32,000 bases of DNA, taken from assembly GCA_048938295.1 (NCBI GenBank), contig JBHLMI010000010.1, positions 45,904 to 77,903 on the forward strand, written 5' to 3'. Every line of letters begins with the position of its first letter. Positions within the stretch are counted from its first letter, which is position 1. This document shows, in pieces, positions 1 to 32,000 of the stretch. Position numbers and translations under genes: made by a program. Below the pieces are notes generated by a model that had not been told where the DNA came from, did not search any database, and saw nothing but the letters and a program-made list of their open reading frames with translations. The stretch comes from Promethearchaeota archaeon. GTDB taxonomy: Archaea > Asgardarchaeota > Hermodarchaeia > Hermodarchaeales > Hermodarchaeaceae.

Positions 1-122
1 TGGCCCCCAAGATACATGAGAGCAAATTCTTTGTCGATTGGAACCGGTTTACATGTTCCCTTTGTCATATCTACGTGTAGATGCTGTCCTGCATACCCAC
101 CGAGTTTCCCTTTCTTCACCAT
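1..122 (-). CDS. aor: Aldehyde:ferredoxin oxidoreductase (W/Mo AOR family), N-terminal fragment running off the window edge
   Basis: Not in the ORF track. Manual translation from ATG at 122 gives MVKKGKLGGYAGQHLHVDMTKGTCKPVPIDKEFALMYLGG, matching the AOR N-terminal pattern GY.G..L.VD(L/M)T.G...YLGG. It lies 6 nt downstream of a 4x[4Fe-4S] protein gene. Confidence 0.8.
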   Translation of the reverse strand, partial: MVKKGKLGGYAGQHLHVDMTKGTCKPVPIDKEFALMYLGG

Positions 123-128
123 TATAAT

Positions 129-620
129 TCACCTCTTTTCTGATTCCTCTTCCACTCGAAGTTCGTCAAGGAGATTTCCACATTCGTGCTGAATCACTTT
201 CTGCTGCTTCAAAGCTGCCAATTGTTCATCGGTGAGAATCTGTAAGGTATCAACTGGGCAATATCTCGTGCAAAAGCCACATGCGATACATTTGATGGCT
301 TTTTGCGTGTCGGGATGTAAGAAGATGGCTCCAAATGGGCATGCTTCGACACAAGCCCCACACCCACGGCATTTCTTCGAATCCACAATGACAATACCTT
401 TCCGGTTCTTCTGCAGGGCTTCTTCAGGACACGCTTCGATGCACCAAGCTTGATCGCAATTTCGACACGCTACAACAACATCAAGTCCTGGATTGACTCG
501 GCGTACCCGGTTCCGCGACTTCTTCGGATTGATGGTCTTTTCCCAATGTAAACTACATACTGCTTCACAAATCCGACAACCAACACACACGGTAGGGTCC
601 GCATAGAGAAATTGTCGCAT
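129..620 (-). CDS. 4x[4Fe-4S] ferredoxin-like electron-transfer subunit (DmsB/CooF-like), probable AOR small subunit
   Basis: Four Cys clusters: CVGCRICEAVC, CRNCDQAWCIEAC, CRGCGACVEAC, CIACGFCTRYC. Co-oriented directly upstream of aor. Confidence 0.9.
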   Translation of the reverse strand: MRQFLYADPTVCVGCRICEAVCSLHWEKTINPKKSRNRVRRVNPGLDVVVACRNCDQAWCIEACPEEALQKNRKGIVIVDSKKCRGCGACVEACPFGAIFLHPDTQKAIKCIACGFCTRYCPVDTLQILTDEQLAALKQQKVIQHECGNLLDELRVEEESEKR

Positions 621-752
621 ACGTTAGCACCTCATCAATTTCATCCAAAATTAGACTTGATAGGGGTAAAACTTTGTTATCAATCTAGGAATAGATGAAC
701 TCCTTGAAATTTGGGCTATTCATAAAAGGACAGAGAGGTCGTAGAAGGTATC

Positions 753-2042
753 ATGGTCAATTTTGACCGGCGTCGTATCATCGCCTTTGATGTTGACGGA
801 ACAGTAATTAACGGGTTCTGGCTCTCTCAAGTCGTAGCAAGGTTTGGTTTACTCAAAGCGTTTGTTTTTGGTGTGTTGGGTATTCTCTACGAAGCCCGTA
901 TCATGGAGATCGCGTCTTTTATGCGATACTCGTACCGTCTACTTCGCGGAGCTCCCAAGGACTGGCTTATTCGTATGACAGATCAGGTGTACTTGCATCG
1001 GGGAGTGAAAGAGACTTTCAACATTCTCCGCGGCCAAGGTCACATTATCGTCCTTATGAGTTCCGGGATACCCGATTTCGCGGTGGGTCGGCTAGCTAAG
1101 AACCTGGGGGGTCATTTCGCTAGCGGTATTCGAGTAGAACTTGAAGACAATCGTCTTACAGGCCACATAGCTGCTCTAGATTGCCAGGGACAGAGTAAAG
1201 TTGATGCATTACAAAATATCATCGAGCTCCACAAACTTAACGACTGTGAAACCATCTGTATAGCTAACGATCGAAACAATGTTCCTCTGTTTGAATTCGT
1301 TGATCTTCCGGTTGGTTTTCGCCCAGATCAAGTTGCGCGTCGCCATGTTCGTGTGGTTGTAAAAACACCTGACTTACGTGCACTTCTACCATACCTTTCA
1401 TTCCCTACAGTTCGGGTTCATGTTCCGCGACGGTTGGGACAAGAAATCTTGCGACAACTTCTTCATGCTAGTGCGGTTATCATCCCTTTATTTTGGCTGT
1501 GGGATGTTTCATGGCATTTCCCAATTTACCTATTGATTGGAAGCCTAACGCTTCTTTTCATCATTTCCGAAGTCCTTAGAAGCTTTGGGATACAAATCCC
1601 AATCATTTCCAATGCAGTGATGGCTGCGGGACGCGAAGATGAGATTGACAGCTATATTCTCTCTCCTATCTACTTCGCTGCAGGTGTCACACTCCCCCTT
1701 CTCATCTTGGGCACCTTACTAAATCTGCCCTCCATCGCCGCTGCCAGTGTCATCGCATTCCTAATTGGCGATGCGTTTTCTACAATTGGCGGTATCTTAT
1801 TTGGACGACACCACTATCCGTTCAATCCTAAGAAAACACTTGAAGGCACCATAATCGGATTTTCAATTGCCTTCTTTATCCTGTTGCTCATTGTATCTCC
1901 CCTTTCTGCATTACTCGTTGTGGTTATAGCGGCGATTATTGAACTGCTTCCTATTCGATTGGATGACAATCTCGCGGTTCCCCTTATTACCGCAACAATC
2001 TTGATGGGCCTTCAAATATTCGGAATCTATTATTTCATCTAA
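753..2042 (+). CDS. Fusion of a HAD-superfamily (SerB-like) phosphatase domain and a multi-TM dolichol/phytol kinase-like (CTP-transferase family) domain
   Basis: N-terminal DVDGT (HAD motif I), SSG (II) and K (III). C-terminal EILRQLLH, GDAFST..G..FG, PKKTLEG and DDN motifs with about 7-8 hydrophobic segments. Confidence 0.8.
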   Translation: MVNFDRRRIIAFDVDGTVINGFWLSQVVARFGLLKAFVFGVLGILYEARIMEIASFMRYSYRLLRGAPKDWLIRMTDQVYLHRGVKETFNILRGQGHIIVLMSSGIPDFAVGRLAKNLGGHFASGIRVELEDNRLTGHIAALDCQGQSKVDALQNIIELHKLNDCETICIANDRNNVPLFEFVDLPVGFRPDQVARRHVRVVVKTPDLRALLPYLSFPTVRVHVPRRLGQEILRQLLHASAVIIPLFWLWDVSWHFPIYLLIGSLTLLFIISEVLRSFGIQIPIISNAVMAAGREDEIDSYILSPIYFAAGVTLPLLILGTLLNLPSIAAASVIAFLIGDAFSTIGGILFGRHHYPFNPKKTLEGTIIGFSIAFFILLLIVSPLSALLVVVIAAIIELLPIRLDDNLAVPLITATILMGLQIFGIYYFI

Positions 2043-2117
2043 ACAACTGAGATCACAATCCCCCGACTTTATAAGTCCGTTCCATCTCTTTCATGATAGC
2101 TGATAGGACTGAGACCC

Positions 2118-3029
2118 ATGTCAAACCAACAATGCCCTGAATGTGGCCGACAACTAAAACCTAATGCCAAGTTCTGCTCCTACTGCGGGGTTTCCCTCGC
2201 TACACGAAAAAAAGCCGTTGAAAATATTCAGGCTCAACCCGCAAGTGCAGCCCCGGTTTCAGGCAACCAAATTCCACACGAATTAACAGAAATACCTCCT
2301 ACAGTTGAATCTGCGTTAATTATGCGAGGAAAACTGGAAAGACTACGGTCCCAAAAAGCAGCCCTTGATGAAGAGCAAGAAACAGTGAATGTCAAGCAAC
2401 TTGTCGGTGAACTTTCCGAAAAAGAAGCAAAAACTCAATCTGACAAATTTCAACAGCGCTTAGATCCAATAACAAAAGAAATTGAAGAACTAGAAAGCAA
2501 AGCTATCACTCCCTTAGAACAGCTTAAACAGGACAAGGAGGTCCAAGAAGGACGCCTTCAACGACTAGAAGAACTTCAGAAATCAGGAGAAGTTGACACC
2601 GCAATTTACCAACGGCTCTCCAGCGAGTACCGAGGGAAGCTCTCCGAAATCAATCAACAACTTGATAATGAAGTATCCCAAGCAAACCGTTGGCTAGCTC
2701 AACTAGAAGATCGCAAACAGCAATTAGAGTTTGATAAAGAGACCCTCCAAATTCGTGCACGTATTGATGAGGTTTCTAAACGCGATGTAAATAAACAGCT
2801 TAAAGGCATCGATGATGAAGTGAACAAACTTACCAGCATCATCGGGGGCCTCCGATCAATATTGGGCAGTGCTGTAGCTCCACCTAAAGCCTTTATACCC
2901 AAACCTGCTGCCACTCCTAGTCAGAAACCATCTGGCAAAGCAGTTACTGAAACGTGTCCATACTGTCAAGCGAAAATTACGCCCGGTTCAAAGTGGTGCT
3001 ATTCCTGTGGACGTTTACTTCAGGGTTAA
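2118..3029 (+). CDS. Double zinc-ribbon / coiled-coil / double zinc-ribbon protein with a CdvA-like central coiled coil
   Basis: CPECG..FCSYCG at the N-terminus and CPYCQ..WCYSCG at the C-terminus. The central heptad region RLQRLEELQKSGEVDTAIYQRLSSEY resembles the CdvA L...GE....Y..L..EY pattern. Confidence 0.65.
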   Translation: MSNQQCPECGRQLKPNAKFCSYCGVSLATRKKAVENIQAQPASAAPVSGNQIPHELTEIPPTVESALIMRGKLERLRSQKAALDEEQETVNVKQLVGELSEKEAKTQSDKFQQRLDPITKEIEELESKAITPLEQLKQDKEVQEGRLQRLEELQKSGEVDTAIYQRLSSEYRGKLSEINQQLDNEVSQANRWLAQLEDRKQQLEFDKETLQIRARIDEVSKRDVNKQLKGIDDEVNKLTSIIGGLRSILGSAVAPPKAFIPKPAATPSQKPSGKAVTETCPYCQAKITPGSKWCYSCGRLLQG

Positions 3030-3541
3030 GGAAGCATAAACCGAACGGCTTCATATCCACCAACGCTGTCGCCTTTTCGCCCCCAAACAAAAAGAAAGGG
3101 ATTACGGATCACATACTCCATGGGGGTTTCGACTTCAATAATTCGCGTGCCCACTGGGAACAGATACAGGACATCAATATCATATTCGGCCAGTTCTTCC
3201 TCAACGTCGCTGCTTAGTTCGTTTTTCCCATCCCGAGGGGTGCCTTGGAAATGAACAATCCACTGGAAATAAGCAATTTGAGGGCTTCCTCGCAACCCGA
3301 TATCGACATGCAGGAGTTTTTGGTTAACACGTTTATCATTGATAAAGACTTTTTCCGCCGCAAGAAATTCTGTCATATTCGCTTGAATCATATTAACCTC
3401 TTGTTGCAGAGCCTCTTGGTCTTTCAGAATCCTCTCGTACACCCCTTCAGGGTCATGATAATCATAAATAATAACCTGATATACTTCCAAAGCAGGAGAA
3501 ATCGAGAAAACTGAGGAGGCGAATAAGGGCTGCACATTCAT
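3026..3541 (-). CDS. Hypothetical protein
   Basis: 171-aa ORF with globular composition, convergent 4-nt overlap with the previous gene and divergent from tmk. No motif recognised. Confidence 0.65.
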   Translation of the reverse strand: MNVQPLFASSVFSISPALEVYQVIIYDYHDPEGVYERILKDQEALQQEVNMIQANMTEFLAAEKVFINDKRVNQKLLHVDIGLRGSPQIAYFQWIVHFQGTPRDGKNELSSDVEEELAEYDIDVLYLFPVGTRIIEVETPMEYVIRNPFLFVWGRKGDSVGGYEAVRFMLP

Positions 3542-3608
3542 ATGTAGGACTCTCCATCACTCCCTTTTTATTTAGTAACCTCAATTAAGACAATAAACGC
3601 CTCAAGAG

Positions 3609-4223
3609 TTGGATGTGTACTGGATGCTTCAAGGGATATTCATCGCAATTGAAGGTATCGATGGAAGTGGGACGACCACACATGCAAAACTACTATGTAA
3701 CTGGCTTAGGAAACAAGCGCTAGAGGTGGTCCAAACCCATGAACCCACTGATGAAAGAATTGGTCGCCTTATTCGAGTAATATTACAGGACACCACGGTA
3801 TCTCCTGCCATTGATGCACTGCTTTTTGCCGCAGATCGTATCGATAACACAATCAATAAAATCCAACCCGCCCTCGACCAAGGGAAAGTCGTAGTTACAG
3901 ACCGCTATGTTGAATCCTCTTATGCCTACCAGTGCTCCTCGGGACTTGACCGCGAATGGGTTCAGAATCTGAACCGATATGCTCTCACACCCACGCTTAC
4001 TTTTCTACTCGACATTGCTCCTAAAATCGCTCTAGCTCGAAAGAGAAGACCAAAGCCAAAAGAAAAATTCGAACATGAAGCATTTCTAACAAAGGTGCGA
4101 CAAATATTTCTTGAAAGGGCTCAAGAACAGGGATTCATCGTAATTAACGCAGAACGATCAATCAAAGAAGTTCAAGACCAACTCCAAAAACATGTCGAAC
4201 CATTACTCACAAGCCTTAAGTAA
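3609..4223 (+). CDS. tmk: Thymidylate kinase (true start may be ATG 3624)
   Basis: P-loop FIAIEGIDGSGTTT, EPT, LLFAADR, DRYVESSYAYQ. Confidence 0.95.
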   Translation: MDVYWMLQGIFIAIEGIDGSGTTTHAKLLCNWLRKQALEVVQTHEPTDERIGRLIRVILQDTTVSPAIDALLFAADRIDNTINKIQPALDQGKVVVTDRYVESSYAYQCSSGLDREWVQNLNRYALTPTLTFLLDIAPKIALARKRRPKPKEKFEHEAFLTKVRQIFLERAQEQGFIVINAERSIKEVQDQLQKHVEPLLTSLK

Positions 4224-4244
4224 CGCCATCCTACTTTTTACATC

Positions 4245-4316
4245 GGCGGCAATGAAGAGGAAACCTATAGTCACTGATTACAAGATGAAGTGAACGACGG
4301 GCGGACTAGAGCCGCC
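4245..4316 (+). ncRNA. Candidate box C/D guide sRNA, predicted target SSU rRNA C1402-equivalent
   Basis: Perfect terminal stem GGCGGC(4245-50)/GCCGCC(4311-16). C-like ATGAAGA 4252-58, D' CTGA 4274-77, C'-like GATGAAG 4284-90, degenerate D CTAGA 4306-10. Guide GACGGGCGG (4296-4304) is the reverse complement of the universal SSU CCGCCCGUC. Confidence 0.75.
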
Positions 4317-4371
4317 ACCTTTCTTCAGCACATATTAGAAACCAATTTGATGGTCAATAAAAATGGCTAAT

Positions 4372-4746
4372 CTATGATTGTAAAATGGATTCGATTTGGC
4401 TACTGTACCGTTTCATAACAAGGAAAATCATTCCTAAGTTTGCGCTTTTCTTTACCAAGGATGTGAGAATAGCATTTTCACCAGCGCCTTTCAAAATAAT
4501 ATAGCCGTTTTCCGCTTCAACTGTTATCTGCATAAGCTTGCCACGGGGAATCTCTGTCAAAGCGCGTTCTGCAACGCCAAGAAGCGCGGCCGTCATAGCT
4601 GCCACTATAGCCTCATTAACGGTCTGTGGCATTGCCGCTACTATGGGCAAACCCTGTGCGGTAACAATTGCACTGGCTTCAATACCCGGTGTCGTACTCT
4701 CCATTTGACGAAGGAGATCTTGAAGATTCTTCGCAGTAGCCGACAT
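4372..4746 (-). CDS. Roadblock/LC7 (MglB-like) domain protein
   Basis: 124 aa with the roadblock pattern GIEASAIVTAQGLPI...VAAMTAALLGVAERA...QITVEAENGYIIL...AILT..NLGMI. Confidence 0.92.
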   Translation of the reverse strand: MSATAKNLQDLLRQMESTTPGIEASAIVTAQGLPIVAAMPQTVNEAIVAAMTAALLGVAERALTEIPRGKLMQITVEAENGYIILKGAGENAILTSLVKKSANLGMIFLVMKRYSSQIESILQS

Positions 4747-4892
4747 AGTTTGGACCCCAACTCGCTATTTGTCTTAAAATAGCTAAAATTGTTCTGGTCA
4801 ATGCGAACTTCGTGAAAAAGGCTTCAAAATCCGCCTCTTCGAGACCATAAACCTTAAAGAAACTCCCCTTTACTGACAAGCACCATTCTAAG

Positions 4893-5897
4893 GTGGCGAA
4901 TATCATGGTCAAAAAGAATGTTCCCGAAAAAGAACCGGAACCGGTTGAGGAACCAGAAAAAAAACCCCAGACTGTCAAAGAAGCTACTGAAGCCACGGAA
5001 GAAGAGGAAACACCAGAAGAGAAGTATCGTCGTGCCGGAAAGATAGCAAGTCAAGTCAGAGAAGAAATCCGCCCACAGGTTAAAGTCGGAGCCCTCGCAC
5101 TTGATATCTGCGAAGCAGCAGAAGCACGCATAATTGAATTAGGGGGTGGCATCGGGTTCCCAACAAATTGTTCGATTAATGAAGTTGCCGCTCACTATTC
5201 TAGCCCTGAAGAAGATAAGACCATGATTCAGGAAGGTGACGTGGTCAAAGTCGACATTGGCGTTCATATCGATGGCTACATCGCAGACACAGCTTTTACT
5301 GTCAGTTTTGATCCCGAACTCAAAACCCTTGTCGAAGCCAGTCAAGAGTCCCTCAAAAAAGCTCTCCTCCTCATCCGACCGAAAACCAACAGTAAAGACC
5401 TTGGTAAAATCATTGAAGATACTATTCGGGGTTACGGCTATCGACCGATTCGGGATCTGAGTGGTCATCAACTTGACGAATACGTCCTTCATGGGTCCAA
5501 AAGCTTGCCTAACATCGCTGTTCCCTATGGCTCTGTCCTCGAAGAAGGGGAAGCATACGCCCTAGAAACCTTTGCCACCACAGGAACCGGGAGTGTCCAC
5601 GAAACTGGACAACATTATATCTACAGTCTAAACCCTGCCCGCATAGCAGTTCGGTCACAAGGAGCTAGAGATATCATCCGCCTTGTTGCTCGGGAATTTA
5701 AAAGCCTGCCATTCAGTCGTCGCTATCTAACCAAACATGTCCCTAAACTCAGCCTAGCTCTAGGGCTCCGTGAACTCACAACCAAAAAGGTGCTTCGCCA
5801 ATATAGCGTTCTCGCCGACTCGAAAGGCAGTCGAGTTGCCCAAACAGAGCACACCTTCCTCGTAAACAAAGATGGCATTGAAATCACTACCGAATAA
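4893..5897 (+). CDS. map: Type II methionine aminopeptidase with acidic N-terminal extension (start may be ATG 4905)
   Basis: Metal ligands in VKVDIGVHIDGYIADTA, GHQL, ALETF and QTEHT. Type-II helical insert LPFSRRYL present. Confidence 0.95.
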   Translation: MANIMVKKNVPEKEPEPVEEPEKKPQTVKEATEATEEEETPEEKYRRAGKIASQVREEIRPQVKVGALALDICEAAEARIIELGGGIGFPTNCSINEVAAHYSSPEEDKTMIQEGDVVKVDIGVHIDGYIADTAFTVSFDPELKTLVEASQESLKKALLLIRPKTNSKDLGKIIEDTIRGYGYRPIRDLSGHQLDEYVLHGSKSLPNIAVPYGSVLEEGEAYALETFATTGTGSVHETGQHYIYSLNPARIAVRSQGARDIIRLVAREFKSLPFSRRYLTKHVPKLSLALGLRELTTKKVLRQYSVLADSKGSRVAQTEHTFLVNKDGIEITTE

Positions 5898-6029
5898 TTT
5901 CACGAAATGAGATTTTCTAAGCTAAATTATCCAAATCGTGAAAACTTGTGAAAAAAACGGGTTTTAGTCGGGTACTACGAAGATATGTGCAAAGCTATCA
6001 TTAACATTATTATGTTTACACGTATGCTT

Positions 6030-6090
6030 GAAGAAAGCTTTAAAAGGCTGGAAGCCCGATGCCTACTGGCGAACCTTATAAAGGTTTCGC
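6030..6090 (+). promoter_or_regulatory. Two tandem BRE-TATA promoter elements upstream of tfb, the second embedded in an inverted repeat
   Basis: GAAGAAAG-CTTTAAAA near 6030-6045 and GGCGAA-CCTTATAAA near 6068-6082. Inverted repeat GCGAACCTT-ATA-AAGGTTTCGC at 6069-6090. Confidence 0.55.
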
Positions 6091-6178
6091 AACTCCAAGC
6101 GGGGAAAAATTCCACAAATCTACACAATGACAGCATCAATTTCCGTCGTAATCAGCGGATGATGGAAAAAGTTGCTGA

Positions 6179-7243
6179 ATGCATTCGCCAATGGACTGGG
6201 ACGATGCTCTTAGAGAACAAGCTCTCTCAACGCCCATGTCCCCTCTTCATCGGAGAAAGAAGGTCGAAAGAGTAATGGTTGAAGAAGCTCCTTTTGTCGA
6301 AGAAAAACTTCGGGTCAGTCCGCCCACGGCCTCTCAGCAAGTAACTCGCTGCCCCGACTGCAGCGGACAAGAAGTCATCCGCGACACAACTCGCGGTGAA
6401 ATCATTTGCCGGAATTGCGGACTTGTACTTGACGCCCATATGGTTGATCAAGGACCTGAATGGCGGGCTTTTACCTCGGAAGAGCATGACAAACGCAGCC
6501 GAGTGGGAAGCCCTATGACCTACACCGTACACGACAAAGGCTTAAGCACCATGATTGACTGGCGCAACCGTGACGCCTACGGGAAAAAACTGGCACCTAG
6601 CCGTCGAGCCCAAATCTATCGGCTCCGAAAATGGCAAATCCGAACCCGGGTTCATTCCAGCATTGATCGAAACCTTGCTTATGCCATGAGTGAACTAGAT
6701 CGGTTAACCAGCCAGCTTGGCGTCCCGCGGCCAGTCAAAGAAGCGGCAGCTATCCTTTATCGTCGTGCAATCGAACACCACCTGATTCGGGGACGAAGTA
6801 TTGAAGCAATGATTGCTTCATGCGTTTATGCAGCCTGTCGCCTCCGTCAGGTCCCACGAACCCTCGATGAAATTGCCCATCACAGTCGAATCAGCCGCAA
6901 GGAACTCGGTCGTTGTTATCGGCTCCTACTTCGCGAGCTTGAGGTGCGTATCCCAATCGCCTCACCCACGGATTTCATTCCACGCTTTGCCCAAGCGTTA
7001 GAACTTAGCGGAGATGTTCAGCACACCGCCGCCGAAATCGTCGACCAAGCCCGTTCCAAAGGCATCACAGCCGGTAAGGACCCAACAGGTCTTGCCGCGG
7101 CCAGTCTCTATATCGCCTCTATTCAAGAAGGTGAACGACGTACCCAACGTGAAATTGCTGAAGTAAGCCGAGTCACCGAAGTTACTGTTCGCAATCGCTA
7201 CAAAGAACTTGTTCGTGAACTTGGCTTGAAAGTTGAGGTCTGA
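6179..7243 (+). CDS. tfb: Transcription initiation factor IIB (start uncertain: 6179, 6191 or 6275)
   Basis: Zn ribbon CPDC...CRNCG, B-reader DQGPEWRAF, SRVGSP, two cyclin folds, GKDPTGLAAA, TEVTVRNRYKEL. Confidence 0.97.
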   Translation: MHSPMDWDDALREQALSTPMSPLHRRKKVERVMVEEAPFVEEKLRVSPPTASQQVTRCPDCSGQEVIRDTTRGEIICRNCGLVLDAHMVDQGPEWRAFTSEEHDKRSRVGSPMTYTVHDKGLSTMIDWRNRDAYGKKLAPSRRAQIYRLRKWQIRTRVHSSIDRNLAYAMSELDRLTSQLGVPRPVKEAAAILYRRAIEHHLIRGRSIEAMIASCVYAACRLRQVPRTLDEIAHHSRISRKELGRCYRLLLRELEVRIPIASPTDFIPRFAQALELSGDVQHTAAEIVDQARSKGITAGKDPTGLAAASLYIASIQEGERRTQREIAEVSRVTEVTVRNRYKELVRELGLKVEV

Positions 7244-7465
7244 GTTTTCTGCTCAGATCCCACTTTTCTCTTTTTTGTAACAAAGATTTCCTTTAGAATG
7301 AAATTTCTTCACAAAACTATCTTGAATTCAAGCCTTAAACTGACTCCCTAGATGATTTTTGTCGCCGTTTTCTCCTATCGCCAAAAGGTAATTCAACTAG
7401 AACCACACAATAGCCGATACTTAGTAGTTTACTATAAACAACTCCTATGGAGTGTAGGACGACTA

Positions 7466-9205
7466 ATGAAAGAAATGCTCTGGCACAAATACAAATGGCC
7501 CAAAGAGGTCAGAAAAAGTCTAAAGTACCCCGATGAACCCCTCTACACCATCCTTGACAAAGCCGCGAAAGAAAGCGGTGACCGACCATACACAGTCTAT
7601 TCTGGCGTCTCTCACACCTTTTCCGAAGTGCTGGAAAGCGCTAATCGTATTGCGAACTTCCTCCACAGCAAAGGCATCAAGAAAGGTGACCGTGTCGCTG
7701 TCTTTTTGCCCAATGTCCCCCATTACCCACCTGTTTTCTTCGGTATACTCAAAGCAGGCGCCGCAGGTGTCACCTGCAATCCCCAATACAAGGCACCAGA
7801 ACTACATCATCAACTCAAAGATTCTGGTGCTAAAGCAGTCTTCGTTTTAGACCACCCAATCTATGTCCCCCTCACCTATGATGCAATAACAGATACCGAT
7901 TGTAAACATGTCATAGTTTGTAGCCTCAAACCATTCCTCCCCAAAGCTAAAGCGACGCTTGGGGGACTTCTCGGAAAAATACCCAAGAGCAAAGTTATCA
8001 AAGAAGACATCACGACCTTCTACAAAGACATCATGGCTAACTATGAACCTAATCCCCCGAAAGTCACAATTAAACCCAAAGACGACCTCGCCCTCATTCT
8101 CTACACCGGTGGCACCACAGGTGTTCCCAAGGGTGCTATGCTAACCCACTATAACCTCCATGCCAATGTAATGCAATACGACGAATGGGTCAAACTTGAA
8201 CCCAAGGGAGGCGGTGAAGCCAAACCCCTCGATTGTGGTAACGAAGTCTATATTGGAGCCTTACCCTGGTACCACAGTTACGGCCTCACTCTCACAATGA
8301 TCGCCGCAGTGTATCATCAAAGTGCCTGTGTCTGCATACCAGACCCACGCGCTGGTAAACCTCCCCTCTCAGATCTACTCAAAGAAACGCAAGATAACAA
8401 AGGTACCCTCCTCCACGCTGTTCCCACTCTCTATGCGGGTATGGCTTATCATCCAAACATCAGCAAATACGACCTCAGCAGCCTCAAAGCATGCGGTTCT
8501 GGTGCAGCACCTCTCCCTCCTGCCACTGCAAAAGCGTTTGAAGCCGCCTCCGGCGCCGTGCTCTTCGAAGGTTATGGTCTAACCGAAACATCGCCCCTTG
8601 CGAGCGCTGACCCCTCAAGATTAAGCACCCGCAAATTTGGATCCGTCGGTTTTCCCATACCCGACACCATAATCAAAATCGTCGACATCGAAACCGGTAC
8701 AAAAGAAAAGAAAACTGGCGAAGACGGAGAAGTAGCCATCTCTGGTCCACAAGTCATGAAGGGATATTGGGAAAAACCTGAGGCCACAAAAGAAGTCACG
8801 CGAACCATCGATGGTGAACGCTTCTTCCTCACCGGCGACATCGGACACTTCGACGAAGAAGGCTATCTTCATATCACCGATCGTAAAAAAGACATGATCA
8901 ACGTTTCAGGCTTCAAAGCATATCCTGCCGAGATAGAAGAGATTTTGACCGAGCATCCGAAAATTCAGATGGCTGCAGTGATAGGCATCCCGCGTGAAGA
9001 TGATCCCACGAATGAGACAGTGAAAGCCTATGTTGTTTTAGCTCCGGGTGAAACAGCAACTACTGAAGAGATTATGGCTTGGGCAAAGGACAGGATGGCT
9101 GGATATAAGCGACCCAGGATTATCGAGTTTCGAGAATCATTGCCAACTTCTGCAGTGGGTAAGGTCCTTCGTCGAGTACTACGTGATCAAGAAATGACTA
9201 AATAA
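7466..9205 (+). CDS. fadD: Long-chain fatty acid-CoA ligase (ANL adenylate-forming family)
   Basis: YTGGTTGVPKG, EGYGLTET, TGDIG, RKKDMI, GKVLRR. Start set at ATG 7466 (MKEMLW), because the upstream in-frame extension from 7352 looks intergenic. Confidence 0.9.
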   Translation: MKEMLWHKYKWPKEVRKSLKYPDEPLYTILDKAAKESGDRPYTVYSGVSHTFSEVLESANRIANFLHSKGIKKGDRVAVFLPNVPHYPPVFFGILKAGAAGVTCNPQYKAPELHHQLKDSGAKAVFVLDHPIYVPLTYDAITDTDCKHVIVCSLKPFLPKAKATLGGLLGKIPKSKVIKEDITTFYKDIMANYEPNPPKVTIKPKDDLALILYTGGTTGVPKGAMLTHYNLHANVMQYDEWVKLEPKGGGEAKPLDCGNEVYIGALPWYHSYGLTLTMIAAVYHQSACVCIPDPRAGKPPLSDLLKETQDNKGTLLHAVPTLYAGMAYHPNISKYDLSSLKACGSGAAPLPPATAKAFEAASGAVLFEGYGLTETSPLASADPSRLSTRKFGSVGFPIPDTIIKIVDIETGTKEKKTGEDGEVAISGPQVMKGYWEKPEATKEVTRTIDGERFFLTGDIGHFDEEGYLHITDRKKDMINVSGFKAYPAEIEEILTEHPKIQMAAVIGIPREDDPTNETVKAYVVLAPGETATTEEIMAWAKDRMAGYKRPRIIEFRESLPTSAVGKVLRRVLRDQEMTK

Positions 9206-9214
9206 TCTTAATGA

Positions 9215-9256
9215 GGAACTCTCCCTTCTATCGGGAGGGGTTCCCTTCCTCTTTTT
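9215..9256 (+). terminator. GC-rich hairpin plus pyrimidine/T tract after fadD
   Basis: GGAACTCTCCC-TTCTATC-GGGAGGGGTTCC followed by CTTCCTCTTTTT, beginning 10 nt after the stop codon. Confidence 0.55.
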
Positions 9257-9597
9257 ATCATGCATGTCGTCGTTTTTTTCCCTTTGAAAGGATTTGCATA
9301 ATTTCTCCTAGTGCCCGATTTTCTTGGAGAAGTTAAGCCATAGTTTGCACAGGCCGATCGATGTGATGGAAGAAAGCGGACATACGGAATGATGCTTCAA
9401 GGTAAAAATGGTCCTTTGATAAATAGAAACAATATTGATACACGAGATTACTTCTCGCTCCTGTAGGTCTCACCTAGACTTGAAAATATGAAGTTTGAGC
9501 ACGACCTGGAACAAAACCTGTGTCCATGGATATAGATCCTGAAACTTATGGCTGCTATTTATCTACTTGGTAGCGTTAAACCCCTACAGGATTTCCA

Positions 9598-10689
9598 CTA
9601 GTTAGAGTCATCTCTTAACCGAGATAGACGTTTTTCACCAATTTTGGTGTACAGCTCAAAGGCGTTCGCCGGCGGAGTAACTACGTTATCCTTGCGTTTT
9701 AATGACAGTGCTTCAGACGGACAGGTAGAGACGCACAATCCGCATCCAATGCAATACTCTAAGTCAATTTGTGCGACACCATTTTCCATAGAAATCGCAT
9801 CCATTTGACAGCGGTCTAAACAGGTTTCACATCCCGTACAGCTGTCCATATCAACTTCGGCATAATAATTGCTGGCAACGAGAGACGCAGGGTTGGGCAG
9901 ATTCTTCAGATTTGTCAAAATCCCACAGTGGCAGCCGCAACAATTGCAGATCACAAAACCTTTTTGATCATTGCTTGGACTGCAAACCAGACCCGCATCG
10001 TGAGCCTCGTCCAAGATTTTGAGGGCCTCATCGACTGTAATTTCTCGTCCATATCCATTTTCAATGTAGTAGTACGCACCCGTGGAAAAGACCATACACA
10101 CTTCTTCTGGTTTGTCACACTGCTCTCCTAACGCCTCCTTCTCACGCTTACAGATACAGGGGGCCACCGCTATTTTATTCTGTTTTTTAACGATTTCTCG
10201 GGCATCTTCATGTGGTAAGACGCTCATCGAAGGAGTCAGGCTCGCAGCAACTGGAATAACGCGAAGCTGAGGTGGATCAGCGGAAGCCACAAGTTCATCT
10301 CGCAAAGCCTCTTCCATGTATTGCTCGAAATCTTCAGCCAATTCCTTGGTCATATTATTGACCTGATGTTCGTAGATACCAATGGCAAACCATTCTGCCC
10401 GATATTGGGTGACTCCTCCCTTGTGAGAACGGAAAATCAATCCTTTATCTGCCAACTGCTCCAACAACGGCTTGATTTCCTCCGGATCACGTTCGCGGCG
10501 TTGAGCAATTTGTTCAACTGTTTCAGGAATATAGGTCAAGTAAGTGGCCATTTCAGCCTCTTCTTCAGTGAAAAGGCGTTTGAGAATCCGAAGTTCAACA
10601 CCTGATTCCGTTTTGGGAAAACCCACTGGTAGGTTATTCAGATGTTCACGAAGGTGTTCATAAACAGTGTTACTATCCATGGTACTCAC
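9598..10689 (-). CDS. 4Fe-4S binding protein with N-terminal helical/winged-helix region
   Basis: GFPKTESGVELRILKRLFTEEEA N-terminus, CICK, CMVF, ICNCCGCHCG, and a C-terminal 2x[4Fe-4S] pair CTGCETCLDRC / CIGCGLCVSTC. Confidence 0.85.
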   Translation of the reverse strand: MSTMDSNTVYEHLREHLNNLPVGFPKTESGVELRILKRLFTEEEAEMATYLTYIPETVEQIAQRRERDPEEIKPLLEQLADKGLIFRSHKGGVTQYRAEWFAIGIYEHQVNNMTKELAEDFEQYMEEALRDELVASADPPQLRVIPVAASLTPSMSVLPHEDAREIVKKQNKIAVAPCICKREKEALGEQCDKPEEVCMVFSTGAYYYIENGYGREITVDEALKILDEAHDAGLVCSPSNDQKGFVICNCCGCHCGILTNLKNLPNPASLVASNYYAEVDMDSCTGCETCLDRCQMDAISMENGVAQIDLEYCIGCGLCVSTCPSEALSLKRKDNVVTPPANAFELYTKIGEKRLSRLRDDSN

Positions 10690-10754
10690 CAGGCTCTGGC
10701 TACATGCGCGGTTAGTCCTTGAATATCTTATGCTCTAAAGAAATTCTAACTGAA

Positions 10755-11381
10755 TCAAAGTTTATGACCGCAGTGACTGCAATGCTTTGAATGGGGTTCA
10801 ATTACCGAACCACAGTTTTCACAATATGCCACGATTGCCTTACCAGGGATATATCCAGAGTCACGGGTTTTGGGCTTCCGTTTTGCAAGGATGTCCTGTT
10901 TTTCCAAAATGGTGGGGAAGTGCCAAAGGTATATCCCTGCCACGAGTGTCGCACCGAGAAGTCCCATGATGATATCACGGACGCCATTCCACCAGAAATT
11001 CGAGTAGATTCCAACCCATGGAAAGAAGATGGACAGGAATTCTTCGAAAATCTCCCAAGCAAAGGCTGCTGCTAAAGTGTAGAGAATTGCTGGTAGAATG
11101 ATTAGAATAAAAGGCGGAACGATTGGGATGACTTTTTTCCAAGATCGGGATAGATTAAAGTTCAGAAGAAATGCGCAAATGGCGCTTCCGAAGAGAAAGT
11201 GGGGAACCATATCAAGATAAGAACCGGCGCTATATCCACCAGTGAGTTGAATTAGTATATGTGCCGTAATAGCCAGAACGAAGAGGGTAATAGTGATGAA
11301 AATCCATAAGCGGTCTGTGCGAAACCAAGATCGCGATGTCATTATCAGATGCCCTTGTCTAGGTCCACGTCTTAACCTCAA
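10755..11381 (-). CDS. Membrane protein (VanZ/DUF2238-like H..WE..E..D pattern) with C-terminal zinc ribbon; start probably about 11342
   Basis: About 5 TM segments with DMVPHF, WEIFEE and RDIIMG. C-terminal CENCG...HCSHCG. Confidence 0.65.
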   Translation of the reverse strand: MRLRRGPRQGHLIMTSRSWFRTDRLWIFITITLFVLAITAHILIQLTGGYSAGSYLDMVPHFLFGSAICAFLLNFNLSRSWKKVIPIVPPFILIILPAILYTLAAAFAWEIFEEFLSIFFPWVGIYSNFWWNGVRDIIMGLLGATLVAGIYLWHFPTILEKQDILAKRKPKTRDSGYIPGKAIVAYCENCGSVIEPHSKHCSHCGHKL

Positions 11382-11421
11382 AAAGTTGTGGGGTCAAGAT
11401 AAACTAGTCACACTCTTTGAG

Positions 11422-13182
11422 TTAGGGTGGAATTGGGATTTCTCCATCATAAAAGAAACTGTTCTTTTTGACATACTCTAAGTAGCGTTTAATCTCTGTC
11501 TGCTGCGTTTTGGGCGTCCACTCAAGAATTGTTCCCATTCGCTTGGCGGCTGAAGAAGCGATTTGCCCTTGGTACTCAGGACGAACGAGCCAGCAGACTT
11601 CCATTCGCCGGCAAAGAACATCTTCCAAATGAAAGGGAGCCTCATGGTCCACAACATAGTCCACTTCTGCTGTTATCCAAGGCGCCACTTCAACTGGGTA
11701 TTCAGGGACTTCAAGAAGCCGTTTGGTGAGTTCTGGGTGTTTCTGTATCTCTTGAAGAATTGTTAATCCTCCACGTCCATATTGTTGGTATAGGTGTTTG
11801 AGGATGAATGGATGCAACGTGGAACCTACGACCTCAGGGTGTGCTGCCCATTCCTTTTGTGTGAGGGTAATTTCATAAGCGATTTTGGTGAGGTTTCTTT
11901 TTCTAGAATATTTGGGTAAATTATGGGCTACTCGGTTCTTGCGAATATGATTCAGAAGTAAGTCTTCTGCCATTTTACGGAATATTGTGAGCTTTCCTCC
12001 AAGGAGGCTATACAACCCGTCTTCGCGCGTCAATACGGTGTGCTTTCGTGAGACATCGCTTTCTGCTTTACCAATTTCGGCTACTAATGGTCGGAGCCCT
12101 GCAAAGGAACCATGGATGTATTGATCATCGACCTTAGCATCCGGAAAAAGTACTCTGATGGTATTTCGTAGATAATCGGCATCCTCGCGGGTGCAATAAA
12201 CGTCTCCGGGGTCGCCTGAATAGTCGGTATCGGTTGTTCCAACCAGAACCCATTCATTTCGGCGAATAGCGAAGAAAAACCGGCGATCATCAATTGAATT
12301 CACGGCAAAGGTATCATTGATGGGGAAATCTTTGCGGTGGTAGACTAAGTGAACGCCTTTGGTGGGACGCAGCACCCTCTCTTTGTTTTCACTCTCTAGT
12401 GCTAGAACATCATCTGCCCAAACACCTGTGGTGTTGATAATTACTTTTCCTCGAACATGAAAACTCGGTGCTTTTATTTTAGTAACATCCAAAGCTTCCA
12501 CGCCATTCAATTGACCTGTGGAATTATGGATAAATCCTACAACTTGGATATAATTCAAGGCAAGCGCATTATTCGTCCATAGCGCTTCCTTGAGGGTTTC
12601 AATCACCAACCGGGCGTCATCGGTATTCGAATCATACCAGGTAATCGCTCCTTTAAGTCGAGAAGGCTCCAAAAGAGGTTCAAGCTCCTTAATTTTTTCC
12701 ACATCTTTGATACCTTTTCCTCCCCGGTTATTTCTGAATCCGCCAAGAAAGTCGTACAAAAACGCGCCAAACCTAACGGTGCGATAGCTCCAGCTTCTCT
12801 GAAGCTCCCTGTTCCCTATTTTTCCCTCTGATAATATCGGGTAGAGAAATCGAGTGGGTCGCGTCAGATGAGGTACTCCTTTTTCTCTAAGCCAGTTCCT
12901 TTCATTGGTCGCTTCCCGTACGAGACCGAATTCTCGTTTCGCGATATACCGAAAGCCGCCATGGGCAAGCTTTGTGGATCGACTGGAAGTTCCAGATGCG
13001 AAGTCATTCTGATCAAGTAAGGCTACTGTCAAACCTCGATGGGTGGCTTCTAGGGCGACCCCCGCACCAGTAATGCCACCACCGATGATAATGACATCCC
13101 AGTTGGTATCTTTGAGTCGCTGAAGCTGTTGTTGACGGTTGACTTGAGAAAAATCAATGCGTTCAATTGGTGGCGCGTGCAT
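11422..13182 (-). CDS. glpD: FAD-dependent glycerol-3-phosphate dehydrogenase
   Basis: GGGITGAGVA, DFASGTSSRSTKLAHGGFRY, DDARL, PTKGVHL, GTTD, GLRPL, GGKLT. Confidence 0.92.
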   Translation of the reverse strand: MHAPPIERIDFSQVNRQQQLQRLKDTNWDVIIIGGGITGAGVALEATHRGLTVALLDQNDFASGTSSRSTKLAHGGFRYIAKREFGLVREATNERNWLREKGVPHLTRPTRFLYPILSEGKIGNRELQRSWSYRTVRFGAFLYDFLGGFRNNRGGKGIKDVEKIKELEPLLEPSRLKGAITWYDSNTDDARLVIETLKEALWTNNALALNYIQVVGFIHNSTGQLNGVEALDVTKIKAPSFHVRGKVIINTTGVWADDVLALESENKERVLRPTKGVHLVYHRKDFPINDTFAVNSIDDRRFFFAIRRNEWVLVGTTDTDYSGDPGDVYCTREDADYLRNTIRVLFPDAKVDDQYIHGSFAGLRPLVAEIGKAESDVSRKHTVLTREDGLYSLLGGKLTIFRKMAEDLLLNHIRKNRVAHNLPKYSRKRNLTKIAYEITLTQKEWAAHPEVVGSTLHPFILKHLYQQYGRGGLTILQEIQKHPELTKRLLEVPEYPVEVAPWITAEVDYVVDHEAPFHLEDVLCRRMEVCWLVRPEYQGQIASSAAKRMGTILEWTPKTQQTEIKRYLEYVKKNSFFYDGEIPIPP

Positions 13183-13358
13183 GAATACATTACCTCAAGG
13201 TGACAAAAGCTTCTCTCCTATTCAGCTTTACCCAGCAACAAAATCCAAGAAACTTGAGACGCAAATCCATTTTGAACACAATATTTTTAGTAACGCAGTG
13301 CGAGGAGGAACTTGAACCTGCTAGGACAGGTTGGGATAAACAAAGAGGTCCTAGGGCT

Positions 13359-14180
13359 TTGACCGTTCACAGCTTCTATGTCGTCGGATTACGCGAAGGT
13401 TTTCCACTTTATAGTCGAAAGTGGTCTCAATCCGATGTCGATAGTGCCCTGCTTTCCGGATTCTTAGCCAGCATGGAACACATGGCCCAACAAGTAGCTG
13501 CACAACACGTCAACGTCGTGAACATGAAAGACCGCCGGTTCTTCTTCCAAATCGACGAACAAAACGGATTACTCCTTGTCTTCATCACCGACGTCAGTGA
13601 AAGTTCCGCCCGTTTCCGTAAATACCTAGGTATCCTCAACAATAAATTCGTGAAAATGTTCAAAAAACAACTTGAAGAGCTCCACGAAGATGGTACCACT
13701 GACACAAAACTCTTCAACAGCTTTGATGAATTCATCGATGACCTTGTTCTCACCTGGTGGATGGGGGAAGCCACCGTGTCTGCCGCCAAGGTAATGGACG
13801 TGTTTGAAGTATTCACGCTCTTCTATAACACCATTATCCAACGGTTTTTCACAGATGTCACACGCCGAACCTATGGCAAGCAAATACAGCAACTCTTTGA
13901 AACGAAAATGGAGAAAATCCCGGCTCTTACAGGTATCAAAATCGACAAAACTGGTGTCCTCACCTACGAATCCATTGACCCCCAACAAGTCAAATACACA
14001 CAATTTCGGAAGGTACTTTTCGACATCTTCCATGAGTTAATGGTGCTCACACGTAAAACCCTGCCCAAACAAACCTACTACTCCCTTGTCTTCGAACACA
14101 TTAGCCCCCTCATCCGCACCGAACAAAGGCGGATGAAAACTTACTCTCTAACAGAAAAAATCGTGATGGAAATCCTATGA
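13359..14180 (+). CDS. Longin-domain protein with C-terminal helical extension
   Basis: From TTG 13359 the protein reads HSFYVVGLREGFPLYSRKW...DSALLSGFLASMEHMA...VNVVNMKDRRFFF...LLLVFITD...LNNKFVKMF...FNSFDEFIDDLV, the b-b-a-b-b-b-a-a longin pattern. ATGA overlap with the downstream GTPase. Confidence 0.75.
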   Translation: MTVHSFYVVGLREGFPLYSRKWSQSDVDSALLSGFLASMEHMAQQVAAQHVNVVNMKDRRFFFQIDEQNGLLLVFITDVSESSARFRKYLGILNNKFVKMFKKQLEELHEDGTTDTKLFNSFDEFIDDLVLTWWMGEATVSAAKVMDVFEVFTLFYNTIIQRFFTDVTRRTYGKQIQQLFETKMEKIPALTGIKIDKTGVLTYESIDPQQVKYTQFRKVLFDIFHELMVLTRKTLPKQTYYSLVFEHISPLIRTEQRRMKTYSLTEKIVMEIL

Positions 14181-14731
14181 GTAACCCTACCGAAAGCACC
14201 ACCCACCCCATCGCCACAAAACGACCCTACACCCACATCGCCAAAGCCGTCGTCGTCGGCGACGCCGCTGTTGGAAAAACAAGTCTCCTCGTCCGCTACG
14301 TCAAAGGCATCTTCAACCCCACTTATATTCTCACCATCGGTGTTGCTTTTCATGTCAAAGATATTGTCATCGGACAGAATGTTCTCAGGCTACAGGCATG
14401 GGACACAGGGGGTCAGGAGCGGTTTGGCCCAATTCGTCAGCTCTATTATCGTGGAGCCAAGGGCGTTCTGTTAGTGTATGACCGGTCAAATTCTGATTCC
14501 TTCAACCGAATTGATTATTGGTTGAATGAAGTGAAACGAGGTTGTGGGGATGTGCCTTTGGTTCTCATTGCGAACAAGTCAGACCTCGCTGAAAAAATCG
14601 AATCCGAAGAAGGACGGAAAAAAGCAGAGGAGCACTCGATGGTGTTCGTTGAGACCAGTGCGAAGGACGATAAGAATGTTGATTTCGCGTTCTCGGAATT
14701 GGCAAGGATAATACTGAATCAGAGTGCTTAG
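14177..14731 (+). CDS. Rab-like Ras-superfamily small GTPase, no C-terminal prenylation motif
   Basis: G1 GDAAVGKTS, G2 TIGVAF, G3 WDTGGQERF, G4 NKSD, G5 ETSAK. RabF-like IGVAF, RLQAW, RFGPI, YYRGA, LVYD. Confidence 0.93.
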   Translation: MSNPTESTTHPIATKRPYTHIAKAVVVGDAAVGKTSLLVRYVKGIFNPTYILTIGVAFHVKDIVIGQNVLRLQAWDTGGQERFGPIRQLYYRGAKGVLLVYDRSNSDSFNRIDYWLNEVKRGCGDVPLVLIANKSDLAEKIESEEGRKKAEEHSMVFVETSAKDDKNVDFAFSELARIILNQSA

Positions 14732-15363
14732 AGCTCTTGTTTTTTAAGTAAAGAGATTGTGGCGGCAAAAGCGCCCAGTTGTGCAGCTACTCGTGTTGAC
14801 CCTGATCCGATAATGAGAACGTCACCAACTTGGATATTAAAGTGTTCAAGGACTTCTCTGAGCTCGTTTTTCGGGATACGATGTTCCTTTACCATAACTA
14901 GGACTGCTGGATCTTTGTCTTGGATGAAGGTTGATGCCCCACTTGCGCCCGCTTGAAGGGCAGCATCTCGTTGTTCGATGCCGTCAGTAACATAGTTGGC
15001 GAGTTGGTGAAGGTGACAACCATAATTGTAAACATCTATTGTGTAGCTGCTTTCAGGTAATTCTTCGAATGCGATAAGCGTTTCTCTAAGCTTCTCACAG
15101 TGTTGCTTGCCTTTCGTAGAAAGTTGATGGCCCTGTCGATTGATAGGTATAATGAGTCCCTGACTCCTGAGAAACCGGATGAGCGAACGAATACTGCCCC
15201 CACCCAATCCCAGATCTGAGCTGAGCTGGTATCGACCGATAGGAGTCGTGGTTTGGCAGAAGGTATAAAATGCTGCCAGAATGTGCCAGGGATGAAATTG
15301 GGTAGGAGGCCCGTGTCGTGCATCAGTATTCAGGAGTTTAGTCAGTTCCATAAAGATAATCAT
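14728..15363 (-). CDS. Winged-helix protein, DUF4443-like
   Basis: IGRYQLSSDLGLGGGSIRSLIRFLRSQGLI...GHQLS HTH/wing, followed by GIEQRDAALQAGASGAST. Confidence 0.7.
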   Translation of the reverse strand: MIIFMELTKLLNTDARHGPPTQFHPWHILAAFYTFCQTTTPIGRYQLSSDLGLGGGSIRSLIRFLRSQGLIIPINRQGHQLSTKGKQHCEKLRETLIAFEELPESSYTIDVYNYGCHLHQLANYVTDGIEQRDAALQAGASGASTFIQDKDPAVLVMVKEHRIPKNELREVLEHFNIQVGDVLIIGSGSTRVAAQLGAFAATISLLKKQEL

Positions 15364-16001
15364 CCTCTCAGTGCTTCATAAGTGTTGGATTCTCTCCTTG
15401 ATTCTGTTCCGTTTTTACCTTGGGGGAACTGGCTGAGTCGGAGGTGGTGGACCGCTATTGTTACTGGTTGACTGAGTAGACCGAATAGGACCGCGTTACT
15501 TGCGATATGAATTATCATGAAGGGTAGCCCTGTCATGATCGTCACAATGAATGGTATGCCAAATGTAAAACTGTAGGTAAAGTCGGTTACTAGGTCAAAG
15601 AATAGCGTAAGGAGGACGCCAAACAGCGCTGGGATGAGAAGCCATCGGTTATCGGAATACTCTATCCGTTGTAAGGATTTTCCGAGAAAACCGCCTACAA
15701 TGCCAATGAATATGGTGCATCCAATTACAGATAATCCAATAGGTGGTAGGAATGCTCCCCAGGGATTCCACAGTTGGTAAATCAACATGGCAATAAACCC
15801 GACGAAGGCACCGATGATTGGCCCAAAGAGGAATCCACTAAGAAATACCATCACTGAGGAGAGTTCGACGTTGGGGATTGCAGACAGAGCATAGTTGCCC
15901 CCAATGGCTAGCGCAGCAAATATTGCTATAAATGCGACTCGAATTGCGACCGTGCTCCTTGGATGTGTGGTTTCTCCTCCATTATCCTTCAAGCAAATCA
16001 T
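15360..16001 (-). CDS. ECF transporter S component, CbrT-like
   Basis: About 6 TM segments, AxxxA motif in TM1 (AIFAALA), IPNVEL...FGP..G..VG pattern. Confidence 0.75.
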   Translation of the reverse strand: MICLKDNGGETTHPRSTVAIRVAFIAIFAALAIGGNYALSAIPNVELSSVMVFLSGFLFGPIIGAFVGFIAMLIYQLWNPWGAFLPPIGLSVIGCTIFIGIVGGFLGKSLQRIEYSDNRWLLIPALFGVLLTLFFDLVTDFTYSFTFGIPFIVTIMTGLPFMIIHIASNAVLFGLLSQPVTIAVHHLRLSQFPQGKNGTESRRESNTYEALRG

Positions 16002-16732
16002 CCCTTTTTCGATCGAGCGCGCGATATGACGATTGCAAAGAAGACTATAATGAGGACGATTCCAAAGACTCCCACAAAGAGCATTATGCTCAGGCTAGTA
16101 GGATTCTGTGTAAGAGCAACGAAATCGATGCCTAAATGGTAGTCATTCTGGAAGAAGACTTCCGTATATGCTGAGAGGAGAATTCCTGAATTGATATCAT
16201 AGATTAACGTGGTGTTCTGGTTTCCCCACGGACCTTGATGGTATTTGTACGTTTTTGTAGATAACCCCTCTTGGATATCTAAAGTGCCATTCATCCAAAA
16301 GCCTGTAGCGGCTTCGGTGGCCGCTTGGTCAACGGCATTCCAATCGAGGTGCGAGACTAATCCTGGGAACCATGGCCAGATACTGAAAACAAGCTCTGCA
16401 GCTATTCGTGAATTATTAGCTTGAAGGGTAAGGTTACCAATTATCAACAATCCCGTCAGCTCGTCGTTTGCTATATCCTGAATTTCAAACGAAAGCGCTT
16501 GACCTGCTTGGGCGTGCCAGAAGGTACCGGACCCAAAGCCAAATTCGACCGTCTCGTCTGTGACATTGGTGATCCGCCAATGAAGTTTGGATGTGCTGAA
16601 AGCATCGGGATACAACTGAGATGCATAGGGGAGGCCTTGAGCTGTTGTCAGTTGAACACACAACAGGCCAGTCGATAAGACAAATACAAAACTGAGCATC
16701 ACTTCTATTCTCGATCGCATAACTGAATTCAC
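15998..16732 (-). CDS. Secreted or membrane-anchored hypothetical protein
   Basis: N-terminal hydrophobic signal, beta-rich middle, C-terminal TM plus basic tail (RARSKKG). 4-nt overlaps with both neighbours. Confidence 0.7.
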   Translation of the reverse strand: MNSVMRSRIEVMLSFVFVLSTGLLCVQLTTAQGLPYASQLYPDAFSTSKLHWRITNVTDETVEFGFGSGTFWHAQAGQALSFEIQDIANDELTGLLIIGNLTLQANNSRIAAELVFSIWPWFPGLVSHLDWNAVDQAATEAATGFWMNGTLDIQEGLSTKTYKYHQGPWGNQNTTLIYDINSGILLSAYTEVFFQNDYHLGIDFVALTQNPTSLSIMLFVGVFGIVLIIVFFAIVISRARSKKG

Positions 16733-17247
16733 CGTAGTTTGAGATAGATGATAGTGGCGGCAAAGACCACGATTGTGCCAATCGCAAGAATGATTCCAAG
16801 GCCAAATATAAGGTCAGGTCCCGGCGTGGGTGTCGCGGTAGGAATAGTCTCTGGTGAGCAGTATTTCCAAAGAATTTGGTCACCTTCGGATAATATGTAA
16901 TTGTCTGCAGCTACTGGGGCAAGCTCGTCGTTGACCCAATATTGCCAATAGAAACCGTTATTGTTGGCGTTGTTTTCTACACCATTAATTGATGTGATAA
17001 ATTTTCCATAGAGGTATTGAGTGAAAGTGACGACGCTCGTCTCGTTCAGAATATCAAACACCGTCACGCCTGCTAGGTTGTATAATACATGTTGCGTTAA
17101 GTTGCCGTAATCGATGGTCTGCTCGATATCTAAGGCAAAAATACGCTGGTTCTCTATGTTTGTGGAAGAGGTCAAATGAACATTGGTGATGGCTATCAGA
17201 GGGCATAATGAGAAGATGAGTAATCCAAAAATGACAAATTTTTTCAA
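16729..17247 (-). CDS. DUF4430 (transcobalamin C-terminal-like) membrane-anchored protein; probable TTG start at 17247 (track start 17346)
   Basis: GKFITSINGV...FYWQYWVND...AADNYILSEGDQILWKY, with an N-terminal signal and a C-terminal TM anchor. Confidence 0.8.
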   Translation of the reverse strand: MKKFVIFGLLIFSLCPLIAITNVHLTSSTNIENQRIFALDIEQTIDYGNLTQHVLYNLAGVTVFDILNETSVVTFTQYLYGKFITSINGVENNANNNGFYWQYWVNDELAPVAADNYILSEGDQILWKYCSPETIPTATPTPGPDLIFGLGIILAIGTIVVFAATIIYLKLR

Positions 17248-17260
17248 GCACAGACGCCTC

Positions 17261-17289
17261 GTAGGATAAAATATCCTACTATTATTAAA
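17261..17289 (-). promoter_or_regulatory. TATA box followed by a perfect 8-3-8 palindrome (candidate operator)
   Basis: Minus-strand TTTAATAA at 17289-17282, then GTAGGATA-TTT-TATCCTAC at 17279-17261, then TTG at 17247. Confidence 0.6.
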
Positions 17290-17347
17290 GCGCTTCTCTT
17301 GACCAACGATGCGTATAAAGGAACTAGCTATGACGGTTAACACCAAA

Positions 17348-18874
17348 TCAATGAACCAGCAGCGCTTTCTTAATGAAATCTGCTAGTTTGCTGATTTTGA
17401 TTGGATTTTCTTCACCGGTTTTCATGTCACGGACATTCACGGATTTCTTCTCCAGTTCTCGTGGTCCAACGATGACTACAAGGGGAATCTGCCGTTTTCC
17501 TGCGTCATCTAGTTGTTTTGTCAGTGACCATGAAAAACCGTTGAAAATAGTTCGAATTCCTGCCTTTCGGAGTTGTGAGGCGATTTCACGACAGGCACGC
17601 AATTGCTTCTTCGAAACAGCGGCGATGTAGACATAGGCTGGGGGGTCAGGTGGTGGAAGCAGGTTCATTTCCTCTGCCAGCTCCAATATCACCGTCTCAC
17701 CGAAACCAAATCCAGTTCCTGGCAGGCGTTGCCCCTCAAAGACACCAACTAGATCATCGTATCGTCCTCCCCCTGCAATGGCTCGGGGTAGTCCACTGCT
17801 TCGATCCCAAGCTTCAAAGACAATACCCGTATAGTAATCTAGCCCCCGTGCTATTCCAGCATCAAATTCACACACATCGGTGATCCCTAAATCCTCTAAC
17901 TGAGTCGCTAGTTGGCGTAGAGGGTCTAGGGCCTTTTGTGTAGCTTTATCTAAGGAAAGCTGTTCCATTCCTTGAATGAACTCGTTTGGGGTTCCCCGAA
18001 TAGCAGAGAATTCTGTAAGTTGCTCTGCCGCTTGTAAGCCTACTCCGGCTTTTCTAAGTGACTTAATCAACGCGTTACGTTGGAGTTGCGGAAGATTGGC
18101 TCGGAGTGTGCCGATCAGTTTTGAAGGGGAAAGTTTGGGCTCTTCCTTTTGTTTTCCAATGAAGTAATGTCGGAGATTGAGCGCGATTTCCTCGGCTTTT
18201 TTCGCTGGGGTACCGCCTTTTATCAGTTGGTCTACAATAGCCTCCTGTAAGACTTTTTCCTGCCGGTCTAAGACACGGATAATGTCGATGTAGTTAGTGA
18301 GCCTTAAGGATTCGATGAAGCTTTGAACCAAACGGCGGTCATTGATGCGGATGACAAAATCGGTTGGCGCAAAATTCAGGCTCAAAATAATTGCAGCGAG
18401 TACGTTAATGACCTCTGCATCAGCGGCGATATCCTCAGTGCCCAAGATGTCGACATTCAATTGCCAAAATTCTTTGACCCGGCCTCGTTGTTGTGTCTCA
18501 TCTCGAAAGACACGTGAAATCGAGAACCACCGGATAGGGCGCGGATAATACTGTTGTTGGGCAGCAAGCATACGGGCCAGCGAAGGGGTGGTTTCCGGAC
18601 GGAGGACTAATCTCCGTTTCTTCCGGTCAGTAACTTTGAAGGTCTCCTCAACCAGGGATGGTCCGGACTTGAGCTCGTACAATTCTAAGGGTTCAACTGT
18701 TGGGCATTCATATTCGATGTAGCCGAACAATTTCGGAATTTCACGAAAGGCTTGAAGTATCCGATCAATCTGCTGATAGAGTTCCGGGTAGAAATCCCGA
18801 AATCCGCCCACTGCAAGGTTTTTTCCACGTTTCATCGTCACCAACTCAATATTGTACCGCCCACTATTATTCAC
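17348..18874 (-). CDS. hisS: Histidyl-tRNA synthetase (probable start ATG 18835)
   Basis: GFRDFYP, LRPETTP, FRDE..QRGR..EF.Q, IARGLDYYTG.VFE, GGGRYD, and a C-terminal anticodon-binding domain. Confidence 0.96.
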   Translation of the reverse strand: MNNSGRYNIELVTMKRGKNLAVGGFRDFYPELYQQIDRILQAFREIPKLFGYIEYECPTVEPLELYELKSGPSLVEETFKVTDRKKRRLVLRPETTPSLARMLAAQQQYYPRPIRWFSISRVFRDETQQRGRVKEFWQLNVDILGTEDIAADAEVINVLAAIILSLNFAPTDFVIRINDRRLVQSFIESLRLTNYIDIIRVLDRQEKVLQEAIVDQLIKGGTPAKKAEEIALNLRHYFIGKQKEEPKLSPSKLIGTLRANLPQLQRNALIKSLRKAGVGLQAAEQLTEFSAIRGTPNEFIQGMEQLSLDKATQKALDPLRQLATQLEDLGITDVCEFDAGIARGLDYYTGIVFEAWDRSSGLPRAIAGGGRYDDLVGVFEGQRLPGTGFGFGETVILELAEEMNLLPPPDPPAYVYIAAVSKKQLRACREIASQLRKAGIRTIFNGFSWSLTKQLDDAGKRQIPLVVIVGPRELEKKSVNVRDMKTGEENPIKISKLADFIKKALLVH

Positions 18875-18889
18875 ATAGGTAGTGAAAAA

Positions 18890-19044
18890 TGGTGCCGGGA
18901 CAGGGATTCGAACCCCGACCTAAAGCTTTCTGCATCCCATCTTTTAAAATGGGAGTCCACAGGCTTCAATGCTACCATTGCGCCTGGGTAAATACCAGTT
19001 TACACCTTCGGGAGCCAGTGGAGATACACTGGCATAATCCCGGC
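18890..19044 (-). tRNA. tRNA-His(GUG) with three introns: 8/9 (19036-19007, 30 nt), 15/16 (18999-18978, 22 nt), 37/38 (18956-18928, 29 nt); CCA encoded
   Basis: Removing the three segments gives a 74-nt cloverleaf: GCCGGGA TG GTGT AATGGTA GCAT T GAAGC CTGTGGA GCTTT AGGT CGGGG TTCGAAT CCCTG TCCCGGC A CCA. Each junction forms a strict or relaxed BHB. The gene is adjacent to hisS. Confidence 0.9.
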
Positions 19045-19085
19045 ACGGTGCCCCGGCACGAGGGAATGTTGAAACAAGCCCTCCC

Positions 19086-19098
19086 ACAAAAAGCTTTC
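19086..19098 (-). promoter_or_regulatory. Candidate BRE-TATA promoter of tRNA-His
   Basis: Minus strand GGAAAGCTTTTTGT, about 42 nt upstream of tRNA G1, implying a leader of roughly 15-20 nt. Confidence 0.45.
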
Positions 19099-19198
19099 CT
19101 ATCTGAAAAGGGGGGAAGGCGCTTCTTCGTATACCTAGTATTTGTCTGCCTGAGGGCTTATGTTAGGCCCTCATTGGTTAGCCTATGATAAAACCGTG

Positions 19199-19507
19199 CT
19201 ATGCGATGTCGATATTATCGGAGGGGAATCCTAGATTCGCTAGGATGTCCTTGATGTTGTAGCGGTGGTCACCTTGAAGAACAATAACCCCATCTTTTGC
19301 ACTCCCTCCGCACGCACATTTCATTTTCAATTTTGTGACGAGTTCGGAAAGCGAAATATCTCGACTGTTAATGCCTTCAATAAGGGTGACTTCCCGTCCC
19401 CATTTACGTCTTTCAACGCTTACTTTTATTCGTTGCTCGGTTTTTGCCAACTCTTGGCAGCGACAAATATCTTTGGGCAAACTGCAAATCGGACAAATTT
19501 CTGACAT
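19199..19507 (-). CDS. sui1: Translation initiation factor aIF1/SUI1
   Basis: CPICSLPKDICRC N-terminus, RKWGREVTLIEGI, LKMKCACGGS, IVLQGDHR. Confidence 0.96.
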   Translation of the reverse strand: MSEICPICSLPKDICRCQELAKTEQRIKVSVERRKWGREVTLIEGINSRDISLSELVTKLKMKCACGGSAKDGVIVLQGDHRYNIKDILANLGFPSDNIDIA

Positions 19508-19630
19508 TATTTACCTCATAGAATTATGGTACTATGGGGTATCCAGGTTTTACCTTATAAAAGCTTACGCAATAGCTTGTAGGAACCATAAGCCTTGAAT
19601 AAAAGTCCCGGGATAAATTATGACGAGCGG

Positions 19631-19876
19631 TTACCTTGCAGTCAACTTTTTGATAATCTGCGGACGCTCCTTATACATGATGCGCGCTCCGCAAAACGGA
19701 CACTTACTAGATGGTAGTGTGGTTGCGAAGGGTTTGCCACAGTGGGGGCAGCGGTTGCTGGGTGGCATTGAGGGAACTGGCGTCTGGCAATAGGGGCATG
19801 AGAGGGTTTTTCCGCATTTAGCACATCGAAATGTTATCTTGGGCACCTCGAAAAGTATGTGACTGCTAAACGGCAT
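19631..19876 (-). CDS. rpoP: RNA polymerase subunit Rpo12/P with an inserted second zinc ribbon (start may be GTG 19846)
   Basis: FRCAKCGK...KCPFCGARIMYKERP..IKKLTAR signature, with extra CPYC and CPHC pairs between the canonical pairs. Confidence 0.85.
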   Translation of the reverse strand: MPFSSHILFEVPKITFRCAKCGKTLSCPYCQTPVPSMPPSNRCPHCGKPFATTLPSSKCPFCGARIMYKERPQIIKKLTAR

Positions 19877-20023
19877 CTCTTATCGCTTAATAAATCTTGC
19901 TTAGTTCTAGTCTGAATTAAGGCAAGATAAATGGTAGACTAAGAAGAAGAACTCCAACAATCACGCTACCTAAGATTAGTATGATTAGAATTATTGCAAA
20001 GAGTAGATTTTGCTGTTTCTTCT

Positions 20024-21013
20024 TCAAGGTTTGTCATCTCTCTCTGGAAGTAATCCGGTTGTTAGGAAGTTTGCCAAGTGGGTTAGGGCTGGAATCCCAC
20101 GAATCTCATCTTGAAATAACGGCACCTCAGTAATGGTAAAGTCGTCATAGATATCGTGTATTTGGTTGAGATATTGGGTTTGCATTGTTTTTCGCGCTTT
20201 GCAGAAACTACACTCCGGGATATCCGGAAACACCATGTTCACGATGATGTAGCTGCTGGGAATCTGGTATTCATACAGAGTTTGTAGGAGCCGTTCGGTT
20301 TCCGATACTGCCATGGCTTCAGGTATCATAATAATGACGAAGCTAGTCCGTGTCGGGTCAGTGAGCTCAACACGGGCTTCGTTGATGGCGGCTTTCAGAT
20401 TTTCAAGCTTTTCCAAGGAATTGTCTTCTTCCTTTGAGTCGCCACGCCCAAATAGTGATTTTAATCGTCCAAACATACTACTGAAGCGCATTCGGAATTT
20501 GATAAGCTTCCCGAAGAAACTGTCGAGCATTTCTGGTAGGCCTAATAGACGAAGGGTGTGCCCTGTTGGTGCAGTGTCAAAGACGACCAAATCATAGTCA
20601 CACTCGTGGATAAATTCCAGCACCTTGGAGAACGCAAGGGCTTCATCTGATCCGGGAGCAGACATGTCCGTCAAATCTTCAAGGCCCATCATATCTCCCA
20701 TTCCCCCCATATCACTAGTCTCCGCTTGTTGTGCTGTCTGTTTGTATTGCTCATACGCTTTTTGTGGATTAATTTCCATTCCAAAAAGATTCTTCACACC
20801 TTTAATGGGAATGACGTCTCCACCGCTGATATCTTGAGCAAAGCAATCTCCTAGACTGTGAGCTGGATCAGTGCTAATGACGATGGTTTCTCGGCCATGT
20901 TCAGCGGCCCAAAGTGCTGAAGCCGCTGCACTGCTAGTTTTTCCAACCCCGCCTTTGCCACCAAAGAGAAGAAATCGAATAGTTGCCGTTTCTAGCAAGT
21001 CGATAATGGTCAT
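20024..21013 (-). CDS. get3: Get3/TRC40-type (ArsA family) ATPase
   Basis: GGKGGVGKT, STDPAHSL, DTAPTGHTLR, Met-rich groove (DMGGMGDMMG...APGSDEA), CSFC zinc-dimer motif; single ATPase domain. Confidence 0.85.
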   Translation of the reverse strand: MTIIDLLETATIRFLLFGGKGGVGKTSSAAASALWAAEHGRETIVISTDPAHSLGDCFAQDISGGDVIPIKGVKNLFGMEINPQKAYEQYKQTAQQAETSDMGGMGDMMGLEDLTDMSAPGSDEALAFSKVLEFIHECDYDLVVFDTAPTGHTLRLLGLPEMLDSFFGKLIKFRMRFSSMFGRLKSLFGRGDSKEEDNSLEKLENLKAAINEARVELTDPTRTSFVIIMIPEAMAVSETERLLQTLYEYQIPSSYIIVNMVFPDIPECSFCKARKTMQTQYLNQIHDIYDDFTITEVPLFQDEIRGIPALTHLANFLTTGLLPERDDKP

Positions 21014-21078
21014 AACCAGATGTCTCCAATGGTATGTTTCGAATGGCTTCTTTTGCTTATAGACTTATCCCGTGTGGA

Positions 21079-21441
21079 TCAGGGTGGTAACGGAACAATG
21101 AGCTGACTGATTGCTAGTAAGGCGTAAAATAAGATCACGAAGATGGCAATCAATGCAACGGTGGCGACTAGATAAATCGAATAACGCATTCGAAGAAGTC
21201 CACCGATTAGGCTAACAAACATGATGATGAGGATGGCAACGAAGGTGATCACTGCTTCCCAGGTTGGGAGTAGGGATTGAATCAGATCTATCACAACAAA
21301 GGGGTATAGTCCATAGCTGTAGGCAATTATCAAATACCCTAGGGCGCAGCCAAATACGAGGAACAAAATAGTAGCGATTTGATCTAAAGGCTCTCTTGGT
21401 TCCTCTTCTGATTTTGTATCCTTCTCGGATTCAGGGTCCAT
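21079..21441 (-). CDS. Small 3-TM membrane protein with acidic N-terminus
   Basis: 120 aa, charged first 20 residues followed by three hydrophobic segments. Confidence 0.7.
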   Translation of the reverse strand: MDPESEKDTKSEEEPREPLDQIATILFLVFGCALGYLIIAYSYGLYPFVVIDLIQSLLPTWEAVITFVAILIIMFVSLIGGLLRMRYSIYLVATVALIAIFVILFYALLAISQLIVPLPP

Positions 21442-21447
21442 TGTTAG

Positions 21448-22161
21448 TTATTCTCCTGTTGGTTTGTATATGACAAGGCATATGGGCACATTTGCGGCAG
21501 CCCAGCTTTGATATTTGCCTTCATATTTCAAACCATAATCACGCTGACCCTGATTACCGAGGATAAGAAAAAGTGTATTGGCTCGGGCTTGTTTGTAAAA
21601 TCCGAGCAGCCATCGGTCTGTTCGGTGCAATAGTTTTTGGGCTAATTCTATTGGTGGACGACTGGTATGTTCTCTGTAGAGCGTGTCAAAGTCGAGAAAA
21701 TGGATGTATAGCAAATCTGAACGATTCAGTCGTTTTGCTGTTTCGATATAAGTCCTCATGTCAGTATCTGCTGAATGGAAAGTCGCTTGACCTGCGTTCT
21801 CTCGCTGAGCTTCGCGGTCTACACAAACAGCGGACTTTCCTTGGTGAATGAGAAATGAGAATAGGTTGAAACCATCTGGCTGATTCCCATGGATGAGCTC
21901 TTTAATGACATTGGCTGCATACCCGTTTTTTGTATCCAGTGTCAAGAGCAGGTTAGCTTCTTTGAGCAAAAACTGAGGCTTGTGAAGGACAACTTCCAAT
22001 AACCCGAAGTTGTCTAAGTTGACTAAGACTACTCGTTCTGTGGGTGTAAAGATGGATAAATTGATGCCTGGGGTTAGAACGGAAGGAGCTACTAAGCCGA
22101 GTTGGCTAAGAATGGTGGCGGGCATTTGAACCACTAGTCCTTCCATATTTTCAAATGACAT
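21448..22161 (-). CDS. Alkaline phosphatase / nucleotide pyrophosphatase-fold protein with a degenerate active site
   Basis: MPATILSQLG, VVLVNLDNFG, LLYIHFLDFD and LFLILGNQG correspond to the family motifs PTIL..LG, LDGLG, D..H and ADHG. Confidence 0.6.
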   Translation of the reverse strand: MSFENMEGLVVQMPATILSQLGLVAPSVLTPGINLSIFTPTERVVLVNLDNFGLLEVVLHKPQFLLKEANLLLTLDTKNGYAANVIKELIHGNQPDGFNLFSFLIHQGKSAVCVDREAQRENAGQATFHSADTDMRTYIETAKRLNRSDLLYIHFLDFDTLYREHTSRPPIELAQKLLHRTDRWLLGFYKQARANTLFLILGNQGQRDYGLKYEGKYQSWAAANVPICLVIYKPTGE

Positions 22162-22264
22162 GGCTTTTCAACCAGATTTCAGCTTAGAGCTAATCTTAGA
22201 CCTTTTTTTGAACCTAAAAGAGTTTGTTGGGATAATCGGGATATAGGTTGAAGCTGCGGTTCTC

Positions 22265-23446
22265 TCAAATGGGTATCAATACGAGGATGAAGACGAACAT
22301 TTGCATCAGTATTATCATCGCTCCCTCGTAAATGTCCACTTTTTGGTCATCTGTGAGTGCTCGTTTCAAGAACCATAACGATCCTGCGGCAGTGGCAAAT
22401 TGAAGAAGGACAGCTACGTCAAGTGGAAGGGGAAGGAACATCGCCACTCCACCTACGATAAGGAGCAATACCTGTGTGGTTCCACCCAATGTGTTGCCAA
22501 TCGCTATGTCGGCTTTGCCTTTGCCAGCAGCAATTAAGGCTATACCATGTTCTGGTAGAGCACCCACAGCGCCAATGATCAAGGCCATAATGGCAATACG
22601 CTGGGGTTCGATAATGCCAAGTCCGCTCCATGGAATAAATTCGAAGGTCAATTCCACGGCTGATGCCAACAGATAACCTGCAATGAAAATGCCTATGAAA
22701 CCTATAATTGCTACAATAGCTGACATACGTTTCGTATGGCGGGCTTTAGGACGTGCTTTATCCATCGTGTGTGGCTTTTTCACAGCATAGATTGCATACA
22801 ATACGTAGGATAAAACCATTAGAAGTGCTAGGGCTGAAGGTAGGAACACAAGCCCTGGAACCACTCCGTGAATGAGATGATCGATATAGAATAAGATGGC
22901 AAAAGAGAAGAGCAGTGCCATTACAACGATGGTCCAACTAATTAAATCTGCATCATCTTCAACAACTTCACGTGGAACCTTTACAACTCCTGTTTTCCGT
23001 GTCGAAAAGACCACTACAATCCCGAGGAGTAGGATATTAAATCCTGCAGCCATTACCACGCTTAATACTGCAATTTCGACCAACTCGGGATTTCCTTGGG
23101 TGTAGCCAGACCAGGCTGTGAAGGCACTAACCACAGCTTCAGGTGTATTGGATGCGAGGGATGAGAGCACTCCGATGAAATAAGCGCTTAAACCAGCGAT
23201 GGCTCCTACCGATTCTAATCCATCAATGGCGAGATGTGAGGCCCGAAATGTTAACCAGACAGCAATGGCCATAGTCCCGATGATTAGAATCAAAACGTTT
23301 TGGAATACGAAAAGCGAGAGGAGGAAAAAGATGAAAAGAACGAGTGCCACGATTCCTTCTAGACGGGAGATGTGAAAGGCTTTGTGAACCGTTGGTTCAC
23401 TCGTTAGAATATGGGAATCCCCATCCTTGTTATCAGTGTCTGTCAA
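22265..23446 (-). CDS. CaCA-family Ca2+/cation antiporter (CAX/ChaA-like)
   Basis: About 11 TM segments with alpha repeats SLASNTPEA and GALPEH...GNTLG. Confidence 0.85.
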   Translation of the reverse strand: MTDTDNKDGDSHILTSEPTVHKAFHISRLEGIVALVLFIFFLLSLFVFQNVLILIIGTMAIAVWLTFRASHLAIDGLESVGAIAGLSAYFIGVLSSLASNTPEAVVSAFTAWSGYTQGNPELVEIAVLSVVMAAGFNILLLGIVVVFSTRKTGVVKVPREVVEDDADLISWTIVVMALLFSFAILFYIDHLIHGVVPGLVFLPSALALLMVLSYVLYAIYAVKKPHTMDKARPKARHTKRMSAIVAIIGFIGIFIAGYLLASAVELTFEFIPWSGLGIIEPQRIAIMALIIGAVGALPEHGIALIAAGKGKADIAIGNTLGGTTQVLLLIVGGVAMFLPLPLDVAVLLQFATAAGSLWFLKRALTDDQKVDIYEGAMIILMQMFVFILVLIPI

Positions 23447-23456
23447 AGGGACCAGC

Positions 23457-24980
23457 TCAATGGGAGTATTGTTCTGTATCAGTCACTGTACGGAGTAGCA
23501 TTCCCTCTACGGTAAAAGGCATTAAGCTTTTGGCAACATCAATAGCATCGCTAAGTTTTCCTTCAGATTCCGCATAGATTGTTATAACTGGGTCTCCCTC
23601 CCTTACGCGAGAGCCTACCTTGGCATGTAAGTAGAGACCCGCGCCGTGAAATTTGGGCGTACCTGCAGCTCTAGCGATTCGCACCAAAGCTCGGTTTTGA
23701 AGAGTTGCGACGTATCCATCAGTGGGCGCTCGAAGGATAGAGGTGTGAGTTCCAATGGGAATCTCTGATGGTCCGATACTCGCTTTCCCATTTTGAGCTT
23801 CAATGATTAGGCGCATTTTCTCAAGAGCCTTGCCAGAGGCTAGAATATCTTTTGCTAATTTTCGACCAGCTCCTCGTGGAGCCAGACCCCCCATTTCAAG
23901 AAGAATACCGGCTAACCCTGTGGATTTCTCGATTAAGCTAGTTGGTCCTCCACCCATGAGGGTTTCTAACGCTTCCTTAGCCTCGAGTGCTGGACCAATA
24001 GCATGTCCGACAGGTTGACTACCATAGGTCATAGCGCAATGGACATTAATTCCCAGCTCAGTTCCTACGGTGATGAAGTCGCGACTTAATTTTCTAGCTT
24101 CTTCCATGGTGGTCACTTTACACCCTTCCCCAGTTGGGATATCCAAGACCAAATGCTGTACTCCAGTGGAGAGTTTCTTTGCTATGATTGAAGCAATCAT
24201 TTGAGGACGAGGATCAATTTGCAGTGGGTGCTCGACGTGAATAAAAAGATCATCAGCAGGGGCTAGATTCAAGGACCCACCCCATACAATGGCGGCTTTT
24301 GTGTTTTTTACAATTTTCTGTAATTCCTCGACACTAAATTCAACATCAGCAAGCACCTCCATGGTATCAGCCGTTCCACTGGGGCTAGTTATCGCGCGAC
24401 TACTTGTTTTGGGAATTAAGAGCCCTGCAGCCGCGACAATAGGTACGATAATCAGTGACACCTTATTTCCTGGAACCCCCCCGATGCTGTGTTTGTCAAA
24501 CACATTTGTCCCAAAGTCGAGCTGTTTACCTTCTTCTGCCATAGCACGAGTCAAATGGACCGTTTCTTCCAAGTTTAATCCGAGGATGTGTTCAGAAACT
24601 AAAAATGCCGCAGTATCGATATCAGTCAGACGACCTGATACAAGGTCCTCCACGATGGCTTGAATTTCTTCTTCTGATAAAGTCAATCCATCCATCTTTT
24701 TTCGAATAGCTTTGATGGAAGTGGTTTTAACCTCGCTATTAACCTCTATTAAGTCACCCTCCTTAACATGTAATTCCCGCTGAACCTCATTTAAGATTCC
24801 GACCTGTCCCAAATCAACGAGCGAGGTGGAATCGGCTATCGCGACTGTTTCCGACTTTTTGTGTTTGAGCAGGACGCGTTCACCCGCAAACATTGCTAAC
24901 TGGGTAATGTCAACGGGGTTGAGTAAGATTTTGTGGACACCGCCTGTATCCACATCAACAATTCTTGCTTTCAACTTCAA
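23457..24980 (-). CDS. deoA: AMP phosphorylase (archaeal thymidine-phosphorylase family)
   Basis: DKHSIGGVPGNK, KTSSRAITSPSGTADTMEVL, plus the N-terminal extension typical of AMP phosphorylases. Confidence 0.93.
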   Translation of the reverse strand: MKLKARIVDVDTGGVHKILLNPVDITQLAMFAGERVLLKHKKSETVAIADSTSLVDLGQVGILNEVQRELHVKEGDLIEVNSEVKTTSIKAIRKKMDGLTLSEEEIQAIVEDLVSGRLTDIDTAAFLVSEHILGLNLEETVHLTRAMAEEGKQLDFGTNVFDKHSIGGVPGNKVSLIIVPIVAAAGLLIPKTSSRAITSPSGTADTMEVLADVEFSVEELQKIVKNTKAAIVWGGSLNLAPADDLFIHVEHPLQIDPRPQMIASIIAKKLSTGVQHLVLDIPTGEGCKVTTMEEARKLSRDFITVGTELGINVHCAMTYGSQPVGHAIGPALEAKEALETLMGGGPTSLIEKSTGLAGILLEMGGLAPRGAGRKLAKDILASGKALEKMRLIIEAQNGKASIGPSEIPIGTHTSILRAPTDGYVATLQNRALVRIARAAGTPKFHGAGLYLHAKVGSRVREGDPVITIYAESEGKLSDAIDVAKSLMPFTVEGMLLRTVTDTEQYSH

Positions 24981-25064
24981 AGGCTATCTTCCTCCTCTTG
25001 TATTGGTAATACATTAATGAAACCTTTAGATAAAGGTCTGTTCTACTACTTTTAAGACCGGGTG

Positions 25065-25550
25065 TCAGTGAAGAGTAATAGCCATCAATTGCGCATCTTC
25101 ACCATTTCGATAATAGGTTCGTAGAGTCCGGATTCGCTTGAAACCGAGTTTATCATACAATTTAATTGCAGGTTCGTTGGTTATACGAACTTCCAAGATG
25201 ACTTCCTTTGCTGCATAAATTGTTTCCAAGGCTTTCATGGACTGCTTAATGAGCTCTGATGCGAGTTTTTGCCGTCGATATTCTTGCTGAACGGCAACAC
25301 TCACAATATGACCTCGACGAACCCACCGCATCCCAAAATTGGAAACGCCTCCTTCCATTCGGCACATAATATACCCGACAACTTTTCCCTCTGTTTCAGC
25401 GACAAAAAAGGCTTCAGGATATCGATCTTGGATTTGGCGAAAAAAGTACTCGGGATAATTCTCAGGGAGAGTATCGAGATTAATCCGCATGACCACTGGG
25501 ATATCCTTTGGTTCTGCTTTTCGTACCACAAAGCCTTGGAGTTCAGTCAA
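25065..25550 (-). CDS. ard1: N-terminal acetyltransferase, Ard1/Naa10-like GNAT
   Basis: NLDTLPENY, GHIVSVAV...YRRQKLAS, LEVRITN..AIKLY, YYRNGEDA. Confidence 0.9.
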   Translation of the reverse strand: MTELQGFVVRKAEPKDIPVVMRINLDTLPENYPEYFFRQIQDRYPEAFFVAETEGKVVGYIMCRMEGGVSNFGMRWVRRGHIVSVAVQQEYRRQKLASELIKQSMKALETIYAAKEVILEVRITNEPAIKLYDKLGFKRIRTLRTYYRNGEDAQLMAITLH

Positions 25551-25665
25551 TGAAATCAGCTAGTAAAGCCATTACTATTGGTGATTAAAAATTCACCGCC
25601 TAACCATTTGGAAAGCTTTTTGTGTACTGGTTCTCAGGCGTGCCTAGAGTTTGCGGTGACTGTCT

Positions 25666-26892
25666 TTGTTTGATGAAGAAACACCTGAACCTGAGGAATC
25701 GAGAATTGGGACCGTAACCTCGGATTCAAGAGGAGGTCCATCCATTGCTGATTCCTATCTCCTTAGACTTCGAGATATCGTAAAGGAAGAGTTCGTCATC
25801 AACTACGCCTACATTGATCCCAATGATAATTTACCCATTTTTGTAGTTGAAGTCGACTCAAAAATAAAAGATAGATCTCATCGCCTTACTGAACGACTCC
25901 GATCCCACAATCTACTAGCCGTAATACGCAAAGTCGAGCTCTTCGAAGGCACTGGCGAAAAAAGCACCGTCATTAAACTCATTCCAGCACCACCCCCTCG
26001 TAAAGCAAGCAGTTACACGATGAACATCATTCTATTTGTTGCTACCCTAATTACTGTTCTTTTCGCTGGTTGGTTTTTTGCAACGAATCCGGCGTTCGTG
26101 TACATCTATGTCAATATTTTCGGAGTCATTTACAACCCGTTTCTTGTCATGGTTGCATATACCATTGCTATTCTCGCAATCATAGGACTGCATGAATTTG
26201 GACATGTTGGTGCTAGCCGTTATCACAACGTCGAAGCATCGCTACCCTACTTCATCCCCGGATTTTACTACGGAACCTTTGGAGCCCTGATTGTTCAACG
26301 CTCACCGCCACCAACCCGTGATAGTCTCTTCGATCTCGGAATCAGCGGTCCTCTCGTTGGATTTGTCGTTTCAGTGATTGTCGTGGTGGTTGGGCTACTT
26401 ATGAGTCCTGTACTCAGCCCAGCAGAATTTGCCCAACTGTCTGCTTTTTTGAATTCAATCGGACTTACTTCCAGCTCACTTCCTACCCCCCTCTTATTCG
26501 ATTTAATCTGGGGAGTAATCACCTTTGGAATTCCTGCAGGTTATACAGCTTATATTCATCCCGTTGCCTTTGCTGGATGGGTGGGTTTCCTCATCACTGC
26601 CCTGAATTACTTTCCCATTGGTCAACTTGACGGAGGTCATGTTTCACGGGCCTTGGTCGGTCCAAGGTACCACCGCCTGGTCTCCTTCGTTGGCATCTTC
26701 CTTCTATTCATCTTCGGCTATTGGTTCATGGCATTGATTGCCTTCTTTCTCTTCGCAGGGCGTCATCCTGGACCCGTAGACGATGTCTCACCAGTAAGCA
26801 AATGGCGAATGATTATTGGCCCCTTGTCTTATGTAATGGTTATCTTACTTCTCCCACCACTCACCATAGGCGCCCTTCTTCCCTTCCCTTAA
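25666..26892 (+). CDS. Site-2 protease (M50 intramembrane metalloprotease)
   Basis: HEFGH, GTFGA, GISGPLVG, NYFPIGQLDGGH, with a cytosolic N-terminal domain. Confidence 0.93.
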   Translation: MFDEETPEPEESRIGTVTSDSRGGPSIADSYLLRLRDIVKEEFVINYAYIDPNDNLPIFVVEVDSKIKDRSHRLTERLRSHNLLAVIRKVELFEGTGEKSTVIKLIPAPPPRKASSYTMNIILFVATLITVLFAGWFFATNPAFVYIYVNIFGVIYNPFLVMVAYTIAILAIIGLHEFGHVGASRYHNVEASLPYFIPGFYYGTFGALIVQRSPPPTRDSLFDLGISGPLVGFVVSVIVVVVGLLMSPVLSPAEFAQLSAFLNSIGLTSSSLPTPLLFDLIWGVITFGIPAGYTAYIHPVAFAGWVGFLITALNYFPIGQLDGGHVSRALVGPRYHRLVSFVGIFLLFIFGYWFMALIAFFLFAGRHPGPVDDVSPVSKWRMIIGPLSYVMVILLLPPLTIGALLPFP

Positions 26893-26927
26893 CTCTCTCC
26901 CATTCATGCTAGGAAAAATTGGTGCTG

Positions 26928-28184
26928 CTAAGTGGATGGGAGAACATCTGTACCATGGGGCATAGCCCAAACGGTGGAATCTTGCCCAACTTGCTTAAAA
27001 GCTGCGTTCAGTGCTTCCTTGACGGTCTTGAATGGGGTTACGTAATAATACTCTTCTAACATCTTGGGGTCAAGACTTGAGATCAAATACTGCTGAACGC
27101 GTTCTGCTCCTTGTGCCATATAGAAGATTTTGTGACCGCCCATGATGAAATTGGTCTTAATCTGATGGCTGAGAGCATCAAAAGAGGGATATTTGTGGGC
27201 CCAGTCCTCAAAGACTTGATTTCCAATCCCTTCGCGGCATTCGAGGAGGGCAATAAGGATCCCTCCATCCCGTACAGCGCCAAGAGCATGCACCATCGCC
27301 TTAGCACCTTGATATAAATTGATGTCCTTGGGATATCCACAACTGGTGATCACGATGTCGGCTTTCTCTTTGATTGGCACACGGCCCATCGAATCAGCAA
27401 ACTGGACTCCCTTTAGAAATGCCTGTTCAAGATCACCAGCATAGGCTGCGACGATTTCTTTATGTGTATTTCGTACAAAATTCACAATGAAATCTGTTCG
27501 AGCAAGTCTAGCTGCCTCCGTCATATCAAGGTGGATGGGGTTGCCCTCGAGGTTTCCGGTTGAAGCCTTTTCATGTGTAAGCATTCCGTGGTTTTTGTTA
27601 ATTGTTACTCGTCCACTTATTGCGGGTAACACGCTTTTTCGACCACCACCAAAACCAGCGTAGTAGTGGTAGCCAATGTCCCCAGTGAGTAAGTGTAAAT
27701 CTGCCTCGTGAAAAATTCGGTTTATTTCAACTTCAGTACCAAAGGATGTCGTCCCAACATGAACCAAATCATCAGCATCGCAATTATGAACCGCAACCTT
27801 ATGGGTTTGGCATGCAACATCGCAGAGAAGATTTTCTTGTTCTTCAGGTGTTGTTGCCCTGTGAGTTCCTGTCCCAAAAATAATCGTTACATCCTTCTCT
27901 TTGATGCCTGCTGTTTGCAGTTGCTCTAGGAGGGGATTAATCAGGATATGACAGGGAAGCCCCCGGGTATGATCATCTACCACAATAGCCACAGACTGTC
28001 CAGGCTGAGCGATATCACCTAAATGTGGGGAACCAATTGGATTCAGAATGGCCTCTTTCACCGTCTTAATCGGATCCGAAACGCCTTCAACTGGTTGTGC
28101 ATCTAATAACCCAAGATAATTCTTATCCGGTATTGTGAGACGAACTTGGTTTGATCCATAAGGAAAACTAACTTCTGTCACCAC
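26928..28184 (-). CDS. larA: LarA-family nickel-pincer racemase/epimerase
   Basis: VDDHTR, GTGTHR, HYYAGFGGGRKS..P...NH, GGHK. Confidence 0.88.
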   Translation of the reverse strand: MVTEVSFPYGSNQVRLTIPDKNYLGLLDAQPVEGVSDPIKTVKEAILNPIGSPHLGDIAQPGQSVAIVVDDHTRGLPCHILINPLLEQLQTAGIKEKDVTIIFGTGTHRATTPEEQENLLCDVACQTHKVAVHNCDADDLVHVGTTSFGTEVEINRIFHEADLHLLTGDIGYHYYAGFGGGRKSVLPAISGRVTINKNHGMLTHEKASTGNLEGNPIHLDMTEAARLARTDFIVNFVRNTHKEIVAAYAGDLEQAFLKGVQFADSMGRVPIKEKADIVITSCGYPKDINLYQGAKAMVHALGAVRDGGILIALLECREGIGNQVFEDWAHKYPSFDALSHQIKTNFIMGGHKIFYMAQGAERVQQYLISSLDPKMLEEYYYVTPFKTVKEALNAAFKQVGQDSTVWAMPHGTDVLPST

Positions 28185-28280
28185 AGTTACCTCTAAAAGT
28201 CTTCGACGTTAGAATGGCTACATCGCTCTAAATAAGAATTCTGCCTTAACAATTAGCACACTTTGAAGTCCCTGGGGGGC

Positions 28281-29612
28281 TTAGAGGATGCCTTGGCTTT
28301 GGAGCTTTTTAATTTCCTTGAATTTTTGTGGCAGATATTCCTCCGTGACAAAGCTTAAGCCATAACGACTAAATGCCTGTTGTTCGGCTTTTCTCTCATT
28401 CTTCAGGAATAATTGCAATTCCTTTTGCCAAAACTTGGTTTGATAACGTGGGTCTTTCAACAGATCCTGCGTGCGTTTCTTATCAGTGTCAGTAAACGCG
28501 TCACTGGGAAGATCGTATTGTTGAATATCTGAAGCCCATACGCCCATCCAAACGGCATCCGGTGTCGCTAACCCACGTAAGTGCGCTGCTGAAGCACTTC
28601 CGGAAATGATGACCATAGCGATATGAGCACCCCACGGATCTGCGTCGACAAACAAATACGTGGGAAGATTCAATTCATACCGGAGGCGGCGAATCGTTCG
28701 TCGAACACTTCGGGGTGCTTGACCTGCGGTGTGAATTAAAAGGGCATTTTCTGTTTCGTGTACGCCGTCTTCGACGAATCGTGTAAACATCCCACCAGAT
28801 TCGATTGCAATTACTTTCTTGGCCTTGCATCCGATGAATTTTGCAGACGTCATATATGGGCCAATCATGAGACCATCGGGATGATCTGTACAATTGACAC
28901 GCTTACCCGCATATTTTGCAGGAGCAGTATACTCGATGGTAAGATCCCCGTAAATGGCAGCGCGTTCTTCAGGAAACACTCGAAATGATTCCCGAGGTGC
29001 CTTCATTTTTGCTTCGACATCGGTAATGGTGGTATCGCTTTCACTCTGTTGAGCAAATTTCACGCCAAATCCAAATGATTGATAATAGATGTCTCGGAGC
29101 GTGCTTGATTTCCCTTCCGATAAGAGCTCCTTTAGAAATCGCATCACCCATACGAACTGACTAAAACTACGAATTTGGCCCACGTTCTTAGTTGACCGCG
29201 TAACCGTTTTCCCTGCCAGCACATATTGACCTAACTCTTGATCAAATCGGATATTCCCTGTACTGCGGCTTGGTAGCTCAATCTCTGGAAATTCTCCCTT
29301 TGAGAGAGTTCGGTATAAGGTTTGGCCAAGGCCCTGAAGATCTAAACGTATTTGGTCTGAGGTCTTTTGTTCTTCTTTGAACGCTTTAGGTTCCTTTTTG
29401 ATTTGGCTGATTCGTTTTGCTTCTCCCTTAGCCAATCGCCACTCAAGCTGTCCTCCAGCCTTCCGAGACTCAATTAGTCCTTCTTCTTCCATCTTCTTCA
29501 GGAGTCGTCGAAGCTTTCCTGAATCAATTTTCAGTGCTTTTGTTAGACGTCTTGTAGCTTTCCATCGCCGTGAAAGTTGTTTGAGAATTAAGTCAGGTGT
29601 TACTTCAGTCAT
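28281..29612 (-). CDS. top6A: DNA topoisomerase VI subunit A with an extra N-terminal winged-helix domain
   Basis: LRDIYY catalytic Tyr, Toprim AIESGGMF and DADPWG, KAEQQA. About 85 extra N-terminal residues. Confidence 0.95.
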   Translation of the reverse strand: MTEVTPDLILKQLSRRWKATRRLTKALKIDSGKLRRLLKKMEEEGLIESRKAGGQLEWRLAKGEAKRISQIKKEPKAFKEEQKTSDQIRLDLQGLGQTLYRTLSKGEFPEIELPSRSTGNIRFDQELGQYVLAGKTVTRSTKNVGQIRSFSQFVWVMRFLKELLSEGKSSTLRDIYYQSFGFGVKFAQQSESDTTITDVEAKMKAPRESFRVFPEERAAIYGDLTIEYTAPAKYAGKRVNCTDHPDGLMIGPYMTSAKFIGCKAKKVIAIESGGMFTRFVEDGVHETENALLIHTAGQAPRSVRRTIRRLRYELNLPTYLFVDADPWGAHIAMVIISGSASAAHLRGLATPDAVWMGVWASDIQQYDLPSDAFTDTDKKRTQDLLKDPRYQTKFWQKELQLFLKNERKAEQQAFSRYGLSFVTEEYLPQKFKEIKKLQSQGIL

Positions 29613-29629
29613 TTTCCATCTCTCCGTGT

Positions 29630-31249
29630 CTAATAATCCTCCTCGCCCTCGAAATCATCTGGGTTTTCTACATCCGGCGGCGCTTCTTCTAAAAGCCCCT
29701 CTTCTACAGGCAGCTCTTCTTCCTCTGTTTCTTCTTCTGTTTCAAGTTTAATCGTCAAAGCGCTTTCCACCAATGCTTTCGTGTCAGGAACCTTTCGTTT
29801 TCCTGCTAAGGCAGCAATATCACGGGCGATTATGGGAAGATATTTTTCATAGACGCTAGCTCGTACGCGTTCACGCTGAACCTTTTCTTTCTGGCGTAAA
29901 TGACCCTTAAGGCTCCGGGCACATTCCATTAATCCCATACGAATATCGTGCTCTAACTCGGTAAGGTCTGCGATGAATTCTTTCCCGGCAGTTTTGAAAG
30001 GAATTTTGGTGCTCACAACGGCGACAAAAGCCGCGATAGGCATTCCTGGTCTTATCCGATACCGCGACCAAGGAATAGCACGGATAACTTTAGCAGCCAC
30101 ATCCTTGTATTCATCAAAAATCAAAGGAATCCGATTGGCAAATCGATAGATGAGTATCGATTCTTTTGGGGGTACATCACCGCCATAAGCCAGACCGCAT
30201 TCGACGATGAAAGGATGGCCTCCGTAACTATTTGGCGGGCGTTGGGTTACTTGGACAAATTCGGGGTTGAGTGTTGAATGAATACCCATTTCTAACAATT
30301 TCGTACCTAGGGGTGAAAGGACTCGCGCATCTGGTGGTAACCATTTTTCAAAAGTCTCAAAGCCCCGAGCGATTTTAACTAAGTCATTGGGTTTGAGTCC
30401 TCGTGGATCCTGTGAAAATGGCATGTTAATGGTTTTCAGAAATGCTTTGGCGGTTTTCGGTCCTACTCGGTGAAAATGGGTTTTTAGGAACGTCACCATA
30501 TCTCTAGTCTTGGTTTCTTCGACTACACGTGAAAGTTGTTCGATATCCATTCCCTTTGGATGGGGATTAACCGACTGTGGGGGTGGTGGTAATGACTTTA
30601 CCGTTCGTTTGTATTTATGCGCCGTTCCATCGGGCTCAGTGAAGGTTAAGGTGGCATAAGGCGTTATGAGGGCGGTTTGTTCAATGTAATCCAATATATA
30701 CCGCTTAGCTGTGCGCCAGTTCCCCTCTAGGATAAATTCTAGGGTACACCCATGCTCATCGTTTCGATTCTTACGGCGTTCCCATTTCATGAGTTCTGGT
30801 TTGTTTTCTTCAATATCCTGTCGGAGCATGACTTCAAAGACATGGTCGCCACCCACAGGGGCAGAAGTCACATGCAATGGCTCACTTGTGGTGATTTGTC
30901 CATAGAGAAAAGCCATCTTTCCTCCTAGGCCAAACCGTCCTCGCGCTTGTTTGTGCTCATATTTTGACCCGTAAAGGATTTGACCAAAGGCGGGAAGAAT
31001 ATGGTCTCGGGGCACACCAATCCCATTATCCTCGACACGTAAATTATACCAATCGGGTGCGACTTCCTTCAGTTTAACATCAATTGTTGGGAGAAATCCT
31101 CCATCCTCGCAGGCGTCGAGTGAATTCTCAACGAGTTCGCGGACGGCCGTGTACAAGGCTCGCATATTATTATCAAACCCAGCGATTGACCGGTTGCGAT
31201 AGAAGAAATCGGCTGGGGATATTGACTCAAAAGTCACAACTGTCGTCAT
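29630..31249 (-). CDS. top6B: DNA topoisomerase VI subunit B with an acidic C-terminal tail
   Basis: GHKL motifs VRELVENSLDA, VEDNGIG and GRFGLGGK, H2TH, RFANRIPL, STKIPFKTAGKE. Confidence 0.97.
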   Translation of the reverse strand: MTTVVTFESISPADFFYRNRSIAGFDNNMRALYTAVRELVENSLDACEDGGFLPTIDVKLKEVAPDWYNLRVEDNGIGVPRDHILPAFGQILYGSKYEHKQARGRFGLGGKMAFLYGQITTSEPLHVTSAPVGGDHVFEVMLRQDIEENKPELMKWERRKNRNDEHGCTLEFILEGNWRTAKRYILDYIEQTALITPYATLTFTEPDGTAHKYKRTVKSLPPPPQSVNPHPKGMDIEQLSRVVEETKTRDMVTFLKTHFHRVGPKTAKAFLKTINMPFSQDPRGLKPNDLVKIARGFETFEKWLPPDARVLSPLGTKLLEMGIHSTLNPEFVQVTQRPPNSYGGHPFIVECGLAYGGDVPPKESILIYRFANRIPLIFDEYKDVAAKVIRAIPWSRYRIRPGMPIAAFVAVVSTKIPFKTAGKEFIADLTELEHDIRMGLMECARSLKGHLRQKEKVQRERVRASVYEKYLPIIARDIAALAGKRKVPDTKALVESALTIKLETEEETEEEELPVEEGLLEEAPPDVENPDDFEGEEDY

Positions 31250-31372
31250 TTTTATCGCCTACACGCTACGCGTCCTGTGTCTGTCTTCCCAGGAACTACT
31301 TTGTAATAGACGCGTGAACATCATAGACATTCAGAAATATGGTTAAAAAGTATCTGGCTACTTCAGTTCTAC

Positions 31373-31921
31373 TTACTCTCGGTTTTCGAGTTCTTCATCC
31401 CGCTTTCGAGGGGCAAGATTATCACACAAGAGTGACGTGATGATGAAAATCACGATTAAAACAATGATCGACGTCAATCCATACGGTGAGATGAGAAGAA
31501 GCGTGACGAATCCAAGGTAGCGAACGCTTCCAATTACCTTCGCAATGATATCATTTGCTGTCCGATTCCATGGGTCTGGTCCTGGATTATTATCACCCTT
31601 AAAGAAGAAAAATAGTTGACCAGATAGATTGACGATATCAATAATTCGATGTACAATAGGAGTATCAAATCCGAGGGATGTAGTGTTGTATATTACAATA
31701 TCCCCGACTTGAAGCGTTGTGGGGTCGACGGCTCGAACGATAACAAGATCTCCGCGGTATAGAGTTGGTTCCATGGACTCTGATTCTACGGCGAGTAAAG
31801 GGGAAGGCGTTTGTAGATAGAATTGCAGGCCAATTCCGGTCCCCCAAATACAGATCAGTACAAGAACAATTACGATGACATCTTCGATGAGTTCCCGTTT
31901 CCAACTCTTTTCTTTACTCAA
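31373..31921 (-). CDS. sec11: Signal peptidase I, Sec11/SPC21 type
   Basis: AVESESMEPTLYRGD, IVHRII, KGDNNPGPD (Ser-His-Asp type), flanked by TM segments. Confidence 0.93.
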   Translation of the reverse strand: MSKEKSWKRELIEDVIVIVLVLICIWGTGIGLQFYLQTPSPLLAVESESMEPTLYRGDLVIVRAVDPTTLQVGDIVIYNTTSLGFDTPIVHRIIDIVNLSGQLFFFFKGDNNPGPDPWNRTANDIIAKVIGSVRYLGFVTLLLISPYGLTSIIVLIVIFIITSLLCDNLAPRKRDEELENRE

Positions 31922-32000
31922 ATCTGGAGCCTCGTTGAGCTATTTGATAAACTGAGGGTTTTCTCTTAGTAAAAAACTATCTCTATGGGATGCTCTCCTA

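Follow-up and report, generated by a model that had tools for sequence, protein, structure and literature searches.

Cm1402 of E. coli 16S rRNA corresponds to Cm1639 of yeast, for which snR70 is the guide, and to Cm1703 of human (PMC2794176). Among archaea, sR12 of Pyrococcus and Sulfolobus is predicted to act at the site equivalent to that of snR70, a prediction that a passage of Hoeppner & Poole (2012, PMC3511168) attributes to Gaspin and co-workers, and the choice between homology and convergence for sR12 and snR70 was left undecided by these authors (PMC3511168). A second archaeal RNA, Sac-sR122 of Sulfolobus acidocaldarius, is entered in the target listing of Dennis et al. (2015, PMC4644070) as having no prediction (NP). 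The supplement to that study also holds two '16S C1389*' entries, one 'sR25 16S C1389*' (PMC4644070), and since A/G1395 is equated there with E. coli A1408, C1389 is equivalent to C1402. We infer that this sR25 entry corresponds to the Pyrobaculum sR25 family, which is aimed at 16S C1368 (Pyrobaculum numbering) and in which a mismatch at N+5 is conserved (Lui et al. 2018, PMC6009581).

Within the window (the whole 32,000-nucleotide stretch of DNA that was analysed), which belongs to an Asgard archaeon of Hermodarchaeota type, we describe a 72-nt element at positions 4245–4316 of the plus strand, currently without annotation, that reads as a box C/D sRNA. To our knowledge, the C/D sRNAs of Asgard genomes have barely been catalogued. 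The element is almost certainly a real box C/D sRNA gene, and we consider it probable that it specifies an independently transcribed RNA of approximately 72 nt that guides 2'-O-methylation of C1402 in 16S rRNA.

Anatomy of the element and its surroundings

The archaeal C/D canon comprises a C box RUGAUGA, a D box CUGA and a k-turn with tandem G.A/A.G pairs, and the spacers of characterised archaeal C/D sRNAs are about 12 nt long (10–13 nt). The features of the locus are as follows, in window coordinates.

3609–4223, plus strand: tmk (thymidylate kinase; Pfam PF02223)
4215–4222, plus strand: TATA-like box CTTAAGTA, at −30 to −23 from G4245, overlapping the final codons of tmk, stop included
4245–4250, plus strand: 5' strand of the terminal stem, GGCGGC, pairing with 4311–4316 and covarying with it
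4251–4253, plus strand: three-nucleotide k-turn bulge A-A-U (A4251, A4252, U4253), directly inside the stem
4252–4258, plus strand: C box AUGAAGA, with A at position 5 where the consensus RUGAUGA has U
4254–4255 with 4309–4310, plus strand: possible sheared pairs of G4254 and A4255 with A4310 and G4309, from k-turn geometry
4259–4273, plus strand: D' spacer (guide) GGAAACCUAUAGUCA, 15 nt
4274–4277, plus strand: D' box CUGA, kept in every same-genus ortholog
between 4277 and 4285, plus strand: D'–C' linker UUACAAG, 7 nt
4285–4291, plus strand: C' box AUGAAGU, set by the alignment of orthologs
4292–4305, plus strand: D spacer GAACGACGGGCGGA, 14 nt, containing the D guide
4295–4304, plus strand: D guide CGACGGGCGG, pairing with 16S 1408–1399, with G4301 opposite C1402 and C4302 opposite G1401
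4306–4310, plus strand: D box CUAGA, that is CUGA plus one A (4308)
4311–4316, plus strand: 3' strand of the terminal stem, GCCGCC, pairing with 4245–4250
4320–4325, plus strand: T-rich tract TTTCTT, a putative transcription stop
4372–4746, minus strand: Roadblock/LC7 gene (PF03259)

The element thus occupies a convergent gap, with tmk on one side and the Roadblock/LC7 gene on the other. Upstream of tmk there is a 171-aa ORF (3026–3541, minus strand) with no Pfam family. The original prediction had described a 72-nt element with a 6-bp terminal stem, C, D', C' and D-like boxes, a TATA-like box upstream and a T-rich tract downstream, and the sequence reads so, with boxes that are conserved. Only its C' box, made to end at GUGA, has to be moved: alignment with relatives gives AUGAAGU, from which the D spacer is 14 nt long.

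The core of the k-turn consists of the stem GGCGGC/GCCGCC, the bulge A-A-U, and G4254-A4255 facing G4309-A4310, with a D box that is one base too long. At the internal motif, D' CUGA and C' AUGAAGU are both kept in orthologs, and position 5 of C' can pair with position 2 of D'. The forms of C' in the alignment of orthologs are AUGAAGU, AUGAGGU, AUGAUGG, AUGACGC and AUGAAGA; in the sister genus D' is CGGA and position 5 of C' is C or U, so that the two can still pair. The D spacer of orthologs in other genera is 12–13 nt, as compared to 14 nt here.

The TATA-like box CTTAAGTA is invariant across all same-genus and sister-genus loci, and it keeps the same spacing to the stem, give or take one base, across 21–22 nt of intervening sequence that diverges. 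Orthologs outside these genera have other A/T-rich boxes (TTAAATAT, TTTAATAT or TTTATTT) at a similar distance, about 22–30 nt upstream. The presence of an A/T-rich box upstream of every ortholog argues for an independent archaeal promoter, and the box at 4215–4222 would be the promoter of this RNA. Downstream, TTTCTT is probably where transcription stops; most orthologs have runs of three to five T, situated 3–10 nt past the stem within surroundings that are otherwise unconserved. The matches listed for window positions 3400–5900 are DNA metagenome contigs only.

Across the 2.52-Mb genome a strict pattern of four boxes plus stem occurs at three sites, as against zero when the genome is reversed; among the three, only 4245–4316 has four boxes and a 6-bp stem beside a guide complementary to rRNA. 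These counts, together with the conservation of the element amid diverged flanks (see below), indicate that it is more than a chance occurrence. When the pattern was relaxed to C and D boxes with a stem of at least 5 bp, the genome gave nine sites and the reversed genome seven, so a large family of C/D sRNAs is not evident in this genome. A second, weak covariance-model match in the same genome (contig C17:9450–9512) is without a D box. At gathering thresholds no Rfam family matched anywhere in the window, including SNORD43/snR70 and the sR families with which the original prediction had suggested a comparison. The E-value mode returned only sub-threshold C/D matches, the best being sR43 (14.2 bits) and SNORD43 (13.8 bits), against gathering scores of 45; in the SNORD43 match (E = 5.1) the guide alone aligns, by way of the shared letters GACGGGCGGAC.

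Conservation among Asgard archaea

Conservation of the boxes and the guide in relatives, on which the original prediction had staked itself, is found both within the genus and in further Asgard families. The element is present in 13 of 15 same-genus genomes, always directly 3' of tmk (11 of the 14 other genomes by BLAST and 12 of the 14 with a covariance model), and at every same-genus and sister-genus locus it starts approximately 21–22 nt past the tmk stop codon. Within the genus little or no change is seen in the stem, boxes and D guide, in contrast to the linker on the upstream side, the sequence past the element, the D' spacer and the D'–C' linker, each of which diverges. Of the 13 orthologs recovered in the genus, 12 have CGACGGGCGGA unchanged, and it is near-invariant across families.

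A first covariance model, made from 11 copies, led to orthologs in a sister genus and in four other families, and a second, made from 23 copies and run on 151 sampled Asgard genomes, has matches in 48 of them. The best 30 of these matches come from eight families, and 29 of the 30 were read and carry the same D guide. The terminal stem covaries. Across 19 distinct orthologs, 94.7% of its cells are paired and five of the six pairs change on both sides, and its covariation score was reached by none of 500 shuffles. As a control, slides of −3 to +2 columns pair 32–44% of cells, and a slide of +3, with only three pairs, 84%.

Orthologs of families f7 and f8 (L064, L088, L090 and L091) have GACAGGCGG in the guide, which places an A opposite C1404 (N+7). 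As C1404 is retained in the 16S of G024, this internal mismatch of the f7 and f8 guides is a conserved one.

The sequence of the D' guide here, GGAAACCUAUAGUCA, is unlike that of other species of the genus (GGAAACCUGAUCUCA and similar, or AAAGCAAUAGGGA). This guide has no complement of at least 10 bp in the partial 16S (L001) or the partial 23S (end of contig C20) of its own assembly, or in the 15 tRNAs given by aragorn; as these rRNAs are incomplete, the search covers only part of 16S and 23S. The 16S of two relatives (G006 and G016) likewise contains no complement of at least 10 bp to the D' guides of the same genomes. One perfect 12-mer complement lies at C53:28146–28157, which is about the level of chance for a 15-nt guide in 5 Mb. 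A partial pairing seen by eye, between CAAGUUU of helix 44 and AAACCUG in the conserved 5' portion of the D' spacer, is interrupted by a mismatch and is absent from the copy in the window, and we have discarded it. The original prediction could not place a D' target and we arrive at the same result, with none in the rRNA pieces and tRNAs searched and a guide that is unconserved even within the genus. Such variability suggests that the D' guide is free-running or idle, as is common in archaeal sRNAs, and it probably serves no conserved function.

The 16S target and the methylated nucleotide

The assembly contains the 3' half of the 16S gene on contig C48 (L001), and CCGCCCGUCG is found there at L001 1203–1212. 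The D guide (4295–4304) forms ten out of ten contiguous Watson-Crick pairs with 16S 1399–1408, including C4295–G1408, so the proposed pairing with the decoding-site tract is borne out in the organism's own 16S. A G at position 1408 had been anticipated from the C in the guide; it is present in this 16S, which reads CCGCCCGUCGCUCC, and in those of five relatives from four genera. Because of G1408, the duplex spans all ten pairs from 1399 to 1408. The six Asgard 16S with CCGCCCGUCGCUCC are those of G000 (L001), G006 (L069), G016 (L068), G019 (L084), G030 (L083) and G024 (L082); in all of these G1408 is followed by CU as in eukaryotic 18S, and the archaeal Rfam consensus has A1408. The genome also encodes fibrillarin (299 bits), which adjoins Nop5 (227 bits) on contig C39, and L7Ae (94 bits) on contig C9.

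A plausible mechanism is that the terminal stem with the C and D boxes would form a k-turn and C'/D' an internal k-loop, both of which would be bound by L7Ae, with assembly of Nop5 and fibrillarin on the sRNA. The guide CGACGGGCGG upstream of box D would then pair with 16S 1399–1408 at the top of helix 44, and fibrillarin would 2'-O-methylate the nucleotide opposite the fifth guide base upstream of D. This would be C1402, the P-site decoding nucleotide, provided that counting starts at the first C of the box, as it does for relatives whose box is a plain CUGA.

The extra base in the D box, flagged in the original prediction, is real, and a reading of the box as YAGA would put D+5 at G1401. In the sister genus an identical CGACGGGCGGA is followed by CUGA, which indicates that CUAGA is a CUGA whose U and G are separated by an inserted A. 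Two forms occur in the genus, one with C box AUGAAGA and D box CUAGA and the other with C box AUGAGGA and D box CCAGA; outside the genus, in the sister genus as well as other families, the D box of orthologs is CUGA or CCGA. Position 5 of the C box is A, G or U among orthologs, in step with position 2 of the D box, and the two make A:U, G:C, G:U or U:U in 23 of 23 orthologs, with G:C also seen in a family that has a plain CCGA box. That these positions can always pair supports a box read as C-Y-(A)-G-A and starting at C4306, with the additional A taken up within the k-turn. Counted from there, D+5 is G4301, which forms a Watson-Crick G:C pair with C1402. C1402 is also at D+5 in 15 of the 16 orthologs with a four-letter D box. 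Two orthologs, in G067 (with CUGA) and in the same-genus G011, have one more spacer base, so that C1402 is at D+6 and G1401 at D+5.

The same sRNA and the same duplex could instead be accommodated by an unbulged k-turn in which the D box is YAGA (4307–4310), A4308 faces the A or G of the C box and the U or C at 4307 pairs with G4257, so that D+5 is C4302 and the target G1401. We regard this as unlikely, notwithstanding that a k-turn without a bulge is the simpler structure and that CAGA is a plausible D-box variant, given the CCAGA that follows a C box AUGAUGA in a different sRNA of another Asgard family (G091) and the CAGA that is the D' box of SNORD43 in the Rfam consensus. The canonical CUGA of G067 likewise has G1401 at D+5, and such a register therefore does occur in this sRNA family. 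However, the CUGA that follows an identical CGACGGGCGGA in the sister genus places the inserted A inside the box and leaves the guide unmoved, and the coupled switch within the genus (A to G at position 5 of the C box with U to C at Y of the D box) fits the pairing that holds in uninserted relatives. The register of the four-letter-box orthologs also indicates C1402, and it is this ribose that is methylated in bacteria and eukaryotes (PMC2794176). As judged from the sequences we clearly favour C1402 over G1401 as the target. The target given in the original prediction is thus backed by the register of the family, with G1401 staying as the alternative in this genus.

The RNA of G091 (L058:1501–1566) is C/D-like, with C AUGAUGA, D' CGGA, C' AUGAAGU and CCAGA before the closing stem, and it shows that the phylum has other cases of a D-box variant with A as the second base. 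A further proposal, which we put forward as rather doubtful, is that the genus-wide A insertion (CUAGA/CCAGA, covarying with the C box) creates a non-standard L7Ae-binding k-turn, which either keeps the D+5 ruler in spite of a bulged base or shifts the methylation from C1402 to G1401. If true, the genus would offer a natural experiment on the setting of the C/D ruler, and this in a lineage where a 16S mini-insertion abuts the target.

This mini-insertion, of 31–33 nt, lies in the 16S gene exactly between A1398 and C1399, within the universal ACACACCGCCCGUC tract at the decoding centre, and a larger insertion is found further upstream.

L001:123–739 (G000, contig C48): 617-nt 16S insertion after GAUUCAAC
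L001:1170–1202 (G000, contig C48; also in L069 and L068): 16S mini-insertion

Three genomes of the window's own family (G000, G006 and G016) have the mini-insertion. Three Asgard genomes from other families do not; there the 16S has an uninterrupted GCACACACCGCCCGUC and the sRNA is still present, and the sRNA is thus independent of the insertion. The sequence of the insertion varies between genera with apparent compensating changes (UCCAA/UUGGA, UCCAG/CUGGA and CGUG/CACG), and it is presumably a mini-intron that abuts the target of the sRNA. We considered a bulge-helix-bulge fold and make no claim of a splicing structure, as the MFE folds differ by species and the shuffle z is weak (−1.3 to −2.2). 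The 617-nt insertion, probably an rRNA intron, holds a 182-aa ORF (L001 181–729) that is unrecognised, with no Pfam match. The helix-45 region has approximately 95 nt extra (L001:1330–1430) between GGUAGCCGUA and CCUGCGGCUGGAUCACCUCCU, the usual site of the dimethyl-adenosine loop GGGGAA; as GGGGAA lies inside the extra sequence, the region may hold two small insertions. On contig C20, the fragment of 23S is about twice as long as the model region that it matched.

The proximity of the mini-insertion to the guide duplex raises a different role, in which the sRNA would be mainly an RNA chaperone on pre-16S, holding 1399–1408 for the folding of the decoding centre, with methylation secondary or absent, and in family f1 it may in addition aid removal of the 31–33-nt insertion abutting C1399. 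The f1 insertion does sit precisely at the 5' edge of the duplex, and a precedent may exist in Pyrobaculum sR25, where guides with the conserved N+5 mismatch at 16S C1368 are treated as non-methylating (PMC6009581), assuming that C1368 is equivalent to C1402. We nevertheless think such a role very improbable, because the D+5 pair here is a perfect G-C (C-G in the other register) with nothing to block methylation, Asgard families whose 16S is free of the insertion (G019, G030 and G024) have the sRNA too, and the guide stops short of the insertion, A4305 being opposite an A with or without it. There is next to no likelihood that 4245–4316 is not an RNA gene at all, but rather part of the tmk mRNA (a conserved element at its 3' side) or a motif arisen by chance: it does lie 22 nt past the tmk stop in every same-genus and sister-genus locus, and the MFE fold of the 72-mer (−17.4 kcal/mol) is mildly better than shuffles (z = −2.19, a measure that is uninformative for C/D RNAs), but orthologs of other families keep boxes, stem and guide without being preceded by CTTAAGTAA, the conserved tmk-end motif characteristic of the locus in the window's own family, there is covariation in the terminal stem, and conservation falls precisely on the letters of the C/D boxes and the rRNA-complementary guide. 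Our preferred reading remains a box C/D sRNA that would direct methylation of C1402.

Relation to known guides for C1402

In described function a close counterpart is archaeal sR12, likewise a box C/D sRNA predicted for the C1402-equivalent (PMC3511168). Its guide is dictated by the same universal CCGCCCGUC target. The likeness is one of function and not a claim of homology, the Rfam sR families scoring at most 14.2 bits, and the present RNA differs in its five-letter D box, its spacers of 14–15 nt and the C that it places opposite G1408. Sac-sR122 (Dennis et al. 2015, PMC4644070, supplementary file 1) is a C/D sRNA that is expressed, and its guide GCGAUGGGCGGC can pair with CCGCCCGUCG such that the base opposite C1402 is five positions before the box. 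However, it uses a D' guide (box UUGA) with one G-U pair (PMC4644070), whereas the present RNA uses its D guide. In Pyrobaculum sR25 the conserved mismatch at N+5 is treated as non-methylating (PMC6009581), unlike the Watson-Crick pair at N+5 here.

The eukaryotic guides snR70 and SNORD43 (U43; Rfam clan CL00059) also guide the C1402-equivalent, the SNORD43 consensus shares GACGGGCGGAC with the present RNA, and the rRNAs targeted by both have G1408. SNORD43 differs in that its guide is upstream of D' and that it is intron-encoded, and the present RNA scores 13.8 bits against its threshold of 45. Since the letters shared with SNORD43 are forced by the target, common descent is not to be inferred from them, and Hoeppner & Poole concluded alike for sR12. 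Bacterial RsmI carries out the same ribose methylation of C1402 as a stand-alone protein enzyme without a guide RNA.

The element adds an unannotated RNA gene to Asgard genomes and would make RNA-guided methylation of the P-site nucleotide C1402, as predicted here, widespread in the archaeal relatives of eukaryotes. As sR12 has long been equated with snR70, this is expected rather than surprising, and the novelty implied in the original prediction was overstated, archaeal sR12 having already been equated with snR70/SNORD43 (PMC3511168). What is of real, if small, interest is that the D box has a conserved insertion of one base and that the target borders a 16S insertion. The present RNA is an unannotated addition to a known functional group, within which its lineage, a five-letter D box and longer spacers set it apart.

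Follow-up and report, generated by a model that had tools for sequence, protein, structure and literature searches.

The 155-nt locus at 19044-18890 on the minus strand of the window (the whole 32,000-nucleotide stretch of DNA analysed here) is, by our reading of the sequence, the tRNA-His(GUG) gene of a Hermodarchaeota archaeon, predicted to be transcribed with three BHB introns, at positions 8/9, 15/16 and 37/38, and spliced by EndA and RtcB. We place the probability of this reading at about 0.9. The window lies on contig C61 of assembly G000 (2.52 Mb, 66 contigs, 91.6% complete), and the locus was compared with 16 orthologues, 12 of them full-length and from same-genus genomes and four from sister-genus genomes (G015-G018). 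In the order of transcription, the features of the locus are as follows.

19085..19099, minus strand: promoter-like element GGAAAGCTTTTTGTG, probably BRE/TATA-like, kept in all Hermodarchaeota orthologues
19047..19059, minus strand: 5' leader element, a near-copy of exon 1 plus two flanking bases (GUGCCGGGG), then CACC; pairs with the 3' acceptor strand
19037..19044, minus strand: exon 1, tRNA positions 1-8, GCCGGGAU
19007..19036, minus strand: intron 8/9, 30 nt; G015, G016 and G018 are without this insert at the exact junction
19000..19006, minus strand: exon 2, positions 9-15, GGUGUAA, unchanged in 16 orthologues
18978..18999, minus strand: intron 15/16, 22 nt, relaxed HBh' motif, present in 16/16 orthologues
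18957..18977, minus strand: exon 3, positions 16-37, 21 nt ending CCUGUGG, with the GUG anticodon inside
18928..18956, minus strand: intron 37/38, 29 nt, canonical hBHBh' motif on the anticodon stem, missing in G016, G017 and G018
18890..18927, minus strand: exon 4, positions 38-76, 38 nt, with a 4-nt variable loop, the T arm, the 3' acceptor strand UCCCGGC, A73 and the encoded CCA
18885..18889, minus strand: T5 run immediately 3' of CCA, conserved, likely an archaeal terminator signal
17348..18874, minus strand: histidyl-tRNA synthetase (HisRS) gene, 508 aa, 15 nt downstream of the tRNA-His gene; Pfam and NCBIfam hisS, 323 bits

Splicing in silico at the predicted junctions yields a 74-nt sequence, which ARAGORN recognizes as tRNA-His(gtg) in 16/16 orthologues. 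The spliced tRNA has U8, A14, G18G19, a paired D stem of 4 bp, a 7-nt D loop, a 4-nt variable loop and a normal T arm, and the GUG anticodon sits in a canonical anticodon arm and cloverleaf. A preliminary description of this DNA had proposed a tRNA-His (GUG) gene with these three intron positions and had predicted that splicing would restore U8, A14, G18G19 and a paired D stem; the identity and positions are borne out by the ARAGORN calls on all 16 spliced orthologues together with the orthologues that lack introns, and the restored features are seen in the spliced orthologues. A separate tRNA-His gene, which the same description had raised as a finding that would speak against the locus, was not detected: a custom scan of both strands of the 91.6%-complete assembly, which required a GUG anticodon arm and then a T arm and allowed for a 37/38 insert, gave no other credible tRNA-His. 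The completeness of the assembly leaves some room for a second copy.

Standard scanners miss the gene, as had been anticipated. ARAGORN reports no genes in the window when run without introns and makes a wrong tRNA-Gly call when introns are allowed, and Rfam gives no match in the window at the gathering score and, below it, a 19-bit partial tRNA match (E 0.29, positions 9-63). Genome-wide, ARAGORN lists only 35 tRNA genes, several of which, with introns of 400-1400 nt, are spurious, and this low, partly spurious count suggests that many tRNA genes of the genome are hidden by non-canonical introns. An ARAGORN call of tRNA-His(gtg) with a 14-nt intron elsewhere in the genome (contig C47, 58531-58636) proved to be tRNA-Ile(GAU) with an insert or intron in the D region. 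The 3' CCA is encoded in all of the roughly 33 tRNA genes of the genome that we recognized by T arm and acceptor stem.

The three introns share one architecture, which is retained in all inserts of all orthologues: two 3-nt bulges, a 4-bp central helix and an inner hairpin, the central helix pairing four exon bases with four intron bases, those standing ahead of the intron's last two. Departures from it are limited to single mismatches, which G014 and G008 have in the 37/38 helix and G017 in the 8/9 helix. At 8/9 the central helix is CGGG/CCCG, in which acceptor bases C3-G6 pair with CCCG, the bulges are AU^U and AA^G, and the inner hairpin has 7 bp (GCCAGUG/CACUGGC). At 15/16 the D-stem bases G10-U13 pair with GCGC (GUGU/GCGC), the bulges are AA^A and AA^U, and the inner hairpin is CUGG/CCAG; at 37/38 these elements are CUGU/GCAG, GG^A and AA^A, and an 8-bp helix. 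Each of the three introns has the inner helix h', which covaries at 8/9 and 37/38. The outer helix h is provided by the anticodon stem at 37/38 and consists of four weak pairs, three of them G.U, at 8/9; none was found at 15/16, so this motif is of the relaxed HBh' type, as the preliminary description had stated. The helices, bulges and coordinates that it named are each present on the minus strand.

This geometry is rarely reproduced by chance. When the inserts were shuffled with their junctions kept, the central and inner helices appeared together in 0.2-0.6% of 200,000 shuffles per intron. Across the 12 same-genus orthologues, 96.5% of cells are paired as the proposed structure requires, as against 39-48% when the partners are slid, and nine pairs are altered on both sides, six of the seven in the 8/9 hairpin and three of the eight in the 37/38 hairpin. 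The observed covariation was reached by 0/500 shuffles, a count that is not a probability because the sequences are related; the slid controls preserve this relatedness.

The orthologues also provide a direct view of two of the junctions. Both the 8/9 and the 37/38 inserts are missing in the sister-genus genomes G016 and G018, only the 8/9 insert is missing in G015, and only the 37/38 insert in G017. These intron-less orthologues read GGGAU|GGUGU and GUGG|AGCUUU, matching the predicted junctions exactly, and the 8/9 and 37/38 junctions of the preliminary description are thereby verified by natural alleles. Within the genus, the exons are identical bar two substitutions, one in the D loop and one in the variable loop, and the inserts vary freely.

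The 15/16 insert is present in 16/16 genes, and an intron-less comparator was not found among the 16 orthologues; a wider search of 200 Asgard genomes, by BLAST of the 3' half and by an anticodon/T-loop pattern, returned only tRNA-His genes of other families, whose D arms are too different to serve. The 15/16 junction thus rests on the geometry of the motif and on the D arm that splicing restores. The geometry is exact in 16/16 genes, the helices have no two-sided changes, the loop varies across orthologues in sequence and in length (21 to 25 nt), and one G-to-A change in the intron strand preserves pairing; removal of the insert restores a canonical D arm. One could propose instead that the insert is not cut at AA^A / AA^U, and is either kept as an enlarged D loop or removed at other junctions. 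In one variant of this proposal, a single large insert leaves a D stem GCGC/GCAU, as in the partial Rfam alignment, which does take GCGC...GCAU as the D stem. The missing comparator and the missing outer helix lend this proposal some weight, as does the suggestion that some D-arm insertions are possibly not introns (bioRxiv 10.64898/2026.10.13.758758). We nevertheless consider it highly unlikely. The Rfam D stem contains a C.A mismatch, and two mismatches where the intron strand is GCAC (G008 and G016), whereas the same GCAC change improves the central helix that we propose, from U.G to U-A. The bulges and the 4-bp helix are exact in 16/16 genes despite the variable loop, and splicing at the predicted junctions brings back A14, G18G19, a D loop of 7 nt and a D stem paired throughout, which ARAGORN accepts in all 16.

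Could the locus as a whole be a decaying or unexpressed tRNA-His copy, the working gene lying in the unassembled 8% of the genome? The incompleteness of the assembly (91.6%) gives such a gene a place to be, and the acceptor end, with U-1 and A73, is atypical. The exons, however, are invariant in 12 species-level genomes whose introns change within structural limits. Conservation extends to the promoter-like element, the T-run and the synteny with HisRS, and no other tRNA-His candidate was detected in the assembly or, by DNA searches, in the relatives. A decayed copy is therefore, in our estimation, an exceedingly improbable account. As to expression, no RNA run was found to contain the gene itself; two of four metatranscriptome runs yielded one contig each, from relatives of 90-95% identity, and the other two yielded nothing. 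The contigs are unspliced through the 15/16 and 37/38 inserts, extending from the trailer as far as G9 or exon 3, and they could be precursor RNA or DNA carry-over. Our functional reading of the locus as a working tRNA-His gene with three introns, including splicing itself and its order, is what we infer from the observed motif geometry, the covariation, the two intron-less junction alleles and the enzymes described next.

Two EndA paralogues are encoded in the genome. EndA alpha (186 aa, contig C1) aligns end to end with Aeropyrum pernix EndA alpha (PDB 3P1Z chain B) at 2e-45, keeps the Tyr/His/Lys triad, and has a lysine at the place of K44 in the crenarchaeal specific loop (L1/CSL), a residue tied to broad substrate range (PMC5829648). 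In EndA beta (196 aa, contig C19) the catalytic histidine is replaced, as expected for a structural subunit. RtcB is encoded as well (567 bits). For Asgard archaea, an (alpha-beta)2 EndA that bears the L1 loop has been described (PMC5829648; bioRxiv 10.64898/2026.10.13.758758, section 2.6), and we take the EndA of this genome to be an enzyme of the (alpha-beta)2, broad-specificity type, for which relaxed motifs are predicted substrates. An alpha subunit with the loop lysine and a beta subunit without the catalytic His answer to the broad-specificity endonuclease that the preliminary description had said would be needed.

In the pathway that we envisage, (alpha-beta)2 EndA would cut within both 3-nt bulges of each motif, and RtcB would join the exons to give a 71-nt tRNA with its encoded CCA. 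The 37/38 motif, built on the anticodon stem, can form within the cloverleaf. The other two take nucleotides that the cloverleaf needs, 3-6 of the acceptor for the 8/9 motif and 10-13 of the D stem for the 15/16 motif, so that both would have to be cut in a conformer other than the cloverleaf. The proposal that splicing precedes cloverleaf folding agrees with this competition of the two motifs with acceptor-stem and D-stem pairing. Two further parts of the preliminary description do not hold. It had considered the 8/9 and 15/16 folds mutually exclusive, but their cores use different nucleotides and fit into one structure. The overlap with the 15/16 helix is limited to the weak, optional 8/9 outer helix (C2-G10 and G1.U11, plus two G.U pairs in the leader). 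It had also derived from that exclusion a necessary order of splicing, but in constrained folds the three cores can be accommodated together, with a better score, at -62.5 kcal/mol compared with -56.5 kcal/mol for the fold with the local 8/9 outer helix. In other words, all three cores can coexist, and an obligatory order is not implied by the sequence. Constrained folds were used because free MFE folding of the whole precursor misses the 15/16 and 37/38 central helices.

A further element of the locus bears on how the 8/9 motif might form at all. The leader sequence GUGCCGGGG-CACC begins fifteen bases upstream of G1 and is a near-copy of tRNA bases -2 to 7, complementary over 9 bp to the 3' acceptor strand together with A73 and C74. 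It is present in 13/13 tRNA-His genes with the 8/9 intron and in 0/3 without it, among the Hermodarchaeota orthologues. The promoter-like element lies 30 nt upstream of G1 in the intron-less G016 and 30 nt upstream of the leader copy here; since the leader copy stands at the promoter distance that G1 has in intron-less genes, it should be transcribed.

Beyond these orthologues, tRNA-His genes of two other Asgard families show the same arrangement: that of G025 has copies GCCGGGA and GCCGGGG ahead of GCCGGGGU and an 8/9 intron, and family f20 has an exact GGCCGGGAU repeated 6-7 nt apart in three genomes. One tRNA-Ser(UGA) with an 8/9 intron likewise has a leader copy. All the 8/9 introns seen are thus matched by a copy, across four gene lineages from three Asgard families. 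The tRNA-Ser(UGA) of the present genome has no 8/9 intron and no leader copy, and tRNA-His is the one gene, among roughly 33 for tRNAs in this genome, whose 3' acceptor strand could also pair with a second site close upstream. A pattern search of 400 genomes for more 8/9 cases gave none that were credible beyond Hermodarchaeota, G025, f20 and the one tRNA-Ser, the other matches being chance matches in coding sequence or tRNAs with T-loop introns. The tRNA-His gene of G025 (contig C78, L159) has inserts at 8/9 and 29/30, and those of family f20 (L155-L157) have them at 8/9, at 37/38 and in the variable region.

Folding calculations suggest what the copy may do. In free MFE folds the leader copy pairs with the 3' acceptor strand in 13/13 intron-bearing precursors, and the 8/9 central helix forms in 10/13. 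With the leader present, the best fold containing the 8/9 helix beats the best acceptor-stem fold by 1.1-8.6 kcal/mol in 18/18 precursors, which represent only four or five independent lineages and were evaluated with nearest-neighbour energies at 37 °C that are crude. Without the copy, the acceptor-stem fold is ahead by 2.3-9.4 kcal/mol; the value for shuffled leaders is +1.9 ± 2.1 kcal/mol, and 0/200 reach the native value of -6.2. We tentatively suggest, at somewhat below even odds and on the strength of these models, that the leader copy is a decoy acceptor strand that keeps the precursor competent for splicing. The decoy would pair with the 3' acceptor strand and so leave exon 1 free to form the 8/9 BHB with the intron; after splicing, exon 1 would displace the decoy, and RNase P would remove the leader. 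If this is true, the transcript contains a cis-acting folding chaperone that makes introns tolerable beside the acceptor stem, and the decoy imposes an order on processing, with splicing before 5' maturation.

The copy might instead be the scar of a mobile-element integration, as in Caldiarchaeum, with no function as a decoy, and we regard this too as a serious possibility that falls short of being probable. In Caldiarchaeum the gain of an intron went along with a 5' tRNA fragment upstream (Sugahara et al. 2012, PMC3293823), and in G008 and family f20 the copy stops exactly at position 8, the site of the intron. A scar would not readily explain why the copy is kept in three Asgard families despite diverged intron loops and diverged spacers between the copies, why its substitutions preserve pairing with the 3' acceptor strand (98% of cells paired in helix 1), or why it changes the predicted conformer in 18/18 precursors; contrary to a simple target duplication, moreover, the intron does not lie between the two copies. 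An origin by duplication and maintenance by function are compatible, and the two accounts are not exclusive. Two other interpretations were rejected. A fourth intron separating the leader copy from exon 1 would have no BHB, as GCCG is unable to pair with GCCG, and the leader copy is not the true exon 1, given that its positions 7-8 are unconserved (AA, AU, AC, UC) compared with the invariant A7 U8.

The preliminary description had placed the triple-intron gene in the context of Thermoproteales, a framing that we would replace: the host is an Asgard archaeon (Hermodarchaeota), from a group with published multi-intron tRNA genes. Asgard tRNA genes can contain up to five introns, including non-canonical D-arm introns that annotators miss (PMC11291895; bioRxiv 10.64898/2026.10.13.758758), and the triple-intron gene is a further example of this documented trait. 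The closest parallels are the tRNA genes of Atabeyarchaeia, Freyarchaeia and Jordiarchaeia (Valentin-Alvarado et al. 2024, PMC11291895, and the preprint), which belong to the same phylum, with two EndA paralogues, and in which small BHB introns (~20-30 nt) likewise occur several to a gene, frequently in the D arm and overlooked in annotation. The lineage differs, in that Hermodarchaeota are not named in the main text of the preprint (bioRxiv 10.64898/2026.10.13.758758), which gives the class of the 8/9 junction only as a rare 'other', and the leader copy of exon 1 is mentioned neither there nor in PMC11291895. We found no description of such a copy in the literature searched. Thermoproteales (Marck and Grosjean 2003; Sugahara 2008; Kaneta et al. 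2018, PMC5829648) likewise have up to three introns per gene, HBh' motifs and the alpha lysine, but are of another phylum. There is no sign of copying of introns between genes here, the three introns having no paralogues elsewhere in the genome. In the Caldiarchaeum tRNA-Thr (Sugahara 2012, PMC3293823) an intron-bearing gene likewise has a direct repeat of its 5' end upstream, but that fragment is at least 1.8 kb away, flanks an element that encodes a recombinase and is polymorphic within the population, whereas the leader copy described here is a short element of 8-10 nt that sits 6-13 nt upstream, within the likely transcript, and has been conserved in several families. Elsewhere in the window, at 13200-14180 on the plus strand, a 326-aa ORF has a weak, below-cut-off match to the first longin domain of FUZ/MON1/HPS1 and is possibly a eukaryote-signature protein of the kind typical of Asgard genomes.

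The acceptor end of the tRNA raises a separate question of identity. tRNA-His usually has G-1 paired with C73, encoded in Archaea, or else A73 with a G-1 added by Thg1. In this gene position -1 is U (window 19045) and position 73 is A (window 18893); A73 is found in 16/16 orthologues and U-1 in all except G008, which has A. The usual G-1:C73 pair is thus absent, and position 1 pairs as G1-C72. In other Asgard tRNA-His genes, G-1 is encoded and position 73 is C. A search for the Thg1 Pfam family gave matches in 0/19 genomes of the Hermodarchaeota family (72-92% complete) and in 6/22 other Asgard genomes. Either the mature tRNA-His would lack G-1, or G-1 would be added by an enzyme that we do not recognize. 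The locus may represent an archaeal G-1-less tRNA-His system with the HisRS gene directly adjacent, and we found no description of such a tRNA-His in an archaeal lineage in the literature searched. The known G-1-less systems, in Caulobacter-type Alphaproteobacteria (PMC3064791) and in Acanthamoeba and Trypanosoma (PMC3561963, PMC4338351), likewise combine A73 with no encoded G-1 and no Thg1 detected; they pair G1-U72 and are not archaeal, in contrast to the G1-C72 pair and the archaeal host here.

Although its identity type is atypical, the anticodon and the linkage to HisRS still identify the gene as tRNA-His, and the tRNA-His/HisRS synteny is found in all Hermodarchaeota loci. The closest relatives of the HisRS, at 64-91% identity, come from Hermodarchaeota/Hermodarchaeum MAGs, with two named Odinarchaeota and Thorarchaeota. 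The protein is long, at 508 aa, with an insert of about 50 aa between two hisS matches, and its nearest non-Asgard relatives are bacterial (Gemmatimonadota and Anaerolineae, 28-41% identity). Several of the bacterial relatives have a tRNA-His gene just downstream, and the linkage therefore recurs in unrelated lineages. A bacterial HisRS link as the source of A73 was considered and set aside, as the tRNA-His genes that lie just downstream of HisRS at the Anaerolineae loci have the ordinary G-1:C73.

Heavy interruption of tRNA genes is thus extended to Hermodarchaeota, with a comparatively verified case that standard annotators miss, and missed genes of this kind matter for estimates of the tRNA complement and completeness of MAGs. 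The leader copy suggests how an intron can persist where its motif competes with a very stable acceptor stem. Finally, an Asgard family with A73, no encoded G-1 and no Thg1 found bears on the origin of the eukaryote-type A73 identity set.
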